Below are positions 1 to 64,000 of a stretch of DNA of 64,000 nt, piece by piece. The position numbers were made by a program, and so were the translations under genes. Location of the stretch: positions 64,001 to 128,000 of IMG/VR virus record IMGVR_UViG_3300008448_000002; one strand, given 5' to 3'. Below the pieces are notes generated by a model. It ran no database searches, was not told the origin of the DNA, and worked only from the letters and a program-made list of their open reading frames with translations. Source of the stretch: a virus. Position 1 is the stretch's first letter. The number at the start of each line of letters is the position of its first letter.

Positions 1-729
1 ATTACCAGCTTCATTCATTCTTCTAATTGTTTGTACTGGTAAAGGTTTCCCCTTTAAATTATCGGAATACTTCTTTCTTGAATTAGAGAACTTATTTACG
101 GTGAAATCAGTAATAATTTTTGAATTAGGATATAATTTTACATATTCTTCCAGTGTTAAACCATGAGTCAATGAATGACGGGTATTCATCATTCTTAATT
201 TTTTATTACAAATAGCACATTCTATCGTTTCGTAATCAATACTTTTAACTTTCTTTGGTTTATTTTTAAAAGACTCCATTCTTGCTTTTGTTGATTTTTC
301 TACAATCTCTCTAGGTATTTTTCGTCCAGTTAGTTTTCTTGAAATATTATCCTTTTGTTCCTGTGTTAAAGGCTTTCTCGGTTTTGTTTGTTTTAACCCT
401 GTTTTAGCTCGGCTTAATTTTAATTTCTGTTCCTCTGACATGGGAACACCTTTATTGTGTGCCTGTCTTCCTTTGGTTTTATTTCTTATTTTTAACTTTA
501 CTTCTTCACTTCTAGGTACTCCCTTCCTAGAATTATTATGTTTAGTAGCATGAACACTATATCGGTGTCTGGTATATTCAGACATTGTAGGACTATTAGG
601 GTATAATTTTACATAATCCGCTGTTGTATGAATATCGTGTTGTTTTAAATGCGTAATTGAAAGCATTTTAAATTTTTTATTACAAATAGCGCATTCTACA
701 TAATTTTCCATATAGGAATTATAACTCAT
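1..729 (-). CDS. Partial (runs off window start) homing-endonuclease-like protein with two C2H2/MucR-like zinc fingers and NUMOD3-like basic repeats
   Basis: Manually translated, not in the ORF track. ATG at 729, open to base 1. MSYNSYMENYVECAICNKKFKMLSITHLKQHDIHTTADYVKLYPNS... with a second copy IECAICNKKLRMMNTRHSLTHGLTLEEYVKLYPNS. Between them NUMOD3-like repeats RSEEVKLKIR, MSEEQKLKLS, LTQEQKDNISRKLTG. The nuclease domain is not visible in the window. Confidence 0.7.
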   Translation of the reverse strand, partial: MSYNSYMENYVECAICNKKFKMLSITHLKQHDIHTTADYVKLYPNSPTMSEYTRHRYSVHATKHNNSRKGVPRSEEVKLKIRNKTKGRQAHNKGVPMSEEQKLKLSRAKTGLKQTKPRKPLTQEQKDNISRKLTGRKIPREIVEKSTKARMESFKNKPKKVKSIDYETIECAICNKKLRMMNTRHSLTHGLTLEEYVKLYPNSKIITDFTVNKFSNSRKKYSDNLKGKPLPVQTIRRMNEAGN

Positions 730-745
730 TTTATGTTGGTTTACA

Positions 746-775
746 ATAAAAAAGAGGGCATTTTAAGCCCTCTTT
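746..775 (-). terminator. Rho-independent terminator after the tail sheath gene
   Basis: 9-bp stem AAAGAGGGC/GCCCTCTTT (751-759/767-775), followed by a U-run on the minus strand. Confidence 0.75.
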
Positions 776-800
776 AAAGTTTTTTATGTATTTTATTATA

Positions 801-3800
801 TTACTGAGTAGCTGTTCTATTATTGAAAAGTTGATTTAAATCAGTACCAGTGTTGACAATTCTGATAGGGACGAATAAAAATTCCAGGGTCTTCGATGGC
901 GCAATCGCCACGTCAATCCAGAGTTCATTTCTGTCAATTCTCGCAGGAGTATTGTTTGTTTCATCGCAAATAACAATGAAGTCATATAATCCACGAAGTG
1001 CCAAAATATCACCCAAAAATCTTTCAAACGCATTTTTAACAGCGTCTCTTGTTTGTTGGTCGTTTTGTTCAAATAAGAATGGTTTTGAAAGGTTATCTAA
1101 TTTATAACGAATATAGTTAATCAATCTAGCAACATTTATTCTATCCAAAGCAGATGAAACAGGTGATAATGTTTTTTGACCGTATATTACTAATCCTCTA
1201 TTTGGAATGTAGGCAATAGGGTTAATTTTGTTTTCATATAAAACGTCTCTTAAACCATTGCTTAAAACAGTTGGTCTAAACTCACCTTCACTTGTCAAGT
1301 AACCAACAGTTGTAGCATTTGTTACTAATCCTCTTTCAAATCCAGCGGGAGCAAACCAAGGATAAGAAACAATATCATTTCTTACGATTGTTCTTAAGGC
1401 AATTGTAGATGGTGGAATAGCGATTTCCGAACCATCAATGTTTGTTCCCAAGCCCCAAGGATAGTAAATACCAGCATAAGGCGAAGCTGATACTAAACCA
1501 TCTTCACTATTACTAGAAGCACCACTTAATTCTGGATTTGCCCATTTTTGTATAGCTGTTCCATTGGCAGGTAATCGTATTGGAGAATCACCAACAACAA
1601 ACGCAACTTCTTTCTTGTCTGTATTTAAAGAAATCATTTCATCAAGTAATTCTACATAACCAGGAGCAGAGATTAAATTATAGAAAATCGTTTCTGCTCT
1701 AATGTCTTCATTACCAGCAATAGTTGCCGCTAATGATTGTACAATCATTTGACGTTGTGCTTTTCTTCCCATGTAGGGACTACCATCTTGTTTATTACCT
1801 GATACTGTAATCCATCGTCCTTCTTCGACAACGGGTGAACCAGAGTACGCGCCCACTGTATATACTGTTTGTGTGTAATCTGTTCCATTGAAATCAACTG
1901 AAAGATAATTTGGTTTCCATTGTTTTACATTCAAGGTAGAATATCTTGTATTAAACAACAACATACCTTCTGGATATGCTCTAGGGTCTGGCGCGTCTGG
2001 GTCTACAAAATCACTTGTAACCATAGCGGATGTTGTTTTATCACCATCTAATGTACCATCGGCACTCCATCTAGCATCGGCGAATATTACACCGAATGGT
2101 GTTGTTTGGTCTGTGTTGTCAATCAATACCCATGTGTTACTGGATGTTTGAAATCTGTAAATTTTTGGATAATTCTCTAAATCAGATGTTCTTACCCAAA
2201 TATCATTATCAACCAAAGGTGAGCCACCTGATTGTGTTGTTGGAGCAGAACCACTTAAGATTGGTCCATTAGTATCTGTACCAGAGTAGGCAGAATAGTT
2301 TCTATACCCTTTCCATTGGTCGCCATCATTTACCATGATATCAACAGCAAATGAACTATTATACCATAGTGTATCTTCTGTTGGAGTAGATGTTATCGCC
2401 GTTAAGGATGGAGTATGAGATAGGTTACTCCATGTTGTGCCATTGAATACTCTTAAAATATGACTTGCCAAAGCATCTGTAGAGTCACCATACGCATTAT
2501 ATTGTACATAAACACTACCTGCTGTTCTTGTAGAACCAAGAGCCGTATTAGCTGCCGTATCATCGGCATATAGGTTGGCGGTTACTACGCCAAAGGTATT
2601 TGTTGAAGAATTATATCTCTTTAGTAAATACTTTGCTCCAGCATTAGGAATGGTTGTTTTAACCCAAACATCACCAACAGATGAACCCGTTGGAATTGTC
2701 GTGTGCGGGGAATAATATAAATCATTCCCTTTAACTAAGGTTGTTGTAACCCCAAGTAAAGTTGCGGGAGTTGACGTTGTGTTTGTCAATTTTATGTTTC
2801 CGCCAAACGTATTTGTAATAACCAATGCCGTTGCTGGATTAGAGGCAACAATACCTTTTGCGGGGTGATTTGCTGCCAAGCCAGTGATTGCTGCGTTAAT
2901 CTGCGTTACTACGTTTGAAAGAGTTGTTATTGAACTAAATGTTACAGCAACATCATTACCAGATAATCCATCAACATTTATTGTCAAAACAGAACTGTTT
3001 AATCCTGCTAAGGTTGGTGAAGAGCTGCCAACTATTCTTGTTGGGGTTGCCTTTTTCCAGTTTGCGCTACCAACTAAGAACCATAAGTCAATAGCCGCTG
3101 AATCCGTTGATTGACTTACTGCTTGTGGTCTTAATTTTTGAAAAATTAAATAATCACTATTTTTTGTCAAAACAGCAAATTCACCTGCTGTTCCAATGGT
3201 AGCTTTTGGTGTTTCTTGGGCAACTAATGTTGTATTAGAAATATCTTTTAATCCAATATCAGTAATCAACTGAGCAGTCGTTGTACCTGTAATTACCAAG
3301 TTTCCGCCAGCAATATTTCTCAAAAATAAATATGATTTACCAGCAAGTCTATATACACCTGCTTGTATTCCTGGAATTGCTGCCGCTGTGATAGCATTTA
3401 CTATCTGTGTTAATGTATTACCTGAAGAAACCGCAACGGTCACACCATTGATTACTAAACTTCCTGTTACAGAGGCAACTGCCGTTACAGCGTCAGCATA
3501 TCCAACATTTGCCAATATTTCTTTGTCAATATCCGAAGTTGAATTAATGATGTATGGTGTTCTTGCTCCAAATGCGTTGTATGGTACAGAACCACCATTA
3601 CTTTCAAATATACCAAAAGATGTTTGTGATAAATCCAACCAATACGCACCGTTTGATGGATTACCTCGCGGAGTTGTGGCACGAGGTGAAAGTGAACTAT
3701 AATCAATTGCCGCTCTTACTACATATGCTCTGTTAGCAACACCAAGGTATTGATAAGCAGCATGTAAACCATATTCATTCAATTCATAACCATGAATAGG

Positions 3801-4043
3801 TGTTCCACCTGAACTATAGAAAATAGGATTGCCAAATGTTTGTATTAATTCTCTTTGTGAGCTAATTGTATATAATTTACCAGCATTTGATGCTAATGTG
3901 CCTTCTGCCACAGATGCCCCATCTGGTGCTGTTTTGTTTTCCGCTGTTCCAAAAATAATTAGCGGAACTGTGCCGCTTCCTGCCGAGCTGTAAAAACTCT
4001 CGTCAATTACTGATACTTCTACGCCTGGTGATACCAATGTCAT
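801..4043 (-). CDS. gp18: Contractile tail sheath protein (T4 gp18-like), 1080 aa with a large internal insertion
   Basis: N-terminus LVSPGVEVSVIDESFY; C-terminal sheath motifs YPWFAPAG..RG, NKINPI, GQKTL, SALDRINVARL, CDETNNTPARIDRNELWIDVAIAP. Confidence 0.95.
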   Translation of the reverse strand: MTLVSPGVEVSVIDESFYSSAGSGTVPLIIFGTAENKTAPDGASVAEGTLASNAGKLYTISSQRELIQTFGNPIFYSSGGTPIHGYELNEYGLHAAYQYLGVANRAYVVRAAIDYSSLSPRATTPRGNPSNGAYWLDLSQTSFGIFESNGGSVPYNAFGARTPYIINSTSDIDKEILANVGYADAVTAVASVTGSLVINGVTVAVSSGNTLTQIVNAITAAAIPGIQAGVYRLAGKSYLFLRNIAGGNLVITGTTTAQLITDIGLKDISNTTLVAQETPKATIGTAGEFAVLTKNSDYLIFQKLRPQAVSQSTDSAAIDLWFLVGSANWKKATPTRIVGSSSPTLAGLNSSVLTINVDGLSGNDVAVTFSSITTLSNVVTQINAAITGLAANHPAKGIVASNPATALVITNTFGGNIKLTNTTSTPATLLGVTTTLVKGNDLYYSPHTTIPTGSSVGDVWVKTTIPNAGAKYLLKRYNSSTNTFGVVTANLYADDTAANTALGSTRTAGSVYVQYNAYGDSTDALASHILRVFNGTTWSNLSHTPSLTAITSTPTEDTLWYNSSFAVDIMVNDGDQWKGYRNYSAYSGTDTNGPILSGSAPTTQSGGSPLVDNDIWVRTSDLENYPKIYRFQTSSNTWVLIDNTDQTTPFGVIFADARWSADGTLDGDKTTSAMVTSDFVDPDAPDPRAYPEGMLLFNTRYSTLNVKQWKPNYLSVDFNGTDYTQTVYTVGAYSGSPVVEEGRWITVSGNKQDGSPYMGRKAQRQMIVQSLAATIAGNEDIRAETIFYNLISAPGYVELLDEMISLNTDKKEVAFVVGDSPIRLPANGTAIQKWANPELSGASSNSEDGLVSASPYAGIYYPWGLGTNIDGSEIAIPPSTIALRTIVRNDIVSYPWFAPAGFERGLVTNATTVGYLTSEGEFRPTVLSNGLRDVLYENKINPIAYIPNRGLVIYGQKTLSPVSSALDRINVARLINYIRYKLDNLSKPFLFEQNDQQTRDAVKNAFERFLGDILALRGLYDFIVICDETNNTPARIDRNELWIDVAIAPSKTLEFLFVPIRIVNTGTDLNQLFNNRTATQ

Positions 4044-4134
4044 AATAAACCTTTCAATGTCTTAATTCTTTTATACTATTATTTATGAAATTATTGAAAT
4101 AAGGGTATAATTTCGTTGAAAGGTTTAGTAATGC

Positions 4135-4737
4135 TTAAATTATTGTTTTTATAATTTCTTTTAATGTTTTCAAATTACTATTGTTGTAGATTATTTCTGT
4201 ATTATACGATACCGATGCCCATTCCGAATAATGTACATTGTATTTTTCCATATCTTTAATTGATTCATCATTAATGTTTTTGGCAATATCATACCATTCT
4301 GGTAAATCACCTCTGATTACTCTGTATAATTTTCCGCCAACTTCTTCAATTGCCTGTAACTCATTGATGAATCTACAATCCGTAATAACAATATTATCGT
4401 TGCTATCAAGTATTCGTTTCTTTAACGATTTTATCCATATATCTTGATGAAAATTATTCCTGAATACTTCTGTGCCAATTTCTTGTAATACTTTTCTGGG
4501 TGTAATTTCTTTGTTTAATTCGTTTGACCAATATTCGTCAATTGTTTCTCTCCATTGTCTCGAATGTGGTGTGCTTCCTTCTAATAATTCTCTATCCCAT
4601 GAGAATATAGTTGAAACGCTGTCTTTTAATGGTTTTGCGAATGATTCTTGTTTAAATCCATAATCATCAACTAATATATTTGCTATTGTGGATTTACCAG
4701 AGCCAGCCAGTCCTAAAATACCTATAATCTTTTTCAT
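4135..4737 (-). CDS. Deoxynucleoside monophosphate kinase (T4 gp1-like)
   Basis: IIGILGLAGSGKST P-loop, SFAKPLKD, TPRKVLQEIGTE, ITDCRFINE, HYSEW. Confidence 0.9.
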   Translation of the reverse strand: MKKIIGILGLAGSGKSTIANILVDDYGFKQESFAKPLKDSVSTIFSWDRELLEGSTPHSRQWRETIDEYWSNELNKEITPRKVLQEIGTEVFRNNFHQDIWIKSLKKRILDSNDNIVITDCRFINELQAIEEVGGKLYRVIRGDLPEWYDIAKNINDESIKDMEKYNVHYSEWASVSYNTEIIYNNSNLKTLKEIIKTII

Positions 4738-4925
4738 AAGGGAAACTCTAACAGCATAATATTGCTAATAGATAAAAATTGTGATTTTCCAGAAAAAATC
4801 TTTTTACTATAATATATACAGAACTTGCCACCCCTTAACCACGATTCATTATGGATTACAGTATTAATAGACTCAATTTCTTTTAATGTTATATATTTAT
4901 TTTTTTCAATATTTAAAGTTTTCAT
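4734..4925 (-). CDS. Small hypothetical protein (MKT-family member)
   Basis: ORF track; overlaps both neighbours in ATGA style; starts MKTLNIEKNKY. Confidence 0.55.
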   Translation of the reverse strand: MKTLNIEKNKYITLKEIESINTVIHNESWLRGGKFCIYYSKKIFSGKSQFLSISNIMLLEFPL

Positions 4926-5107
4926 AATAATCTCATATTACTATTAAAATTAATTGGTATGTCAATAAATTCATAACTAAGTAGCATTATTTTTATTTCA
5001 TAAAAATCTTCTTTAGTTGTTTCAAAAAATGCTATTTTAGTAAAATAACTACCATCTTTTTCTAAAAAGGTATTATATTGTTTATTATTGACACGAAGCG
5101 TTTTCAT
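4922..5107 (-). CDS. Small hypothetical protein, tandem paralog of 5145-5315
   Basis: MKTLRVNNKQYNTFLEKD...FETTKEDFYEIKIM aligns with the upstream ORF. Confidence 0.7.
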   Translation of the reverse strand: MKTLRVNNKQYNTFLEKDGSYFTKIAFFETTKEDFYEIKIMLLSYEFIDIPINFNSNMRLL

Positions 5108-5144
5108 AGTATAATTATAACATAATTATGGTAAATTTTACAAT

Positions 5145-5315
5145 CTAATAAGTTACTAAAGTTAAGGAAACATCAGCATAACTAAAAGGTCTCATTATTT
5201 CAACTTCATAATAATCTTCTTTAATTGTTTCACTGAAATACAATTTGGACAGATATAAAATATCCTTTTTTAAAAAAGTATCATATTTTTCGTTATTGAC
5301 TTGAACCGTTTTCAT
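5145..5315 (-). CDS. 56-aa hypothetical protein, paralog of 4922-5107
   Basis: Manual translation, below the ORF-track cutoff: MKTVQVNNEKYDTFLKKDILYLSKLYFSETIKEDYYEVEIMRPFSYADVSLTLVTY*. ATGA overlap with 5312-5509. Confidence 0.7.
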   Translation of the reverse strand: MKTVQVNNEKYDTFLKKDILYLSKLYFSETIKEDYYEVEIMRPFSYADVSLTLVTY

Positions 5316-5509
5316 GAAATGTATCTTAATTTACGAGATTTAAACATCACATGGTTACGTTTCGTTAGTATTCTATAATGATACTCTAAATAGTCATCAT
5401 AACAATGTATTACAAAACAAGCATTGTGTTTGTAGGTATTATCATCAACTGCGATAGACCGTTTCTTTAGTAAAGTATAATCATAACGGGGCAGTAGAGC
5501 TTTTTTCAT
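5312..5509 (-). CDS. Small hypothetical protein
   Basis: ORF track; TTTACA...TATAAT element upstream; translationally coupled to the next ORF. Confidence 0.55.
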   Translation of the reverse strand: MKKALLPRYDYTLLKKRSIAVDDNTYKHNACFVIHCYDDYLEYHYRILTKRNHVMFKSRKLRYIS

Positions 5510-5537
5510 ATGATTATAATAACATAATTATTGTAAA

Positions 5538-6284
5538 TCAGCCAATAATAAATCCATAACCCATATTAGAATCCATTTGATTCTTTAATTCTTCTTCAAG
5601 AGTTATCATCATTTCTTTGGCATCGGCTTTTAATTCAGCACCATTTAATGAGCCGCCTCCTTGTGGTCCAGCGATTGTAGAAAACTTAGAATATGCTTCT
5701 CCAAGCATCATTTTACATTTTGCCACGGTATATTCTCTTATCCAAGGTCTAGCATATATATCTTTTAGAATAATATCATCGGGTCTTGTATTGTGTATAT
5801 GTAGTAAGATTGATTCTACGTTTCTGATGTCTCTATCTAAAGATAACCTTCTTGATGTTGGGTCGTATTGAAAGGTTACATATAGACCAAACATTCTACC
5901 TATTATTTCCTGAAATCCAGAAAACAATTCATATGTCACTAAATCTGTGCTTCCGCCACCTGTTAAAACAAATTGGTTTACAAACGCAGAGGCAAATGGG
6001 TCAAAATTGAGTCCTTGACCAGAAATAGTGCCCGTTGTACCTCTTCTAAAGATATTTTTCACTAAAATTACTTCTTCTGGTAAGTAATAGTCTCTTTGTC
6101 CTGGTTGTACCTCTAAAAACGCAAATCTTTCTTCTGTAGAGTTTACTGACCTTAATCTATATCTTTCAAATGCCAATTTTAATGCCAATTCATAATGTTC
6201 TGGGTCAAGGTAAACATCAACCAATCCTTCACCAAGGGTTAGTCTAACATCATTGATAATTTCTTGTTTTAATGGTGATAACAT
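5538..6284 (-). CDS. gp13: Neck/head-tail adaptor protein (T4 gp13-like)
   Basis: IRLTLGEGLVDV-like N-terminus; WIREYTVAKCKMMLGEAYSKFSTIAGPQGGGSLNGAELKADA. Confidence 0.85.
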   Translation of the reverse strand: MLSPLKQEIINDVRLTLGEGLVDVYLDPEHYELALKLAFERYRLRSVNSTEERFAFLEVQPGQRDYYLPEEVILVKNIFRRGTTGTISGQGLNFDPFASAFVNQFVLTGGGSTDLVTYELFSGFQEIIGRMFGLYVTFQYDPTSRRLSLDRDIRNVESILLHIHNTRPDDIILKDIYARPWIREYTVAKCKMMLGEAYSKFSTIAGPQGGGSLNGAELKADAKEMMITLEEELKNQMDSNMGYGFIIG

Positions 6285-6304
6285 ATTTTTTCCTATTATA
6301 TAAG

Positions 6305-6316
6305 TATTTATAAATA
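6305..6316. promoter_or_regulatory. Overlapping back-to-back T4-type late promoters (TATAAATA on both strands)
   Basis: TATTTATAAATA lies between the divergent gp13-like and PcfJ-LRR genes. Confidence 0.7.
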
Positions 6317-6322
6317 GTATGT

Positions 6323-7468
6323 ATGAAGATACATCAAATTATAACTGAATCAATATTACTCGAATACAATATTATCAATAATGATAAAATTAATAATATT
6401 TTAGATTTATTTCTAAAAGAAAAAGAAGTTACTGATATTTTCGTAATTAATTGGTTAAAGAAAAAAGTGAACAATTATATCAATTCAACAGGAAAATTCT
6501 TGAATCTGTATAATCCAACAGAAGATGACAAACAAAAATATCCTTGGTTAAACAAGGCGATTGATAATAACCAAGAAATATATAGATTCACAGAGGTTGC
6601 TGGTTTTAGGATGAGAGTAGACTCGGTTATTGATTGGGTTAAGTCACTTAATAAAGAAGATGAAGACTACAAAAAACTAGACAGAATATCCTTTGAACAG
6701 GCACTAGAACGCCATGATAGATGGATGAAGAAGAACGATGGCATTCTTAGGGATGACAGTAAATTAGTAAAAACTATTTACTCTTTCCCCGATGGATATA
6801 AAATTGTAGAATTACCCGATGACTTCTGTAAAACTCGTGAAGGTCAATTGATGGGACATTGTGTTGGACAAGGAAAATATTCAGGAAAAACTATATTTTC
6901 ATTAAGAGATAGGAAGAATAATCCCCATGCCACATTAGAATTAAAAGGAAATCGCGTAGTACAACTACAAGGAAAAGAAAACAAAGATGTAGTTGAAAAG
7001 TATCATCCTTATCTACAAGAATTTTTTACTAATAGTGAGTATACGTTGACTGAAGGTTATTATACAAAAATTGGATTAATTAAACTCAATAATGAAGTAT
7101 ACAAAATAAATGAAATACCCGATGGACTAGTAATAGAAAATGAAACATACACTGATTTGGAAAATTGTGAAATTTTAACTAAATTACCGAATAATTTAAC
7201 AGTTAATCATTATTTGAATTTAAATGGTTGTATTAATTTAGTTAAAATTGGCGATAATTTGAAAGTTGGCACTAACTTAGATTTAGGTGGATGTGTTAAT
7301 TTAGTTAAAATAGGTGATAATTTAAGAGTTGGTCATGTATTAAACTTGAGTAATTGTACAAGTTTAGCCAGACTTCCATATGATACAAAAGTAGGTAGTT
7401 CTGTAATTTTAGATAGATATTCTAAAATTAGATTTCCAGAACACTTGAAAATATTGAGAAAAGATTAA
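6323..7468 (+). CDS. PcfJ-like domain plus C-terminal ~22-aa leucine-rich repeats; capsid-targeting-like N-terminus
   Basis: REGQLMGHCVG...IFSLRD..N.PHATLEL..N.VVQLQGKEN is PcfJ-like. Repeats LPNNLTVNHYLNLNGCINL, IGDNLKVGTNLDLGGCVNL. Starts MKIHQIITESILLE. Confidence 0.8.
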   Translation: MKIHQIITESILLEYNIINNDKINNILDLFLKEKEVTDIFVINWLKKKVNNYINSTGKFLNLYNPTEDDKQKYPWLNKAIDNNQEIYRFTEVAGFRMRVDSVIDWVKSLNKEDEDYKKLDRISFEQALERHDRWMKKNDGILRDDSKLVKTIYSFPDGYKIVELPDDFCKTREGQLMGHCVGQGKYSGKTIFSLRDRKNNPHATLELKGNRVVQLQGKENKDVVEKYHPYLQEFFTNSEYTLTEGYYTKIGLIKLNNEVYKINEIPDGLVIENETYTDLENCEILTKLPNNLTVNHYLNLNGCINLVKIGDNLKVGTNLDLGGCVNLVKIGDNLRVGHVLNLSNCTSLARLPYDTKVGSSVILDRYSKIRFPEHLKILRKD

Positions 7469-7506
7469 TTTAAATAATTGTTTTTGTATTTACAATAAAT
7501 AATAGT

Positions 7507-8565
7507 ATGCCCAAATTATCACTATGGAATCCTGTTAAAAAGAATGATTATCGCCTGTTTGACAGGACGATTAAGGAGATGTTTGACATCGGTGGGACTG
7601 GTGTATATTTACACAAATATCTTGGACCAAAAGACCAATTAGATACAGGTGATTCAACTTTGCCCCCTATTACAGATGGAAATGAAACTACCATACAAGA
7701 TTTATTATTTCTTGAAAACAGAGATAGAAAATACGATAAAGACATTTATGAATTAAGAGCGGTGTATAATCTACAGGATGCCGATTTTGATTTAAAACAA
7801 TTCAATATCTTTATAGAAAATGATGTTTTGTTTCTTGAGTTTCATATGAATGATAGTGTTGCCAAGATTGGCAGAAAAATAATGAATGGTGATGTTGTTG
7901 AATTACCCCATTTAAGAGATGAATACATATTGAATAGTTCAAAGGGTATAACCAATAAATTTTATGTGGTGGAAGATGTCAATAGAGCAAGTAGTGGTTA
8001 TTCACAAACATGGTATCCACATATTTTGCGCGTTAAAATTAAACCATTGACTGATTCACAAGAATATAAAGATATATTAGATGGTAGTGATGAAAACTAT
8101 CCTGACACTACAATAAGAGATATTTTAAGTAAGATTGACATTGATATTGGTATAACAGAGGCAATCATACAACAAGCAGAAAATGAGGTTGATAGAAGAA
8201 ACTTTGAGACAGCGCAGTTTTATGTTGTACCCAACGAAGAGATGACAAGTATGTATCCTTGGATATTCACTGGCGATGGTATTCCACCTAATGGGGCAGA
8301 ATTAGCTAGTTCTGGTAATTCCTTTCCGAGTAATCCAACAGAAGGTGATTGGTTTTTAAGAACCGATTATGAACCAAATGTATTATATAAAAGAGTTGAT
8401 GGTAATTGGAGAAGAAGAGAAGTTGATTACAGAAAACAATGGGTTGCCGCTCATAGAATATTGGCTTCTTTCATAAATAATGATACTATAACAAATAATC
8501 AAGGTGAAATATCACCGCAAAAACAAGCATTATCCAAAGCTATTAAACCAAAGGCTAATTTATGA
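7507..8565 (+). CDS. gp14: Neck/head-closure protein (T4 gp14-like)
   Basis: MPKLSLWNP..KNDYRLFDR, IQDLLFLENRDRKYD, GRKIMNGDVVELPH, WYPHILRVK; position next to gp13/gp15-like genes. Confidence 0.8.
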   Translation: MPKLSLWNPVKKNDYRLFDRTIKEMFDIGGTGVYLHKYLGPKDQLDTGDSTLPPITDGNETTIQDLLFLENRDRKYDKDIYELRAVYNLQDADFDLKQFNIFIENDVLFLEFHMNDSVAKIGRKIMNGDVVELPHLRDEYILNSSKGITNKFYVVEDVNRASSGYSQTWYPHILRVKIKPLTDSQEYKDILDGSDENYPDTTIRDILSKIDIDIGITEAIIQQAENEVDRRNFETAQFYVVPNEEMTSMYPWIFTGDGIPPNGAELASSGNSFPSNPTEGDWFLRTDYEPNVLYKRVDGNWRRREVDYRKQWVAAHRILASFINNDTITNNQGEISPQKQALSKAIKPKANL

Positions 8566-9689
8566 AGATACATCAAATTATAACAGAATCAATATTACTC
8601 GAATACAATATTATTGATACAATTGAAATTGATAATATTATAGATTTATTTCTAAAAGAAAAAGATGTTACGGATGTGTTTGTAATTAATTGGTTAAAGA
8701 AAAAAGTTAAAAACTATATTAATTTAACAGGTGAGTTTTTAAAATTATACAATCCAACAGAGGAAGATAAAAAAAAATATCCTTGGTTGAACAAGGCAAT
8801 TGATAATAAACAAGAGATATATAGATTGGGTAGTGTTTTTAGTCTTAGATTGAAAGTAGACATGATTATTGATTGGGTTAAATCTCTCAATAAAGAAGAT
8901 GAAGACTACAAGAAACTTGATAGGATTTCTTTTGAACAGGCACTAGAACGCCATGACAGGTGGATGAAAAAGAACGATGACATTATTAGAGACGACAGTA
9001 AATTAGTTAAAACGATTTACCAATTTGATGATGGCTATAAAATTGTAGAATTACCAGATGACTATTGTAAGACTAGAGAAGGTCAATTAATGGGACATTG
9101 CGTAGGTAAAGGCGGATATACAGGAAAAACTATATTTTCATTAAGAGATAGGAAGAATAATCCTCATGCCACATTGGAATTAGAAGGAAATAAAGTAGTA
9201 CAATTACAAGGAAAAGAAAACAAAGATGTGGTTGAGAAGTATCATAAGTATATTATTGAATTTATTGAAAATACCAATTATACATTAAATAATGTTTATC
9301 TCAAAAAAATAGGTTTTATTAAATTAAGTAATGGAATTATAGATAATTTAACTGTTAATGACATTTTGGATTTATCTGAAAACATGTGGTTAAATAGTGT
9401 TAGTGATAATTTTAAAATTGATGGTTCATTAAGTTTAGCTGACTGTAAAAACTTAGTTAGTATTGGCAATAATTTAACTGTTAATGGTAGCTTATATTTA
9501 AGACATTGTAAAAGTTTAATTAGTATTGGCAATAATTTAACTGTTGGTGAAAATTTAATTTTATATGGTTGTATAAATTTATTTAAATTACCAGTAGATA
9601 TACAAGTTGATGGTAACATATACATGGATAAAAATACAAAAACTATTATTCCTGATAATGTAAAAGATAAAATAATATATAGAGAATAA
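8562..9689 (+). CDS. PcfJ-like plus LRR protein, paralog of 6323-7468
   Basis: Identical first 17 aa (MKIHQIITESILLEYNI); near-identical PcfJ core; diverged repeat tail. Confidence 0.8.
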   Translation: MKIHQIITESILLEYNIIDTIEIDNIIDLFLKEKDVTDVFVINWLKKKVKNYINLTGEFLKLYNPTEEDKKKYPWLNKAIDNKQEIYRLGSVFSLRLKVDMIIDWVKSLNKEDEDYKKLDRISFEQALERHDRWMKKNDDIIRDDSKLVKTIYQFDDGYKIVELPDDYCKTREGQLMGHCVGKGGYTGKTIFSLRDRKNNPHATLELEGNKVVQLQGKENKDVVEKYHKYIIEFIENTNYTLNNVYLKKIGFIKLSNGIIDNLTVNDILDLSENMWLNSVSDNFKIDGSLSLADCKNLVSIGNNLTVNGSLYLRHCKSLISIGNNLTVGENLILYGCINLFKLPVDIQVDGNIYMDKNTKTIIPDNVKDKIIYRE

Positions 9690-9695
9690 TAATTT

Positions 9696-9857
9696 ATGAA
9701 ACTAAGTGATATACAACCATTAAACGAAGAAACCAAAAAAGGTTTATACTATTATGTCAATAGACGTAAAAAGCTCGGTATAAGTAGAAAAAAAGGTGAA
9801 GAAGGTACTCCATCGGATGAAGATTTTAAAAATGCCGCTAAAACTGCCAAGAAATAA
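9696..9857 (+). CDS. 53-aa basic protein, probable internal head (DNA-associated) protein
   Basis: Manual translation: MKLSDIQPLNEETKKGLYYYVNRRKKLGISRKKGEEGTPSDEDFKNAAKTAKK*. L-N-E processing-like motif; resembles the phage GLY.NI..KRKR...F..AAKTAKK small-protein family (from memory). Confidence 0.7.
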   Translation: MKLSDIQPLNEETKKGLYYYVNRRKKLGISRKKGEEGTPSDEDFKNAAKTAKK

Positions 9858-9872
9858 TATAGGAATAGTATA

Positions 9873-11270
9873 ATGTCAAACATGAGTTATTTCTATGATG
9901 GGCAATTAAGAAGATATTTAACACAGTTCATACGCATGTTCAGTGAGTTTCAAGTTGCGAATGGATATAATCCCGATGGTACACCAATTTTAAAAACCAT
10001 TCCTATAAAAATGGCAATGACAAATAAGAATGTTGCCAGTATCATCGGAAATAATAGTGAAACAACCATAAATGCGACACCACAAATGAGTGTTTACATA
10101 GAAGGTATAACATTATCACCAGAGAGGCGGCAGACACCCAATCATACAAGTCAAGTAAGTGTTACTGAAAGAAGAATTGACGAAAGTGGTAATTATACAT
10201 CAGAAATTGGTAGAAGCTATAGTATAGACCGATACATGCCTGTTCCTTATGATTTAACTATGAAATTGGATATATGGACTAATAATGAAAGTCAAAAGCA
10301 TCAAATATTAGAACAGATATTGACTTTATTTAATCCAAGTCTTGATTTACAAACGGGAACTAATCCTATTGATTGGAGTAGTTTGACAGTTGTAGAATTA
10401 ACCGATATTAATTGGAGTAGTCGTTCGATACCCGTAGGGAGTGATATTGAGATTGATGTTTCCTCATTAAGTTTCAAAATACCCATTTTCATCAATCCAC
10501 CAGTAAAAGTTAAAAATCAACAGATTATACAACAAATTGTCACAAATATTCTTGCGAGTAGCAATATACCCGAAAAAGGTGAAAATGACGATATTATATT
10601 AGACTCCAATGATTTTATATCAAGACAGATTGTTACACCAGGAAATCATAATATACGAGTGGTTGGCGATACTATCACTTTATTAGGACAAAACGGTTCT
10701 GAAAGAGATGCGAATGGTGATTTATATAGTTGGAAAAATCTCTTAGATTATTATAGTGTATTAAGACCATCTGTGAGTCAATTAAGGTTATTGACAGGGA
10801 ATGATTCGGAAAACTATTCTGGTTCAATCATCGGCAAGATTGATTTTCATCCTAGCAATGAAAATCAATTAACATGGATTATTGATATTGATACTTTGCC
10901 ACAGAATACCATTTTACCTATAACAGCTATTATAAATCCCACTAAATCACATCCTTTAAGTGGATTAACCTTACCTTTAAATAATACTCAAACATACAGA
11001 TATCTGTTACTAGAAGATATTCCGAATAATAGTGCGGCATGGTATAATGGTTCAACATATTTTACGGCAAAAGAAAACGATATTATACAAATATCGTACA
11101 GTGTATCTTTTGGTTGGGTGGCATCAGTATTGTTTAACTCTTTCAATAACAATACAATACAATATGTTAAGAATAATTTTGATAATAAACAGCTAAAATG
11201 GAATGGTGAAAGTTGGTTATTTGCGATTGATGGCGAGTACAATCCAGGATTTTGGAAAATCAATTTATAA
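9873..11270 (+). CDS. gp15: Tail sheath stabiliser/tail completion protein (T4 gp15-like)
   Basis: YFYDGQLRRYLTQFIRMFS, MPVPYDLTMKLDIWT.N..QKHQILEQILTLFNPSL. Confidence 0.85.
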   Translation: MSNMSYFYDGQLRRYLTQFIRMFSEFQVANGYNPDGTPILKTIPIKMAMTNKNVASIIGNNSETTINATPQMSVYIEGITLSPERRQTPNHTSQVSVTERRIDESGNYTSEIGRSYSIDRYMPVPYDLTMKLDIWTNNESQKHQILEQILTLFNPSLDLQTGTNPIDWSSLTVVELTDINWSSRSIPVGSDIEIDVSSLSFKIPIFINPPVKVKNQQIIQQIVTNILASSNIPEKGENDDIILDSNDFISRQIVTPGNHNIRVVGDTITLLGQNGSERDANGDLYSWKNLLDYYSVLRPSVSQLRLLTGNDSENYSGSIIGKIDFHPSNENQLTWIIDIDTLPQNTILPITAIINPTKSHPLSGLTLPLNNTQTYRYLLLEDIPNNSAAWYNGSTYFTAKENDIIQISYSVSFGWVASVLFNSFNNNTIQYVKNNFDNKQLKWNGESWLFAIDGEYNPGFWKINL

Positions 11271-11328
11271 TAATACTTGACATTTTTAAAATTACTGATA
11301 AATATGGTAAAGTATAAAGGATTTTAAG

Positions 11329-11799
11329 ATGTCAGAAAAAAATACAATTCCCGTTTTCGTTTATGGAACTTTAAGAAAAGGCTCAACTGCCAATCATTTT
11401 TTAGCAGATGCCACTTATCTTGGTGAGGATACCACAAAACAAAAATCATTTGATATGGTTGATTTGTACAGTAGTTCAACGAGTAGTTTTCCTGGTGTTG
11501 TAAAAACTGGTAAGTTTGGCATCGAAGGTGATGTGTATCTTGTTAATGATGATACCCTGTCCATGTTAGATGATTATGAATCAAACGGCTCATTATACAA
11601 CCGAGAATTAATAGAATTGAGTGGATTTAAAGACAAAGCATGGATTTATTTTTTCAACTTGGCGCGATTTGAAAGAAACTTTAAAGTATTAGACTGGTAT
11701 GAGTCTGAAAGAATATCCCATGAAAATAACACGTTAGTATGGGAAGCAAAATCTTTAAAGAATGTAAAACCATTTAGACCAAGTGTTAGAAATATTTAA
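11329..11799 (+). CDS. Gamma-glutamylcyclotransferase (GGCT/AIG2-like) family protein
   Basis: VFVYGTLRKG..NHFL, IEGDVYLV, LDDYE...LYNR. Confidence 0.85.
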   Translation: MSEKNTIPVFVYGTLRKGSTANHFLADATYLGEDTTKQKSFDMVDLYSSSTSSFPGVVKTGKFGIEGDVYLVNDDTLSMLDDYESNGSLYNRELIELSGFKDKAWIYFFNLARFERNFKVLDWYESERISHENNTLVWEAKSLKNVKPFRPSVRNI

Positions 11800-11817
11800 A
11801 AAATATTTTATTATTGT

Positions 11818-12339
11818 ATGATATTAAATGTTGCGACAAAAATTACACCGCTAGCACTAGCCAACACGTTTATAGAGCGTCATGGGCGGAAAGTGAATGG
11901 TATACAGCATATGAAGCTACAAAAGCTATGCTATTACGCACATGGCTGGTGGCTTGCTTTACAACCTGAACCGTCCGAACCGTTTCTGACGGAGCGACCG
12001 CAAGTATGGAAATATGGTCCCGTTTTTAATTCGCTTTACAATGTTCTTAAACCCTTTGGTAAGCGTCCGATTAAAGAACCAAAATCGGATAATCCATTCG
12101 TTACACCTGATGTTGTTCAAAATGCTGAAGTCATTAAGTTGATTGATTGGATATGGAATAGATATGGGCAATATACAGCAGAAACACTATCTGACATGAC
12201 CCACGAAGAAGGCACACCTTGGAGAAATATTGCTAAGGAAAATCACTACAGAGTTAGGCGTGACTTACCTATTGATAACAGGCGTGTAAAAGATTATTTC
12301 AACAGCGAATACAAAAAATTGGCACCCTCAGCAACATGA
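11818..12339 (+). CDS. Panacea/SocA-family (DUF4065) antitoxin, with no toxin partner adjacent
   Basis: ANTFI, MKLQKLCYYAHGW, QVWKYGPV..LY, L..IW..YG.YTA..LSDMTH.EGTPW. Confidence 0.9.
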   Translation: MILNVATKITPLALANTFIERHGRKVNGIQHMKLQKLCYYAHGWWLALQPEPSEPFLTERPQVWKYGPVFNSLYNVLKPFGKRPIKEPKSDNPFVTPDVVQNAEVIKLIDWIWNRYGQYTAETLSDMTHEEGTPWRNIAKENHYRVRRDLPIDNRRVKDYFNSEYKKLAPSAT

Positions 12340-12410
12340 ATGAAATTATATATACTTTACAAACCCATAGCTAAAATTTTACTAAATAATAATTAAAGGA
12401 GGCTTTAATT

Positions 12411-12542
12411 ATGAATGAAGAAAATATGGCGGATGGCGAGGAAGAACGTATATTTTATTTCGATGCGAGTGATTTTGAACGAAGCCAAGAACGAATGGTA
12501 GCGTTATCTTGTTTAGCCAAACATAATCAAGGGAGCAATTAA
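12411..12542 (+). CDS. 43-aa mini-protein with a weak portal-clip-like motif
   Basis: Manual translation: MNEENMADGEEERIFYFDASDFERSQERMVALSCLAKHNQGSN*. Strong SD AAGGAGG at 12396-12402. ERIFYFD resembles portal ERRVFYID. Confidence 0.6.
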   Translation: MNEENMADGEEERIFYFDASDFERSQERMVALSCLAKHNQGSN

Positions 12543-12544
12543 GT

Positions 12545-12721
12545 ATGACTAATTTAGAAGAATTAATTAACAGCGGTAAAGTAAAGAAAACTCGTTGTAA
12601 TATTACTGGAAAAGTAACTTATGAGATTAACCTTAAACATATGTCTACAAGTAAATGCGATGAATATATAACACGAGTCAAGAATGAAATGAAAAAACAC
12701 AAAAATAAAGAAAGAATGTAA
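12545..12721 (+). CDS. 58-aa mini-protein with a portal-clip-like motif
   Basis: Manual translation: MTNLEELINSGKVKKTRCNITGKVTYEINLKHMSTSKCDEYITRVKNEMKKHKNKERM*. GGGAG SD. Shares K......RVKNE with portal KAQQWVERVKNE. Confidence 0.7.
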   Translation: MTNLEELINSGKVKKTRCNITGKVTYEINLKHMSTSKCDEYITRVKNEMKKHKNKERM

Positions 12722-12722
12722 T

Positions 12723-12848
12723 ATGGATACAGAACATACAGAAATAGGTGAAGAAATAATTCTAAATATTGATACAAGTAATATGACAGATGAACAGGCG
12801 AATGATTTACTCAAAAGAATTAAAGATATTGTTTACGGAATAGAATAA
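12723..12848 (+). CDS. 41-aa mini-protein with a portal-clip-like motif
   Basis: Manual translation: MDTEHTEIGEEIILNIDTSNMTDEQANDLLKRIKDIVYGIE*. IDTSNM..EQA..LLKRIK has the strand-turn-helix pattern of the portal clip. Confidence 0.65.
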   Translation: MDTEHTEIGEEIILNIDTSNMTDEQANDLLKRIKDIVYGIE

Positions 12849-12878
12849 TTAACAAAAAGTAATGAAAGAATAAAGAAT

Positions 12879-13148
12879 ATGAGAATAACACAAGAAACTA
12901 GAATCGAGGCATTAAAACTCGCTATTGAGGCGCATAAAACCTTACCGCCAAGTGTAATTGTAGATGCGGCGAAGGTCTTTGAACAGTATATTACTGGATA
13001 TGATTCGCTAACCGATGAAGAAAAAGATGCTATACTTATCAAAAGAATACAAAAAGCACAAGAAAGAAAAATAATTCATGTTGAAGTTGGTGAAATGTCG
13101 CCCCATAAAGCAGAAAATTATATCGAAAATATTAAAAAGAATAGTTGA
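12879..13148 (+). CDS. 89-aa protein: small helical N-domain fused to a portal-clip homolog
   Basis: Residues 50-86 (DAILIKRIQKAQERKIIHVEVGEMSPHKAENYIENIK) versus portal residues 281-317 (DAILIYRIQRAPERRVFYIDVGDQPPHKAQQWVERVK): 19/37 identical. Confidence 0.85.
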   Translation: MRITQETRIEALKLAIEAHKTLPPSVIVDAAKVFEQYITGYDSLTDEEKDAILIKRIQKAQERKIIHVEVGEMSPHKAENYIENIKKNS

Positions 13149-13182
13149 CATTTGATATAATTTCTGTTAATTTATATAAATA
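13145..13182 (+). promoter_or_regulatory. Dual promoter: sigma70-type (TTGACA-17-TAATTT with extended TG) plus T4-late-type TATAAATA
   Basis: TTGACA 13145-13150, TG 13165-13166, TAATTT 13168-13173, TATAAATA 13175-13182. No ORF downstream until 14551. Confidence 0.65.
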
Positions 13183-13980
13183 ATACTAGCGATTAATTTA
13201 ACTCATATTATAACTCAAAGAATTTCCCTCGTTTATTAATTAAGTTTGACATGCGGAACACCTGACGCAGCGTTGTAAGTCTATTAAGGGGCTAGACGAA
13301 TGGAAGCGACTACTATTACGCCCTTAGCGGGATACCGTAACAGTACAGAGTGCCATTTCCCGTGAAAAGGAAGAAAGACTCCGTTCATAAATGGATAGCT
13401 ATGTTTACTTAGTTTATTGGCCATTTATGATTTTGTAATTAAAAGTATTGCATTTATCATAAATCGGTAACATAAAAGTCGGCAGTACTATAAAATCACT
13501 CAACTGACTCCTTAATTGGAGAGGAATTGATGCTGCTTAAAGATTCTTGATTAGAATCTAATTTTCAAAAGAATTGTAATTATAAGAATTAGATATGTAG
13601 GATAAGGAAAATTAAGTTCTAAATCAGGGGAACATAGAATACTGTTGTGTTATGAATAAAGAGTATGCTCTGTCTGTGAAGTTATTGACAACATACAACA
13701 AAAATAGGCTTCTGCTGGAAGTTTGTTGGTCTATTTTTGTACCGCCCTAGAATGACGAGAGTTGTTCGGAACAAGTGTTAAAATTAGGTATACGGAGGGC
13801 CGCCTAGCAAGAAGAAACTTGTACACTAACAATTAATATTTCCAGAAGACGTGATAAAAAATGTTTTAAATGTTCCCTCTACATCTGTTATCGGCACTTT
13901 ATTGTGTTTTAGGCAGGTGTAGGGGGAAAAGACGTGCGCTACGCGCAAGAAAGCAAGAAAACCTAGTTTGGGGGGGGGGT
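13183..13980 (+). ncRNA. Candidate large structured non-coding RNA (possible replication primer RNA)
   Basis: No ORF of 60 aa or more. Stems at 13385-94/13421-30 (10 bp), 13541-47/13553-59, 13698-709/13729-40 (12 bp, 1 G.U), 13762-66/13770-74 and 13873-87/13914-28 (15 bp, 2 G.U). The wobbles work only on the + strand. Ends at a G10 run. Confidence 0.5.
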
Positions 13981-14456
13981 GATGTAGTAAGAATGCCTTG
14001 TATTAGTTGATTATTAGAAGTAATGAATTAAATTGATAAATTAAATAAAAACTTACCAAGTAGACCTGATGATTAAATAAAAACAAATTTATATAAAATA
14101 TATACTTTAAAATAACTCGCACTGATATATCACAAATTAACTAATATAAATTAATTACCTGATGTATATAAATTAACTTAAAGTAATTGCCATGTAAGGT
14201 AGCGTGACACGGCTTGCGCCATGCCACTCACAAGTTGTAAGTTAGATTGCTTCGGCTAACGCCTCGCCCTAACTTACAACTTAATATTTTCTTTATTGAA
14301 TTAATTTAATAAGTAATTAAAATAAACATATAAAAATACTCTTAGAACAAGATTGAGTAATGGTAAAAGTAATTAACAAGTAAGAAGGAGGGCGTAAGCC
14401 AGACTGAATTACTTGTTAATTAAGAGAGGTGCGAGGTCGTAGACCGAGTAGCTCGC
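13935..14456. other. Cluster of GC-rich GNA/GNNA mini-hairpins and two 14-bp inverted repeats around AT-rich DNA; putative replication origin
   Basis: TGCGC-TAC-GCGCA (13935-47); GTGGCATGGC-GCAA-GCCGTGTCAC on the minus strand (14204-27); 14-bp IR 14232-45/14269-82; 14-bp IR 14370-83/14409-22 enclosing GGC-GTAA-GCC; GGTC-GTA-GACC (14435-45). Confidence 0.55.
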
Positions 14457-14550
14457 TAGAACAGATTAACTAAGAAATTATGAATATAACCTGAAAATCA
14501 CTTAAGGACATCTATGTCCAGATTTCAATCAAGTTATAAATATATGTAGC

Positions 14551-17500
14551 ATGACAAATAACACATATCACCTATCTGTAAATAATTCAAATATAGCTGA
14601 AATAAATTCAGGTGGAGAAATATACGAATTAATAACAAGTAATGGATTCCAATTAAAGACATATGAACATATACCCAATGTACTATCATTTACCTCTAGT
14701 GATTCTATAAGAAAAGAAATATTCGACAAGTCATATATAAAATACAAAACAGATGAAATATTTTTTAATCTCAATTCTGTTGTACTCAAGTTTAAAAAGA
14801 AATACTCATGGGGTCTTGACAGAATTGGCAAAAGAAACCCATTATTACAAAAGAAATACTTTGGAACGGAAACGGGTAAAGGAGTAAATCTATTTGCCAT
14901 TGATTCGGGTGTGTTCCATCAACATGATTCTGTTAATAAAAAAATAAATCTCACATTCGCATATGATGCGTTTTTTGATAATAATGATGTGAATTTTATA
15001 CTTCCATTTAACAATAATTCCTACATTGATTCGCATGGTACAGAAATGGCGAGTATTATACTTGATGGCGATTTTGGTACGACATCTAATGTGAATTATA
15101 TTCCTGTTCGTATTTTTAATGATATTGGTATTGCCTCATTGTCGGATTTGTTAGATTCTTGTAACCATATTATTGATACTCATTTATCTATAAACGTATC
15201 AACTCCTTTTGGTAACTCATTATATAAACCGTCTATTGTTAATATGCCATTCAGTACAAAAAATAAGGCATTGTTACTAGATGATGTTATGTCTGCTTTA
15301 TTGGCAAATAATATTCATGTTGTTACGAGTTCTGGTAATGATAATGATGATGCTTATAATTATAGTCCTCAATCTGCTGGTGTATCAAGAAATAAAGTTT
15401 TAATCAGTGGTAACACATACAGAGTAGACACAAGTATTAATTATACAAAAAAGCCTATTGTGGTAGGGGGCTGCGATAACCCAAGTATAGAAATCATTCA
15501 AAAAGATAAAGTATGGAAAGAAGATAATTTTAATGGGTCAAATTGGGGAGAGTTTGTTGATATACTGTGTCCCGCCAAGGATATATTAGTAGGAAGTTTA
15601 TCTTTTTCTGGTTCAAATTGGAATAATTCTATAAGGAATTATTATACATATAAATCTGGTACAAGCTATAGTAGTGCCTTTTGCTGTGGTATTTTGGCAA
15701 TGTATTTACAAAAAGAAAAAAATCTCACAACAACGCAATTATACAATAAATTATTAAGACGTTCAACCATAGGAAGTTTAGAGATAGATGATTTATCTAA
15801 TTTAAGAGATAATGAACAGAATGATATATTTATTAATCCTGTTGTTGTCACACCAAACAGAATAGGGTATATTTGGTATACGCCTATTTTGATTAACTTT
15901 GATACAATTAATACAATTATAGTTGATGAAAATACAGAAAATGATATTAAAATAACAGCGATATCAACTGATAGTTTTAATGAAAAACAAAAAGTTAGCT
16001 TTTTTCTTGGAACAGTAACTTCTCCTATACCAACTTATACCGATTTAAATATAACAGCATTATTCGGCGATATTTATGAAGGTAATGATATATTTGGAAA
16101 CCTTAATATACAAAGTAATTTTGTAACTGAGGATACTGTATCTACCATTACTATTACTGTTGTTGATGGATTTTCGGATGATTATAGACACTTTCAGACT
16201 TTATCCATACCTATCAATATAAAGAATCTTTCTGTTATGCCTACATGGTTATTACCAGTAGAAAGTAATTTGGGTGATATATCACAGGATGATAATATTG
16301 ATATTGTGTTTTCTTGTAGAGATTTAACAGACGGTTCGCCTGTAACATACACTATATTACCGTCAAATGAAGTATTGCCTATTGGATTAAGGTTTCAAAA
16401 TCTAGTAGATGGAACATTCAAGATATTTGGTACTGTTGGGGCATTAGATAAAAAGTTAGAAAAATATGAGTTTTTCATTAGGGCAAAAACATCTGTTGGT
16501 AAATTTTCTGATAAATATTTTTTCTGGAATACTAATATTGTAAATATACCACAAGAGTTTGATACCTTGTGGACAGATACTCTTCCAAGTACAACTGTTA
16601 ATACTAATGTTTACTATAATTTAGGAACATATCCAAAAAACACACCTCTTGGAATAAACTTACTAATTAATTTATTGATTTATAACCCTGATAATGACCC
16701 GTTGATTATAAAATTATTTAAATCACCTGATATTACTACAAGTTTTGGAAAACTACCCCTCGGTTTAAAACTGAATACTGAAAGTAGACGAATTGAAGGC
16801 ATCCCCTCTGTTAGTATTTCTGGTGGCACATATTATTTTAAAATAACATTAGGAGATGGAGAGTTTGTTACAAATGGTTATTTTAGTATAACTATATCTA
16901 ATGATGACATAGGATTAATACAAGACCCCAGTGATATAACATGGACTACCCCCGCTGGATTCATTGGCGAAATATATGAAACGTATCCATCACACCTTAG
17001 TGTTTTGGCTAAAAATAGTGCCAATGGAAGAATACAATATATATTATCAAGTGCCAGTAACCCAATGCCGCAAGGATTAAGCATTGATGCCAATACTGGA
17101 TATATAGTTGGTAATGCTCCCTATGTTTCTGGAACGGCAACATATAGTATAACAGTATCAGCTTACAATGAGTTTGTTTCGGTTGATAGAACATTTACTT
17201 TTACTATTATATCCATATATGATACTCAAAATGTCATAAGTATTGATGTTTTATTAACGGGATTACCTACCAAAGATAGATTAAATCTTGTTAGATTACA
17301 ATCGTTTATAAACAAAAATAATATATTTAGAGAAGACGATGAAAACTTTGGTATTAAACAAGACTTGAGAATGTATCTTGTGGCAGGATTAAATTCTGTT
17401 TCAGATAGTGTAGTTTATGCCAAATTAAAAGATTATCATCAGGATTTATCGGTTAAGTTTGGAAAATTGAATTACCAATCTGTGACAGATACAGTTGGAA

Positions 17501-18375
17501 ACAATCTATATGATGTGATTTATTATGAAATATTAGATACAAGTTCTGGTGCCGCTGGCTTTGATGTACAAAATATTGAAGTTCCCTTACCCTATGCTCA
17601 AGGACTAATTAAAGGACAGTTTCCCTATAAGACATCCTCCACAACCACGCAAGATAATTTCTTCTCTAAATCTTTGAATAACTTTAGAAAAGATTTAATA
17701 AATATTGAAAACCGCTATATTAGAAAAGACGAAGTGACATTAAATACTTCTCCTAATGATGAACAAAATGGTATTGGTGTATCGGGAAATGAAGGGTATC
17801 CTTTATGGATGATTTCAAAAAATAGGAATAGTATTGATAAGTTTGTTTCTGCCATACCTATCGCATTTGTTTCATATGGCACAGCATTTGATGTAGTAAA
17901 GACGTTACAAGTAAACAAGTTGGATACTGTACTAACTGGTTTATCTTTAATGATTGATAGGTACTTAGTACAGCGATTCATTATAAGTAACACTTCTTTT
18001 GATGATACATTAATTTATCAGTATAGTAAGACGGCACTCATAACATCGTATCAAGAAGTTGCCGATATTACCGAAAGAAACAATATCGTATCTCCTTTAT
18101 TGGGTAATGTAGTAAAGGTTATAAATACAAATGAGTACTATATTTGGAACTCAACAATAGATGTACAGCCCAATGGATGGTTAGACATAACGACATTTGG
18201 TAGTTTTGATATTAGTAATATTGGAGATACCATAATAATAAACAATTTAACAACAGATGGAAATGAAACTATTTTTGACTTTGATAGTATAACAAATACA
18301 AAAACTGATTTTGATTTGGCAATAATTAAAGAAAAACGATTTATTAAGTTTCCACCGAGCGATGAAAAGAGATAA
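14551..18375 (+). CDS. Virion baseplate-wedge-like protein with an N-terminal subtilisin (S8) protease and Ig-like repeats
   Basis: Catalytic motifs: D in LFAIDSGV, H in DSHGTEMAS, N in SSGND, S in SGTSYSS. Ig-like repeats LPLGLKLNTESRRIEGIP and PQGLSIDANTGYIVG. Late promoter at 14535-14542. Confidence 0.75.
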   Translation: MTNNTYHLSVNNSNIAEINSGGEIYELITSNGFQLKTYEHIPNVLSFTSSDSIRKEIFDKSYIKYKTDEIFFNLNSVVLKFKKKYSWGLDRIGKRNPLLQKKYFGTETGKGVNLFAIDSGVFHQHDSVNKKINLTFAYDAFFDNNDVNFILPFNNNSYIDSHGTEMASIILDGDFGTTSNVNYIPVRIFNDIGIASLSDLLDSCNHIIDTHLSINVSTPFGNSLYKPSIVNMPFSTKNKALLLDDVMSALLANNIHVVTSSGNDNDDAYNYSPQSAGVSRNKVLISGNTYRVDTSINYTKKPIVVGGCDNPSIEIIQKDKVWKEDNFNGSNWGEFVDILCPAKDILVGSLSFSGSNWNNSIRNYYTYKSGTSYSSAFCCGILAMYLQKEKNLTTTQLYNKLLRRSTIGSLEIDDLSNLRDNEQNDIFINPVVVTPNRIGYIWYTPILINFDTINTIIVDENTENDIKITAISTDSFNEKQKVSFFLGTVTSPIPTYTDLNITALFGDIYEGNDIFGNLNIQSNFVTEDTVSTITITVVDGFSDDYRHFQTLSIPINIKNLSVMPTWLLPVESNLGDISQDDNIDIVFSCRDLTDGSPVTYTILPSNEVLPIGLRFQNLVDGTFKIFGTVGALDKKLEKYEFFIRAKTSVGKFSDKYFFWNTNIVNIPQEFDTLWTDTLPSTTVNTNVYYNLGTYPKNTPLGINLLINLLIYNPDNDPLIIKLFKSPDITTSFGKLPLGLKLNTESRRIEGIPSVSISGGTYYFKITLGDGEFVTNGYFSITISNDDIGLIQDPSDITWTTPAGFIGEIYETYPSHLSVLAKNSANGRIQYILSSASNPMPQGLSIDANTGYIVGNAPYVSGTATYSITVSAYNEFVSVDRTFTFTIISIYDTQNVISIDVLLTGLPTKDRLNLVRLQSFINKNNIFREDDENFGIKQDLRMYLVAGLNSVSDSVVYAKLKDYHQDLSVKFGKLNYQSVTDTVGNNLYDVIYYEILDTSSGAAGFDVQNIEVPLPYAQGLIKGQFPYKTSSTTTQDNFFSKSLNNFRKDLINIENRYIRKDEVTLNTSPNDEQNGIGVSGNEGYPLWMISKNRNSIDKFVSAIPIAFVSYGTAFDVVKTLQVNKLDTVLTGLSLMIDRYLVQRFIISNTSFDDTLIYQYSKTALITSYQEVADITERNNIVSPLLGNVVKVINTNEYYIWNSTIDVQPNGWLDITTFGSFDISNIGDTIIINNLTTDGNETIFDFDSITNTKTDFDLAIIKEKRFIKFPPSDEKR

Positions 18376-18378
18376 CAA

Positions 18379-19464
18379 ATGGCATCAACAATAACACCTG
18401 ATTCAATAGACCAGAATTTTCCTATTCCTAATGTTGACAATGATAGTCAGGGTTTTAGAACAAACTTTGCTATAACAAAACAGAGTCTTTTGACGGCAAA
18501 GCAGGAAATTAATGCCATACACGGTCAAACGATAAGTATTTCTAGTTCTACTTTAACAGGCTCTAGTACATCTTTTAATCCACAAAATCCTGTTGTACTT
18601 ACATTAGATTTAAACAATCTTTCACCATCAAGCGCAGGAGTATATACTACAAGCGGTAATAACTTATCATTGACAATTGATACCAAAGGAAGAGTTACCA
18701 ACATAACACCAACTGCTATCTCATTGCCTTTACTAAATCCAGGAACATATAATCAATCTATTGATAGTAATGGTAATTTGATTGGTACAAACATTACAGT
18801 AGATTCCTTGGGTAGAATTACTACTATAGCATCGACAACTATAGCAAACTATGGACTTATTAATAGTGCCTTGACTAAAGGAAATTTAATTGTTGGTGAT
18901 ACCTTAAATAAAAGTTCAGCGTTACCTGTTGGAAATGATGGACAAGTGTTGGTGGCAAGACCCGCCGAACCACAAGGGGTAAAATGGGAAGATGCCGTGT
19001 TATCTGGAGGCGGCTCCTCAATTGAAGAAACTGTAACCTATACTCCATCGAACGCACAAACGCTTTTTACTTTACCGTCTGATTGTCAATCTGTAGTGCG
19101 AATGTTAATAAATGGTCAAACCACAATTTCTTATACTTACAATAACACTACAAAGGTATTAACATTTGACCCAGTTGGAAATGGATTCGGTATTGAAACA
19201 ACCGATGAAGTTGTTGTTAAGTATAAAACCTCAACTTCTGGTGTAAATAATTTACTATTTACAATAGCACCAACTACAAACCAAACATTATTTCAACTTC
19301 CTTTGAACGCGAGTATTGTAGTGGGCATGTTTATAAATGGACAGGGTACTAATGATTATAGCTTTAATGCCAACTTAAAGCAAGTGACTTTGAATACATC
19401 AATTAATGGTTATACTATAGAAGCCAATGATGAAATATTATTTTTATATACTCCGACTTCATAA
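18379..19464 (+). CDS. Virion structural/tail-associated protein
   Basis: N-terminus MAS.I...IDQNFP....DNDSQGFRTNF; repeats LTIDTKGRVTNI and ITVDSLGRITTI; KGNLIVG......LPVGNDGQVL motif shared with the tail fibres. Confidence 0.7.
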   Translation: MASTITPDSIDQNFPIPNVDNDSQGFRTNFAITKQSLLTAKQEINAIHGQTISISSSTLTGSSTSFNPQNPVVLTLDLNNLSPSSAGVYTTSGNNLSLTIDTKGRVTNITPTAISLPLLNPGTYNQSIDSNGNLIGTNITVDSLGRITTIASTTIANYGLINSALTKGNLIVGDTLNKSSALPVGNDGQVLVARPAEPQGVKWEDAVLSGGGSSIEETVTYTPSNAQTLFTLPSDCQSVVRMLINGQTTISYTYNNTTKVLTFDPVGNGFGIETTDEVVVKYKTSTSGVNNLLFTIAPTTNQTLFQLPLNASIVVGMFINGQGTNDYSFNANLKQVTLNTSINGYTIEANDEILFLYTPTS

Positions 19465-19523
19465 ATTATATTGTCTAATTTAATAAAATATGCTATTATT
19501 AATTTAATAGTAAAGGATATAAT

Positions 19524-19913
19524 ATGACTACATTAAACGAACAATACTCGACTTTTGTTGGTGGATTATTAAGTAAACCAACCACCAATGATAATGCTTT
19601 TTTAGAAAGTTTGGTATCCCTACAAAAAGATGTAAATATTTCAACATTGTTAGCTGGTTCACTGGGATTACTTGGTGAATCCGCTGAAGTTAGTGAATTA
19701 GTTAAGAAAATGGTTTTTCAAGGTAAACCATTTACACAAGATATTAAAGAAAAACTTGTAATGGAACTTGGCGATGTTGCTTTTTATCTAATGACTGCCT
19801 GTTTGGCACTCAATGTTAGTATTGATGATATTATTCTTAATAATATAGAAAAGTTAAAAACTCGCTATCCAAATGGGTTTACTGTTCAGCATTCAGAGAA
19901 TAGAATTGTATAA
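19524..19913 (+). CDS. mazG: MazG-like nucleotide pyrophosphohydrolase
   Basis: GLLGESAEVSELVKKMVFQGK, ELGDVAFY, NIEKLKTRYP.GF. Confidence 0.9.
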   Translation: MTTLNEQYSTFVGGLLSKPTTNDNAFLESLVSLQKDVNISTLLAGSLGLLGESAEVSELVKKMVFQGKPFTQDIKEKLVMELGDVAFYLMTACLALNVSIDDIILNNIEKLKTRYPNGFTVQHSENRIV

Positions 19914-20161
19914 TGGAATACGACTTTAAAAACCTAAAAGATGAAGAAATATATACAAAAATTGCCGAATTGAATAAAAGAATAGCTTTTTATTCAAACA
20001 TGGGAAATGTTGATGTTTTAAATCAATTAAGAAATTATTTAGAAATATTAAGAAATGAACTCTCAGAACGTATTTTAACTAATACAACGGATAAGAGAAC
20101 AAAAAGAGTATTCAAACGTCCTTTAATGGCAAAAAGAAGATTGAAAAGTAATGATGAATAG
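19913..20161 (+). CDS. Hypothetical protein
   Basis: ORF track; coupled in the operon. Confidence 0.6.
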   Translation: MEYDFKNLKDEEIYTKIAELNKRIAFYSNMGNVDVLNQLRNYLEILRNELSERILTNTTDKRTKRVFKRPLMAKRRLKSNDE

Positions 20162-20822
20162 TTTTTCGTTTAGTTATAAAAATACTTTAAAAATAGTAAG
20201 AATTTTAGATTCTACTTTTATGCCTGAGTTTTTAACATTTGAGATTGGCTTTACTCAAGTTGAAAAAATTGAAGAGGAGAACATAGAAGAAATATGTCAA
20301 AATACGTTTATTAAGATTGATTTTTTTATTAAAACGGTCTTAGATAATGCCATTTTTGTTGAACATATTGACCCACTATGTGAAGAACTACTTATGGCGG
20401 ATAACGAAACAACGACAGTAGATAATACAATAGTATTATGCCCATCTCCCCCAACAGACACTATTATAGCATTGTTGTTACTGTCAAAGTTGAAAACTAT
20501 CTCAAATGCGGTTTTTGATGTTAAAAATATAAAACTTGGGAAATTAGTAGAAAATCACATGACGGTAGAGTATGATGGCAATCCTGCTACCATACTACCA
20601 ACTAAAGACCAATGGGTATCAAACGAAGGGTTTTCTTTTGATAAATCATGGTGGGAGAGAGACGATATTAGTACATTTGATGCCGTATTTGAAACAGCAG
20701 AGGAATTAGAAACGATGAAAGAAACGGTTTCATATGATAATTTCTTTGGTTCTACGGTAACACAAGAAAAAAATAATGTTATTAGACCGCAATTCACTGT
20801 TATAACCAATGATAAACTATAA
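20151..20822 (+). CDS. Hypothetical protein
   Basis: ORF track; 223 aa, overlapping both neighbours. Confidence 0.65.
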   Translation: MMNSFSFSYKNTLKIVRILDSTFMPEFLTFEIGFTQVEKIEEENIEEICQNTFIKIDFFIKTVLDNAIFVEHIDPLCEELLMADNETTTVDNTIVLCPSPPTDTIIALLLLSKLKTISNAVFDVKNIKLGKLVENHMTVEYDGNPATILPTKDQWVSNEGFSFDKSWWERDDISTFDAVFETAEELETMKETVSYDNFFGSTVTQEKNNVIRPQFTVITNDKL

Positions 20823-21360
20823 AATAGTAAATGAATATAATTTAATTGATGTTGATGAGAAATATGCCATTGATATTCTTTTAAAGGATGATGACTTACT
20901 AGATAGTGTATATTTAAATAAAGACTTGATAGAACAATATAATAATAGTTGTGACACAACATATCAAGATAAAACTCATTTTATGTCTCCATCGACTATC
21001 ATGAACATGTACACTAAAGAAGAATATTTTGATAAGTGTATTAATAACTGGTTTATACCAACCAAATATAAGAATATTAATTTAAAGTCTTATTTTTATT
21101 CTAAAATAGAAACCATTATAGAAAAGAATAGAGTTGATTTAGAATTAAGTTTAATTAAAAAACATAAGTTAGAAGACATGATACGCTCATTAATATATCT
21201 GGTGGATATATTAGCTATAAATAATATTCTATGGGGAGTGGGCAGAGGAAGTTCTGTATCGCTTTATATTTTATATTTAATTGATTTACATGCTATAGAT
21301 AGTATTAAATATGAAATAGACCCATATGAGTTTTTTAAACAAGAAAAGGAAATAAACTAA
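20809..21360 (+). CDS. DNA polymerase III alpha (DnaE)-like fragment, 183 aa
   Basis: RVDLELSLIKKHKL...LIYLVD....NILWGVGRGSSVSLYILYLIDLHAIDSIKYEI..EFF matches the DnaE GRGS region. No downstream catalytic-Asp region or PHP domain. Confidence 0.75.
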   Translation: MINYKIVNEYNLIDVDEKYAIDILLKDDDLLDSVYLNKDLIEQYNNSCDTTYQDKTHFMSPSTIMNMYTKEEYFDKCINNWFIPTKYKNINLKSYFYSKIETIIEKNRVDLELSLIKKHKLEDMIRSLIYLVDILAINNILWGVGRGSSVSLYILYLIDLHAIDSIKYEIDPYEFFKQEKEIN

Positions 21361-21710
21361 TGTCAGGAAGAAAACAACATTTTACTAATTCGGGAAAACC
21401 ATTTGATATGATGACGCTTGCCGCAAAGCATGAGCATGATATTGCCTTAGGTAATTCAAAAATGAATACAAGAGGTGATATCATCGGAAAAAATGGCGAG
21501 ATTGAAGTAAAAAGAGAAAAAATTATAGACGAGTATTACAAAAGTAGTAATGCCCCTATAAAAAATGTAAGTATTAAAGATACTTTTAATAATACTTCTT
21601 TTGAAACTCCATCACAGGCAATGGCAAGAATTGCCAAACACGAGCAAGAGTTGAAGGACAATACTCCAAAAGAAAAAGAAACAACAAGAAAATTAGTAGA
21701 CAAGGAATAA
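21360..21710 (+). CDS. Conserved hypothetical jumbo-phage protein
   Basis: GK.FDM..L.......ALGN..MNTRGD..G.NG pattern; operon context. Confidence 0.6.
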   Translation: MSGRKQHFTNSGKPFDMMTLAAKHEHDIALGNSKMNTRGDIIGKNGEIEVKREKIIDEYYKSSNAPIKNVSIKDTFNNTSFETPSQAMARIAKHEQELKDNTPKEKETTRKLVDKE

Positions 21711-21714
21711 AACA

Positions 21715-22050
21715 ATGATTTCGTATCAGGCAGTGGAGGGCGAAATAATACCCTTATCAAATGATATTTTAGTAGTAGAGATGGAAACGACAGGTGAAAG
21801 AAAGACCGCATCTGGTATCCTATTAATTGATAATAACGGAAAACAATCAGGAATTAGACCACGATGGGCGAAAGTTTATAAAATCGGTAAAAATGTTGAT
21901 TATGTAAAAGAAGGCGAATGGATTTATATTGAACATGGGAGGTGGACTTATCAATATAAATTATTGACAAAAGACGGGGAAAAGAGTATACAGAAGGTAG
22001 ATACTAACTGTATACTCATGGTTAGTGAGGAAAAACCAGAAAGTCTTTAA
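21715..22050 (+). CDS. groES: Co-chaperonin GroES-like (capsid-folding gp31 analog)
   Basis: PLSNDILV....GERKTASGILL, AKVYKIG..V..VKEGEWI. Confidence 0.85.
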   Translation: MISYQAVEGEIIPLSNDILVVEMETTGERKTASGILLIDNNGKQSGIRPRWAKVYKIGKNVDYVKEGEWIYIEHGRWTYQYKLLTKDGEKSIQKVDTNCILMVSEEKPESL

Positions 22051-22986
22051 ATGTTTAATGCCGATTTATTAATCGAAAAATATAGACCTAGAACTATTGA
22101 TGATTATGTTTTTACAGATGAAAATGTTAAAAATAAGATATTGAGTTTTATAGAAAATAAAGACGGTATGACCATTCCAATCCCGCATCTTCTCCTCAGT
22201 GGAAAACAAGGGTCTGGTAAAACGAGTCTCGCCCTGCTCCTTGTTAAACTTGTAGGTGTTATTGACTACGATGTATTGTTTATCAATGGCAGTAAAGAAA
22301 ATAGTGTTGAGACCGTTAGGGAGAAAATATCTAATTTTTGTACAACAATGCCGTTGGGTAATTTTAAGGTTGTCATTATAGATGAAAGTGATTATTTATC
22401 TATTAATAGTCAAGCAATCCTACGAGGAGAAATTGAAAGATATAGTAACTCAGTTAGATTTATATTAACATGTAATTATAGAAATAAAATTCTTCCAGCT
22501 ATACTTTCTAGACTACAGAAGTTTCATTTCAATTCTTTGGACATGGATACATATGTTAATAGAATAGTTAAAATATTGGATACCGAGGGAATTACTTATA
22601 AAGAAGAAGATATTATTGAAATTATTAATATTTCCTATCCAGATTTGCGAACAACAATAGGTCTAATCGACCAACAGGTTATTGATAAGAAATTAATCCC
22701 CGTTACTGATAAAGATTTTTCTGTTGATGAAAAGTACTCTTCGTTTGTTAAAATGTTTAAAAGCGGCGATTTAAATAAAGCAAGAAAGTTTTTAGTTGAA
22801 TCACTTTCGAGTGACGAATATATTGATACTTTTAGATATTTTTATGAAAATATAGAAATGTTTTCGGATGATGAAGAGAAAATAATGCGAAACATCATTA
22901 TTATTGCCAAGTACTTAAAGAATCATACGTTGGTTGCCGACCCAGAAATTAATTTATCAGCCTGTATATTGGAATTATTAAAATGA
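22051..22986 (+). CDS. gp44: Sliding-clamp loader subunit (T4 gp44/RFC-like)
   Basis: EKYRP.TIDDYV, LLLSGKQGSGKTS, INGS, IIDESDYLS...QAILRG, RFILTCNY, YPDLR. Confidence 0.92.
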   Translation: MFNADLLIEKYRPRTIDDYVFTDENVKNKILSFIENKDGMTIPIPHLLLSGKQGSGKTSLALLLVKLVGVIDYDVLFINGSKENSVETVREKISNFCTTMPLGNFKVVIIDESDYLSINSQAILRGEIERYSNSVRFILTCNYRNKILPAILSRLQKFHFNSLDMDTYVNRIVKILDTEGITYKEEDIIEIINISYPDLRTTIGLIDQQVIDKKLIPVTDKDFSVDEKYSSFVKMFKSGDLNKARKFLVESLSSDEYIDTFRYFYENIEMFSDDEEKIMRNIIIIAKYLKNHTLVADPEINLSACILELLK

Positions 22987-23552
22987 ACATTTTACTTGAT
23001 GTTGATGATGTTTTACTTGAGTGGAGAAAAGGTTTTGAAGAATACCTAATTAAATCTCTCCCTATTACATATAAAAAAATTATTGATGGATACGAAACAA
23101 TAGATGTCGCGTTATTGACTGGTGATACGATTGTAATGTCACCAGCACTTGAGTTTAATGAGATATTAGAGTTTTCGCAATTAAAACCTATTGATAACGC
23201 TGTAAAATATGTCAGACAACTACATGAGGATGGATTTAAAATGTCATGTATTACGGCATGTGGCACAAAGAAAATAACAAGAAAATTGAGAAAATATAAC
23301 CTTGATAGATACTTCGGTGACATATTTGAAAATATTGAACATGTTAATATTGGAGAAACTAAAAGATATATTTTACAACAATATAAAAAGGCATTTTGGG
23401 TTGAGGATAATTTATTAAATTGTATGATTGGTGAGTCAATCGGACATATACCGATTTTAATGAATAAACCCTATAATCAAAGTAATGATGATGTAATCAG
23501 AGTTGATAACTGGCAAGAAATATATGGTGTCATTAAAGGGCTAACTAATTGA
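22983..23552 (+). CDS. HAD-superfamily 5'-(deoxy)nucleotidase-like protein
   Basis: ILLDVDDVL, ITACG, WVEDN. Confidence 0.8.
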   Translation: MNILLDVDDVLLEWRKGFEEYLIKSLPITYKKIIDGYETIDVALLTGDTIVMSPALEFNEILEFSQLKPIDNAVKYVRQLHEDGFKMSCITACGTKKITRKLRKYNLDRYFGDIFENIEHVNIGETKRYILQQYKKAFWVEDNLLNCMIGESIGHIPILMNKPYNQSNDDVIRVDNWQEIYGVIKGLTN

Positions 23553-23564
23553 TTTATTAATATT

Positions 23565-23600
23565 AAAAACCCCTGTAGATTAATTTTCACAGGGGTTTTT
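23565..23600. terminator. Bidirectional terminator, homologous to 24824-24857
   Basis: 12-bp stem AAAAACCCCTGT/ACAGGGGTTTTT, loop AGATTAATTTTC. Confidence 0.85.
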
Positions 23601-23610
23601 AATTTATTAC

Positions 23611-23796
23611 TTAACGGTTGTATTCTACTTGAACTTCGGCCACCGTATATCCATTAATTGAAGGAGCAAATCGAGCCTCGCCTTCAAAATATGGGTAATT
23701 TTCATATTCTAATTGAACTTCTGTAAATGAATCAACTATTCCAACAGCATCTACTAGATTACCATTAAAACGAACTTCTAATACCGTGATTTCCAT
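23611..23796 (-). CDS. Small hypothetical protein (cargo of cassette 1)
   Basis: SD AAGGA upstream; own promoter and terminator. Confidence 0.7.
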   Translation of the reverse strand: MEITVLEVRFNGNLVDAVGIVDSFTEVQLEYENYPYFEGEARFAPSINGYTVAEVQVEYNR

Positions 23797-23818
23797 ATTA
23801 TATTCCTTTTTGTTGATT

Positions 23819-23872
23819 GGGATAATTCCCTCTCTGATAAATAGAGAGTATCATAGATAATAAGTTTGTCAA
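23819..23872 (-). promoter_or_regulatory. Early sigma70 promoter with conserved GGGAATTATCC leader (copy 1)
   Basis: TTGACA-N16-TACTCT...ATCAGAGAGGGAATTATCCC. Confidence 0.75.
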
Positions 23873-23893
23873 GGATTATTTTAAAAAGGTGAT

Positions 23894-24310
23894 TTATTTT
23901 TCTAATTTATTTTTTCTATATATTTCTATGGACTTTTTAAGATTATCTATAGTAAAATATCTTGTTTTATCTTTATAATAGGAATAATACCATTTTTTAA
24001 TACCAGTCAACTGAGATACTTCTTTTAAAACCTCGGATAATTCTTGTGGAAAATCTTTGTTATCATAAAATTCAACAAAAACAAGATAAGAACCTTCTTT
24101 AGTTATGGTGGCACTAACCTCTGTATCAAGTAATTGTGCCGTTGATTTTTGTATAAATCTATTCAAATCTTCTGCTGGCTCTTTATAATCAAGGATAAAA
24201 GCAACAACAACTACTTCATCGTCATCAATCTTTGATTCATATTGATTGATGCTTATAACATTTTTGACAGTATCTTTTAAATCGTTTGCCTCTAGTCCTT
24301 CAAAAAGCAT
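23894..24310 (-). CDS. Conserved hypothetical protein with an MLFE processing-like N-terminus
   Basis: MLFEGL...DL...V...ISI.QYESKI.DD..VVVAF...EPA.DL.RFI pattern; late operon. Confidence 0.65.
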   Translation of the reverse strand: MLFEGLEANDLKDTVKNVISINQYESKIDDDEVVVVAFILDYKEPAEDLNRFIQKSTAQLLDTEVSATITKEGSYLVFVEFYDNKDFPQELSEVLKEVSQLTGIKKWYYSYYKDKTRYFTIDNLKKSIEIYRKNKLEK

Positions 24311-24312
24311 TT

Positions 24313-24807
24313 TTATTTCTCCCGCTTCTTAAATACTGATTGCTTATCAATGCCTTCTTCTTTGGCATCTTCAATCGTTTCTAAGTTAAAATCCAAATCA
24401 TCATATAAGTTAAAATCATCTTCTAATTCAACTAATAAGTTTTTTGGAACTCTTAATTCAATTAACCATATTTTCTTTTTCTCTAATTTTGGTTTTTTTG
24501 TACCAGATTCATAGTCTTCTGGGTCTTCAATATCAATAGGAACTTCCTCTGTTGCTCGTTTATACTTTATTTTAGCCCCATATTTTATCAATCTTAATGC
24601 TCCTGCCTTATCGGGCATCTCTTCGTAATCATATTTTAGAACTATGCCTATCCAATGTTTTTCAATAATTGGTCCCTCGACAACTTCACCTTTTATCCAA
24701 TTTTTAAAAACATAAATATCTAAATTATCCATGAAATCTTCAATTTCAATAAGATAAGTTAATAATGTCTGATTTTTTTCTAATTTTTTGATGTCATTGT
24801 TATTCAT
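24313..24807 (-). CDS. Conserved hypothetical protein
   Basis: DFMDNLDIYVFKNWIKGEVVEGP...MPD..GA.RL..YGAKIKYK; late promoter CATAAATA at 24814-24821. Confidence 0.7.
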   Translation of the reverse strand: MNNNDIKKLEKNQTLLTYLIEIEDFMDNLDIYVFKNWIKGEVVEGPIIEKHWIGIVLKYDYEEMPDKAGALRLIKYGAKIKYKRATEEVPIDIEDPEDYESGTKKPKLEKKKIWLIELRVPKNLLVELEDDFNLYDDLDFNLETIEDAKEEGIDKQSVFKKREK

Positions 24808-24823
24808 GTATACTATTTATGAA

Positions 24824-24857
24824 AAAATCCCTGTAGATTAATTTTTACAGGGATTTT
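24824..24857. terminator. Bidirectional terminator, homologous to 23565-23600
   Basis: 12-bp stem AAAATCCCTGTA/TACAGGGATTTT, loop GATTAATTTT. Confidence 0.85.
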
Positions 24858-24877
24858 AAAAATATTCACTGAATATG

Positions 24878-25213
24878 TTATTCTTTGATAATTTCCATGA
24901 TTTTCTTTAATTTGTCAAAGGATACTCCTTTATTTTTTAAAGTATCTTCGAGTTCGCGCTTCATTTCTCTGAATTGTTTGTTTTCATCATCGCGGCGATT
25001 TGCCTCAACATGACCTTCATGAAAAAGATATATTCTATCGGATGAGTATGAATTTCCATATAATTTACCAGTTGACATGGAGAACTTTTTACCATTATCC
25101 AATGTAACTGTAGTTTTTGTAACGGCAACTACCTTATGAAAAGTATATCTATTATTCCAAGATTGAGTCAAAGAAACAGTATCATCTACTTTGTATAATG
25201 GAGTATCGAACAT
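24878..25213 (-). CDS. Hypothetical protein (cargo of cassette 2)
   Basis: ORF track; own promoter and terminator. Confidence 0.7.
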   Translation of the reverse strand: MFDTPLYKVDDTVSLTQSWNNRYTFHKVVAVTKTTVTLDNGKKFSMSTGKLYGNSYSSDRIYLFHEGHVEANRRDDENKQFREMKRELEDTLKNKGVSFDKLKKIMEIIKE

Positions 25214-25240
25214 TTTCTTAATCCCTGTTATATTGTTGAA

Positions 25241-25295
25241 AAGGATAATTCCCTCTTTGATAAGAAGAGAATATCACAATATTTTACTTTGTCAA
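25241..25295 (-). promoter_or_regulatory. Early sigma70 promoter with conserved leader (copy 2)
   Basis: TTGACA-N16-TATTCT...ATCAAAGAGGGAATTATCCTT. Confidence 0.75.
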
Positions 25296-25306
25296 GAATT
25301 ATTTTA

Positions 25307-26068
25307 CTATTCACCGTACATTTTTAATACTGTAGAAATGATAGGGTGTCTTTCAATGTCTTTATTATCAAACTTTACTATTGATATACCTTCTGGATTA
25401 TATAAAGATATTCTACGAATAAAATCGCTTAAACCGTTTTCTGTTCCTCTATCAGATTGATTTATATCACCTGTAACAACAATCTTAGAGTTTTCACCAA
25501 TACGAGTTAAGATACTTTTCAATGTCATGTTAGTAGTACCCTGTGCCTCGTCAAGAATGATATAAGAGTTTTTAAATGTTCTTCCTCTGATATAAGTAAT
25601 CGGAGAAACATCAATAACACCATCAAGTAACATTCTTTTTACTTGTGGTTTACTATAAAACTCTTCAAAAATATCAATGATTGGTAAAATCCACGGTGCC
25701 ATTTTTTCCATAATATCACCAGGAAGATGCCCAATATCTTGATTATCACATGATACGGTTGGTCTAGTAATGACAATCTTGTCAATTTTTTGTTCTTTTA
25801 GTAATTTAATGGCATATAATGTCGCCAAATATGATTTACCACATCCTGCTGGACCAGTAGCAAACACAATATATTTGCTTTTATCTTCCAACATTCTTAA
25901 TAAATCTTGTTGATTTTTACTTCTGGGAGTTATTGTTATTGGTCTTTTAGTATGAGTGTGGTCATATTCTTTGACGATTGCTATTGGTGATTCTTTTAAT
26001 TTTAGTAAGGGGGATTTAGTAACTGTAGTTTTCTTTGGTTGTCTGGTTGCTCTTTTCTGACGCATCAA
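25307..26068 (-). CDS. phoH: PhoH-family ATPase
   Basis: GPAGCGKS, ITRP, GHLPGD..EKMAPW, YIRGRTF, ILDEAQ, LTRIGENSK.VVTGD..QSD. Confidence 0.95.
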   Translation of the reverse strand: MMRQKRATRQPKKTTVTKSPLLKLKESPIAIVKEYDHTHTKRPITITPRSKNQQDLLRMLEDKSKYIVFATGPAGCGKSYLATLYAIKLLKEQKIDKIVITRPTVSCDNQDIGHLPGDIMEKMAPWILPIIDIFEEFYSKPQVKRMLLDGVIDVSPITYIRGRTFKNSYIILDEAQGTTNMTLKSILTRIGENSKIVVTGDINQSDRGTENGLSDFIRRISLYNPEGISIVKFDNKDIERHPIISTVLKMYGE

Positions 26069-26109
26069 AATCTCCTGTTGTGAGTTCCTACAATCTATTT
26101 ATGTAAAAT

Positions 26110-26796
26110 CTAAGTCCATAAATCTGTCCTAATTTTAGCTAATCTTCCAAACATATAATCATCTTCCAATCTATATACATCTTCTATTATATGAAATGTG
26201 TTGTACATTTCTGTTTCTTCTTTGCTTTTCAACCTATTAATGAATAAATCTATAGGTTTTTCTCTCTTTTTGTATATTTCGACTGCTTTTGGGCAATCAT
26301 ATACTGAAATTCGCTTTAATCTGTAATTTTTCCACCAATAATATAATTCAAGTATTTCTCTGGCAGATTCGCCACGGGTCATTCCAGTCAATGTTGATTG
26401 CTGATTATCATCATCCTCCATTTGTTCTATAAGACTTGCTACTCCATTAATAGATGCCTTGCTTTTATCTTCCCAACCCAATTCCTTCTCGACAAAATCA
26501 ATCAATAAATTGAAATTGGCATATAATAACATTTCTGGTTTATCGCAATATCCTGGTTTCATACCAGTTCTAATCACATGATATCTGTCTGTGGTTCTAT
26601 ATTTAATCCACCATAAAGGGTCAGTTATTAATATTCTCTTATAAAGATAAAGAAAATCAATTAATGTTTCGTTTGTAAAGTATTTTATGGGATGCGCTCT
26701 TTTTGTATTAACTCTCCAATCATACCAACCCTGTGATGTCAGAGAGCGGGGTTTTTCAAGGATTAAAAGTTTTTTAATTTTTTGATAAATAGTCAT
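26110..26796 (-). CDS. Hypothetical protein
   Basis: ORF track; 228 aa. Confidence 0.65.
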   Translation of the reverse strand: MTIYQKIKKLLILEKPRSLTSQGWYDWRVNTKRAHPIKYFTNETLIDFLYLYKRILITDPLWWIKYRTTDRYHVIRTGMKPGYCDKPEMLLYANFNLLIDFVEKELGWEDKSKASINGVASLIEQMEDDDNQQSTLTGMTRGESAREILELYYWWKNYRLKRISVYDCPKAVEIYKKREKPIDLFINRLKSKEETEMYNTFHIIEDVYRLEDDYMFGRLAKIRTDLWT

Positions 26797-26810
26797 AAAG
26801 TGAGGTTTTA

Positions 26811-27218
26811 ATGTTTTCTCTTATATCTAGTTTCCTACCTATATTTAGAAATCCTACATTTATTTTATCTGCTATACTTATTTTAGCATTAGTTATATTC
26901 TATATACATTATAGCAACTTAAAGTCTGATTTACAAGAAAAAAATAAAGAAATTGGACAATTAACCTCAACCTTAGCTCAAAAAGAATCCATTATACTCA
27001 ATCTACAAGAGCAAAATACTAAAATGAAACTGTTAAATGAGGAATATACAAAAAATATAAAGAAAATACAAGATAATTCAAATGAAGTTAAGAAAACAAT
27101 AATTAAAAGAAATTATAAAGAAGAATCTAAAAAGACAAATAATCTTACACTGTTTCAAGATGCTATCAATGTAGAAAGCAACAGAATGTTAAAAGAATTA
27201 GAGGAATCAACTCAATGA
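26811..27218 (+). CDS. Probable inner-membrane spanin (Rz-like)
   Basis: Single N-terminal TM helix followed by a long coiled coil; overlaps a lipoprotein gene. Confidence 0.7.
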   Translation: MFSLISSFLPIFRNPTFILSAILILALVIFYIHYSNLKSDLQEKNKEIGQLTSTLAQKESIILNLQEQNTKMKLLNEEYTKNIKKIQDNSNEVKKTIIKRNYKEESKKTNNLTLFQDAINVESNRMLKELEESTQ

Positions 27219-27517
27219 AATATTTTATTCTAATATCACTTCTTTTTCTACCATCTTGTATTTTTTCTACCAAAAGCAATCCTCCAGTTGTTTATCAACC
27301 AGTAAAAATAGAAATTGTGCCGCCCACTGTTCAACCGATAACTCAAATACCTTTATCATGGACTGTATTTGAAGATTCAACTAAAGAACTTAATTTTTGT
27401 TTGAAAGAAGATGAATACAAAAATAATCAACTAAACAATCAAGAATTAAAGCGGTATATTCTCGGACAAAAAGAAGTTATAACTTTCTATCAAAAAATAA
27501 CAGACAATCAAAAATAA
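27215..27517 (+). CDS. Probable outer-membrane lipoprotein spanin (Rz1-like)
   Basis: Signal peptide MKYFILISLLFLPS-C lipobox; Pro-rich segment. Confidence 0.7.
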   Translation: MKYFILISLLFLPSCIFSTKSNPPVVYQPVKIEIVPPTVQPITQIPLSWTVFEDSTKELNFCLKEDEYKNNQLNNQELKRYILGQKEVITFYQKITDNQK

Positions 27518-27580
27518 AAGTTTGACAGTTAATAATAATCCTGTATAGTGATATTAATATCATACAAAAGAGGATTTTGA

Positions 27581-29812
27581 ATGTCAAGAAATATACAAGA
27601 ACTGGTACTATTAGACAACATTGTCATAGGTTTAGTAAATAAACACAGACATTCCTACATTACCACTGAGCATTATCTATATGCTTTGTTACTTTCAGAC
27701 GCAAGTGTTGAAAACTTTTTTGAAAGCATCAATGTAGATAAATCGGATATAATACAAGAATTAGAAGAATTATTTACTATGCCAGTATTTGGTGAATTAC
27801 CCTTTGATTCTACGAGACATAAAGTAAGTCTTGATATTATAGCATCAAGTGTTGTAAAAAACGTAATACATCTAACGTCATTATCAAAAAAATATAATTC
27901 ACTGCGGTGGTTAGAAGAAATTGTAGAATTAGAGCCAACTTATAGTCATGCCAGTTATATGTTGGCAAAAAGAAAAATAACTAGAAAATTAATCAATGAT
28001 TATTTAAAAAGCTCATTATATGATAAAGAAGAGTTATCACCAGAATTATTAAAAGTATTGAATACTTATTGTGTTAATATCAACAAAAGAGCTAAAGAAA
28101 ATAAAATTGATGCGTTGGTTGGTAGAAAAGATGAGATACAAGAATTATCAGAGATTTTACTAAGACGAGTTAAAAATAATGCTATCATCACGGGATTACC
28201 AGGAATCGGTAAAACTGCCATTGTTGAGGGATTGGCAGATAGAATTGTCAAAGGAGATGTCCCGAAACTATTAAAAGATAAAATAATCTGGTCTTTAGAT
28301 TTAACATCCTTAATCGCTGGAACAAAATACAGAGGTGAGGCAGAGGAAAGAATTAGTGATATTTTAAAGATTTTCAAGCAAAAAGAAAATTATATTCTTT
28401 TTATTGATGAAATTCATATGATGGTGGGTGCTGGGACATCAAGTGATAAATCTATGGATTTATCTAACATGTTAAAGCCGGCACTTGCCAGAGGTCATTT
28501 GAGATTGATTGGGGCAACAACCGAAGAGGAATATCGAAAACATATTGAAAAAGATTCTGCTCTTGTAAGAAGATTCAAGGTTATTAATGTGGAAGAGCCG
28601 TCTATTGAGGAGGCAAAACTAATTATTAAAGACCTAAAAAAATATTATGAAGAATTTCATAAAGTTGTCTATACTGATGAAATTGTGGATGAAATCGTTG
28701 AATTAACCAGCAAGTATATAACAGATAGATATTTACCCGACAAGGCAATTGACGTTATTGATAGTTGCGGGGCAAGACAGCAAACTATGGATGATAAGAA
28801 AATAATTAATATTTCCTCAGAAATGGTAAGAAAACAGATAGAGAAAATATCTAAAATATCATTAGATGTAAAAGAAGAGGAATCAACAAATATTGAAAAA
28901 CTTGAAGAAAATATAAAATCAGTTGTTTTTGGTCAGGATAATGCTATTGAAAAGGTTGTAAATTCTGTATATCTGGCTAAATCAGGACTAAATGATTCCG
29001 ATAAACCCTTATCAACATATTTACTGGCTGGACCAACGGGAACTGGAAAAACAAGTTTGGCAGTAGAATTAGCAAAAAATCTTAATATTCCCTTAGTAAA
29101 GTTTGACATGAGTGAATATCAAGAACCACATTCTGTATCTAAATTGATTGGCTCTCCTCCTGGATATGTTGGATATGAAGATGGTGCGGCTGGCGATGGA
29201 TTATTAATTAACAAAATACAACAACATCCTAATTGTTTGTTATTATTAGATGAAATTGAAAAGGCACATAAAAATATTTATGATGTATTCCTACAAGTTA
29301 TGGATAGTGGAAAAGTTACAAGTTCATCGGGAAAATCGGTAAATTGTCAAAATATTATTCTTATGATGACGACTAATGCGGGGGCAACTGAATTGGAGAA
29401 AAACAGTATTGGTTTCTTTAATTCTAAAGATTCATCATCGGACGATGGAGTCATCAATAAAACATTCTCACCAGAGTTTAGAAATAGAATTGATTCTATT
29501 ATAAAGTTCAATAAACTTGATACAAAAGTTATAGTACAGGTTGTTGGTAAATTTGTTCTTGAGTTACAAAATAAATTAAGAGAAAAGAATATCAAACTAA
29601 AGATTGATGAAAAATCCATATTGTGGCTTGCCGAAAATGGATTCGATGATAAAATGGGTGCCAGACCATTAAAAAGACTCATCAATGAAAAAATTAAACA
29701 ACCTTTAAGCAAAGAAATATTATTTGGAGATTTAAAAAATGGTGGAACTACTACTGTAAAGATTAAAAATAATACTATACAACTCATATTTAGAGGGAAA
29801 AATGGACAATAA
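27581..29812 (+). CDS. clpA: ClpA/ClpB-family AAA+ chaperone
   Basis: Clp N-domain (H.YITTEHYL), two AAA modules (GLPGIGKTA, FIDEIH; GPTGTGKT, LLDEIEKAH), FSPEFRNRID, MGARPL. Confidence 0.93.
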   Translation: MSRNIQELVLLDNIVIGLVNKHRHSYITTEHYLYALLLSDASVENFFESINVDKSDIIQELEELFTMPVFGELPFDSTRHKVSLDIIASSVVKNVIHLTSLSKKYNSLRWLEEIVELEPTYSHASYMLAKRKITRKLINDYLKSSLYDKEELSPELLKVLNTYCVNINKRAKENKIDALVGRKDEIQELSEILLRRVKNNAIITGLPGIGKTAIVEGLADRIVKGDVPKLLKDKIIWSLDLTSLIAGTKYRGEAEERISDILKIFKQKENYILFIDEIHMMVGAGTSSDKSMDLSNMLKPALARGHLRLIGATTEEEYRKHIEKDSALVRRFKVINVEEPSIEEAKLIIKDLKKYYEEFHKVVYTDEIVDEIVELTSKYITDRYLPDKAIDVIDSCGARQQTMDDKKIINISSEMVRKQIEKISKISLDVKEEESTNIEKLEENIKSVVFGQDNAIEKVVNSVYLAKSGLNDSDKPLSTYLLAGPTGTGKTSLAVELAKNLNIPLVKFDMSEYQEPHSVSKLIGSPPGYVGYEDGAAGDGLLINKIQQHPNCLLLLDEIEKAHKNIYDVFLQVMDSGKVTSSSGKSVNCQNIILMMTTNAGATELEKNSIGFFNSKDSSSDDGVINKTFSPEFRNRIDSIIKFNKLDTKVIVQVVGKFVLELQNKLREKNIKLKIDEKSILWLAENGFDDKMGARPLKRLINEKIKQPLSKEILFGDLKNGGTTTVKIKNNTIQLIFRGKNGQ

Positions 29813-30140
29813 TTTAGCATTAGAACTATATAAGTATAATTTATTACCAAGACATACAAAGCTGTATGCCAAGTATAAAACAAAAGACGTTGCGGGTAAT
29901 CTTTGTAATATTACAAAAGGATATTTTTCTCTACTTGAAGTATCAATAAAAGACGATAATGTTTTCTTCGTGGTAGAAAATGAACATGATTTAAAACAAG
30001 AAATTATACATAATAGCAATGTTTTAGAGATTGATGGGATGCTTCCTGAACGATACTTGGAAGGAAATATGATATTTAATAAAGCATTTAAAAAACCAGG
30101 AAGAAAGCCAAAATATGGAAAACATATCTCTTTTAATTAA
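29802..30140 (+). CDS. Hypothetical protein
   Basis: ORF track; ends in the basic motif KKPGRKPK. Confidence 0.6.
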   Translation: MDNNLALELYKYNLLPRHTKLYAKYKTKDVAGNLCNITKGYFSLLEVSIKDDNVFFVVENEHDLKQEIIHNSNVLEIDGMLPERYLEGNMIFNKAFKKPGRKPKYGKHISFN

Positions 30141-30699
30141 GAGTCATTCTCACTACAAGAAGATACAAACAATAGAAGAAATCATAGGAATGTCCTTTGA
30201 TTATGATAATTCTCCTTGGTTGGCGGGAGGATACTGTCGTAAAAAATTTTTTAAGATTGGGTTGGGAAAATCTGATATTGATATTTTTGTTAAAAATGAA
30301 GAAACGTACAATAAAATTAATAGAAATCTTATACAAAACTTTGATTTTGTTATCGGCAAAGAAAGTAGATTTGCGATGACATACAACAGTAGATTAAATA
30401 ATATTAATAATATACAACTAATTAAGAAACCATTCCCTACACTAGAAGAATTACTAAATGCGTTCGATTTTACCATGTGTTCTTGTTCGATGGACAAAAC
30501 CAATTATTATTTTGTTAAAAATTTCATAAAAGATAATAAAAATAAGATGTTAATATCTAAAAATATTCTTACTAATTATAATCTATCCAGAATGGCTAAG
30601 TTTATCGAGGAAGGTTTTATGGTATCTGATGAATACGCTAGGAGATTGAATGATTTTTATCAATCAGGTGAAAAAACGGTTTATTTCTATGACCAATAA
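30115..30699 (+). CDS. Nucleotidyltransferase, CCA-adding/poly(A) polymerase head-domain-like (truncated)
   Basis: WLAGG.CR......SDIDIF, IQLI, FDFTMC; lacks the usual tail domains. Confidence 0.7.
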   Translation: MENISLLIKSHSHYKKIQTIEEIIGMSFDYDNSPWLAGGYCRKKFFKIGLGKSDIDIFVKNEETYNKINRNLIQNFDFVIGKESRFAMTYNSRLNNINNIQLIKKPFPTLEELLNAFDFTMCSCSMDKTNYYFVKNFIKDNKNKMLISKNILTNYNLSRMAKFIEEGFMVSDEYARRLNDFYQSGEKTVYFYDQ

Positions 30700-31069
30700 T
30701 ATTTTCATGTATGATTGTGAAATAGATAAATCCAATATAGAAACATTAAGAACAACATCAACTATCATCAACGATAGAATGTTATTATATACTATTAAAC
30801 CAAATGTTACATTAATATTATACAAAGATATATTTTTTACGTTGACGGAAGTATTTTATTTTTTTTCTGGAAATAGTTCTTTTTTTATTGAACCCTATAA
30901 GAAAATGATGAAATACAACAAGAAAATATCAAATCATAATTGTGAACACATTTCTAGTGTTTTTTGTGAGTTTATAAATAGATATTTGGATTTGGCAAGT
31001 TTCGTTGCCGAATATAATGAGATTTTGATAAATAGTAATTATGGTACAAAGTGTAATATTACTCCCTAG
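30689..31069 (+). CDS. Hypothetical protein (start uncertain; track gives 30650)
   Basis: ORF track; ATG at 30689 overlaps the upstream stop. Confidence 0.5.
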   Translation: MTNNIFMYDCEIDKSNIETLRTTSTIINDRMLLYTIKPNVTLILYKDIFFTLTEVFYFFSGNSSFFIEPYKKMMKYNKKISNHNCEHISSVFCEFINRYLDLASFVAEYNEILINSNYGTKCNITP

Positions 31070-31454
31070 TTCAACTGGCGCATTAAATGTAGAAGGTTCT
31101 CCTGTTGCCGCCGATGGTTTTTATGGTAACACGGATGGTTTACATACCATTGCTATATATGTACAAAATTTCACGGGAAGAGTTTATTTAGAGGCAACTT
31201 TGAGTTCAACACCTACAAGCGAAGACTGGTTTAATTTACCTTTATCGCAAGTTGGGTATTTACAATATCCTATTAATCCATCAAACCCAACGGGAAGCAA
31301 CAATGGTGATACTGGTGTAAAATCATTTACATTTAAGATTAATGCTATATATTTAAGAATGAGAATAGATAGAAACTATTTGCCTGTTTTACCACAAAAC
31401 CCACAAGATTTGGCATTATTAGGAATAGTTAGAAAAGTTTTATTAAGCCGTTAA
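31041..31454 (+). CDS. Probable virion structural protein
   Basis: Late promoter GATAAATA at 31027-31034; GDGFYG.TDGLHT...F.GR...EATL...P..EDWF pattern; sits upstream of the fibre genes. Confidence 0.6.
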   Translation: MVQSVILLPSSTGALNVEGSPVAADGFYGNTDGLHTIAIYVQNFTGRVYLEATLSSTPTSEDWFNLPLSQVGYLQYPINPSNPTGSNNGDTGVKSFTFKINAIYLRMRIDRNYLPVLPQNPQDLALLGIVRKVLLSR

Positions 31455-31502
31455 AAAAACATAAATAGTCTATGAATAACATTCATAGGAAACTATTTAA
31501 AA

Positions 31503-34500
31503 ATGGCTCAGTTAAGACCCAAACAATTAAAATTTACAGCACAAGGTGATATATTAATAGGTGGTTCAACGGGAACTAGCACCATATTAGCTCTTGGAAC
31601 TAATGGACAAATATTAAAATCTAATGGAACATCCCTTGTTTATGCTACCAATAATGCGACAGGTGTAATAAATGATAGTGCTGTAACAGGTGCTACTGTA
31701 AAAGATGCCCTTAATAATTTACAAATTGCTATTGGTTCTGGGGGTTCTGTTGATTTAACTACCGCAACTCTTGAAGCTAGTAAAAGTAATGCCACTTTAC
31801 CTTTAATCAATTATCTCACACCTAAGTTTAATCCAGCAAACTATACTGGATTTGTTGGTGATGGTGTATCTAGTGACCAAACAGCGATTGATTCAATGAT
31901 GGCAGATATTGATGCCATAGCCACAACTAAAAAGTTTATTTGTATCGAAATGCCTTCTGATAGACCAGTCAGAGGACAGATAAAGAAATTATTGGCTGGC
32001 GGCAGCGATTTCTGGAGAAATGTATACATTGAGGGAAATAACTCTGAATTAATTGGAAACACAAAACCAGCCACACTAGGTGGAGAATCCCCTTTGGCTG
32101 GTGATGGTATTCTACATTTTCAGGGAATAGATGGTTTAACCATCGAAAATCTAAAAGTAAATGGACTATGTTATAATGGTATAGCGACATTAACACAAAC
32201 GGCAGGAGTTGCTACTTGTACGACAACGGAAACTCACAATCTCGTTACAGGTGATTATATTGCCATAATGGATGTAATAACAGATAGCACAAGCAATCCA
32301 GTACAAAGAATGAGAGATGAAACTTATAATGGGGCTAAGTTTATTACTGTAACGGGAGCAACGACCTTTACTTACCCTGTACATCCTAGTGCCTCGGCAA
32401 CCCCAATTATAACTTCTGGAAAATGTACATTTAAAACAACACAGTTTGGTGGAGATAATATTAGATTAGTTTCGTGTACTCGTGTTTTAATGAATAACAT
32501 TGATACTCGCCATAGTAACGACCATGCTATATATTTTGTTAGTACAACTAATACCGCCAACACGTCTGATGGAACTTTAACATTAACCGATAACAACGTA
32601 GTTTTAAATAACTTATATGTAGAGAATTGTACACAGACATCTTCAACTCCATCTGGTGTTAGAGAAATGGTGTGGAACAATATACAAGCAAGATTTTTTA
32701 GAGGTGGAGCAGTAAAATTCGCATCACACTTGTTAAACGGTGAAACCATCATTAACAACCTACAATGTTTTGATTTTTCTAACGTAGGAAACGGAACAAC
32801 ACCTAATGGATTGATTTTAGAAGGAAACCAAAGATTCTACTTGAATGGTTTTAATTTCTACAGAGCTGGTGGAATCATTTTATTACCAAACCCAACATCG
32901 GGAAGAATTGGTCAAAGAACATTAAAAGATATTACTATTCAGAGTGGTGCTATTACAGATTGCGGATATTGTTACACACAGGGTTCTGTAAAACGGGCAG
33001 AACAACATTCTGTTATTATTGGAGATAATGCCGTAACTATTGGTAATGATTCTATTAGAAACATCACGGTAAGAGATGTTGAGATTTTAAGACCCTACGG
33101 TAAAGGGTATCAGATTGGTAATAACAATGCCGGTTCTTTTGTAAATATTAATGTGATTGGTGGGTCAATCACCGAACCAGCATTACAAGCGTTAGATATA
33201 GCTGCGCGAAATTCAACTGGTGTTGTCATTAAAGATATGATTATCGAGAAAACTTCACCAAACATTTTAGTAAATAACTGGGTAACAGGAACATCTTATT
33301 CACAGGGTGATGTTGTCTATGTATCAACCACAAGAACATACTTCAGAAAAAGTAATTCTGGCACAGCTACATCTACAATTGAACCCCCACAATTCAACGG
33401 GAACGCATTAAGTGATGGTTGTGCGTGGAAAAACCTTGGTGAAAACTCTGTAATTTTGTTTGGACCAAGAGAAGGAACAGCAACAGATTTTTCTGATGAT
33501 GCTATAATCAAAGGAAACATTGTAAAGCAGTGGTCTTCTGGTAGCGGAATAGATTTTACAAAAGTTAGAAGATTAACCGTTGAAGGTAATATTCTTAATA
33601 AAGTAGGACATTTTTCTATAAACTGTTCATCTTCAACAGATAGCATAGTAAGAAATAATACGGTTAGTGGTGCTGGAACTAATCCGCTTAACTCTGGAAA
33701 CAACATTAATATGCTTGTTGAAGGAAACTATTTAGATGTGAATAACCAAAATAGAAATGCCGCCAACTTTAATAATGAAGACGGTATTACTTTTATAAAC
33801 AATATCATGGCAAACTCTACTCAAACGACATCTGCCTTGGGCACAACATTAACCAATATAAGACGATTTAAGGCATACAATAATACTGGTGTTAATTGCG
33901 CGGCAGATGATACTTTATATCCATTTATGCCAGCGAGAAGAAGAAACATTGATGATTCTTTCTTATCTTATCAACATAAATCAGGACTTTCTAATAACGA
34001 CCCTATCTTTTTAACCGCAGGGGCAACTATAACTAACAAAACCCCTACTAGTGGTAGGTCATCTTCTGTTTATGTAACAGAAAGTGGATACAACGCTAGA
34101 AATAGTATGTCTGCCAATTTATCCGCTACTGGATTATCTGGGGCATATTTCAATCCTAATGTGTTTACTTCTGGGGCATTTACAGGAGCGGCAACCGCAT
34201 GGAACTGGACAGGAAAAACTCCTGTTTATCAGATTGTTGGAAATAATGGTGCTGGAACACCAGTAAGTGGGGCAACGACAGTTACTACAGACTTAATGGG
34301 TATACCAGACGGGGCAACTATTAACTCTTGTGGACACTGGACATGGATTTCATGGAATGACTTCGGTTATTCATTAATGGCAAATGGACAATCGGTTGGA
34401 TATGAAACAGGAAAAGCAGCGGATTTAAATGTCAATGCTAGGGCATCTGGCACAGTAATTACCGCAATGTCATATGATAGTGGCACAGGGGTTGTCACTT

Positions 34501-35375
34501 GTACGGCAGTGGGACATGAGCTAACTAACGGAGAAAGATACACCATAGCAAGAACCTATCCAACGACATTTCAGGTAAATGCCGATTCAAATACCGATGG
34601 AGTAAAGGATTCAAATCCAGTCACGGTAATTGATGCCGATACATTCACTTATACAGTCGCAACGGGACTAACAAGCCCTGTAATGGGTATCGTGTTAATT
34701 CGCTCAAATGGAACATATCAAGGAAATTGTTCAATTACAAGTGTTGGAACACTGGCAACAATGACCGTTACATCGCATGGTTTATCTACAGGAAATTTAA
34801 TATCTGTAAGAATGGCAACTGATACTGTCTACAACGTCACGGGCGTTACTTGTACAGTCGTTGACGCAAATACAATAACATACACCATGGCTACTACACC
34901 AGCTTCAGGAACAGCAGTTGTAAACGAAAGACTTGTTGTTTTCGGAATGTATTGGTCTGAAGCGCACAACACAAGAACAGTTGGGGCAGGTGGATTCGTA
35001 AAACCAAAAACTAGAGGGATTCCTTGGGGAGACTACTTTGTTGAGTTTTATGGAAAAAGAGCTGATGTTGAACGTCTAGGTGTTTTACCATTTAAAACAC
35101 TTCTAACTCTTACACCAGGAAATATAGCATCTGGGTCTACTTTTGTATCACCATCACAGACATTATCTGGAATAACATCAAGAATGATTGGTAGAGCTAC
35201 TAGCATGACTACAAACAATGCTGGACTTGAGGCAAGAGTTGTTATTGTTGGTAATAATAGTTATCAATTGGTTTTGTATAATCCAACGGCAACAAATATC
35301 ACACCAGGAACATTAACATACAATATTGAAGTTTACAATACACTTCCTTGGTCTTCTACAGAAAGCGTTGTTTAA
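31503..35375 (+). CDS. Tail fibre/spike with a parallel beta-helix (pectin-lyase-like depolymerase)
   Basis: GDGVSSD motif, PbH1-like repeats (IIKGNIV, TVEGNIL, VRNNTV), three T..H.L.TG small-domain repeats; late promoter upstream. Confidence 0.8.
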   Translation: MAQLRPKQLKFTAQGDILIGGSTGTSTILALGTNGQILKSNGTSLVYATNNATGVINDSAVTGATVKDALNNLQIAIGSGGSVDLTTATLEASKSNATLPLINYLTPKFNPANYTGFVGDGVSSDQTAIDSMMADIDAIATTKKFICIEMPSDRPVRGQIKKLLAGGSDFWRNVYIEGNNSELIGNTKPATLGGESPLAGDGILHFQGIDGLTIENLKVNGLCYNGIATLTQTAGVATCTTTETHNLVTGDYIAIMDVITDSTSNPVQRMRDETYNGAKFITVTGATTFTYPVHPSASATPIITSGKCTFKTTQFGGDNIRLVSCTRVLMNNIDTRHSNDHAIYFVSTTNTANTSDGTLTLTDNNVVLNNLYVENCTQTSSTPSGVREMVWNNIQARFFRGGAVKFASHLLNGETIINNLQCFDFSNVGNGTTPNGLILEGNQRFYLNGFNFYRAGGIILLPNPTSGRIGQRTLKDITIQSGAITDCGYCYTQGSVKRAEQHSVIIGDNAVTIGNDSIRNITVRDVEILRPYGKGYQIGNNNAGSFVNINVIGGSITEPALQALDIAARNSTGVVIKDMIIEKTSPNILVNNWVTGTSYSQGDVVYVSTTRTYFRKSNSGTATSTIEPPQFNGNALSDGCAWKNLGENSVILFGPREGTATDFSDDAIIKGNIVKQWSSGSGIDFTKVRRLTVEGNILNKVGHFSINCSSSTDSIVRNNTVSGAGTNPLNSGNNINMLVEGNYLDVNNQNRNAANFNNEDGITFINNIMANSTQTTSALGTTLTNIRRFKAYNNTGVNCAADDTLYPFMPARRRNIDDSFLSYQHKSGLSNNDPIFLTAGATITNKTPTSGRSSSVYVTESGYNARNSMSANLSATGLSGAYFNPNVFTSGAFTGAATAWNWTGKTPVYQIVGNNGAGTPVSGATTVTTDLMGIPDGATINSCGHWTWISWNDFGYSLMANGQSVGYETGKAADLNVNARASGTVITAMSYDSGTGVVTCTAVGHELTNGERYTIARTYPTTFQVNADSNTDGVKDSNPVTVIDADTFTYTVATGLTSPVMGIVLIRSNGTYQGNCSITSVGTLATMTVTSHGLSTGNLISVRMATDTVYNVTGVTCTVVDANTITYTMATTPASGTAVVNERLVVFGMYWSEAHNTRTVGAGGFVKPKTRGIPWGDYFVEFYGKRADVERLGVLPFKTLLTLTPGNIASGSTFVSPSQTLSGITSRMIGRATSMTTNNAGLEARVVIVGNNSYQLVLYNPTATNITPGTLTYNIEVYNTLPWSSTESVV
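31584..31633 (+). repeat. 50-bp perfect direct repeat shared with 35557-35606 in the two fibre N-termini
   Basis: ATATTAGCTCTTGGAACTAATGGACAAATATTAAAATCTAATGGAACATC is present in both genes. Confidence 0.9.
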
Positions 35376-35475
35376 TATATGATTATAATAAAGAAATTAA
35401 CGGATAAAGCATATAATATATATAAAATTGTAATAAAATACTTTAAACTTATTAAAAACAAAGGAACATCATAAA

Positions 35476-38400
35476 ATGACCCAATTGCGCTCGAAGCAAA
35501 TAAAATTAGTTAGCAGAGGTGATATAATTGTTGGTAATAATTCTGCTATTGGTTCTATATTAGCTCTTGGAACTAATGGACAAATATTAAAATCTAATGG
35601 AACATCACTGATATATGCTACTAATAATGCTAGTGGAGTTACAAATGATAGTTCGGTAACAGGTATAACTGTAGCCGATGCCCTCAATAGTTTACGCACA
35701 TCTATCTTATCACTCGGTGGTGGTGGAGGAGGCGGGGGAGGAGCATCTATAGCTAGTCTAATAACAAACGATAGTAGTTTATTTGGAACAACAGTAAAAG
35801 ATGCTTTGAATGGATTGGCTTATTATCCAGAGGTTCATGGTGCTATTGGTGATGGTGTTGCCGATGATACAACGGCACTACAAGCATGGCTTAATGCCGC
35901 GAAGACAAATCCCGTTAATTTACAATTAAGACGGGGAAAAACATACCGAGTAACAAACATTTTAGATTGCGTTGACCAATATGGCTTATCAATTAATGGT
36001 AACTTTGCGACAATATTTTTTGACTGTTATGGTGCTGGGTCTTTTGGATTGTTTAAAGTAAGAAGAACAACAAAACAGGCAATCACGGCGCAAGATGGTA
36101 TATTAGGCTCAACTAGAAACCTAAACCAATACATAAGTATTAAAAATCTTAGAATAGAAGGACCATGGAGATATGGTGATTCTTATTTGGCATACAGTAC
36201 AGTTGCCACTGCGCCCGATGGATTGTTAAGAAGTGGCGGAGGAAACGCAACTTTTGGTAGAAATCTTTTTACAAAAACAACATTGAATGAATATACAACA
36301 GGCACGGCAACATTCACTAATGGTAGTAATATTGTTTCTGGAACAGATACACAATGGTTGGCGAATGTTCGGGCAGGTGACAGAATTAGACCAGAATTAA
36401 GTTCTGTTTTTGGCACGGTTAGTTCCGTGATAGATAATACAACAATACAATTAACTTCACCTTATAGTGGCACGTCAACCGCATCAGTAGTTTATAGAGC
36501 GGGATTAAAACCAATGTATAACACAGGAAGAGTTGCTGTTGTACCAGGAACAAGAAAAGTTTATGGATATGGTACTAATTTTACAACAGCGGGATTACAA
36601 GTTGGTGACGCTTTCTTTTTCAACCAACGGTTTAGAAGATACAAAATAGCAAGTATTGACAGTGCCACACAACTTACGCTTGATAGAGATTATTATGATT
36701 TTGCCGACCAATATATTTATAATACAGGAACAATAACAGCAACAAATGGTTCAACTTCTATTATTGGAGTTGGTAATGAGTTTGTTGCCAATTTAGTTGG
36801 GTCTGTAGTTCAATTTATTGGTGATAGTACATATTATACAATTGCTAGTTTTCAAAATAGTTCCTCTATGACGCTAGATAGAGCATATTCTGGAACAACA
36901 GGTTCTAAATCTTATAATATAATATATACGCGAGATTACAGTGTTGGTAAACCATATGAAATACAACGACTATATCAATATACTAGTGCTGGTGGAAATA
37001 ATAGATTTGTTCCTAAAGGTACATCATCAAATGTTAGACTTATTCCAACAGATGGTACATCGGCACAATATAGTTTTGTAAGAAATACTAATTTCGTGGG
37101 GAATATATTTAGAAAAACTCCTACTTCTAATTCCGATGTACCATTAGATATAGACGATGTTATTTGGAATAGTGCCTTTACTTATCTTGTGGTAGGAGGT
37201 GGAATAGCACTAAAGCCACCGACATCCAATTCTAACTTTTATCAGGTTGACAACCCAACGAATGTTAATAACTGTTCAGTTACGAATGGTTCAACAAACG
37301 TAACGGGCACTGGATTTAACTCACTCGCAGCAACAGGCTGGATTGTATTCAATGATGAATATGATTTTTATGGATATACAAGAGTAAGTAACACACAAAT
37401 TACTTTAAGTAAAAACTACACAGGAACAACAAGAACAACTGCTACTGGAAGATTTGGACCAGTATGTTATCTGTGTCTGGGTGATGCTCCTTCATTTGGT
37501 ACTGATATTATAGGGTTAGGTTCGGCAAAACATATTTATTTAGATAATTTATATCTAAAAGGAGGGGGTGATGTTGGTATCAAAGATTGTAGAAACACAC
37601 AGTATCCCCCAGAAGGCGAAACATCGTTTGCGTTAGAATCCCATCAACATATTTTTATAAGTAATACAGTAATTGATGAATGTTTTTCTGCCCACTCAAT
37701 GACACCAGCAGGTGGAACACAATTACACTTTAATAAAATTATTGTAAAGTGTAATAGAAGTTTCAAAGTGGCAAACCAATCTTTGGATGCTGGAAAGGTA
37801 ACAATTTCTCAGATGGATATAACAATTTATGATTTTGCCGCAGGTTTAGAATTATATAGTATTAATGATTTAACGGCGGGACAAATAAATATATCAGCTC
37901 CATATGGCGGTTATGCTGGGATTGATATAGCAAACAACGACAGTGGTGCTTTATCAGACATGAGTGGTATTCATGTAACTACCACGAATATAACGGGTTT
38001 TTACTATCCTGTGAGATTTTTGGCATTAGTTGGTAAGAAAATAAAAAATGTACATTTAGATTTTAATGCCACGGATTATGTGGCAAGTTGTTATGTTAAT
38101 TCATTGGGTGGAACAGAAACAATTGAAAATTGTTCTGTTACCATAAGAGGTTCACAACCAAGAGTTGGTGGATATGTAGCAAACTTTCAATTAGCACCAA
38201 TCAAAAGTTCTACTTTTGATTTCACACAAGTAGAGGGAATAAATCCTCTCGGTACAACCTTATGGACGTTTGTAAGTGGAACTGATGATGGAAAAAATAA
38301 GTTTATTATTCCCGTTGATGGTATTCCAGTAATCCCCACAACTGGTATCAATATTAAAGGCACAAGATTGGTAAGTAGAAACGCAGGGGCAGGTGAACCA

Positions 38401-38580
38401 GATGAAGTTAGATGTCTAGTTGGTGGAACTCCTGGAACATGGGAATACAGGGGAGGCATGGGAATTGGATTAATACCATTATCTGCTTTCCCAACATGGG
38501 CACCAGAATCATCCGCTATATTAAGAAATGATGGAATATATCAAAAACGCACGGGAACATGGGTAAAGATTTCCACATAA
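35476..38580 (+). CDS. Second tail fibre/spike with a beta-helix; same N-terminal anchor as 31503-35375
   Basis: HGAIGDGVADDTTALQA motif; repeats TGTATFTNGS..V.G.GT.F. Confidence 0.8.
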   Translation: MTQLRSKQIKLVSRGDIIVGNNSAIGSILALGTNGQILKSNGTSLIYATNNASGVTNDSSVTGITVADALNSLRTSILSLGGGGGGGGGASIASLITNDSSLFGTTVKDALNGLAYYPEVHGAIGDGVADDTTALQAWLNAAKTNPVNLQLRRGKTYRVTNILDCVDQYGLSINGNFATIFFDCYGAGSFGLFKVRRTTKQAITAQDGILGSTRNLNQYISIKNLRIEGPWRYGDSYLAYSTVATAPDGLLRSGGGNATFGRNLFTKTTLNEYTTGTATFTNGSNIVSGTDTQWLANVRAGDRIRPELSSVFGTVSSVIDNTTIQLTSPYSGTSTASVVYRAGLKPMYNTGRVAVVPGTRKVYGYGTNFTTAGLQVGDAFFFNQRFRRYKIASIDSATQLTLDRDYYDFADQYIYNTGTITATNGSTSIIGVGNEFVANLVGSVVQFIGDSTYYTIASFQNSSSMTLDRAYSGTTGSKSYNIIYTRDYSVGKPYEIQRLYQYTSAGGNNRFVPKGTSSNVRLIPTDGTSAQYSFVRNTNFVGNIFRKTPTSNSDVPLDIDDVIWNSAFTYLVVGGGIALKPPTSNSNFYQVDNPTNVNNCSVTNGSTNVTGTGFNSLAATGWIVFNDEYDFYGYTRVSNTQITLSKNYTGTTRTTATGRFGPVCYLCLGDAPSFGTDIIGLGSAKHIYLDNLYLKGGGDVGIKDCRNTQYPPEGETSFALESHQHIFISNTVIDECFSAHSMTPAGGTQLHFNKIIVKCNRSFKVANQSLDAGKVTISQMDITIYDFAAGLELYSINDLTAGQINISAPYGGYAGIDIANNDSGALSDMSGIHVTTTNITGFYYPVRFLALVGKKIKNVHLDFNATDYVASCYVNSLGGTETIENCSVTIRGSQPRVGGYVANFQLAPIKSSTFDFTQVEGINPLGTTLWTFVSGTDDGKNKFIIPVDGIPVIPTTGINIKGTRLVSRNAGAGEPDEVRCLVGGTPGTWEYRGGMGIGLIPLSAFPTWAPESSAILRNDGIYQKRTGTWVKIST

Positions 38581-38589
38581 AAGGAGTAT

Positions 38590-38982
38590 ATGAAACAAAA
38601 CAATAATATAGAATCAAAATTACAAAAGTATTGGAGACCAATAGTTGCATATACATACATTATTATATGTATATTCGATTTTATTCTTATGCCTATGTGG
38701 TATGAAATATCAAATACTACTGTAAATATAAGAGATTCCGTTGATTTATCGTTAAAATATTCTCCTGAATATCAAGAAAGAGTGTTAGTTGATTTAACCA
38801 CAAAAAGAGTTTGGAAACCATTAACCTTAGATACAGCGGGAACATTTCACTTAGCATTTGGTGCTATATTAGGTGCGGCGGCATATACTAGAGGTAGAGA
38901 AAAACAAGAAAGAATTAGAAGTGGTGGAAAAAACTATTATGGTTCAAACTCAAGACCTGATAATCCTGATGATGAATGTTAA
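38590..38982 (+). CDS. Holin (3TM/GTA-holin-like)
   Basis: WRP..AY.YI.ICIFDF, W.PLTL...G.FHLAFGAILG.AAYTRG.EK. Confidence 0.8.
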   Translation: MKQNNNIESKLQKYWRPIVAYTYIIICIFDFILMPMWYEISNTTVNIRDSVDLSLKYSPEYQERVLVDLTTKRVWKPLTLDTAGTFHLAFGAILGAAAYTRGREKQERIRSGGKNYYGSNSRPDNPDDEC

Positions 38983-39036
38983 TTTATTGACTATTTAAAT
39001 AAATAATGTTATCATGATTGAAATTATGGAATAATC

Positions 39037-40395
39037 ATGAACATCTTAGATAGTATTGTAAATGTAATCAATCAATTAGAAAGTACAGCTTCAAGATTGA
39101 AAAAAGAAGAAATATTAAAAAATGTCTTTATTTCTAAAAACTATGAGTTTTTTAATCTTTTAAACAAATGTTATTCTCCGTTAGTAACATATAATGTACA
39201 AAAAGTTCCTGCTATTGAGGAAGATAACACAGAAGAAAACGATTATACTTTTACATTAGAAGATTTCTATAAACTATTGGAATTGTTAGAAACAAGAAAA
39301 GTTACTGGTAATGATTTAAGAGATTTAATTAATACATCCGCTTTGGCATGTAATACGACTTATTGGAATACTATCTATAGAAGAATACTACTAAAAGATT
39401 TAAAATGCGGGATTACCAATGTTACAGTAAATAATGTACTTAAACAACTCGCTAAAACAAATGAAAAAGCCAATGACTATATTATTCCCGTTTTTGGCTG
39501 TCAACTTGCCTCCGATTCTGAAAAACACTTAAAGAAACTAAAGGGAAACTATTATCTTGACCCTAAATTGGATGGTGTTAGATTATTATCGGTATTAAAT
39601 GGCAATCTTGTAGAGCAATTTACCAGAAATGGTAAAGAAAATGGTAATTTTATTGATATTAAGAATAGTTTAAGTAAATTACTACCACATTTAAAAGAAC
39701 CTATTGTATTAGACGGTGAAGTGGTATCCTCTTCTTTTCAAGAATTAATGACACAGATGAACAGAAAAGGTGAAATTGATACATCATCTGCTAAGTTGGC
39801 ACTATTCGATGTAATTTCTTTAGATGACTTTAATAAGGGCATATCAGTAAAACCACAATATGTAAGGCATGGTGAATTATGCGCGTTGATGTCATTAATA
39901 CAAGATTTGAAAATAAACAATATCTTTGTTGTTCCAAAATTAAAAATAAACTTTGATACAAAAGAAGGATATGAAAGTTACATTAATTTTAATAAAGAAT
40001 GTATTGATGCTGGTTATGAAGGAATCATGATTAAATCATATGATGGAATATATGAATCAAAAAGAAGTTCTTGTTGGTTAAAGCAGAAACCTTTTATCGA
40101 ACTTACATTGAAGATTATTGATATTATTGAGGGTACTGGAAAATATCAAGGAATGATGGGTAACATCGTTTGTACTGGAACTGATGATACTGGAAAAATA
40201 CTTGAAGTTGATGTTGGCGGAGGATTTTCTGATATTGAAAGAAGTGACTTTTGGGATAATAAAGAAAAGTATATTGACTTTATGGTTGAAATTAGGGCGG
40301 ATGCTATTACCAAGGCACAAAATTCGGAAACATATAGTTTAAGATTCCCCCGATACAAGGGACTTCGTGGTACAGAAAAGAATGAAAAAATATGA
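39037..40395 (+). CDS. lig: ATP-dependent DNA ligase
   Basis: KLDGVR motif I, LDGEV, EGIMIK, WLKQK, LRFPRY. Confidence 0.95.
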   Translation: MNILDSIVNVINQLESTASRLKKEEILKNVFISKNYEFFNLLNKCYSPLVTYNVQKVPAIEEDNTEENDYTFTLEDFYKLLELLETRKVTGNDLRDLINTSALACNTTYWNTIYRRILLKDLKCGITNVTVNNVLKQLAKTNEKANDYIIPVFGCQLASDSEKHLKKLKGNYYLDPKLDGVRLLSVLNGNLVEQFTRNGKENGNFIDIKNSLSKLLPHLKEPIVLDGEVVSSSFQELMTQMNRKGEIDTSSAKLALFDVISLDDFNKGISVKPQYVRHGELCALMSLIQDLKINNIFVVPKLKINFDTKEGYESYINFNKECIDAGYEGIMIKSYDGIYESKRSSCWLKQKPFIELTLKIIDIIEGTGKYQGMMGNIVCTGTDDTGKILEVDVGGGFSDIERSDFWDNKEKYIDFMVEIRADAITKAQNSETYSLRFPRYKGLRGTEKNEKI

Positions 40396-40562
40396 TTGAC
40401 ATTAAATCAATTAACTTTATTCAAAATGATATTTTGTTTGAGGTAAATATCATTAATCATAATAACATCAAGGTTAAGAAGAAACTATTTAAAAATTGGA
40501 ATGATGCCCATAAATACTATAGTTTATTAGTAAAAAGATTATTACATGAAATTAATCGTTGA
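40392..40562 (+). CDS. 56-aa hypothetical protein
   Basis: Manual translation MIDIKSINFIQNDILFEVNI...; ATGA overlap with the ligase gene. Confidence 0.45.
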   Translation: MIDIKSINFIQNDILFEVNIINHNNIKVKKKLFKNWNDAHKYYSLLVKRLLHEINR

Positions 40563-40600
40563 CAAAGTATAAATAATAAACTATAGTAATATTATCTTAT

Positions 40601-40672
40601 TGCGCCGTGGAGCAGTGGTAGCTTGTCTGGCTCATAACCAGAAGGTCGTTGGTTCAAATCCAACCGGCGCAT
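40601..40672 (+). tRNA. tRNA-Met(CAT), initiator-like, no encoded CCA
   Basis: Acceptor TGCGCCG/CGGCGCA, anticodon arm TCTGG-CTCATAA-CCAGA, A11-U24 pair, T-loop TTCAAAT. Promoter TTGACA-17-TATAGT at 40559. Confidence 0.9.
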
Positions 40673-40688
40673 CTCTTACAATAAATGT

Positions 40689-40764
40689 CAGGAATTAGCT
40701 CAGTTAGTAGAGTGCTGGTCTTGGATACCAGAGGCCGGAGGGGCAGAGCCTCCATTCCTGACCA
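40689..40764 (+). tRNA. tRNA-Pro(TGG) with a non-canonical T-loop (GGCAGAG) and A37
   Basis: C1-G72, A73, CCA. Anticodon arm CTGGT-CTTGGAT-ACCAG; T-stem GGAGG/CCTCC. Confidence 0.8.
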
Positions 40765-40784
40765 TTAATCTATAGGAAATTACA

Positions 40785-41960
40785 ATGTCTACTTTTGAAG
40801 TATTAGTACAAAAAATTGATGATGTACAAGAGCATCCTAACGCCGATAGACTATCTATTGTCAAAATTAAGGGATACACTTGTATTGCCAATAAATTTGA
40901 CGATGGTTCACCTAGATATAAAACAGGTGACTTAGTAGTTTACATTCCAGAAGCGGCAGTATTACCCGAATGGTTGCTAAAGAAAATGGGATTTTGGAAA
41001 GATGATAAAGGAACATTGGCTGGTTCTAGTGGAAATCGTGTTAAGGCAATGAAATTGCGCGGAATTTTCTCATTAGGTGTATTATACCCACTTGACCTTA
41101 AACCAATTATTGCTATTGGAGTAACAGATGGTCATCCCCTACATCAACTCTACGAGTGTGAGATTAAGAATGAAACAAATACTTCAATTACAGTACACGA
41201 AAATCAAAATGTAGCAGAATATCTAGGAATTGTAAAATATGAAGTACCAGTGCCAGCGCATCTTTCAGGAGAAGTTTGTAACCTTTTTGGATACACAGTA
41301 AAGTATGACATTGAGAATATCCAAAAATACCCAGATGTATTCACAACGGAAGATGATGTTTATGTAACAGAAAAGTTACATGGAACAATGGCTTGTATTG
41401 CCTACAACAAGGAATTAGATAATCCTGAATTACTCGAAGGAAAATACTTTGCTTACTCTAAAGGATTAGGAGGAAACAACGGACTTGTATTCAAGAACAA
41501 CGAGAAAAATCAGCATGTTGTATATCAAAAAGCATTATTAGAAAATATTGATGCTTTGAAGAAACTTGTTGATTTATACAATGATTCAGTATATGTCTTT
41601 GGTGAAATCTTTGGCAAGGGTATTCAAGATTTGTCATATGGACTTGATAAACCAACATTTAGAGTATTCGATGTCTACGTTGGTAATCCATCACAAGGAA
41701 GATGGTTAAATTATCAAGATATGGTTAATGTAAATAATATCATTGCCACCGTACCTACACTGTACACGGGTAAGTTTGATAAAGAAGTCATTGAAAAACT
41801 TAGAGATGAAAAGTCTGTGTTATCACCCAATCAAATTAAAGAAGGTGTGGTTATCAGACGATTGATTGAAAAAAGTAACTATACTATTGGTCGGTCTATT
41901 CTTAAAGATGTTTCACCAAACTATCTATTAAGAAAAGGCGATGTAACAGAATATAATTAA
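40785..41960 (+). CDS. RNA ligase (DRB0094/Rnl2-like) with an N-terminal OB-fold
   Basis: HPNADRL, GDLVVYIPE, TEKLHGT motif I, VFGEIFGKGIQ, FDV, KEGVVI, LKDVSPNYLL. Confidence 0.9.
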   Translation: MSTFEVLVQKIDDVQEHPNADRLSIVKIKGYTCIANKFDDGSPRYKTGDLVVYIPEAAVLPEWLLKKMGFWKDDKGTLAGSSGNRVKAMKLRGIFSLGVLYPLDLKPIIAIGVTDGHPLHQLYECEIKNETNTSITVHENQNVAEYLGIVKYEVPVPAHLSGEVCNLFGYTVKYDIENIQKYPDVFTTEDDVYVTEKLHGTMACIAYNKELDNPELLEGKYFAYSKGLGGNNGLVFKNNEKNQHVVYQKALLENIDALKKLVDLYNDSVYVFGEIFGKGIQDLSYGLDKPTFRVFDVYVGNPSQGRWLNYQDMVNVNNIIATVPTLYTGKFDKEVIEKLRDEKSVLSPNQIKEGVVIRRLIEKSNYTIGRSILKDVSPNYLLRKGDVTEYN

Positions 41961-41972
41961 AGGATTAAATAA

Positions 41973-42263
41973 ATGTACATCAAAGCACGAAAAAAACAAA
42001 TTGTTAAAGAAGTAGACAATGGATTGTATGGAGTTTTTGAATCAGGAAAAAACTTTTATTCTTGTACGCTAGAAACTAATAAAACAATTTCATCTGATTT
42101 CAATAAAGTAAAAATAACATGTTTGAAAATGAATTTAGTTGAATTGAATAATCATTTAATATACCTTAATGATGTTATGAATAAACTAATAACCGAAACT
42201 AACGAAGAAATACATAAAATTAATGCCAAACTGAAAAAGTTACAACTTGAATGTCAACCGTAA
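41973..42263 (+). CDS. Hypothetical protein
   Basis: ORF track; SD AAGGA. Confidence 0.6.
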   Translation: MYIKARKKQIVKEVDNGLYGVFESGKNFYSCTLETNKTISSDFNKVKITCLKMNLVELNNHLIYLNDVMNKLITETNEEIHKINAKLKKLQLECQP

Positions 42264-42275
42264 AGGATTAAAGAA

Positions 42276-42467
42276 ATGAGTAATGAAGTAGGGTCGTTTT
42301 TGATGGGCGCATTGTTTGGAGTATGCGCGTTACTAGTAATTGGTAGTAAAGTTCATCAATCAACTCTGGCAGACAAAGACTTATACAGGTTTTGTCTTTA
42401 TAACAAAATAGATTTGCCCAACTGTAAATTACCCCCAAAACCATTGGATGCTAATGAGAAAAAATAA
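42276..42467 (+). CDS. Small membrane protein
   Basis: N-terminal hydrophobic helix; SD AAGGA. Confidence 0.6.
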   Translation: MSNEVGSFLMGALFGVCALLVIGSKVHQSTLADKDLYRFCLYNKIDLPNCKLPPKPLDANEKK

Positions 42468-42639
42468 CATACCTAAAGATTCACTAGATAATGCCTATCG
42501 GATGTTTTTTGAGGATAAAGGTATCAAAAGACTTTATGAAATATTTAATTCCACTAGTAAGCCAATACCACCAGACATCGCTAATCTAATTGAAAAGTAT
42601 AAAGAGAAAAATAATGAAAAGATACGCACTATTAGGTAG
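42454..42639 (+). CDS. Hypothetical protein
   Basis: ORF track (start 42448 or 42454). Confidence 0.5.
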   Translation: MRKNNIPKDSLDNAYRMFFEDKGIKRLYEIFNSTSKPIPPDIANLIEKYKEKNNEKIRTIR

Positions 42640-43282
42640 CATTAAAAATACACAGAAGTCATTATCTCCTTTTATTCATAATACATGGATGAAACATTAT
42701 GGTATTGATGGTGAATATGTAATCTTTCCTTGGGACGACATTGCCGATACGCATACGGCACAAGCAGAATTAGGACGTATACCAAAACTGCGTGGATTTA
42801 ATATAACAACACCCTATAAAAACAGATATGGCGGAAATACATTTGTTATCAATAGATTTTCCGGTGATAAGGTGTTTGATACTGATACATATGGTTTTAG
42901 AATGGCGTTTTTACAATACGATGTTGAAGCCAGAAAATCGCGGTATGTTGCGATTCTGGGCGATGGATTTATTGCCAAGAAGATACAAAGTTATCTAAAA
43001 ACAATAGATATAGATTGTGTTATGTTTTCTCGTGCCAATTTAGAGATACTGAAATTATCTGATATCTCACTTCCAAATGATGTATTTCAAATAAACGCAA
43101 CATCTAGTGATTTTGAAATACCCAATGGCATTAGTGTAAACTATGATAAAGATACGAAAGTCGATGATTTCTCAATACAAATGTTAATACATCAAGCAGC
43201 AGCAACATTTAAATACTGGCATGGATTTTTACCAGACACTACGTTAATGGAAAATGCTTTGAAAAAACATCTATCACAATAA
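42614..43282 (+). CDS. aroE: Shikimate dehydrogenase (AroE)-like protein, shortened
   Basis: SLSPFIHN.W, GFNITTPYK, NT, DTDTYGF, ILGDG, INATS, MLIHQAA..F..WHG. Probable start MKRYALLG at 42614. Confidence 0.8.
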   Translation: MKRYALLGSIKNTQKSLSPFIHNTWMKHYGIDGEYVIFPWDDIADTHTAQAELGRIPKLRGFNITTPYKNRYGGNTFVINRFSGDKVFDTDTYGFRMAFLQYDVEARKSRYVAILGDGFIAKKIQSYLKTIDIDCVMFSRANLEILKLSDISLPNDVFQINATSSDFEIPNGISVNYDKDTKVDDFSIQMLIHQAAATFKYWHGFLPDTTLMENALKKHLSQ

Positions 43283-43343
43283 AAATAACTATTGACAAAC
43301 CTTTTGATTGTGATAAATAGAATAAACGAAAGGAATTAAAATA

Positions 43344-43661
43344 ATGGCTGAGAAAATTAAATGGAAAGCTGGGGAAATGGACCAGTTCACGGGTAAATTT
43401 GGACAGACATGGCCAGTAGGATGGGTAGATGGTCGTGACGTTTTTCGCATAAAATGTGATACCGATTATTATCAACGCAAAGAAGGGCATAAGCCATTAA
43501 AATTAAAAGCAACAATTTTGGCACAGACCGATGAAGAAAAAAAGAAAAAAGGTAAATATGTATCGGTTACTTTTAGTAAAGAATTTAAAACAATAGACGA
43601 ACTTAAAAAAGCCGCACAAAAATTGTTCGATGACCATACTGAAAAGTTTATCGAACAATAA
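43344..43661 (+). CDS. Hypothetical protein
   Basis: ORF track; own promoter and SD AAGGA. Confidence 0.65.
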   Translation: MAEKIKWKAGEMDQFTGKFGQTWPVGWVDGRDVFRIKCDTDYYQRKEGHKPLKLKATILAQTDEEKKKKGKYVSVTFSKEFKTIDELKKAAQKLFDDHTEKFIEQ

Positions 43662-43678
43662 ATATTTTAAAATAACTA

Positions 43679-43731
43679 TTGACAAAGTAAAAATTTGTGT
43701 TATTGTACTTATATCGAAGGGGAATTATCTT
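43679..43731 (+). promoter_or_regulatory. Early sigma70 promoter with conserved leader (copy 3)
   Basis: TTGACA-N16-TATTGT...ATCGAAGGGGAATTATCTT. Confidence 0.7.
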
Positions 43732-43753
43732 CTAAAATATAAAGGAATATACC

Positions 43754-44035
43754 ATGACTGAACAAGAAACAAAAGATTATCTAAAATCACATGGTTGGGT
43801 ATCAGATAAGTATGATGCTTTCTATAAAGAGTTTGAAATAATCAATGGGGTATCAGAAGCATCTTTACGATTAATTGATGGAAAAATTACAATTCCAAGC
43901 TATTATAGTGAAGGAAGAAACATTTTATTAACTTGTGATGGTGCTACAAATAATCATGATGTTGTAAAAACATTACAAGATATTTATGATAAAATTGATG
44001 CCTCATATGCGAGAAAATTGTTTTTGACTAAATAG
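43754..44035 (+). CDS. Hypothetical protein
   Basis: ORF track; SD AAGGA. Confidence 0.65.
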   Translation: MTEQETKDYLKSHGWVSDKYDAFYKEFEIINGVSEASLRLIDGKITIPSYYSEGRNILLTCDGATNNHDVVKTLQDIYDKIDASYARKLFLTK

Positions 44036-44040
44036 TAAAC

Positions 44041-44116
44041 CTTCCCATAGACTAGCGGTTTAGGTCGCCATCCTTTCACGATGGAAGCACCAGTTCAAAT
44101 CTGGTTGAGAAGACCA
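44041..44116 (+). tRNA. tRNA-Glu(TTC)
   Basis: Anticodon arm CCATC-CTTTCAC-GATGG; T-arm ACCAG-TTCAAAT-CTGGT; CCA; one acceptor mismatch. Confidence 0.85.
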
Positions 44117-44127
44117 TTCTTATAAAT

Positions 44128-44215
44128 GCCCTCGTGGCGGAATCGGTAGACGCAACAGACTTAAAATCTGTCGGGATTTATTCCCGTACCCGTTCAAGTC
44201 GGGTCGAGGGCACCA
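44128..44215 (+). tRNA. tRNA-Leu(TAA)
   Basis: GCCCTCG/CGAGGGC acceptor; ACAGA-CTTAAAA-TCTGT; long variable arm; CCA. Confidence 0.95.
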
Positions 44216-44228
44216 TTCCTAATATATT

Positions 44229-44304
44229 GCCCAGATAGCTCAGTTGGTAGAGCACGAGTTTGAAGAACTCGGTGTGATTGGTTCGATTCCAATTCTGGGC
44301 ACCA
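44229..44304 (+). tRNA. tRNA-Phe(GAA), G37
   Basis: GCCCAGA/TCTGGGC acceptor; CGAGT-TTGAAGA-ACTCG; TTCGATT; CCA. Confidence 0.92.
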
Positions 44305-44361
44305 TTCTTATAATTTATATTGACTAAATAATATGATTATAGTATGATTAATAAATATATT

Positions 44362-44435
44362 GCCCTTATAGTTAAAAGGTATAACAAGAGTTTTGTAAAC
44401 TTTAGTTATCAGTTCGATTCTGGTTGGGGGCACCA
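44362..44435 (+). tRNA. tRNA-Thr(TGT)
   Basis: GCCCTTA/TGGGGGC acceptor; AGAGT-TTTGTAA-ACTTT; TTCGATT; CCA. Confidence 0.88.
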
Positions 44436-44443
44436 TTTTTTAA

Positions 44444-44531
44444 GGGTGGTTATCCCAATAGAGGGTTGGAACGGGCTGTAAACCCGTTGTCTGTATGGAC
44501 TCCGAAGGCGCAACTCCTTCGCCACCCACCA
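44444..44531 (+). tRNA. tRNA-Tyr(GTA) with a non-canonical T-loop (CGCAACT)
   Basis: GGGTGGT/GCCACCC acceptor; ACGGG-CTGTAAA-CCCGT; long variable arm; T-stem GAAGG/CCTTC; CCA. Confidence 0.85.
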
Positions 44532-44537
44532 TTTCAT

Positions 44538-45980
44538 TTAAGTTATTTTAATTCTTTTGGATGAATATCTATTTGTTATAACTTGTTTTACTTCTTTCAA
44601 TATATTATCTTTATTATCTGTTATTCTTTTGATTTTGATATCATTTGATATTCTTTGATAATTAATGTCATCACAAGAAAGATTAAAAACAAAATTATTG
44701 TATTCATTATTTTTCAATATTATTGTGGTTTTTATTGTAATGTCATTGTAATTTATGTCATATTGTTTTGCTAAATCATGTTCAAAATCTAAGAGAATGG
44801 TGATATTTGATGATGATTCGACTTCTGGCACAGAATATTTTGGTAAATTATCTCCATTTATTCTAAATATAAAACAGAATAAACTAAAGTTTATATCTAA
44901 ATATATCGGATTTATACTATCATTTAATATTTTATTATCACTTTTTATAGTATTTAAAACATCTCTTAGAGTTAAATCCTTGAGATTTTTATAATTGATG
45001 TTGGTGTTGTTGAAATAATTTCTTATGATATAATCAATCTCATTATATCCTTGCCCACCGAATGTATAGTCGTTTCCTCTGTATTTTTTAAAATCGTCTT
45101 TATTGTCGAATATTTCCTCCACTTGGTAATCAACCGCATCGGGAGACAAGAGTATTTCTTTTTGACTCCAGAAGTTCAAATTGGGAAGATTTCTGAAATC
45201 GGCAATAACGATTGATGGGTCTGTTATCTTGTATTTTAATAATATATAAAATCCATTCTTTTCATCTTTTACAAAGTCTTGGGGATTCATGAACCCTTTG
45301 GCAATTGATTTATCGGCACTCCAACTCGATATTTTAGTAAACCTTACTTTAGGAAAACTTCCCACATACCATTTCTTCAAAAACTTATCTCTATCTTTAA
45401 TTTTCGCTCCATCATAGAATAATCCCCTATACACATATGTGGGTAAGTTTTTTTCGTCAACTGTTAATTTTCTTAAATGACTCCATGCGTTCGGGTCAAC
45501 TTTATTTTTTGCCATCGAAGTATATTTTATAATTTCTTTTATTAATTCTTTATATGAGTCTGTCTCATATCCTTTATGAAGAGAATCTTTTGATAATTTT
45601 TTGTCTTGATAACTGTTTTTGACATTTCTTATAGTTATGTACTGTATTATATCTTTTTTCAATTTTTCCCAATTATCAATTATATATCGTTTTACCTCAT
45701 TACTGATGATATGGTTATCCTTGATAAACAGTTCGGCGGTACTAATTATGTTTGTATTTTTATTAATAATATCAATAGGTTTGTTAATTCCGACTATTAA
45801 TCCTGACCATTTGTTATTAAAATAATCTATAAATGACTTATATTTTTCATTTAACTCAATATTTGTTGGGTTTAACACTCCTCGTTTATCAACCCCGCCA
45901 CTTTTGAAGTCTGTTTTCTTTAAATTACTTGGATTATTTTTATAATAATCTTGTATTTTATTTAGTTCTACTAATCTCAT
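44538..45980 (-). CDS. ADP-ribosyltransferase-like protein (R-S-E clade), late-expressed
   Basis: YVYRGL (R), ISSWS (S), SQKEILL (QxE). Starts MRLVE; TATAAATA on the minus strand at 46035-46042. Confidence 0.7.
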   Translation of the reverse strand: MRLVELNKIQDYYKNNPSNLKKTDFKSGGVDKRGVLNPTNIELNEKYKSFIDYFNNKWSGLIVGINKPIDIINKNTNIISTAELFIKDNHIISNEVKRYIIDNWEKLKKDIIQYITIRNVKNSYQDKKLSKDSLHKGYETDSYKELIKEIIKYTSMAKNKVDPNAWSHLRKLTVDEKNLPTYVYRGLFYDGAKIKDRDKFLKKWYVGSFPKVRFTKISSWSADKSIAKGFMNPQDFVKDEKNGFYILLKYKITDPSIVIADFRNLPNLNFWSQKEILLSPDAVDYQVEEIFDNKDDFKKYRGNDYTFGGQGYNEIDYIIRNYFNNTNINYKNLKDLTLRDVLNTIKSDNKILNDSINPIYLDINFSLFCFIFRINGDNLPKYSVPEVESSSNITILLDFEHDLAKQYDINYNDITIKTTIILKNNEYNNFVFNLSCDDINYQRISNDIKIKRITDNKDNILKEVKQVITNRYSSKRIKIT

Positions 45981-46078
45981 TTATTTATTACCTAAATATG
46001 TCTATTGACATCATTCAATTTACATCCTATAGTATATTTATAATAATTTGGTAACTAAATAATATCACCGCAAGGTAG

Positions 46079-46615
46079 ATGATTAGATTGCCCATCAATA
46101 GAACCATTTTTATGAACATTTTTATTTCTGATTTATCCCCAATAGTTTCTGCCCAAAATCTCGATAATAAAAGGGTTGTTAAAATGGTATTAGAAACCGC
46201 ACAGTTGCTTTCTACTGCTATTGAATCATATACTCAATATCCTCCTACATTATTATATAAACCAACGCATATAAACCATCCTATCACAAAATGGTGTCAA
46301 GAAAATCACGATAATTTTTTATGGGTATATAATCATTTTCTTGCTTTATGTGACGAATATACATATCGTTTTCAAAAACCACATAAAACAATTGTACAAA
46401 TTAAACCATTATTGGAAAATATAATTATTAATAATGGTAATTCACCGACAAATTATCAAAATAGTGCCAGACATAAAGAAAAAGGTATTGACTTTAGTCA
46501 TGAACCTGATATAACAATAGCATATCAGAAGTATCTTAATGCGAGATGGAAAACTGATAAATTAATACCAAAGTGGACACGGAGAAATCCCCCATCTTGG
46601 AAATACGAAATTTAA
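46079..46615 (+). CDS. Pyrimidine-dimer DNA glycosylase (DenV-like family); probable start MNIF
   Basis: MNIF.SD..P..SAQNLDNKRVVKMVLETAQLLSTA, YKPTH.NHP..KW, W...H..ALC.EY..RF.K.H. Confidence 0.8.
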   Translation: MIRLPINRTIFMNIFISDLSPIVSAQNLDNKRVVKMVLETAQLLSTAIESYTQYPPTLLYKPTHINHPITKWCQENHDNFLWVYNHFLALCDEYTYRFQKPHKTIVQIKPLLENIIINNGNSPTNYQNSARHKEKGIDFSHEPDITIAYQKYLNARWKTDKLIPKWTRRNPPSWKYEI

Positions 46616-46619
46616 AATA

Positions 46620-46856
46620 ATGGAACAAAATATGACTACACAATTAAAAACTATTCCCGTAGAATCAACAATGATTGAATCTATTGTATATAATACTCAA
46701 GAGAACGTTCTTGTTGTTGATTTTAAAAACGGTACAAAATACACATATGAAAATGTGCCATTGAATGAAGTTGAAAATCTTGAGACAGCACAGTCAAAAG
46801 GTAAATACCTCAATGAAAATATCAAAGGTAAATATACTTTTACAAAAACTCAATAG
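46620..46856 (+). CDS. KTSC domain protein
   Basis: PVESTMIESI.Y......L.V.FKNG..Y.Y.NVP......L..A.SKGKY.N.NIKGKY. Confidence 0.9.
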   Translation: MEQNMTTQLKTIPVESTMIESIVYNTQENVLVVDFKNGTKYTYENVPLNEVENLETAQSKGKYLNENIKGKYTFTKTQ

Positions 46857-46864
46857 GTAAACTC

Positions 46865-47023
46865 ATGATTTACGCATTAAATGCCTTAATTATCACACTA
46901 TTCTTTTATGTTATTAATTATAGGTTACTTCCAAGAATTAGTAAACTAGAAGACCGAATTAAAGTATTAGAGAGTCATAATGGCATTTCTAATACTGGAA
47001 CAACTTTTGATGAATTTATTTAA
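46865..47023 (+). CDS. 52-aa membrane-anchored hypothetical protein
   Basis: Manual translation MIYALNALIITLFFYVINYRLLPRISKLEDRIKVLE... Confidence 0.5.
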   Translation: MIYALNALIITLFFYVINYRLLPRISKLEDRIKVLESHNGISNTGTTFDEFI

Positions 47024-47028
47024 TTACC

Positions 47029-47424
47029 ATGCCACAGAAAGCATTTGATAATTGGATTCATTCGATGATTTCAGGGGATGTTAGTAGGATTGTCTCGTTA
47101 TATAATGATGATTCAATTCTACTACCAACCTTTTCTCATATAATTCATGAAACAAATGATAAAAAGATAGAATATTTTAAGGCAATATCAACCTTACAAA
47201 ATCTTTCTATTGTTGTAAAAGAACAATATGTTCAGGTATTTGACAATTTTGCTACTATAAGTGGTATATATACTTTTATCCATGATACAGTAATCCATAC
47301 TGAAATAAACGCTAGATTTACATTTGTATATTTATTAAAGGATAATGAGTATAAAATAGTAAACCATCATTCTTCACCTTTATCGGGTGAATTGAGCAAC
47401 AGTAGTTTCAAGGATTTTAATTAA
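47029..47424 (+). CDS. SnoaL/NTF2-like (DUF4440-type) protein
   Basis: W......GD...I..LY.DD..LLPT, SGIYTF, ARFTFVY, IVNHHSS. Confidence 0.8.
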   Translation: MPQKAFDNWIHSMISGDVSRIVSLYNDDSILLPTFSHIIHETNDKKIEYFKAISTLQNLSIVVKEQYVQVFDNFATISGIYTFIHDTVIHTEINARFTFVYLLKDNEYKIVNHHSSPLSGELSNSSFKDFN

Positions 47425-47817
47425 ATGTTTAACTTCAAAAAACAACAAGATAATCCTAGAATTGTATTAAAAGATGGTATATTAAAGGAAGAGGATATTT
47501 TCGCAAAAAGAAAACCTAATGGAAAATATCATGAACCTTGGAAAATAGCATTACTAGAACCCGAATGTAAAGAAATTGGACCATATGGATATTCTGACTA
47601 TTTGGGTGCTACTGTAGCTGTCCCTAGAACAAGTTCTTTATTTTCTGCCAGCACTCATTATGTAAAGAGGGCAGTAGTGGCGGTAAATGCCTGTCAAGGA
47701 TTATCTAATGAGGCATTAGAAGATGATGTAATAAAAGAGATGATAGATTATCTAAAGAAAATAGAAAATAAAGACGAAACAGTATTAAACATTTTAATTA
47801 AATTAGAGAGTAAATAA
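47425..47817 (+). CDS. Hypothetical protein
   Basis: ORF track; operon coupling. Confidence 0.6.
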   Translation: MFNFKKQQDNPRIVLKDGILKEEDIFAKRKPNGKYHEPWKIALLEPECKEIGPYGYSDYLGATVAVPRTSSLFSASTHYVKRAVVAVNACQGLSNEALEDDVIKEMIDYLKKIENKDETVLNILIKLESK

Positions 47818-47999
47818 TGTCACTTAAAAACTTTGAAGTTGTTACTATTGATTTCATGAGTAGTAAAACAGTATATGTCAATGGTTATGATGAAGATAAT
47901 GTAACAACCGTGATATGTGAGTTATCCACGGAAAACCCAGAACTTGATTTATTATATGCTAATAAAATTGTCAATTTATTAAACATGGAGAGAAAATAA
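47817..47999 (+). CDS. Hypothetical protein
   Basis: ORF track; TAATG overlap. Confidence 0.55.
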   Translation: MSLKNFEVVTIDFMSSKTVYVNGYDEDNVTTVICELSTENPELDLLYANKIVNLLNMERK

Positions 48000-48376
48000 T
48001 GTCAGAATTTTTACCCGTTGATGAGGCAAAAAAGAAACGAGATTTTTGGTTTCATTTTGATGGACCAGATTTTTCCTACAAAGACGATGATGGATTTTAC
48101 CACTATATCATTCATGGGAATGATGGTAAGCCTTATGTGGATAAATTAAAGGGCTTAAATGCTGTATATTTTCACCACTATTATTTTGAAGATTTTTTAA
48201 TTTATGAAGATGAAAATAAATATTTTCATTTATTAAAAGGTGGAAGAGATTTATTATATGGTAAGAAAGCCATTAGATGTTATAGTCCAAAATCATGGAA
48301 TTATGAATATATGACAGAGGATGGCGAATATTATATTATTGATAGAAATGAAAAACATATTAAAATAGAAAGATAA
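47999..48376 (+). CDS. Hypothetical protein
   Basis: ORF track; TAATG overlap. Confidence 0.6.
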   Translation: MSEFLPVDEAKKKRDFWFHFDGPDFSYKDDDGFYHYIIHGNDGKPYVDKLKGLNAVYFHHYYFEDFLIYEDENKYFHLLKGGRDLLYGKKAIRCYSPKSWNYEYMTEDGEYYIIDRNEKHIKIER

Positions 48377-48379
48377 TTT

Positions 48380-48850
48380 ATGTCAAAGTTTAAAGTTGGC
48401 GATGTCGCAGTATTTTACAAGATACAAAGAACAGATGTATTTGGTTCTTTGGAAAAATTAGACTTCACTCTTGTTTTTATTTCAAAGGTTGGTAGAAACT
48501 AAGTCATCACCCACCTAGGTCAGCGTTTCATAAGTAATAAAAATATGTGGTTTTCGGAAAAACATGTATGGGAACATGACAATGAGTATATTCTTGTTAA
48601 ACCTAGTGAAATTAAGAAAAAGTTTATTGGGCGCGGCCTTGAATTGTGGAAGAAATACAAAAAAGAAAGCCTTGAAGACAGAATAAAAAATGAAATTAGA
48701 AAAAAAATAGAAGACTCTGGTTATAATCGGCGGGGCTATGACGAAATGATGATAGAAAGAATCAACTTTGAAATAAATCCAGAAATACTTAAAGAACATA
48801 AAGATGTTATTAAAGAAATTATTAAAGAAGAAGGATGGGACAGTGACTAA
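48380..48850 (+). pseudogene. ~156-codon gene interrupted by one in-frame TAA (48500-48502)
   Basis: ATG at 48380 (MSKFKVGDVAVF...SKVGRN*) reads on in frame as VITHLGQRFISNKN into the 48545-48850 ORF. Confidence 0.55.
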
Positions 48851-49028
48851 TAACAAAAAATGTCCCTATTGTAATAAGAAAATCATAGGGCATCCTAATA
48901 AAAAGTTTTGTAATCAATCGCATAAGGATAAGTATCACAATAATACAAATCCAAGAGGTTATTATAAACATCTTAAAGAAAAAGACTACGATGAAGATTC
49001 TAGTTGGGATGCCCATAAAAGTTATTGA
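48843..49028 (+). CDS. Small zinc-finger-like protein (GTG start)
   Basis: KKCPYCNKKIIGHPNKKFCNQSHKDKYHN. Confidence 0.6.
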   Translation: MTNNKKCPYCNKKIIGHPNKKFCNQSHKDKYHNNTNPRGYYKHLKEKDYDEDSSWDAHKSY

Positions 49029-49059
49029 CAACTTATAACGATATGATTTAATATAAAAA

Positions 49060-49995
49060 ATGACTAAAATAAATAATATTTGTAACAATTTATGGGAAAT
49101 AGAAGAATATATTCCAAAATGGGTTAATAAGACAGACATAAATCTTGACCAATTTTTCACAAGCGAAAATACAGCCAATAGTTGTCTTGAATCATTAATT
49201 CAACAATTAAATAAAGATAGTAAAAAAATTGACGATTACATATTTATAGAACCATCGGCAGGTATGGGTTCATTTTATGATATACTTCCACTAGATAAAA
49301 AGATTGGAATAGATGTTGATAAAATAAGAGATGAATACATACACATTGATTTTTTATCATGGAAACCTGAACCGAATAATAAATACATAACAATTGGTAA
49401 TCCTCCGTTTGGTAATAGGTCATGGTTGGCACTATCTTTTATAAATCATGCCGCCAAGTTTTCTGATTATGTTGCCTTTATTTTGCCAGCGGGATTTCAA
49501 AGTATAGGAAAAGGAAGCCTACAAAATAGAGTTAATGAGGTTAATCTAGTATATTCTGAAATATTGCCGCAAGAAAAATTTGTCGATAAATCAGGAAATA
49601 CTAGAAAAATAAACTGTGTCTGGCAAATATGGTCTAAAGAAAAGATTGATACAGTGATTAAGAAGACCTGTAATGAGTATATTGAACTTTTTACCATATC
49701 CAATACAAAAGACAGAATATGCGGATTCAATAAATTAGAAAAAGCAGATTATCTACTACAACGCTCATATTTCGGAGAATGTACTCCAAAATTGGTGAAA
49801 ACATTCGATGAAGTAAAGTATGGATGCGGATATGGAATAATTATTCATAAAAATAAAAAAGAAATAACAGAAATATTGAATAATGCGAATTGGAATAGAT
49901 ATAGTAATCTTTCTTCTACCCACTGTAGGCATATAAGTATGTATCATATACAGAATTGTCTTATTGATAATGGATTTGTTGACCAAGAAAAATAA
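49060..49995 (+). CDS. Solitary SAM-dependent DNA methyltransferase (N6-adenine type)
   Basis: DQFFT, FIEPSAGMGSF (motif I), IGNPPFG (motif IV), AFILP. No restriction partner nearby. Confidence 0.85.
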   Translation: MTKINNICNNLWEIEEYIPKWVNKTDINLDQFFTSENTANSCLESLIQQLNKDSKKIDDYIFIEPSAGMGSFYDILPLDKKIGIDVDKIRDEYIHIDFLSWKPEPNNKYITIGNPPFGNRSWLALSFINHAAKFSDYVAFILPAGFQSIGKGSLQNRVNEVNLVYSEILPQEKFVDKSGNTRKINCVWQIWSKEKIDTVIKKTCNEYIELFTISNTKDRICGFNKLEKADYLLQRSYFGECTPKLVKTFDEVKYGCGYGIIIHKNKKEITEILNNANWNRYSNLSSTHCRHISMYHIQNCLIDNGFVDQEK

Positions 49996-49998
49996 TCA

Positions 49999-50053
49999 TT
50001 GACAACCTAATTTTTTGTGATATTCTCCTTGTATCAAAGAGGGAATTATCCCT
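49999..50053 (+). promoter_or_regulatory. Early sigma70 promoter with conserved leader (copy 4)
   Basis: TTGACA-N16-TATTCT...ATCAAAGAGGGAATTATCCCT. Confidence 0.75.
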
Positions 50054-50071
50054 TAATAAAGGAATATCGTA

Positions 50072-50314
50072 ATGTCAAAAACAATCACAACGATGGATGG
50101 TTTTAAGAAATACATTAAAACATTAACAATAGAAGAATTAAATGACTACGGCAAGGATTTAGAACAAAAAATTAAAAACGCTCGTAGTCCTTCGGTTAAA
50201 CTAGGATATGCTATGGGAATAGATGCTATATTTATTGAAATAGCAATGCGAGAAGTTTCTCAAGAATCATTAGAAATGTCTGATGATGAATTACTCGCCG
50301 AATTACTATCATAG
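50072..50314 (+). CDS. Hypothetical protein with an acidic C-terminus
   Basis: ORF track; SD AAGGA; ends MSDDELLAELLS. Confidence 0.65.
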   Translation: MSKTITTMDGFKKYIKTLTIEELNDYGKDLEQKIKNARSPSVKLGYAMGIDAIFIEIAMREVSQESLEMSDDELLAELLS

Positions 50315-50332
50315 AATATAAAGGAATATATC

Positions 50333-51010
50333 ATGAAACAAATTACATTAAGCGGATTGGCAATAGGGCTTACTATTATGACAATCATTTGCTCAATCGG
50401 TGCGGCTTTAATTTCACTGTTTTTAGGCGATTTTATAGCTTTTCTTACACTTCAAGAGCCTCCTTATAATTTTTTGTTTGCGTTGTCTTTTTTAATTCTC
50501 TGTACATGGTTTCTTTATGGCTCTGTAAAAAAGGATGAAGCCATAAAAGAATATTTGCTCTATAAAACCAGGAATCATGAAAAAACTATTAGATACTTAA
50601 AGGCAGATGAAAAATTATCTAATCACTATAGGTCTGGAACGGTTTATTGTGGCGGAAGAGATTTAAGTAATGGAAGAAGAGTTTCAAGAGATGAATCAAG
50701 AGAAATATCAAACTATTACTTTGAAAGAGAAAACAGAATTAAAACAGAATATGATGAAAGCTATGTTGACTGGCTTAGATTTGTTGAATCTCGTGGATAT
50801 AAAGGGTTTATAAAAAGATATATTGATAGAAAAATCAGTTATTATAATAATAAACAAAAACGAGAAATCAAAACAAAGAAAGAAAAGGAAAGAATAGAAG
50901 AGTTTGAAAGAAAGACCACACTAGATGTTTTTAAAACGCAAGAAAATTATGAAAAATGGCTACATGCGAGTGAAGACGAACGCATTTCAATATTACGAGC
51001 ACTCAATTAA
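50333..51010 (+). CDS. Membrane protein (two N-terminal TM helices)
   Basis: Hydrophobic segments in about the first 62 aa; charged C-terminal region. Confidence 0.65.
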   Translation: MKQITLSGLAIGLTIMTIICSIGAALISLFLGDFIAFLTLQEPPYNFLFALSFLILCTWFLYGSVKKDEAIKEYLLYKTRNHEKTIRYLKADEKLSNHYRSGTVYCGGRDLSNGRRVSRDESREISNYYFERENRIKTEYDESYVDWLRFVESRGYKGFIKRYIDRKISYYNNKQKREIKTKKEKERIEEFERKTTLDVFKTQENYEKWLHASEDERISILRALN

Positions 51011-51045
51011 TCAAAGTCGTTTAGTTTAAACAAGGAAAACCTATT

Positions 51046-51222
51046 ATGACACATGAATCAAAAACCACTGTTACGATTGAGATTGAATTACTCAAAGAAT
51101 TACTAAAAATAGCAAAAGAATATCATTCGGCTCTGTATCATGATAGGCAACCATATTGTGTGGTTAGTAGAAATTTAAATGAAATAACAGAAGAAGTCGA
51201 AAATTTATTGTATAATAGTTAG
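51046..51222 (+). CDS. 58-aa hypothetical protein
   Basis: Manual translation MTHESKTTVTIEIELLKELL...; SD AAGGA. Confidence 0.5.
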   Translation: MTHESKTTVTIEIELLKELLKIAKEYHSALYHDRQPYCVVSRNLNEITEEVENLLYNS

Positions 51223-51230
51223 GAAAAAAT

Positions 51231-51389
51231 ATGACACAAACAGTACAAGATTTAATTATTGAACTATCGCGGTTTAAACCCGAAACAGTAATTACTCCAA
51301 TGGTAGAAAACACTACTGTAAAAGTATTATATAACAAGGAAGATGAATCATCCGTATATATTGTCCCAATCTACAATGGAGAAAAATAA
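51231..51389 (+). CDS. 52-aa hypothetical protein
   Basis: Manual translation MTQTVQDLIIELSRFKPET...; SD AGGA. Confidence 0.5.
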   Translation: MTQTVQDLIIELSRFKPETVITPMVENTTVKVLYNKEDESSVYIVPIYNGEK

Positions 51390-51688
51390 TGAGTGATAGA
51401 CATGTGCTTAAATTGAAAGTTGTTTTTTCATTTATTATTTGTATAATTTTACCAACATCATGTATGATTGTATTAACAAATCAAAAAATGACATTACAAG
51501 AACATATAAAACAAGAATCATCGAAACTTTATAATGTAAAATGTTATTCTGGGGGAGAAGTCATAATTGATGATACTGCCCAAGGTAAACCCTATAATTA
51601 CGGATATGGGGTATATAAATGGATATCAAGTATAGATGGTCAAGATAAAGAATGGGCTGGACCGTGTATTGCGACTTTAATAAAATAA
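51389..51688 (+). CDS. Membrane-anchored protein, CYSG family paralog 1
   Basis: TM helix plus VKCYSGGEVIIDD...G.Y.W.S..DGQ...W.G.C. Confidence 0.75.
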   Translation: MSDRHVLKLKVVFSFIICIILPTSCMIVLTNQKMTLQEHIKQESSKLYNVKCYSGGEVIIDDTAQGKPYNYGYGVYKWISSIDGQDKEWAGPCIATLIK

Positions 51689-51691
51689 CAA

Positions 51692-52033
51692 ATGAGAAAA
51701 CTAAATTATTATCATATAATAAGGGAACAGAATATGTTTGAAAAAATATTAAGTCTTTGTGGAATGGTTTTTATTATCATAACGGCACTGTTTTTAGTGA
51801 AATGTAACAAAGACTTAAACGCTGATATGAAAAATCTTCAAGAGCGACAACTTAAAGAATCAAAAGAAATACACAGTTTAAAGTGCTACTCAGGTACTAT
51901 GCTACTCCTCGAAGACACGTCTATTGGTCAAGTTTTTGAAGCAGGTGGCTACCAATGGGTTTCAAACACCACGGGCGAACGGAGATACTGGAACGGCGTT
52001 TGTGTTGTAAAATACATTGGGAGTAAAGAATAA
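51692..52033 (+). CDS. Membrane-anchored protein, CYSG family paralog 2
   Basis: TM helix plus LKCYSGTMLLLEDTSIG...G.YQW.S..TG...WNGVCVVK. Confidence 0.75.
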   Translation: MRKLNYYHIIREQNMFEKILSLCGMVFIIITALFLVKCNKDLNADMKNLQERQLKESKEIHSLKCYSGTMLLLEDTSIGQVFEAGGYQWVSNTTGERRYWNGVCVVKYIGSKE

Positions 52034-52341
52034 TGGAAAAGAACGGTTTTCATCATAGACCCTATAATTTTTTTACTAGCTGGTTTGTGGTCACAAGCAT
52101 GATATTTTTTTGTATACTTGGGTTTGCCTTTATTTATGAAGAACAAACAGGGCAATTAAAGCAACGTAAAGAGAAAGAAAAAGTAATTCATAGCATTGAA
52201 TGCTATTCAGGAAACTTATTGCTCCTAGAAGACATCTCCATCGGTATAGTAGGCGATGTGGGAGCTTATTCTTGGACTTCAAAAATAGATGGTCAAGAAA
52301 AACGGTGGAATGGTGTTTGTGTTGTAAAATTATTGAAATAA
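52033..52341 (+). CDS. Membrane-anchored protein, CYSG family paralog 3
   Basis: TM helix plus IECYSGNLLLLEDISIG...GAYSW.S..DGQ..RWNGVCVVK. Confidence 0.75.
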   Translation: MEKNGFHHRPYNFFTSWFVVTSMIFFCILGFAFIYEEQTGQLKQRKEKEKVIHSIECYSGNLLLLEDISIGIVGDVGAYSWTSKIDGQEKRWNGVCVVKLLK

Positions 52342-52346
52342 CATTT

Positions 52347-52429
52347 GGGGACATGGCGGAAAGGTATACGCGAACGACTTAAAATCATTTGGTTTTTAAC
52401 TGGGGGATTCAAATCCCCTGTCCCTACCA
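52347..52429 (+). tRNA. tRNA-Leu(TAA), second copy
   Basis: GGGGACA/TGTCCCT acceptor; loop CTTAAAA; long variable arm; T-loop TTCAAAT; CCA. Confidence 0.85.
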
Positions 52430-52437
52430 TTTATATT

Positions 52438-52647
52438 ATGAAAACTCTTACAATAAACTCGTTAGTATATAATTATTTGATTGAACGTGTGATAACTTCA
52501 GATTTAGAATCCATTGTTATTGGACATGATGATTTTATTATCGACAGCTTTAACTATGGGATAGGGGGTTATTTTAACACATATTCTATAGCATTATACA
52601 ACGATGAACAATACAGAAAACCAACAATTTTTAAATTTAAATATTGA
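52438..52647 (+). CDS. Small hypothetical protein (MKT-like start)
   Basis: True start is probably ATG 52438 (MKTLTINSLVY), because the track start at 52345 lies inside the tRNA. Confidence 0.55.
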   Translation: MKTLTINSLVYNYLIERVITSDLESIVIGHDDFIIDSFNYGIGGYFNTYSIALYNDEQYRKPTIFKFKY

Positions 52648-52851
52648 TAAATGATATTGTATTTTTATTCAAGGTAATATATATAGTATTTTAATGAATA
52701 CCGATGATGAACAGACAACAAAAAATTATTTATAAATGATTATACTGGTGATATAAGTAAAATGGCAAGGATATGATTGTGGAAAAAATTATTTATAGAT
52801 GGACAAAATAATTGTTGACTCGGTAGATATAGAATGATAGTATATTTATAG

Positions 52852-52880
52852 AATAAAAGAAAGGGGCTTTATGCCCCTTT
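52852..52880 (-). terminator. Terminator after the major capsid gene
   Basis: Stem AAAGGGGC/GCCCCTTT (52860-67/52873-80) with a U-rich tail on the minus strand. Confidence 0.8.
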
Positions 52881-52906
52881 CAGTAGAATAGAAAGTAGTA
52901 AAATGA

Positions 52907-54121
52907 TTACTGGAAGCGAATGTTAGAGCTAATCCCAACAAGACCCAAATAGTCAGCACTGTTTCCAAAACTTGAAACAGTATTTGTAAGCTCTTTGTAC
53001 CCGTAACGTGTCATGAATGAAACGGTAGGTTCAAAGGTTGATGGGTCAATGATAACGCCAGTAGATTGTAGTGGGATATATGGGCAATAGAAAGCGGCAG
53101 CGTCCGTTTCAGTTGTGCCTTTATAACCAACCAATACTGAAGTTGTGTCATTAGCGAATTGGTCAACATAGATTCTCATTGAGTTATTCAAAGTACCAAC
53201 GAACTTTGTGTTAGTTGGAGCATCAAATACACCTTCAGTTGTGCGAGCAAAAGCAGATGTCGTAGCAGATTGAAGAATTGTCAATGCTGTGTTTGATACA
53301 ACTGCCCAGTTAGCGGCACCACGTCTTGTGCGTTGAGCAACGAGGTTAGCTTGACGGTTAATTAATGTTGCCAAAGCAGCATGTTCATCACCAACAAAAG
53401 TTGCTGTACCAGAAATGTTGTTTTGGTCATAGATTGCCGTAGGTGAACCAGGAAGAGCACGGAGTGATTGTAGAATCTCTTGGTCAATTTCGGCAGTAAT
53501 TTCTTGTGCCAAAACAGCCATGATTTCTTGCTCCATGTCAATACCTTGTTGTGATTGAGCATCTTGAGCAGCTTCAAAAGTCCAACGAGCAGACAGTTTA
53601 CGGCTTTTCGCTTCAACTGTTTCTTTCAGGATTTGAATGCTAAGACCATTACCACCACGTCCTTCAAGGGCAGCAGTAGCAGCACCAGCAGGAGCAGAAA
53701 TTGATTCGTTACCAGAGTAATAACGAGCAATGTCAAATGGAGACATAGCTTCTGTACCAGCCGTTGTGTAACCAGCACCAGATGCGGGAACGGTGTTAGA
53801 ATAACGGAAACGCAAAGTATGAATTTGACCAACTGGACCAGTCATAGGTTGTACACCGATGATTTCGTTAGCAATTACGGTTGGCATTACACGTCTCAAT
53901 ACAGGGAGAATTACCTTGTTGAGTACAGCAATGTTACCAGAAGATGTTGCGCCAGCAGTTGCTTGCTCCATCAGGCTTCTTTTTGTATTTTCAAGAAGGG
54001 TTTCCATAATTTGTTTTTTAGAACTATTTTTAGAACCATCTTGGTTGTGTGTTAAGTCACGACCTTCAAGCAATTTTTCTTTTGCCAGCGTCCATGTATT
54101 TCCTTCAAATAATTTAGACAT
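52907..54121 (-). CDS. gp23: Major capsid protein (T4 gp23-like)
   Basis: LPVLRRVMPTVIANEIIGVQPMTGPVGQIHTLR, EITAEIDQEIL, AAFYCPYIPL, MTRYG; GC-richer optimised codons. Confidence 0.97.
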   Translation of the reverse strand: MSKLFEGNTWTLAKEKLLEGRDLTHNQDGSKNSSKKQIMETLLENTKRSLMEQATAGATSSGNIAVLNKVILPVLRRVMPTVIANEIIGVQPMTGPVGQIHTLRFRYSNTVPASGAGYTTAGTEAMSPFDIARYYSGNESISAPAGAATAALEGRGGNGLSIQILKETVEAKSRKLSARWTFEAAQDAQSQQGIDMEQEIMAVLAQEITAEIDQEILQSLRALPGSPTAIYDQNNISGTATFVGDEHAALATLINRQANLVAQRTRRGAANWAVVSNTALTILQSATTSAFARTTEGVFDAPTNTKFVGTLNNSMRIYVDQFANDTTSVLVGYKGTTETDAAAFYCPYIPLQSTGVIIDPSTFEPTVSFMTRYGYKELTNTVSSFGNSADYLGLVGISSNIRFQ

Positions 54122-54145
54122 AATTTTATCCTTTCGTCTTTATAA

Positions 54146-55366
54146 TTATTGTTTGTTAATTCCAGCCAAACGAGCAATATCGAATATCACATCATTTTGG
54201 TCAGAATATTCTTGTGATTCTTCTAAGATTACTTTTTTGTTACCTGTCATCGCTGACATCTTGGAAGATTTAGTTTCATTCAACTGTTGTTTTAATGGCT
54301 TCATTTCGCCAATAACACCAGGTAAATACTTATTGAAAGACTCTTGTAATCTTGGTGTTGATACACCTTCGAGTAATCTTCCCATAATTTCTTGTTTGTC
54401 TCTTGGTAGGTTTACGAGCAAGGTGTTGAGAGTTTTTTCTCTTGTTGCTTTTTCTTCTACGATACCAACTTTGTGTTTAACACTTTCATACAGAGTCTTG
54501 TTTTTGTTCAATTCATTGATTGATTCCGCAAGCTGTTTTTTTGTTTCGGTAAGTTCTTTAAACATTTTTTTAGTTTGGGTAGATTCACTAAGATTAGAAC
54601 CCAAAAACTCATGATAAAATGTTTCATAGATTCTTTTTCCGAGTTTATTTTCTTTAGCTACTTGAATATCTTCTTTCAATTGACCCAATTCTTTTTCCAA
54701 GGTTGATTGAATTGTTTGTTCAACAAGTGGAGCAGCTCTTTTGATAAAATTGTCTTTTAGTTCGGCAAGTTTTTCTTTGCTTTCTTTGACAATTCTTACT
54801 TTTGTATTGGCAAGGTCTTTTACATCTTCATGAAGCTCTGTAATTTCTTTTTGTAATTGCTCAAGAATGAATCCTTCAAACTTTTGAATTTTTTTGTTGT
54901 ATTCTTCTTTAAGTTGTTTAATTTCTTCTTGTTTTTCAATATGAAGCTGTTTTTGGTCTTCTTTGAGTTCAGTCAATTCTTTTTGTAATTCATCGGTAAT
55001 GAAGGTTTCAATCAAACTTGTATGACTTTTAATTTTATCATTGTATTGTTTTCTTGATTCTTGAATAGTATTTGTTAATTTCACTCTTGCTTCTTTGAGT
55101 TTATTAACTTCTTCTATTGACTCTTTTGCCTGTTCTGTGATAACATCAGTAATCATGGAGTTCATAGCCTCTACAATTCTTTCCTTATCGTGTTCAAACT
55201 TTGTAGAAAACTCGCGTCTGATGCTTTCTTCAAGTGCTTGGCGCATGTCCGTGCGTTCTTCATCAAGTTTTTCTTGTAGGGCTTGTTTTAATTCTACTTT
55301 TGTCTCTTCATTTAAGAGGTCTGACTGTAGTAATTCAAATATTTTGTTACTCATTTTTAACTCCAA
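54146..55366 (-). CDS. Prohead scaffold protein (gp22-like)
   Basis: Long coiled coil between protease and MCP; IRREFSTKFEHDK; ends LAGI. Confidence 0.8.
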   Translation of the reverse strand: MELKMSNKIFELLQSDLLNEETKVELKQALQEKLDEERTDMRQALEESIRREFSTKFEHDKERIVEAMNSMITDVITEQAKESIEEVNKLKEARVKLTNTIQESRKQYNDKIKSHTSLIETFITDELQKELTELKEDQKQLHIEKQEEIKQLKEEYNKKIQKFEGFILEQLQKEITELHEDVKDLANTKVRIVKESKEKLAELKDNFIKRAAPLVEQTIQSTLEKELGQLKEDIQVAKENKLGKRIYETFYHEFLGSNLSESTQTKKMFKELTETKKQLAESINELNKNKTLYESVKHKVGIVEEKATREKTLNTLLVNLPRDKQEIMGRLLEGVSTPRLQESFNKYLPGVIGEMKPLKQQLNETKSSKMSAMTGNKKVILEESQEYSDQNDVIFDIARLAGINKQ

Positions 55367-55990
55367 TTATAAACTTCTAATCCACTCGATTAGTTCTTTT
55401 TTCAAATGTTTTTCTGCTTTTGGGTCATATGTTAAAGATTTAGATAAATCTTCGATTATTGACCCTCTATTTCTAAAATTCCATGCTTCGTAGATGGGTT
55501 TTGGATAAGCATTTGGTGCCGATGGATTTGCTACAATATCAATTGTAACAATTTGATAATCTTTTACATTACCATAGTCATCAACATCGCCTGAACCTCT
55601 GCTTGACACGCCCAATAATACTTTGCTATCTAATAAAACCTTAACAATATTTCCCGATGGTGTTGGAAGAACTTTAAGTTTCCCACATCCATTATCACCG
55701 TCCATTTTGATTTCTGTAATCATGTGAGAAACGGTTGCTAAATTAATATTTAAACCCGATGGATGGTCTGCCTCTCCTAAAATTGGCATTCCACTTTTAA
55801 TTCTTTCATTCATCTGGTCTACGGCTTTACTAATTTCCGACACGGGGTAAATTCTACCATTTTGGTTTTTCTTATTACCTTGTACAAAAATACCACACAT
55901 ATACAGGCTTTTAGAACCATTGGAATCTTGAGATTCTTCTAGTTTCATATTTGCCTGATTAAATGCGTAATTTTCTTGTAGCATCAACAT
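55367..55990 (-). CDS. gp21: Prohead protease (T4 gp21-like)
   Basis: GIFVQGNKKNQNGRIYP, LGEADHP, VSHMI, LGVSSRGSG, IDIVANPSAPNAYP. Confidence 0.95.
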   Translation of the reverse strand: MLMLQENYAFNQANMKLEESQDSNGSKSLYMCGIFVQGNKKNQNGRIYPVSEISKAVDQMNERIKSGMPILGEADHPSGLNINLATVSHMITEIKMDGDNGCGKLKVLPTPSGNIVKVLLDSKVLLGVSSRGSGDVDDYGNVKDYQIVTIDIVANPSAPNAYPKPIYEAWNFRNRGSIIEDLSKSLTYDPKAEKHLKKELIEWIRSL

Positions 55991-55998
55991 AGTTTGTA

Positions 55999-56823
55999 TT
56001 ACTTTCTACCACTGATAGGGCTAACTTTATTACCTTTAGGTTGTACTGGTTGACTAACTTTTACAGGTGTAAGTTTGTTTGGATTTTTAGAAGCAGGAAG
56101 TTTTTTAACTTCAATGTTCATAGTTTCTGGTTGTTTGTTTTTCTTAAACTTGTAACCAGCATCATCCTTGATTGTTTTACCTGAAATAAGTGATTTACTT
56201 TGCTGAGTTACAGATTTACCATTTGAAAACTTACCATCATCATTATGTGCTTTTACCGCTTCGAGATTAAAAGATTCTTCGAGGTCATCATAGTCTTCAT
56301 CATCAACGGTAATGTCTTCAAACTTGAGTTCATCCATATCTACATCCGCATCGGATTCCATAACTTCATCTTCTTCTGTAATTTCATCTTCTGCTGTTAT
56401 TTCATCATCCATGTCTGATTCCATAACTTCATCCTCTTCGGACTTCATCAATTCTTCAAACTCTGCTTTTAAACGAGCGAGTTCATCTTCGATGTTATCA
56501 ACACGGTCTTCAACTTGTTCTAAATCTGTTTCTTCTGTGTCAAAATCAGCTTCGCCATCTATTTCAAATGATTCATCATCGCTTTCATCGCTGTCAGTTT
56601 CAAATGATTCATCATCCATCACTGGTGTATCATCGCCAAATGTTTCTTCACTATCAATTTCATTCATGCTATCTTCAATTTCTTGTGTAGATTCGGCATC
56701 TTCTTGTAGGCTTTCATAAATACTTCTTGCTTTTTCAACATGAAAATCATGTAGCATTTCTTTTGCTTTTTCTGATTCACCGTTTACAATGTATTCAATG
56801 ATTGTTTTTAAATCTGTAGTCAT
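55999..56823 (-). CDS. Acidic prohead core protein
   Basis: D/E-rich repeats (EEDEVMESD twice) and a basic C-terminus; located between portal and protease. Confidence 0.7.
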   Translation of the reverse strand: MTTDLKTIIEYIVNGESEKAKEMLHDFHVEKARSIYESLQEDAESTQEIEDSMNEIDSEETFGDDTPVMDDESFETDSDESDDESFEIDGEADFDTEETDLEQVEDRVDNIEDELARLKAEFEELMKSEEDEVMESDMDDEITAEDEITEEDEVMESDADVDMDELKFEDITVDDEDYDDLEESFNLEAVKAHNDDGKFSNGKSVTQQSKSLISGKTIKDDAGYKFKKNKQPETMNIEVKKLPASKNPNKLTPVKVSQPVQPKGNKVSPISGRK

Positions 56824-56906
56824 AAATTAAGCTCCTAACTCGTTTCTCATTAACTATTTATATAAAAATAGTTTTATTGTTGTTTTAATGTGTTTTTTAT
56901 GTAATT

Positions 56907-57104
56907 TTATTGATTTTCTTCTGGCTTGCCGTAAATTTTTTGTATGGTTTGACTTCTTTTTACGTTTTCAAGGTTTTTTGTTGCCTTAATCTTCTTAAGT
57001 CGATTTACATCACCAAGGGTTAATTTTGGTCCAGCCTTGTCTATTTTTTTACTGTTTACTTCGTCATTCTTTGGTGTATAGTAATTATGTATATCATTAC
57101 TCAT
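56907..57104 (-). CDS. Small conserved head-module protein
   Basis: KLTL..VNRLKK......E......IQKIYG pattern; overlaps the portal stop. Confidence 0.65.
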   Translation of the reverse strand: MSNDIHNYYTPKNDEVNSKKIDKAGPKLTLGDVNRLKKIKATKNLENVKRSQTIQKIYGKPEENQ

Positions 57105-58851
57105 CTTCGACTCTTTCTGGTTCAGTTAAAGATGTTCCACTACCTAATGGACTTTCTGAACCTTCTTCTCTATCATTATTTATATCTTCTTCGTCTTCTT
57201 CTTGATTTTCATCATCTTGTTCTGCCTTAATACCAATTGAACTTAATTTTGTATTATCATCTGATTCGATGGATTCCTCACTAAACTTATCTGGATTTTC
57301 TTCTTTCAACAGAATTTCATTTTCTGTTATTTCTTCTGTTGTTAATCCGAGGTAACGTTTTAGGATGAATCGTTTACTCAAATAAGGGACATCCGATAAT
57401 GGTGTAAATACATTGATTTGCGCCGTATCTCTTTCAATTTGAGCAAATTGTCTAAAGTTTTGTGGAGGAGTAAATTCCAATTCAAACGTATTAGAGGAAA
57501 TATTGAATCCTCTTTTTTTAACAAATAATTTAAATTCTTGGTCAAATACATCAGAAATTGTCTTTTGTATTCTTTGGCAATATTTTGAAAATCTAAATTC
57601 TTGTATATAAGCTGTGCCAACTCTACCATCGGTAACAGCCTGTGTACTATCTTCTGGGCCAGTTGGAAGATAACTTGATGGTACTCTTAATCCCCTAATT
57701 AATTTATTATTGAAAAACTTTAAATCATCAATCTGTCCAAGATTTTCTCCACCTGGTAATGTTTCAACTTTACTTCCTCTACCAGATGTAGTAACTGGAA
57801 AGAAAAAATCTTCCAGCATTGACATCGGATTATAAGATGAATCAACTACGTTTCCGTTCTGTCCATTTCTGGATGGTATTCTTCTTTGATGTACTTCATT
57901 TTTAACTCTTTCAACCCATTGTTGTGCCTTATGGGGTGGTTGGTCGCCAACATCAATATAAAAGACTCTTCTTTCTGGTGCCCGTTGTATACGATAAATT
58001 AGGATAGCATCTTCTAATAATTCTTTTTGTTTATATACTTTAAATACTGGTTCTAGTACAGATACGCCAAACGGCCACGATGCGTCTAAACCTTCACTTA
58101 AACTTAAATGTACAAAGTGTGTTGAATCTATGGCAAACACATTGGTGCCATTTTGATTAAATCTACTAGTTCTGTTTCCCGAATAGGTGTTATTGTTGTT
58201 GTAACTATTTTGATTAAATGTGGTTGATAATCCATTCCCTCTATCCAGCGAACTAACTCCATCACCCACTAAGTTAGTACCAAATGTACTTGGATTAGTC
58301 GCCGTATCAGCTACAAAATTAAAATCAACATCTCTTACGACATAATGTGTGATTTCTTTTCCTTTTCCTTCGTTTACAAATATTTTTTGTACTTTGGAAG
58401 GTTCTACCCAGAACCATTCAAAGGTATCTGGATTTCTAATGAAAAATTGGTCGCCGTATTTTAATGTATTTCTAACAATTCTCCATATCTTCTTACGGAA
58501 ACTATTTAAACTGTACCATTGTTGTAAAGTTGTTTTTAATATTTGTACTTCGGCTTCTGATGGGTTATATCCTTTATAATCAATAGTGAAACACATACCA
58601 GAATCATCGTCTGGCTGAGTACAAAAATCACTAATTGTATCTAATGCTGCGTTAATTTCAGGGTCTTGGTCCATTGTATCATATTGACCATAGCGTTCTA
58701 TACGATACGGATGCCCAGCATACACATCTGGTAAATAATTTGTTCTTTCTGATTTATTCGCGGGTTTATCGGGTATTCTTACATCTTTACCAATTTCCCT
58801 ATTTAATCTTGTGTTTTTGTCAACAACGGTAAAATGTTTGGTCCAACTCAT
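57097..58851 (-). CDS. gp20: Portal protein (T4 gp20-like)
   Basis: MDQDPEINAALD, EDAILIYRIQRAPERRVFYIDVG, SMLEDFFFP, RGSKVETLPGGENLGQIDDLKFF, EFRFSKY. Confidence 0.97.
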   Translation of the reverse strand: MSWTKHFTVVDKNTRLNREIGKDVRIPDKPANKSERTNYLPDVYAGHPYRIERYGQYDTMDQDPEINAALDTISDFCTQPDDDSGMCFTIDYKGYNPSEAEVQILKTTLQQWYSLNSFRKKIWRIVRNTLKYGDQFFIRNPDTFEWFWVEPSKVQKIFVNEGKGKEITHYVVRDVDFNFVADTATNPSTFGTNLVGDGVSSLDRGNGLSTTFNQNSYNNNNTYSGNRTSRFNQNGTNVFAIDSTHFVHLSLSEGLDASWPFGVSVLEPVFKVYKQKELLEDAILIYRIQRAPERRVFYIDVGDQPPHKAQQWVERVKNEVHQRRIPSRNGQNGNVVDSSYNPMSMLEDFFFPVTTSGRGSKVETLPGGENLGQIDDLKFFNNKLIRGLRVPSSYLPTGPEDSTQAVTDGRVGTAYIQEFRFSKYCQRIQKTISDVFDQEFKLFVKKRGFNISSNTFELEFTPPQNFRQFAQIERDTAQINVFTPLSDVPYLSKRFILKRYLGLTTEEITENEILLKEENPDKFSEESIESDDNTKLSSIGIKAEQDDENQEEDEEDINNDREEGSESPLGSGTSLTEPERVEDE

Positions 58852-58895
58852 GTGATTTCTTCTTTGTTTATATATACAATGCTATTTAGTATTTT

Positions 58896-61061
58896 TTAAA
58901 ACCCATTTATAGAAAGAACAGCTTGGGTATTACCTTTGGTTGTTTTTAATAGATTTACTAAGTTTTCATTAGTTGACATTAGGTTATTTAAATGAATATC
59001 TGTTTGTTTATTCATTAAATCGTTTAATTTTTTTAATTGTTCATTAGTTATTTTCTGTTGTTGTAATAAATCATCGTTGGTAATTGTTTGATTATCTGGT
59101 TGTGGAATAGTTGTATTTGTGTTATTTGGTAAAAACTCTGATGTTGGTTTTTTTTGTTGTTTAGTGTATTTATCGGTTGTATCCATGATTTCACTAACTG
59201 CCCATGCGCCAGCGGCAATTGTTGCCAATGTTGCCAGCACAGGACTACTTGCTAATCCAGCCAACCCTGCTAGTACAGCACCGCCTCCTCTAACTAACAT
59301 ACCCGCTTTTGGTAGAATTGATGCCCCTCTTGCCGCCAATCCAGCACTTGCGCCCTTAGAAGCTACTTTTCCTGCTCCTGCCGCCAATCCAGTACTTGCG
59401 CCAGTAGATAACATTTTTGCTATATGTCCACCCACACCGAAGGCACCAGCAATCGTTGTACCTATTAACCCAACTGCTCCCATTAATGCTTTAACCAACA
59501 CAGAACCAAGAGATGTCGCCACAAGTAAACCAATACCTCCAACCACAAGACCAAGGTATTTAAATTGTCCTGTTAAATCGTTTGCCGCAGTCGTTAAATC
59601 ACTAAAACTTAAAGATGTACTATTAGAAATTTTTGTTAAGGCATCACCAAATGGTTTCATTGTATTTGTAATAAACTTATCATATACTGCTTTGGCTTCA
59701 GCGAGTTTAAACTCACCCGTTTCAAATAAACCTGATATAGCATCTTTATTTGGAGTGTTATCTCTTATTAAACCTGCTTCTATCTTTTGTTTTTCGTTTA
59801 ATTTTCTTAAAAACTCTCCACTTTCGGCATAACTTGGTGTTATACCCGTGTTCACCAATATACCTCTTTGTGTCGCTCCTTGTAGTCCACCAACATCTTT
59901 GGCAACAGCAACTCTACCCTTATCACCAAGACTCGCCATCGTATCATTGACACTTTTATTTGTGTCAGTCAAATCTAGTGCGGTTTTTCTTAGTAAATTA
60001 GCAGTGGCAGGATTCATTGCCGCATATTGTGCCGATTCTTGAGTTAATACGTTCCCACCAGTAATTATAAACTCCTTCATTAGTTTTTTCATTTCTTCGG
60101 GCATCAGAGCAAGTTGATTTTCAATTTCTTTTTGTCTTACTCCACCATTATATTTTTCTGCCAAAATTAATGAAAAATCCTTATCAACATTCGCAGCGGC
60201 TAATTGTTTATTTAAGTCCTCTCTATTCATGCCCATTAATTTAGCCAAACCAGAGTTTGTTTGTACTAACTGTAATGTTGCGTTTGTTGCTTGTTCATTG
60301 CTTAAACCTTGTAATCTACCACTATTTCCAACACTATCAATATAAGACGTTGCGACATCAATAAATTCTTGTTGCGATGTAGCACCGTAGTAATTTGATT
60401 TTTTTGCTATATCCGTGACATTTTTGAATATTTTAGAAAAATTAGTAGCACCTAATACTCTTGTAGAGTTCGAGGCACTAGAAATAGCTTTAGAAAAATC
60501 CTCAATAGATAGATAAGCATTAGAGGCGGCATCCCGCATTTCATTAATTGAGTTAATAGTTCCTTCAGAACTATTTCTTAATTCTTTATAGGCGGCAGCA
60601 TTATCTTTTAAATAATCAAGTGTTAATTTACCAACAACAAACCCTTTTGCGGCACCAATTAATTGACGAGAGGCATCTCCTATTAAATCACTTGCTAAAT
60701 TATCTCTTCTATTGAATCGAGAACCATACATACTTCTTGATTCTTCTTTACTTGCTCTTCTGGCACTTATATCACTTTGATAGACATTTATTTTACCATC
60801 ACTTCGTTGGTTTCCGCCTTTTATAGCTTTTACTGTGTTTTCACCGGTTTTTTTAGTTTCTTTCAATAATTCTTTATAGTAACTTTTATCATTAGGGTCT
60901 TTATTAAGTAATTTAACAATACCCTTCATCAAATCGTTTGTTTTTTTATTAGCTATTTTTTGTTCTCTATCGCCTAACTTCAACTCTCTGATGAAATCAG
61001 TGTCACCTTTTTTAATTAGGTCTGCTATATTTTGTAATATTGATTCTTCAAATGCTGACAT
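58896..61061 (-). CDS. Tape-measure-like/baseplate-hub-associated protein
   Basis: 721 aa, helical, with a Gly/Ala-rich hydrophobic segment near the C-terminus; divergent from baseplate hub genes; no catalytic motif recognised. Confidence 0.55.
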   Translation of the reverse strand: MSAFEESILQNIADLIKKGDTDFIRELKLGDREQKIANKKTNDLMKGIVKLLNKDPNDKSYYKELLKETKKTGENTVKAIKGGNQRSDGKINVYQSDISARRASKEESRSMYGSRFNRRDNLASDLIGDASRQLIGAAKGFVVGKLTLDYLKDNAAAYKELRNSSEGTINSINEMRDAASNAYLSIEDFSKAISSASNSTRVLGATNFSKIFKNVTDIAKKSNYYGATSQQEFIDVATSYIDSVGNSGRLQGLSNEQATNATLQLVQTNSGLAKLMGMNREDLNKQLAAANVDKDFSLILAEKYNGGVRQKEIENQLALMPEEMKKLMKEFIITGGNVLTQESAQYAAMNPATANLLRKTALDLTDTNKSVNDTMASLGDKGRVAVAKDVGGLQGATQRGILVNTGITPSYAESGEFLRKLNEKQKIEAGLIRDNTPNKDAISGLFETGEFKLAEAKAVYDKFITNTMKPFGDALTKISNSTSLSFSDLTTAANDLTGQFKYLGLVVGGIGLLVATSLGSVLVKALMGAVGLIGTTIAGAFGVGGHIAKMLSTGASTGLAAGAGKVASKGASAGLAARGASILPKAGMLVRGGGAVLAGLAGLASSPVLATLATIAAGAWAVSEIMDTTDKYTKQQKKPTSEFLPNNTNTTIPQPDNQTITNDDLLQQQKITNEQLKKLNDLMNKQTDIHLNNLMSTNENLVNLLKTTKGNTQAVLSINGF

Positions 61062-61100
61062 TTATATTGTATTCCAGTAAAATATATGTTATATTATAAT

Positions 61101-61124
61101 GACTATTTATGAAGATAAATAGTC
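61101..61124. promoter_or_regulatory. Back-to-back late promoters forming a 10-bp inverted repeat
   Basis: GACTATTTAT-GAAG-ATAAATAGTC, giving CATAAATA on minus and GATAAATA on plus. Confidence 0.7.
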
Positions 61125-61145
61125 TATCATATTGAGGTAAATTAA

Positions 61146-61979
61146 ATGGCGGAAATTAATCCATTAAGTAAATATTTTAGAGTACCTGGTTTACATGTTA
61201 AACTAGCTAGTAAAGGTTATTTTAGTGATGATAAGGATGTTACTATTACAAATGATATTCCTGTTTATCCGATGGGGGCAGCGGAAGAGTTATATCTTAA
61301 AAATCCCGATGGATTATTAAATGGCTTTTCAATTGAAACAATTATTAAAAATTGTGTTCCTGATATTAAAAATCCAAGAAAATTACCAGTTCAAGATATA
61401 GATGTATTATTATTGGCAATAAAACACGCTACTTTTGGTGACAACATGGAAATAAATGTTGTATGTCCTAAATGTAGTACTGAACAAGTCCATAATATGT
61501 CAATATTGAACATATTAGACAGTATAACCTATATGGAGAATGAATATACAGTTAGATTAAATGATGATTTAGTTGTTTATTTGAAACCCTATTGCTTTGA
61601 AACAAATACAAAATTAAGTTTGGCAACATTTGAAGAAATAAAAATACAACAAAGTATTACAAATGATGATGAGTTAGAAAAAAAATTAGAAATCATCAAT
61701 GAATCATTCATAAAGATGACAAGTATAAACCTTGATTTAATGGCAAAGACTATAATTAAAATTGCTACGCCCGATGGTGAAATTACCAATATTGAACATA
61801 TTAAAGAGTTTATATTAAAGGCATCAAAAAAGTTTATTGACCTTATTAAAGCAAAACACGATGAAATATCTAATACAGGTATAAAACGAGAGTTTGATTT
61901 AATTTGTACAAATTGTAATCATGAGTGGAAGGACAATATTGTATTTGACCCTAGTAATTTTTTTACAGAAAGCTCTTGA
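61146..61979 (+). CDS. Baseplate hub assembly protein (T4 gp26-like)
   Basis: NPLSKYFR.P..HVKL.SKG, VYPM.A.EE..LKNPDGLLNG, D.D.LLLAI..AT.G, CP.C and C..C motifs. Confidence 0.8.
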   Translation: MAEINPLSKYFRVPGLHVKLASKGYFSDDKDVTITNDIPVYPMGAAEELYLKNPDGLLNGFSIETIIKNCVPDIKNPRKLPVQDIDVLLLAIKHATFGDNMEINVVCPKCSTEQVHNMSILNILDSITYMENEYTVRLNDDLVVYLKPYCFETNTKLSLATFEEIKIQQSITNDDELEKKLEIINESFIKMTSINLDLMAKTIIKIATPDGEITNIEHIKEFILKASKKFIDLIKAKHDEISNTGIKREFDLICTNCNHEWKDNIVFDPSNFFTESS

Positions 61980-62185
61980 TGTCCTCACCAGAGGAAACAC
62001 TTTCTCTCTTAAATGAGATGGAAAAGGAATCAAGAGCTATCATAAACAGTGTATTTACAATAATGTGGCACTTTAAAGGTATGTCAAGAGACGAAGCATT
62101 TACAATGAGTAATAAAGAAAGATTAGAAGTTGTAAAAATTATTGAAGCATCTTTACCGAAAAATCCTAAATCATGGGATGTTTAG
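61976..62185 (+). CDS. Small baseplate-hub-associated protein (gp51-like)
   Basis: Coupled to the gp26-like gene; W...GMSR.EA..MS..ER pattern. Confidence 0.55.
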   Translation: MMSSPEETLSLLNEMEKESRAIINSVFTIMWHFKGMSRDEAFTMSNKERLEVVKIIEASLPKNPKSWDV

Positions 62186-62595
62186 ATATTCGGAATCTGT
62201 TCATGAATATAATCAACAATTTCCCTGTGACTATCTCTTCCATATTGTTGAAACTCTTTATTTGTTAGCCAAACTGTTTTTTCCGTTTCATAATGAGGAG
62301 TTACAAAGTTTTCTTTATCTTTTACTTCTACCGCATAGATAACAATATCATATTTCTTTTTACTTTTTATTTTGCCTTTAAAAACTTGAAATGGGGCACA
62401 TAGAAAGTTTTCTTCTAGTAAACCCAATTCTTCATAACCTTCTCTAATTGCGGCATCAAGAAAAGATTCACCTTCGTCAACATCACCCTTAGATATGTTC
62501 GGTTTAGTTCCTCCAAAATTACTATTTGAAGAAATCATAAACAACATTTTACCATCATTTGTAAATGGTATGATACCAGCTTTTTTATTTTTCAT
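62182..62595 (-). CDS. NUDIX hydrolase
   Basis: KGDVDEGESFLDAAIREGYEELG Nudix box. Confidence 0.9.
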   Translation of the reverse strand: MKNKKAGIIPFTNDGKMLFMISSNSNFGGTKPNISKGDVDEGESFLDAAIREGYEELGLLEENFLCAPFQVFKGKIKSKKKYDIVIYAVEVKDKENFVTPHYETEKTVWLTNKEFQQYGRDSHREIVDYIHEQIPNI

Positions 62596-62604
62596 ATAGT
62601 ATAT

Positions 62605-63129
62605 TTAATCATTATAATATCTAATATTATGTTTAAGATTTTTGTTATAACAAGATTTTTTCATAGATTTTGAAATTAATATTTCTTGGGCTGAATATAA
62701 AGAATTAGGGATATGTTTTAAATTAATACAACCAGTTAAACGTAAACTTCCAAAAACTTTTAAATCTTCTGGTAATCTTGTTAAATTAGTACAATTTTTT
62801 AAATCTAAATTACCATAAATTACTAAACCAGATGGTAATTTTCTTAAACTAGTACAATTTCTCAACCAAATGCTTGAATTAATTGTTAAATTATTTGGCA
62901 ATCTAATTAAAGTTTTATTATTTTCTAATTCTAAATGCTCGATAAGATTAAGATTATCTGGTAATTGATTAATATCGTACAGTACAAGATTAATTTCAAT
63001 TAAGTTTAGATGCCTGATATAAAAGGATGTATATTTACTCTTCGATAAATCATGAATATCATATCTTAATCTATTATACCCTATACCATTAACTTTTATA
63101 ACCTTCATATTATTAAAATGTGACGGCAA
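62605..63129 (-). CDS. Leucine-rich repeat protein (same ~22-aa repeat as the PcfJ-LRR pair)
   Basis: LPNNLTINSSIWLRNCTSL, LPSGLVIYGNLDLKNCTNL, LPEDLKVFGSLRLTGCINL. Confidence 0.75.
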   Translation of the reverse strand: MPSHFNNMKVIKVNGIGYNRLRYDIHDLSKSKYTSFYIRHLNLIEINLVLYDINQLPDNLNLIEHLELENNKTLIRLPNNLTINSSIWLRNCTSLRKLPSGLVIYGNLDLKNCTNLTRLPEDLKVFGSLRLTGCINLKHIPNSLYSAQEILISKSMKKSCYNKNLKHNIRYYND

Positions 63130-63895
63130 TATCTCTTGGATTAGATGCCTTTAAATCTTTTTTGAATGGCTTAAAATTATCAACATAAGTAATGAGATAA
63201 TCACTGCTATCTACGAGTAATTCTGCTTTCCAAGTCAAATCTGATGTTACAGTCTTATTTTTTTGTTGTCTAAGAATCATGATATTCCAGTTCAATCTTC
63301 TTAAATCATATCCTTTAACAATAATTTCTCCTCTGCTATACGGAATCTTAATTCTACATTCTTTAGTATCATTGTCAAATGTCGTCTTAATTAATCTACG
63401 ATTAATTTGTAAATGACGTTTTGTTTCAATCGTTTGAGTTTGTAAAAGTTGTACAGGAAACTTGTAATCTATATTGTTTTTTGAATCCACAATAACATTA
63501 CTTGCCTGACCTTTATAATGATTACTAATGTCCTTGAACATATTTGCCTTAACCTCATTATGTATAACAGCTTTTGTTGTTACAATATTAAGTAAATCAA
63601 TATATTTTGTTTTAATTTCCTCAACATATTTTTCATTGGCAATCAGATATTCTTTACTGCCATCATTTAATGTTTTTACAGTGCCGCCATCTTTAATTAA
63701 AAAGTAAAGAATTGTGATAATAGATTGTTTCATGTCTGCCAAATCTTTAGGAGAACTTCTAAAAAAATCATTATAGTATTGTACAATACTATTATAAAAC
63801 TTTAATTCTTCCTTCATGAATGAATTAAAAATTTTGGCATCTCTATCAGTAACTAATACGTTAAATGAATGTAATTTATCGTTGCGAATAATCAT
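63113..63895 (-). CDS. Conserved hypothetical jumbo-phage protein
   Basis: 260 aa; F.KEEL.FYN, Q.LQT.T..TKRHLQI, IKIPY; TTGACA promoter near 63960. Confidence 0.65.
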   Translation of the reverse strand: MIIRNDKLHSFNVLVTDRDAKIFNSFMKEELKFYNSIVQYYNDFFRSSPKDLADMKQSIITILYFLIKDGGTVKTLNDGSKEYLIANEKYVEEIKTKYIDLLNIVTTKAVIHNEVKANMFKDISNHYKGQASNVIVDSKNNIDYKFPVQLLQTQTIETKRHLQINRRLIKTTFDNDTKECRIKIPYSRGEIIVKGYDLRRLNWNIMILRQQKNKTVTSDLTWKAELLVDSSDYLITYVDNFKPFKKDLKASNPRDIAVTF

Positions 63896-64000
63896 GGGTA
63901 TTGGTTTCCAATTTTGGGTTATTATTTTATTACCATATATGATTACGGATATTTTGTCAATTATTATTTCACTAAATAGAATTAAAGGGGTATTTAATTA

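Follow-up and report, generated by a model that had tools for sequence, protein, structure and literature searches.

Results

Organization of the Islet and the ORF Array

Four consecutive small ORFs (ORF1–4) were found in the window analysed here, a stretch of 64,000 nucleotides that corresponds to bases 64001–128000 of an IMG/VR virus record (194,657 bp, ~51% complete, 32% G+C) from an uncultured lake-water jumbo phage. An earlier note on this DNA had listed four back-to-back ORFs of 43, 58, 41, and 89 aa on the + strand at 12411–13148, and both coordinates and lengths were reproduced; two Shine-Dalgarno sites, the number given in the note, were found (AAGGAGG before ORF1 and GGGAG before ORF2). 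The array was shown to be the end of a same-strand islet consisting of a GGACT-like gene, a gene containing a Panacea antitoxin domain and the four ORFs (Table 1). This islet is flanked by genes for a gp15-like tail sheath stabiliser and for a 1274-aa protein, the latter with a PHROG labelled protease as its only family match, and an ORF-free block comes after the array.

Table 1. Positions and properties of the array genes, their islet neighbours and the portal gene in the window.
Feature	Position (nt)	Strand	Properties
GGACT/AIG2-like gamma-glutamyl cyclotransferase, first gene of the islet	11329..11799	+	156 aa; Pfam PF06094, E = 2.3e-20
Panacea (SocA-like antitoxin) domain protein	11818..12339	+	173 aa; Pfam PF13274, E = 1.6e-17
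ORF1	12411..12542	+	43 aa, acidic, net charge -6.4; weakest member
ORF1 strand-tip-helix (aa 10-37)	12438-12521	+	EERIFYFDASDF, matching portal PERRVFYIDVGD
ORF2	12545..12721	+	58 aa, basic, net charge +6.7; begins 2 nt past the ORF1 stop
ORF2 strand-tip-helix (aa 21-48)	12605-12688	+	
ORF3	12723..12848	+	41 aa, acidic, net charge -8.4; begins 1 nt past the ORF2 stop
ORF3 strand-tip-helix (aa 9-36)	12747-12830	+	
ORF4	12879..13148	+	89 aa, net charge -1.2; diverged copy of portal aa ~238-319
ORF4 core motif (aa 61-88)	13059-13142	+	tip GEMSPHK
T4-type portal gene, parent of the copied segment	57097..58851	-	584 aa; Pfam Portal_T4, E = 1.3e-111
Portal clip segment (aa 280-317)	57901-58014	-	within the portal gene

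A codon-usage score trained on the 79 long ORFs of the genome, in which long genes score 0.33 ± 0.08, gave positive values (0.17–0.55 bits per codon) for all four ORFs, and in each case solely in the annotated frame. Besides the very short gaps between ORF1, ORF2, and ORF3, a gap of 30 nt separates ORF3 from ORF4. Codon usage, Shine-Dalgarno sites and the spacing of 1–2 nt show that the four ORFs are genuine coding genes whose frames have been kept open. Identical copies of parts of the array were present in metagenome contigs from three studies, which shows that the array is not an artefact. ORF1, ORF3, and ORF4 lie in a common reading frame, and in the region 12846–12881 only one TAA and ten sense codons lie between ORF3 and ORF4; read-through of this stop would fuse them. 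Neither the T4-type late promoter TATAAATA immediately upstream of ORF1 nor a convincing sigma-70-like site directly upstream of it was found. No contig from a freshwater RNA library covered the four ORFs, and this library is uninformative on their expression.

A contig of a relative from the freshwater RNA library matched the GGACT gene with 9 differences in 255 nt and then departed from the window at 11806, which shows that relatives differ in the islet; in this relative, the Panacea gene is replaced or absent, and the array may be too. A 784-nt freshwater metatranscriptome contig matched the ORF-free block at 13194–13951 nearly end to end, and its 60 substitutions and 14 gaps indicate that it also comes from a relative. 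Upstream of 13194, a strong extended -10 promoter-like site (13132–13161) and TATAAATA at 13175 were detected, and a search of 13100–14600 against Rfam gave no family matches even at E ≤ 1. The block is consistent with a discrete RNA of ~760 nt.

The organization of the islet could be that of a PanAT-like module, in which the small ORFs would encode toxins, or cognate partners of another type, for the Panacea protein encoded upstream. Panacea antitoxins pair with very diverse toxins, and the ORFs come immediately after a complete Panacea domain gene of the same orientation. However, the Panacea gene and ORF1 do not overlap but are separated by 71 nt, and the four ORFs are hydrophilic (GRAVY -0.5 to -1.1) and showed neither a match to a toxin family nor a membrane segment. 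As such a module would also leave the homology to the portal described below unexplained, we regard it as very improbable.

Homology of ORF4 to the Portal of the Same Phage

ORF4 had previously been matched to a segment of the phage's own portal. This match was shown to be a real homology (BLASTP of ORF4 aa 49–86 against portal aa 280–317, 19/38 identities, E = 1e-12), but its extent had been underestimated, since tblastn and MAFFT showed ORF4 to be colinear with portal ~238–319, with an 8-residue insert in the stem helix. PHROG 213 (portal) matched ORF4 with E = 2.9e-8. A six-frame Portal_T4 scan of the whole 194.7-kb genome gave exactly two sites, the portal gene and ORF4 (33.9 bits). The portal of this phage showed 52–56% identity to the portals of Agrobacterium phage Atu_ph07 and Sinorhizobium phage Phosso and ~46% to those of Rak2-like jumbo phages.

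Compared to full-length T4-type portals (PF07230; structures 3JA7 and 6UZC), ORF4 scored as a true homologue, with 37.1 bits at Portal_T4 profile positions 192–231 against a curated gathering cut-off of 22.9 bits. The match covers under a tenth of the profile (433 positions) and the full portal architecture is absent: the wing, the crown, the second half of the clip and the tunnel loop are lacking, so that ORF4 cannot form a channel. ORF4 is on this basis classified as a fragment homologue and not as a portal. In an AlphaFold2 model of ORF4 (pLDDT 74), helices were predicted at residues 5–18, 24–42, 46–59, and 75–88, and the strand corresponding to beta1 of the portal clip was left unpaired in the monomer, in keeping with a strand whose pairing requires a partner.

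On DNA level, ORF4 and the portal gene showed 67% identity over 40 codons, with 85% identity at codon position 2 and 52% at position 3, and 6 of the 19 identical residues were encoded by different codons. This agrees with the previous proposal that the peptide rather than the DNA is conserved, and ORF4 is an old copy of a portal segment that has been conserved as protein. The dS was ~0.74 and dN/dS ~0.5, the latter being uninformative on selection over 40 codons.

Relationship of ORF1–3 to the Same Portal Segment

ORF1–3 were found to retain only a strand-tip-helix motif of ~28 residues. They showed no match in Pfam, Portal_T4 included, and BLASTP against the phage's own portal gave E = 0.013 for ORF1, E = 0.007 for ORF2 (portal 297–328) and no hit for ORF3. 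The earlier note had made the array depend on profile matches of these three ORFs, which were obtained. A profile built solely from 32 distinct portal clip segments was used against 1349 six-frame ORFs of the genome and retrieved, in this order, the portal, ORF4 (E = 7.7e-13), ORF2 (0.038), ORF3 (0.15), two other ORFs and ORF1 (1.2), so that ORF2, ORF3, and ORF1 ranked 3rd, 4th, and 7th. With a profile made from proteins outside the genome, ORF4, the portal, ORF2, and ORF3 were the top four of 2387 ORFs, and no further array member was found with it in 194 kb. When each ORF was subjected to 2000 composition-preserving shuffles, the real score was reached by 2, 0, and 0 shuffles of ORF1, ORF2, and ORF3, respectively, with the portal-only profile (p ≤ 0.001) and by 12, 1, and 5 shuffles with the outside profile.

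Pairwise hhalign comparisons to a profile of 30 portals placed the single best match of each of ORF1–3 within portal 291–322 (ORF1, P = 0.0029 at portal 291–304; ORF2, P = 0.003; ORF3, P = 0.0063 at portal 293–320). In addition, MAFFT aligned the four ORFs in register with the portal segment, and ORF2 showed an in-register match to ORF4 (E = 0.007). The strand beta1 was the best conserved part in all four ORFs and the sole recognisable part of ORF1, which itself is barely recognisable. We consider the portal likeness of ORF1–3 to be weak for each ORF singly and significant for the three jointly. No repeats on DNA level were found among the four ORFs. A decayed second portal gene was considered and rejected as the source of the array: no other colinear portal pieces were present in the region 10000–16000, and ORF1–3 repeat one segment and not successive ones. 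The four genes are best interpreted as a small paralogous family of portal origin.

Comparison to the T4 gp20 Clip

The phage portal was aligned with T4 gp20 253–523 (structures 3JA7/6UZC) and ORF4 aa 49–85 with T4 gp20 268–304. The segment copied in ORF4 comprises the end of stem helix alpha5, clip strand beta1, the tip and helix alpha6, which supports the initial reading of the copied part as a clip segment with a strand-turn-helix pattern. In T4 gp20, the stem is formed by residues 255–278 and 359–377 and the clip by residues 279–358; the clip, exposed on the outer side of the capsid, is where gp17 and later the neck attach (PMC4493910). The tip residues N291, M292, R295, and K296 face gp17, packaging is abolished by N291A-M292A and by R295A-K296A, and M292I is unable to start packaging (PMC4493910). 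A synthetic 24-residue gp20 peptide (288–311) was reported to bind gp17 and to inhibit packaging, and the contact between portal and terminase in T4 was described as mainly electrostatic (PMC4493910). The two statements on T4 that the array had first been compared with, namely that the terminase docks on the clip and that a clip peptide inhibits packaging, can both be traced to this publication. In T4, each clip sheet combines a strand of one subunit with two from the adjacent subunit, and this is the sole main-chain contact between subunits (PMC4493910). According to the alignments, the equivalent of gp20 288–311 (tip and alpha6) is present in all four ORFs.

The phage's own portal contains DQ at the equivalents of N291/M292 and HK at those of R295/K296. 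Within its clip segment (aa 280–317), D303, Q304, Q310, and W312 were found at positions that are N, M, M, and F in 69 distinct related portals (99–100% conserved; the first two are N-M in T4 as well). In total, 42 such differences are spread over the portal, of which these are 4, and cultured relatives also vary at the tip. The large terminase gene of this phage is located at 53658–55247 of the genome, on the minus strand. The terminase stretch that was hand-aligned to T4 gp17 325–344 is variable in all lineages and showed no clear pairing with changes of the portal tip. In one related 328-kb phage (L099, G001:C1:26427–30737), the frame of the large terminase was 858–862 aa compared to the usual ~530 aa, and the match began only at query residue 82, which suggests an inserted element or a fusion in the N-terminal part.

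Occurrence of Free-Standing Clip Proteins

Three near-complete genomes of relatives (328–356 kb, 92–96% complete) contained one Portal_T4 site each and no array; the array is dispensable, as these three relatives have no second portal-like gene. When 1.84 billion representative proteins were searched exhaustively with phmmer, only two other free-standing clip proteins were retrieved, P0004 and P0005, in which the same portal segment is likewise found alone in a small non-structural gene. P0004 (249 aa) was located between unrelated genes on a 516-kb metagenomic phage contig and, unlike the array members, keeps the whole clip, whereas P0005 (93 aa) repeats the short motif in one chain, as one short and one long copy, where the array repeats it across genes. 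No relationship between these proteins and the array was detectable past the portal-derived part, and neither forms a four-gene array. P0004 and P0005 were each closest to portals and not to ORF4, which points to repeated selection of the portal segment.

Searches for homologues of P0004 and a word-indexed protein search with ORF4 each found the query alone. A BLASTn search of 11300–13400 against phages gave no match, and scans for related loci that started from ORF4 or from the gp15-like neighbour were likewise negative; the syntenic arrays in related phages that the earlier note had suggested to look for were thus not found by either approach. Besides, tblastn of P0005 and ORF2 against cultured phages gave real portals or noise only, and the ESM Atlas contained no look-alikes at or above 0.9. 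No orthologues of the array genes were found in these searches.

A profile search detected ~45 further small 'Portal_T4' proteins (P0006–P0050; 60–160 aa). The 23 that were examined all carry flanking portal sequence and were rejected as mini-proteins, being frameshifted or truncated real portals; these fragmentary sequences are pieces of jumbo-phage portals, and most of them come from ENA assemblies. Such frameshift fragments are a trap for any count of mini-portal genes that uses Pfam match and length. A 114-aa 'portal protein' CDS of Escherichia phage WPEC3 (PV611058.1) was also rejected, as it is a portal/terminase-like chimera beside a poly-G run and most likely an assembly artefact. The CDS that precedes this chimera (L003:1336–1908) is annotated as 'NUDIX hydrolase' and contains a run of ~24 glycines encoded by poly-G.

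The distribution bears on whether the array could be leftovers of a drifting tandem partial duplication of the portal, or serve an unrelated function by reuse of a convenient strand-helix unit. The array genes are singletons that are absent in relatives, ORF1 has nearly lost its likeness to the portal, and the dN/dS value given above would be compatible with this. However, the 738 nt are filled by four open frames in spite of a genomic G+C content of 32%, with couplings of 1–2 nt and Shine-Dalgarno sites, genome-typical codon usage is found solely in the right frame, and every frame is intact despite an old divergence (67% DNA identity and no DNA repeats). The capture of the portal segment in other phages also argues against leftovers, and we regard this explanation as unlikely.

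Discussion

The array probably functions as a clip mimic of some kind, judging from the sequence comparisons. Part of a T4-type portal gene was copied, and tandem duplication and divergence would then have given rise to the four paralogs. Their products would be soluble, imitate the exposed clip of the portal and compete for the protein that normally docks there. As the copied piece is an exposed docking surface, competitive mimicry is the simplest reading. The first-choice partner would be the large terminase, as for the synthetic gp20 288–311 peptide. Variants that differ in charge would then serve for different terminases, with co-infecting T4-type phages as the most plausible source of these; alternatively, the mimics may time the phage's own packaging. 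Taken as a whole, this explanation, with soluble mimics competing for a clip-binding protein and the terminase as first choice, is put forward tentatively.

The large terminase as partner is likewise a possible rather than a probable assignment, made by analogy with T4. It is favoured by the precedent of the T4 peptide and by the position of M292, which is M in ORF2–4 and in both copies of P0005, L in P0004 and F in ORF1, and thus hydrophobic in seven of seven known free motifs. Since this tip position is exposed, it would be expected to affect docking and not folding. The strong contrast in net charge among the four proteins (Table 1) agrees with the proposal that the ORFs represent a panel of variants, and this wide spread, together with the mainly electrostatic contact in T4, suggests different targets. 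Two findings speak against the terminase. Only ORF4 retains the basic pair R295/K296 (as HK), and ORF2 retains it in part (SK), the corresponding residues being EQ in ORF3 and SQ in ORF1; and the conserved beta1 lies outside the inhibitory peptide of T4 and, in the portal, pairs with the adjacent subunit. The conservation of beta1 fits binding to a portal at least as well as binding to a terminase.

Binding to portal subunits would mean that a free beta1, in ORF4 together with the stem helix, replaces the neighbour on the clip hairpin and thereby caps or poisons ring assembly of a rival's portal or chaperones the phage's own. The sharing of the T4 clip sheet between neighbours, as their only main-chain contact (PMC4493910), the preferential conservation of beta1, down to ORF1 where nothing else is recognisable, and the unpaired beta1 in the monomer model of ORF4 all support such binding. 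It leaves the hydrophobic exposed tip residue of all copies unexplained, however, and such proteins would be unnecessary for assembly, as relatives lack the array. We consider binding to portal subunits to be quite unlikely.

Instead of the packaging machinery, the mini-proteins could act on host immunity by binding portal sensors of the Avs4, Avs11, or SpbK type without activating them, or by masking the clip, so that the portal goes unnoticed. Portal-sensing immunity of these three types is documented (PMC12803255, PMC12642450, PMC13728456), including the sensing of portal proteins by bacterial Avs4 that had been cited when the array was first described; Avs4 recognises portal monomers. A location in a variable accessory islet, adjoining a gene with a Panacea antitoxin domain as a typical neighbour of counter-defence genes, and diversified tandem paralogs as in an arms race would match this role. 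On the other hand, Avs sensors are described as reading whole folds over extended interfaces, for which a 28-residue motif is a poor match, and a fragment with the recognised feature might trigger the sensor instead of blocking it. No such decoy was found in the anti-defence literature searched, and an immune decoy is considered doubtful.

A more specific version of the clip-mimic explanation is that the array is an inter-phage weapon, in which charge-diversified clip tips would occupy the portal-docking site on the packaging motors of co-infecting T4-type phages, and from which the producer would escape by its changed own tip (D303/Q304/Q310/W312). This version is rather improbable, and 'self-immunity' by the changed portal tip is only a lead.

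No description of natural genes of this clip-mimic kind was found in the literature searched, and the earlier note likewise named no described system of this kind. The closest likeness is to the T4 gp20 288–311 peptide. Both the peptide and the mini-proteins are free of the remaining portal, and the mini-proteins cover the equivalent of gp20 ~282–310 (ORF4 ~250–306), tip positions included. In contrast to the peptide, the mini-proteins are natural genes, four in tandem and strongly diverged, and they contain beta1 and, in ORF4, also the stem helix; the basic pair is not retained in ORF1 and ORF3. Ppi, a packaging-interference protein of the phage satellites SaPIs, binds the small terminase of the helper phage. 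The mini-proteins resemble Ppi as small proteins that could block rival packaging by binding to a terminase, but Ppi-type proteins are unrelated in sequence, are not portal mimics, act on the small terminase and come from satellites, whereas the array belongs to a lytic jumbo phage. In eukaryotes, microProteins (e.g., Id and LITTLE ZIPPER) are small proteins derived from one interaction module of a larger protein and act as dominant-negative competitors; here the likeness is in principle only, as they belong to a different domain of life and to different protein families.

In tailed phages, the terminase motor and later the neck must dock on the portal clip. If the explanation of the array as clip mimics is true, natural free-standing copies of the docking tip would be a kind of viral protein that the literature searched does not describe, and these proteins would impersonate the virus's own assembly machine in order to sabotage rivals, to blind portal-watching sensors or to time packaging. 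The four differently charged members would in that case be ready-made probes of the residues that set the specificity between the portal and its partners.

Follow-up and report, generated by a model that had tools for sequence, protein, structure and literature searches.

The gene-free block at positions 13149-14550, in the genome of an uncultured T4-like jumbo phage, is best read as a composite non-coding locus; that it forms a single large folded RNA is not supported. What stands out within it is a handful of local elements: a late-type promoter motif with a diverged copy of the leader of the phage's own gp32 gene, one exceptionally stable hairpin, and a single long run of G. The reading that we tentatively prefer, and regard as quite possible, is a late transcription unit that lacks any ORF and carries local functional hairpins.

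All positions refer to the window, the whole 64,000-nt stretch of DNA that was analysed, comprising bases 64001-128000 of a 194,657-bp IMG/VR contig, unless contig numbering is indicated. The contig has a GC content of 31.7% and a completeness of ~51% (CheckV). Among isolates, Agrobacterium phage Atu_ph07 and Sinorhizobium phage Phosso come closest to it (52-56% portal identity), and the portal identity of every relative found in IMG/VR is at most 55%. The block sits inside an accessory islet, 3' of a conserved structural gene and a gp15-like tail gene. This gene pair is kept in three near-complete relatives, from which the islet and the gap are both absent. Also found in the islet are a GGCT-like and a Panacea/SocA gene, together with four small ORFs whose similarity is to a single segment of the portal protein. 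The small ORFs form a tandem array (12411-13148; 43, 58, 41 and 89 aa) with strong codon periodicity (z 8), and the pattern hhhxhDxxx...RhK is common to all four. The last of them, the 89-aa ORF, is 50% identical to residues 280-317 of the resident portal, and the second (58 aa) shows a weak match to residues 297-328. A search of a set of 5.8 billion proteins found no homologues of these mini-ORFs, which may be decoys against a portal-sensing defence.

The initial annotation had described an ORF-free region at 13145-13980 and called it the largest non-coding block of the window. The block is real and proved to be larger than described. It spans 1402 nt, and no other ORF-free stretch of the entire contig is as long, the runner-up measuring 605 nt; the largest gaps in the three near-complete relatives are about 600-921 nt long, several of them being tRNA clusters. 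The locally raised GC content noted at the same time was also confirmed (0.42 at 13200-13399 and at 13800-13999, compared with a contig mean of 0.317). The longest stop-free run in the block is 58 codons, and frame 1 contains 48 stops. Three-nucleotide periodicity is absent (z -0.65 to 0.23, versus 2.8-25 in the neighbouring genes, mini-ORF array included), and the six read-through translations of the block gave no match in Pfam or PHROG. The density of stops, the lack of periodicity and the lack of any Pfam or PHROG trace speak against a decayed protein gene or pseudogene. The sequence of 11413-17148 recurs unchanged in an independent NCBI metagenome contig, which therefore supplies no variation. 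Since periodicity and family matches are missing and the independent contig is identical, we conclude that the block does not code for protein and is no gene that was broken recently.

Several further explanations for the gap were tried and rejected. Reassignment of TGA or TAG under an alternative genetic code opens no long frame beyond chance. An intron in the portal gene was considered on account of the 89-aa ORF, but no portal remnant lies downstream of it; PF07230 and phrog_213 match only this fragment and the real portal, and the idea was rejected because splicing would join unrelated genes. No second copy that would mark the block as a repeat, a template-repeat or a mobile element exists elsewhere in the contig. 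Apparent 24-nt "terminal" inverted repeats proved to be promoter-like words, rich in A+T, whose order does not fit a true inverted repeat.

The features recognised in and around the block are as follows.

13112-13220, + strand: diverged copy of the gp32 upstream region and leader (~100 nt), found by blastn; overlaps the end of the 89-aa ORF.
13153-13161, + strand: extended -10-like motif TGATATAAT; a motif match, weak evidence when taken alone.
13175-13182, + strand: T4-type late promoter motif TATAAATA; the motif is enriched in intergenic DNA.
13197-13220, + strand: TAACTCA-repeat leader motif, identical to the gp32 leader at 23 of 24 positions.
13221-13860, + strand: untranslated body with G>C and A>T, as on the sense strands of the genome; folds no better than shuffles or coding controls.
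13698-13740, + strand: predicted 13-bp stem with two G.U pairs, listed earlier as 12 bp.
13861-13936, + strand: hairpin A, with 7+17+5 bp (29 bp), -34.9 kcal/mol, z -7.25.
13970-13979, + strand: G10 tract, the sole G-run of at least 6 in 194.7 kb.
13986-14190, no strand assigned: A+T-rich tract (80% A+T) with the 13-nt direct repeat ATTAAATAAAAAC in two copies 32 nt apart.
14199-14282, - strand: hairpin cluster B, a 10-bp GCAA-capped hairpin and a perfect 14-bp inverted repeat (14232-14282).
14283-14365: A+T-rich spacer with a sigma70-like site TTGAAT-16-TAAAAT (14296-14323, + strand; motif match).
14370-14456, + strand: hairpin cluster C, made up of a GUA-capped hairpin and a perfect 14-bp inverted repeat (14370-14422) with a GGC-GUAA-GCC tip.
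14535-14542, + strand: second TATAAATA, 8 nt 5' of the ATG of a 1274-aa S8 protease/baseplate gene.

The two motifs of the dual early and late promoter proposed in the initial annotation are both present at the 5' edge, and only the second stands out from the genomic background. The extended -10 motif (TGnTATAAT) is intergenic at 3 of its 33 contig sites, which is the background rate and amounts to no enrichment. In contrast, TATAAATA is intergenic at 22 of 38 sites (58%), when intergenic DNA makes up 11%, an enrichment of ~5-fold. This enrichment makes the copy at 13175 a credible late promoter, from which a + strand transcript would probably begin near 13189. Another TATAAATA lies 25 nt 5' of a tRNA-Met gene (40568-40601), so at least some of the tRNAs may be transcribed late.

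The DNA around this promoter motif is paralogous to the region upstream of the phage's own gp32 gene, which carries the PF08804 domain. The two regions are 65.7% identical over 108 nt (blastn, E 1.6e-5), and the 23/24-nt leader core TTTAACTCATAT(T)ATAACTCAAAG occurs at these two loci only in the contig. At gp32 the leader motif leads directly into AAAGGA and an ATG, whereas its counterpart in the block reads AAAGAA; the Shine-Dalgarno site and the ATG of gp32 are missing from the block, and the next ATG starts a frame of four codons. No gp32 coding remnant was found 3' of the block leader by tblastn or blastn. The gp32 leader itself (contig 50540-50640, - strand) consists of a GACAA-GUGAAA-UUGUC hairpin and, between it and the start codon, three UAACUCA repeats, and this layout of hairpin and repeats resembles the autoregulatory operator of T4 gene 32. 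The T4 gene 32 translational operator is a leader bound by gp32. The block edge is like that operator in its paralogy to a gp32 upstream region, including the unstructured TAACTCA repeats that precede the gp32 start, and unlike it in having no ribosome site, start codon or gene behind the leader; by analogy, gp32 might bind here as well.

The initial annotation had further claimed that the ~800 nt downstream of the promoter form a structured, strand-specific RNA. The 801-nt + strand fold is indeed more stable than its shuffled versions (z -2.9, with 1 of 83 shuffles better; z -3.15 with 20 shuffles), whereas the - strand fold of the same stretch is not (z -1.4 to -1.8). With hairpin A left out, however, the z-score of 13185-13865 falls to -0.99, like that of coding controls (six 800-nt stretches, z -2.24 to +1.16), and the claim of extensive structure does not hold. 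Sliding 150-nt windows across 13145-13800 were ordinary (z -2.6 to +1.3), a confident pairing state was obtained for only 37% of positions, and the stem at 13311-13348 favours the - strand. Because the body folds like the controls once hairpin A is removed, we read the structure as a matter of local elements and not of a global fold. The two stems named earlier do exist: the one at 13698-13740 has a pairing probability P of 0.86, and the other, at 13874-13927, comprises 16 bp with four G.U pairs (P 0.98). Strand specificity was upheld for hairpin A and for 14362-14470, both of which favour the + strand, but not for 14195-14300, which favours the - strand.

A cmscan with 4227 Rfam families returned no family match at the gathering score or at E<=10, apart from a chance U6atac hit (E 1.9). 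ARAGORN detected no tRNA or tmRNA in the block, even at 80% thresholds, and yielded noise at 65% thresholds; RNase P RNA (RF00010) was not found in this phage or in the three relatives. These results agree with the earlier opinion that the RNA is not a tRNA, tmRNA or RNase P. They do not sustain its assignment to the ROOL/GOLLD kind, for which no Rfam match was obtained and for which the folding excess is limited to one hairpin. The likeness to ROOL and GOLLD is one of size class and phage setting alone; unlike those RNAs, the block matches neither Rfam model, is not surrounded by tRNA genes and shows no excess of structure along its whole length.

No other fold of up to 80 nt on either strand of the contig, tRNAs included, is as stable as hairpin A. 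On the - strand it reaches just -18 kcal/mol (z -4.4), the weaker version being due to its G.U pairs. We take its dimensions to fit an RNase III-type processing or stability element. Transcripts of phages T7 and lambda carry RNase III processing hairpins, and hairpin A likewise has a double-stranded stem of ~29 bp with a symmetric internal loop in an untranslated stretch. As a separate observation, a 1468-nt JGI contig (sample 3300042691) with the same 89-aa ORF would stop at about position 13885; this assembly break apparently falls in hairpin A.

The G10 run lies between hairpin A and the A+T-rich tract, and the three relatives have no G-run of at least 8. The sole C-runs of at least 6 in the contig, a C6 and a C7, lie 230 nt apart in a locally GC-rich stretch at contig 153660-153895 (89660-89895 in window numbering). 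In its A+T content the A+T-rich tract stands within the top 0.1% of windows but is not unique, about a dozen windows of the contig being equal to it. Beyond this tract, cluster B (14195-14300) folds with -44.9 kcal/mol and z -6.3 on the - strand, against -31.6 kcal/mol and z -3.7 on the + strand, on which a U-rich tail lies 3' of the 14232-14282 stem. Cluster C (14362-14470) shows the opposite preference (-37.2 kcal/mol and z -6.35 on the + strand, -25.8 kcal/mol on the - strand); the S8 protease/baseplate gene probably has its 5' UTR here. Perfect inverted repeats of at least 14 bp number four in the contig, two of which are those of clusters B and C; our back-of-envelope estimate from base composition gives an expected number of ~0.16. 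The other two belong to the AAAATCCCTGTA...TACAGGGATTTT terminator family of the phage. Intergenic AAAATCCCTGTA-loop-TACAGGGATTTT hairpins, flanked by A-runs and T-runs, occur at contig positions 53238-53269, 55847-55880, 87562-87603 and 88824-88857, and this family appears to be the standard bidirectional terminator of the phage. The hairpins of the block, for their part, have no second copy in the contig. The start of the S8 protease/baseplate gene (14535-14553) has no Shine-Dalgarno site and, with TATAAATA only 8 nt before the ATG, this suggests either a nearly leaderless late mRNA or read-through from upstream. The segment 14283-14550 as a whole looks like a promoter and structured 5' UTR for this gene.

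The block is an orphan locus, with no homologue in the collections searched. A blastn comparison with 50,697 phage records found no relative; three exact-word scans for the block sequence, and a BLAST of the block against 20 related viral records, gave empty results or chance matches. Protein-anchored searches for the locus in viral contigs and metagenomes, using the gp15-like and S8 genes, retrieved no related block, and protein searches with the two flanking ORFs each returned the query itself alone. Finally, nhmmer --max found no homologue in the three near-complete relatives.

According to the transcription-unit reading, the left part of the block would be an ORF-less + strand unit that runs from ~13189 to 13985, possibly as far as the U-rich tail past 14282, and would be driven by the T4-type late promoter. 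The leader behind that promoter would have been copied from the phage's own gp32 gene, making it a likely candidate site for the single-strand-binding protein of the phage by analogy with the gene 32 operator. The bulk of the transcript would be loosely structured filler, with working parts that are probably local. Hairpin A may serve as an RNase III-type processing site, or as a stability or protein-binding element, and the unique G10 run right behind it would be a third probable working part. The right part (14283-14550) would simply supply the S8 protease/baseplate gene with a promoter and a structured 5' UTR, as is ordinary for a gene.

We base this reading on the absence of an ORF, of codon periodicity and of any protein-family trace; on the position of the intergenic-enriched TATAAATA at the left edge; and on the paralogy of 13112-13220 to the gp32 upstream region, with a core unique to both loci. 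It is also favoured by the G>C and A>T skew, which fits the + strand sense transcripts of the genome, by the stability and strand preference of hairpin A as the top fold of the contig, by the control-like folding of the body once hairpin A is set aside, and by the U-rich tail that trails the 14232-14282 stem on the + strand. From these features we infer that the unit is transcribed, where it might end, and which roles its hairpins and leader could have. Four considerations count against the transcription-unit reading. With no homologue found, no stem is backed by selection. Cluster B, the candidate for a + strand terminator, is more stable when folded as the - strand, and the usual terminators of the phage belong to a different hairpin family. 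Lastly, a cassette of promoter and leader that lacks a gene might just as well be a relic.

A more specific form of this idea, which we consider doubtful, is that the gp32-operator-like leader, hairpin A and G10 jointly make up a new late phage RNA that acts either as the primer of an R-loop origin or as an RNA effector of the islet. In the effector role it would serve the neighbouring putative counter-defence islet, with its Panacea antitoxin and portal-fragment mimics.

The relic possibility leads to the first competing explanation, which we judge somewhat unlikely: the block could be a functionless spacer left by cassette recombination. A gp32-type promoter and leader would then have been fused to DNA that is foreign or scrambled, and the hairpins would be residual pieces of terminators or UTRs. 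The hyperplastic regions of T4-like phages contain promoter/stem-loop cassettes (PeSL), and genes are shuffled at these composite cassettes (PMC2839356, PMC4122927). The block resembles them in that its cassette is common to unrelated loci and stands at the edge of a variable islet, whose GGCT, Panacea/SocA and four portal-fragment mini-ORFs are absent from the relatives after the gp15-like gene. The leader copy without ribosome site and ATG, the ordinary folding of most of the block and the lack of a relative in any collection searched all accord with a spacer. However, the cassette here combines a late promoter with a leader, not a terminator with an early promoter, and its hairpins are single-copy, unlike those of PeSL cassettes. 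Dead DNA of 1.4 kb would be more than twice as long as any other gap in the contig, and stop density and periodicity reveal no decaying gene. The top hairpin of the genome, a unique G10 run and two perfect 14-bp repeats together are also unlikely leftovers.

The second competing explanation, an RNA-primed R-loop origin of replication, appears unlikely to us. It proposes that a G-rich untranslated RNA stays hybridised at the G10 run, that the A+T-rich tract unwinds, and that the 3' end of the RNA primes the leading strand, as at T4 oriF/oriG or by ColE1 RNA II, the alternative suggested in the initial annotation. Once opened, the DNA would be held in that state by the + strand hairpin and by the perfect inverted repeats on either side. 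T4 origins provide the precedent, as they consist of a promoter and an A+T-rich unwinding element that act through R-loops (PMC3016281). Among them, oriE combines an early promoter with iterons, oriC may need a late promoter, and oriF and oriG measure ~100 bp in total, with the promoter directly before the unwinding element (PMC3016281). In the block, as in oriF/oriG and ColE1 RNA II, an A+T-rich tract lies beyond a promoter and a putative transcript that is not translated. As in ColE1 RNA II and mitochondrial CSBII, a G-run lies on the RNA-like strand; in ColE1 RNA II, a long untranslated primer, such a run anchors the hybrid close to the start site. The G10 of the block is unique in the contig and would end the transcript body immediately 5' of the tract, which has its own 13-nt repeats and is flanked by two of the four long perfect inverted repeats of the contig, against the ~0.16 of our estimate. 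On the other hand, the spacing differs from that of T4 oriF/oriG and ColE1 RNA II, with ~800 nt between the promoter (13153-13182) and the A+T-rich tract, and the best-supported promoter is of the late type, which is odd for the firing of an origin. Cumulative GC skew tracks gene orientation, with its minimum near position 6000 and nothing at the block, the presumed transcript itself shows no extreme GC skew, and the tract is just one of the dozen or so equally A+T-rich windows. Unlike for ColE1 RNA II, no antisense regulator was identified in the block.

Least of all do we credit a single globally folded ncRNA of ~800 nt of the ROOL/GOLLD kind, which is very improbable: the + strand fold that beats shuffles and the raised local GC speak for it, but the signal vanishes with hairpin A, few positions have a confident pairing state, one stem prefers the - strand, no Rfam family matches even at E<=10, and with no homologue there is no covariation.

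The locus is at present a single orphan, and its value is mainly that of a target for the mapping of transcripts and of replication. Should the late transcript exist and work by way of its leader, hairpin and G-run, we would have before us one of the rare giant T4-like phages that devote more than 1 kb to a non-coding function. If true, this could also hint at how such uncultured phages initiate replication or control their single-strand-binding protein.
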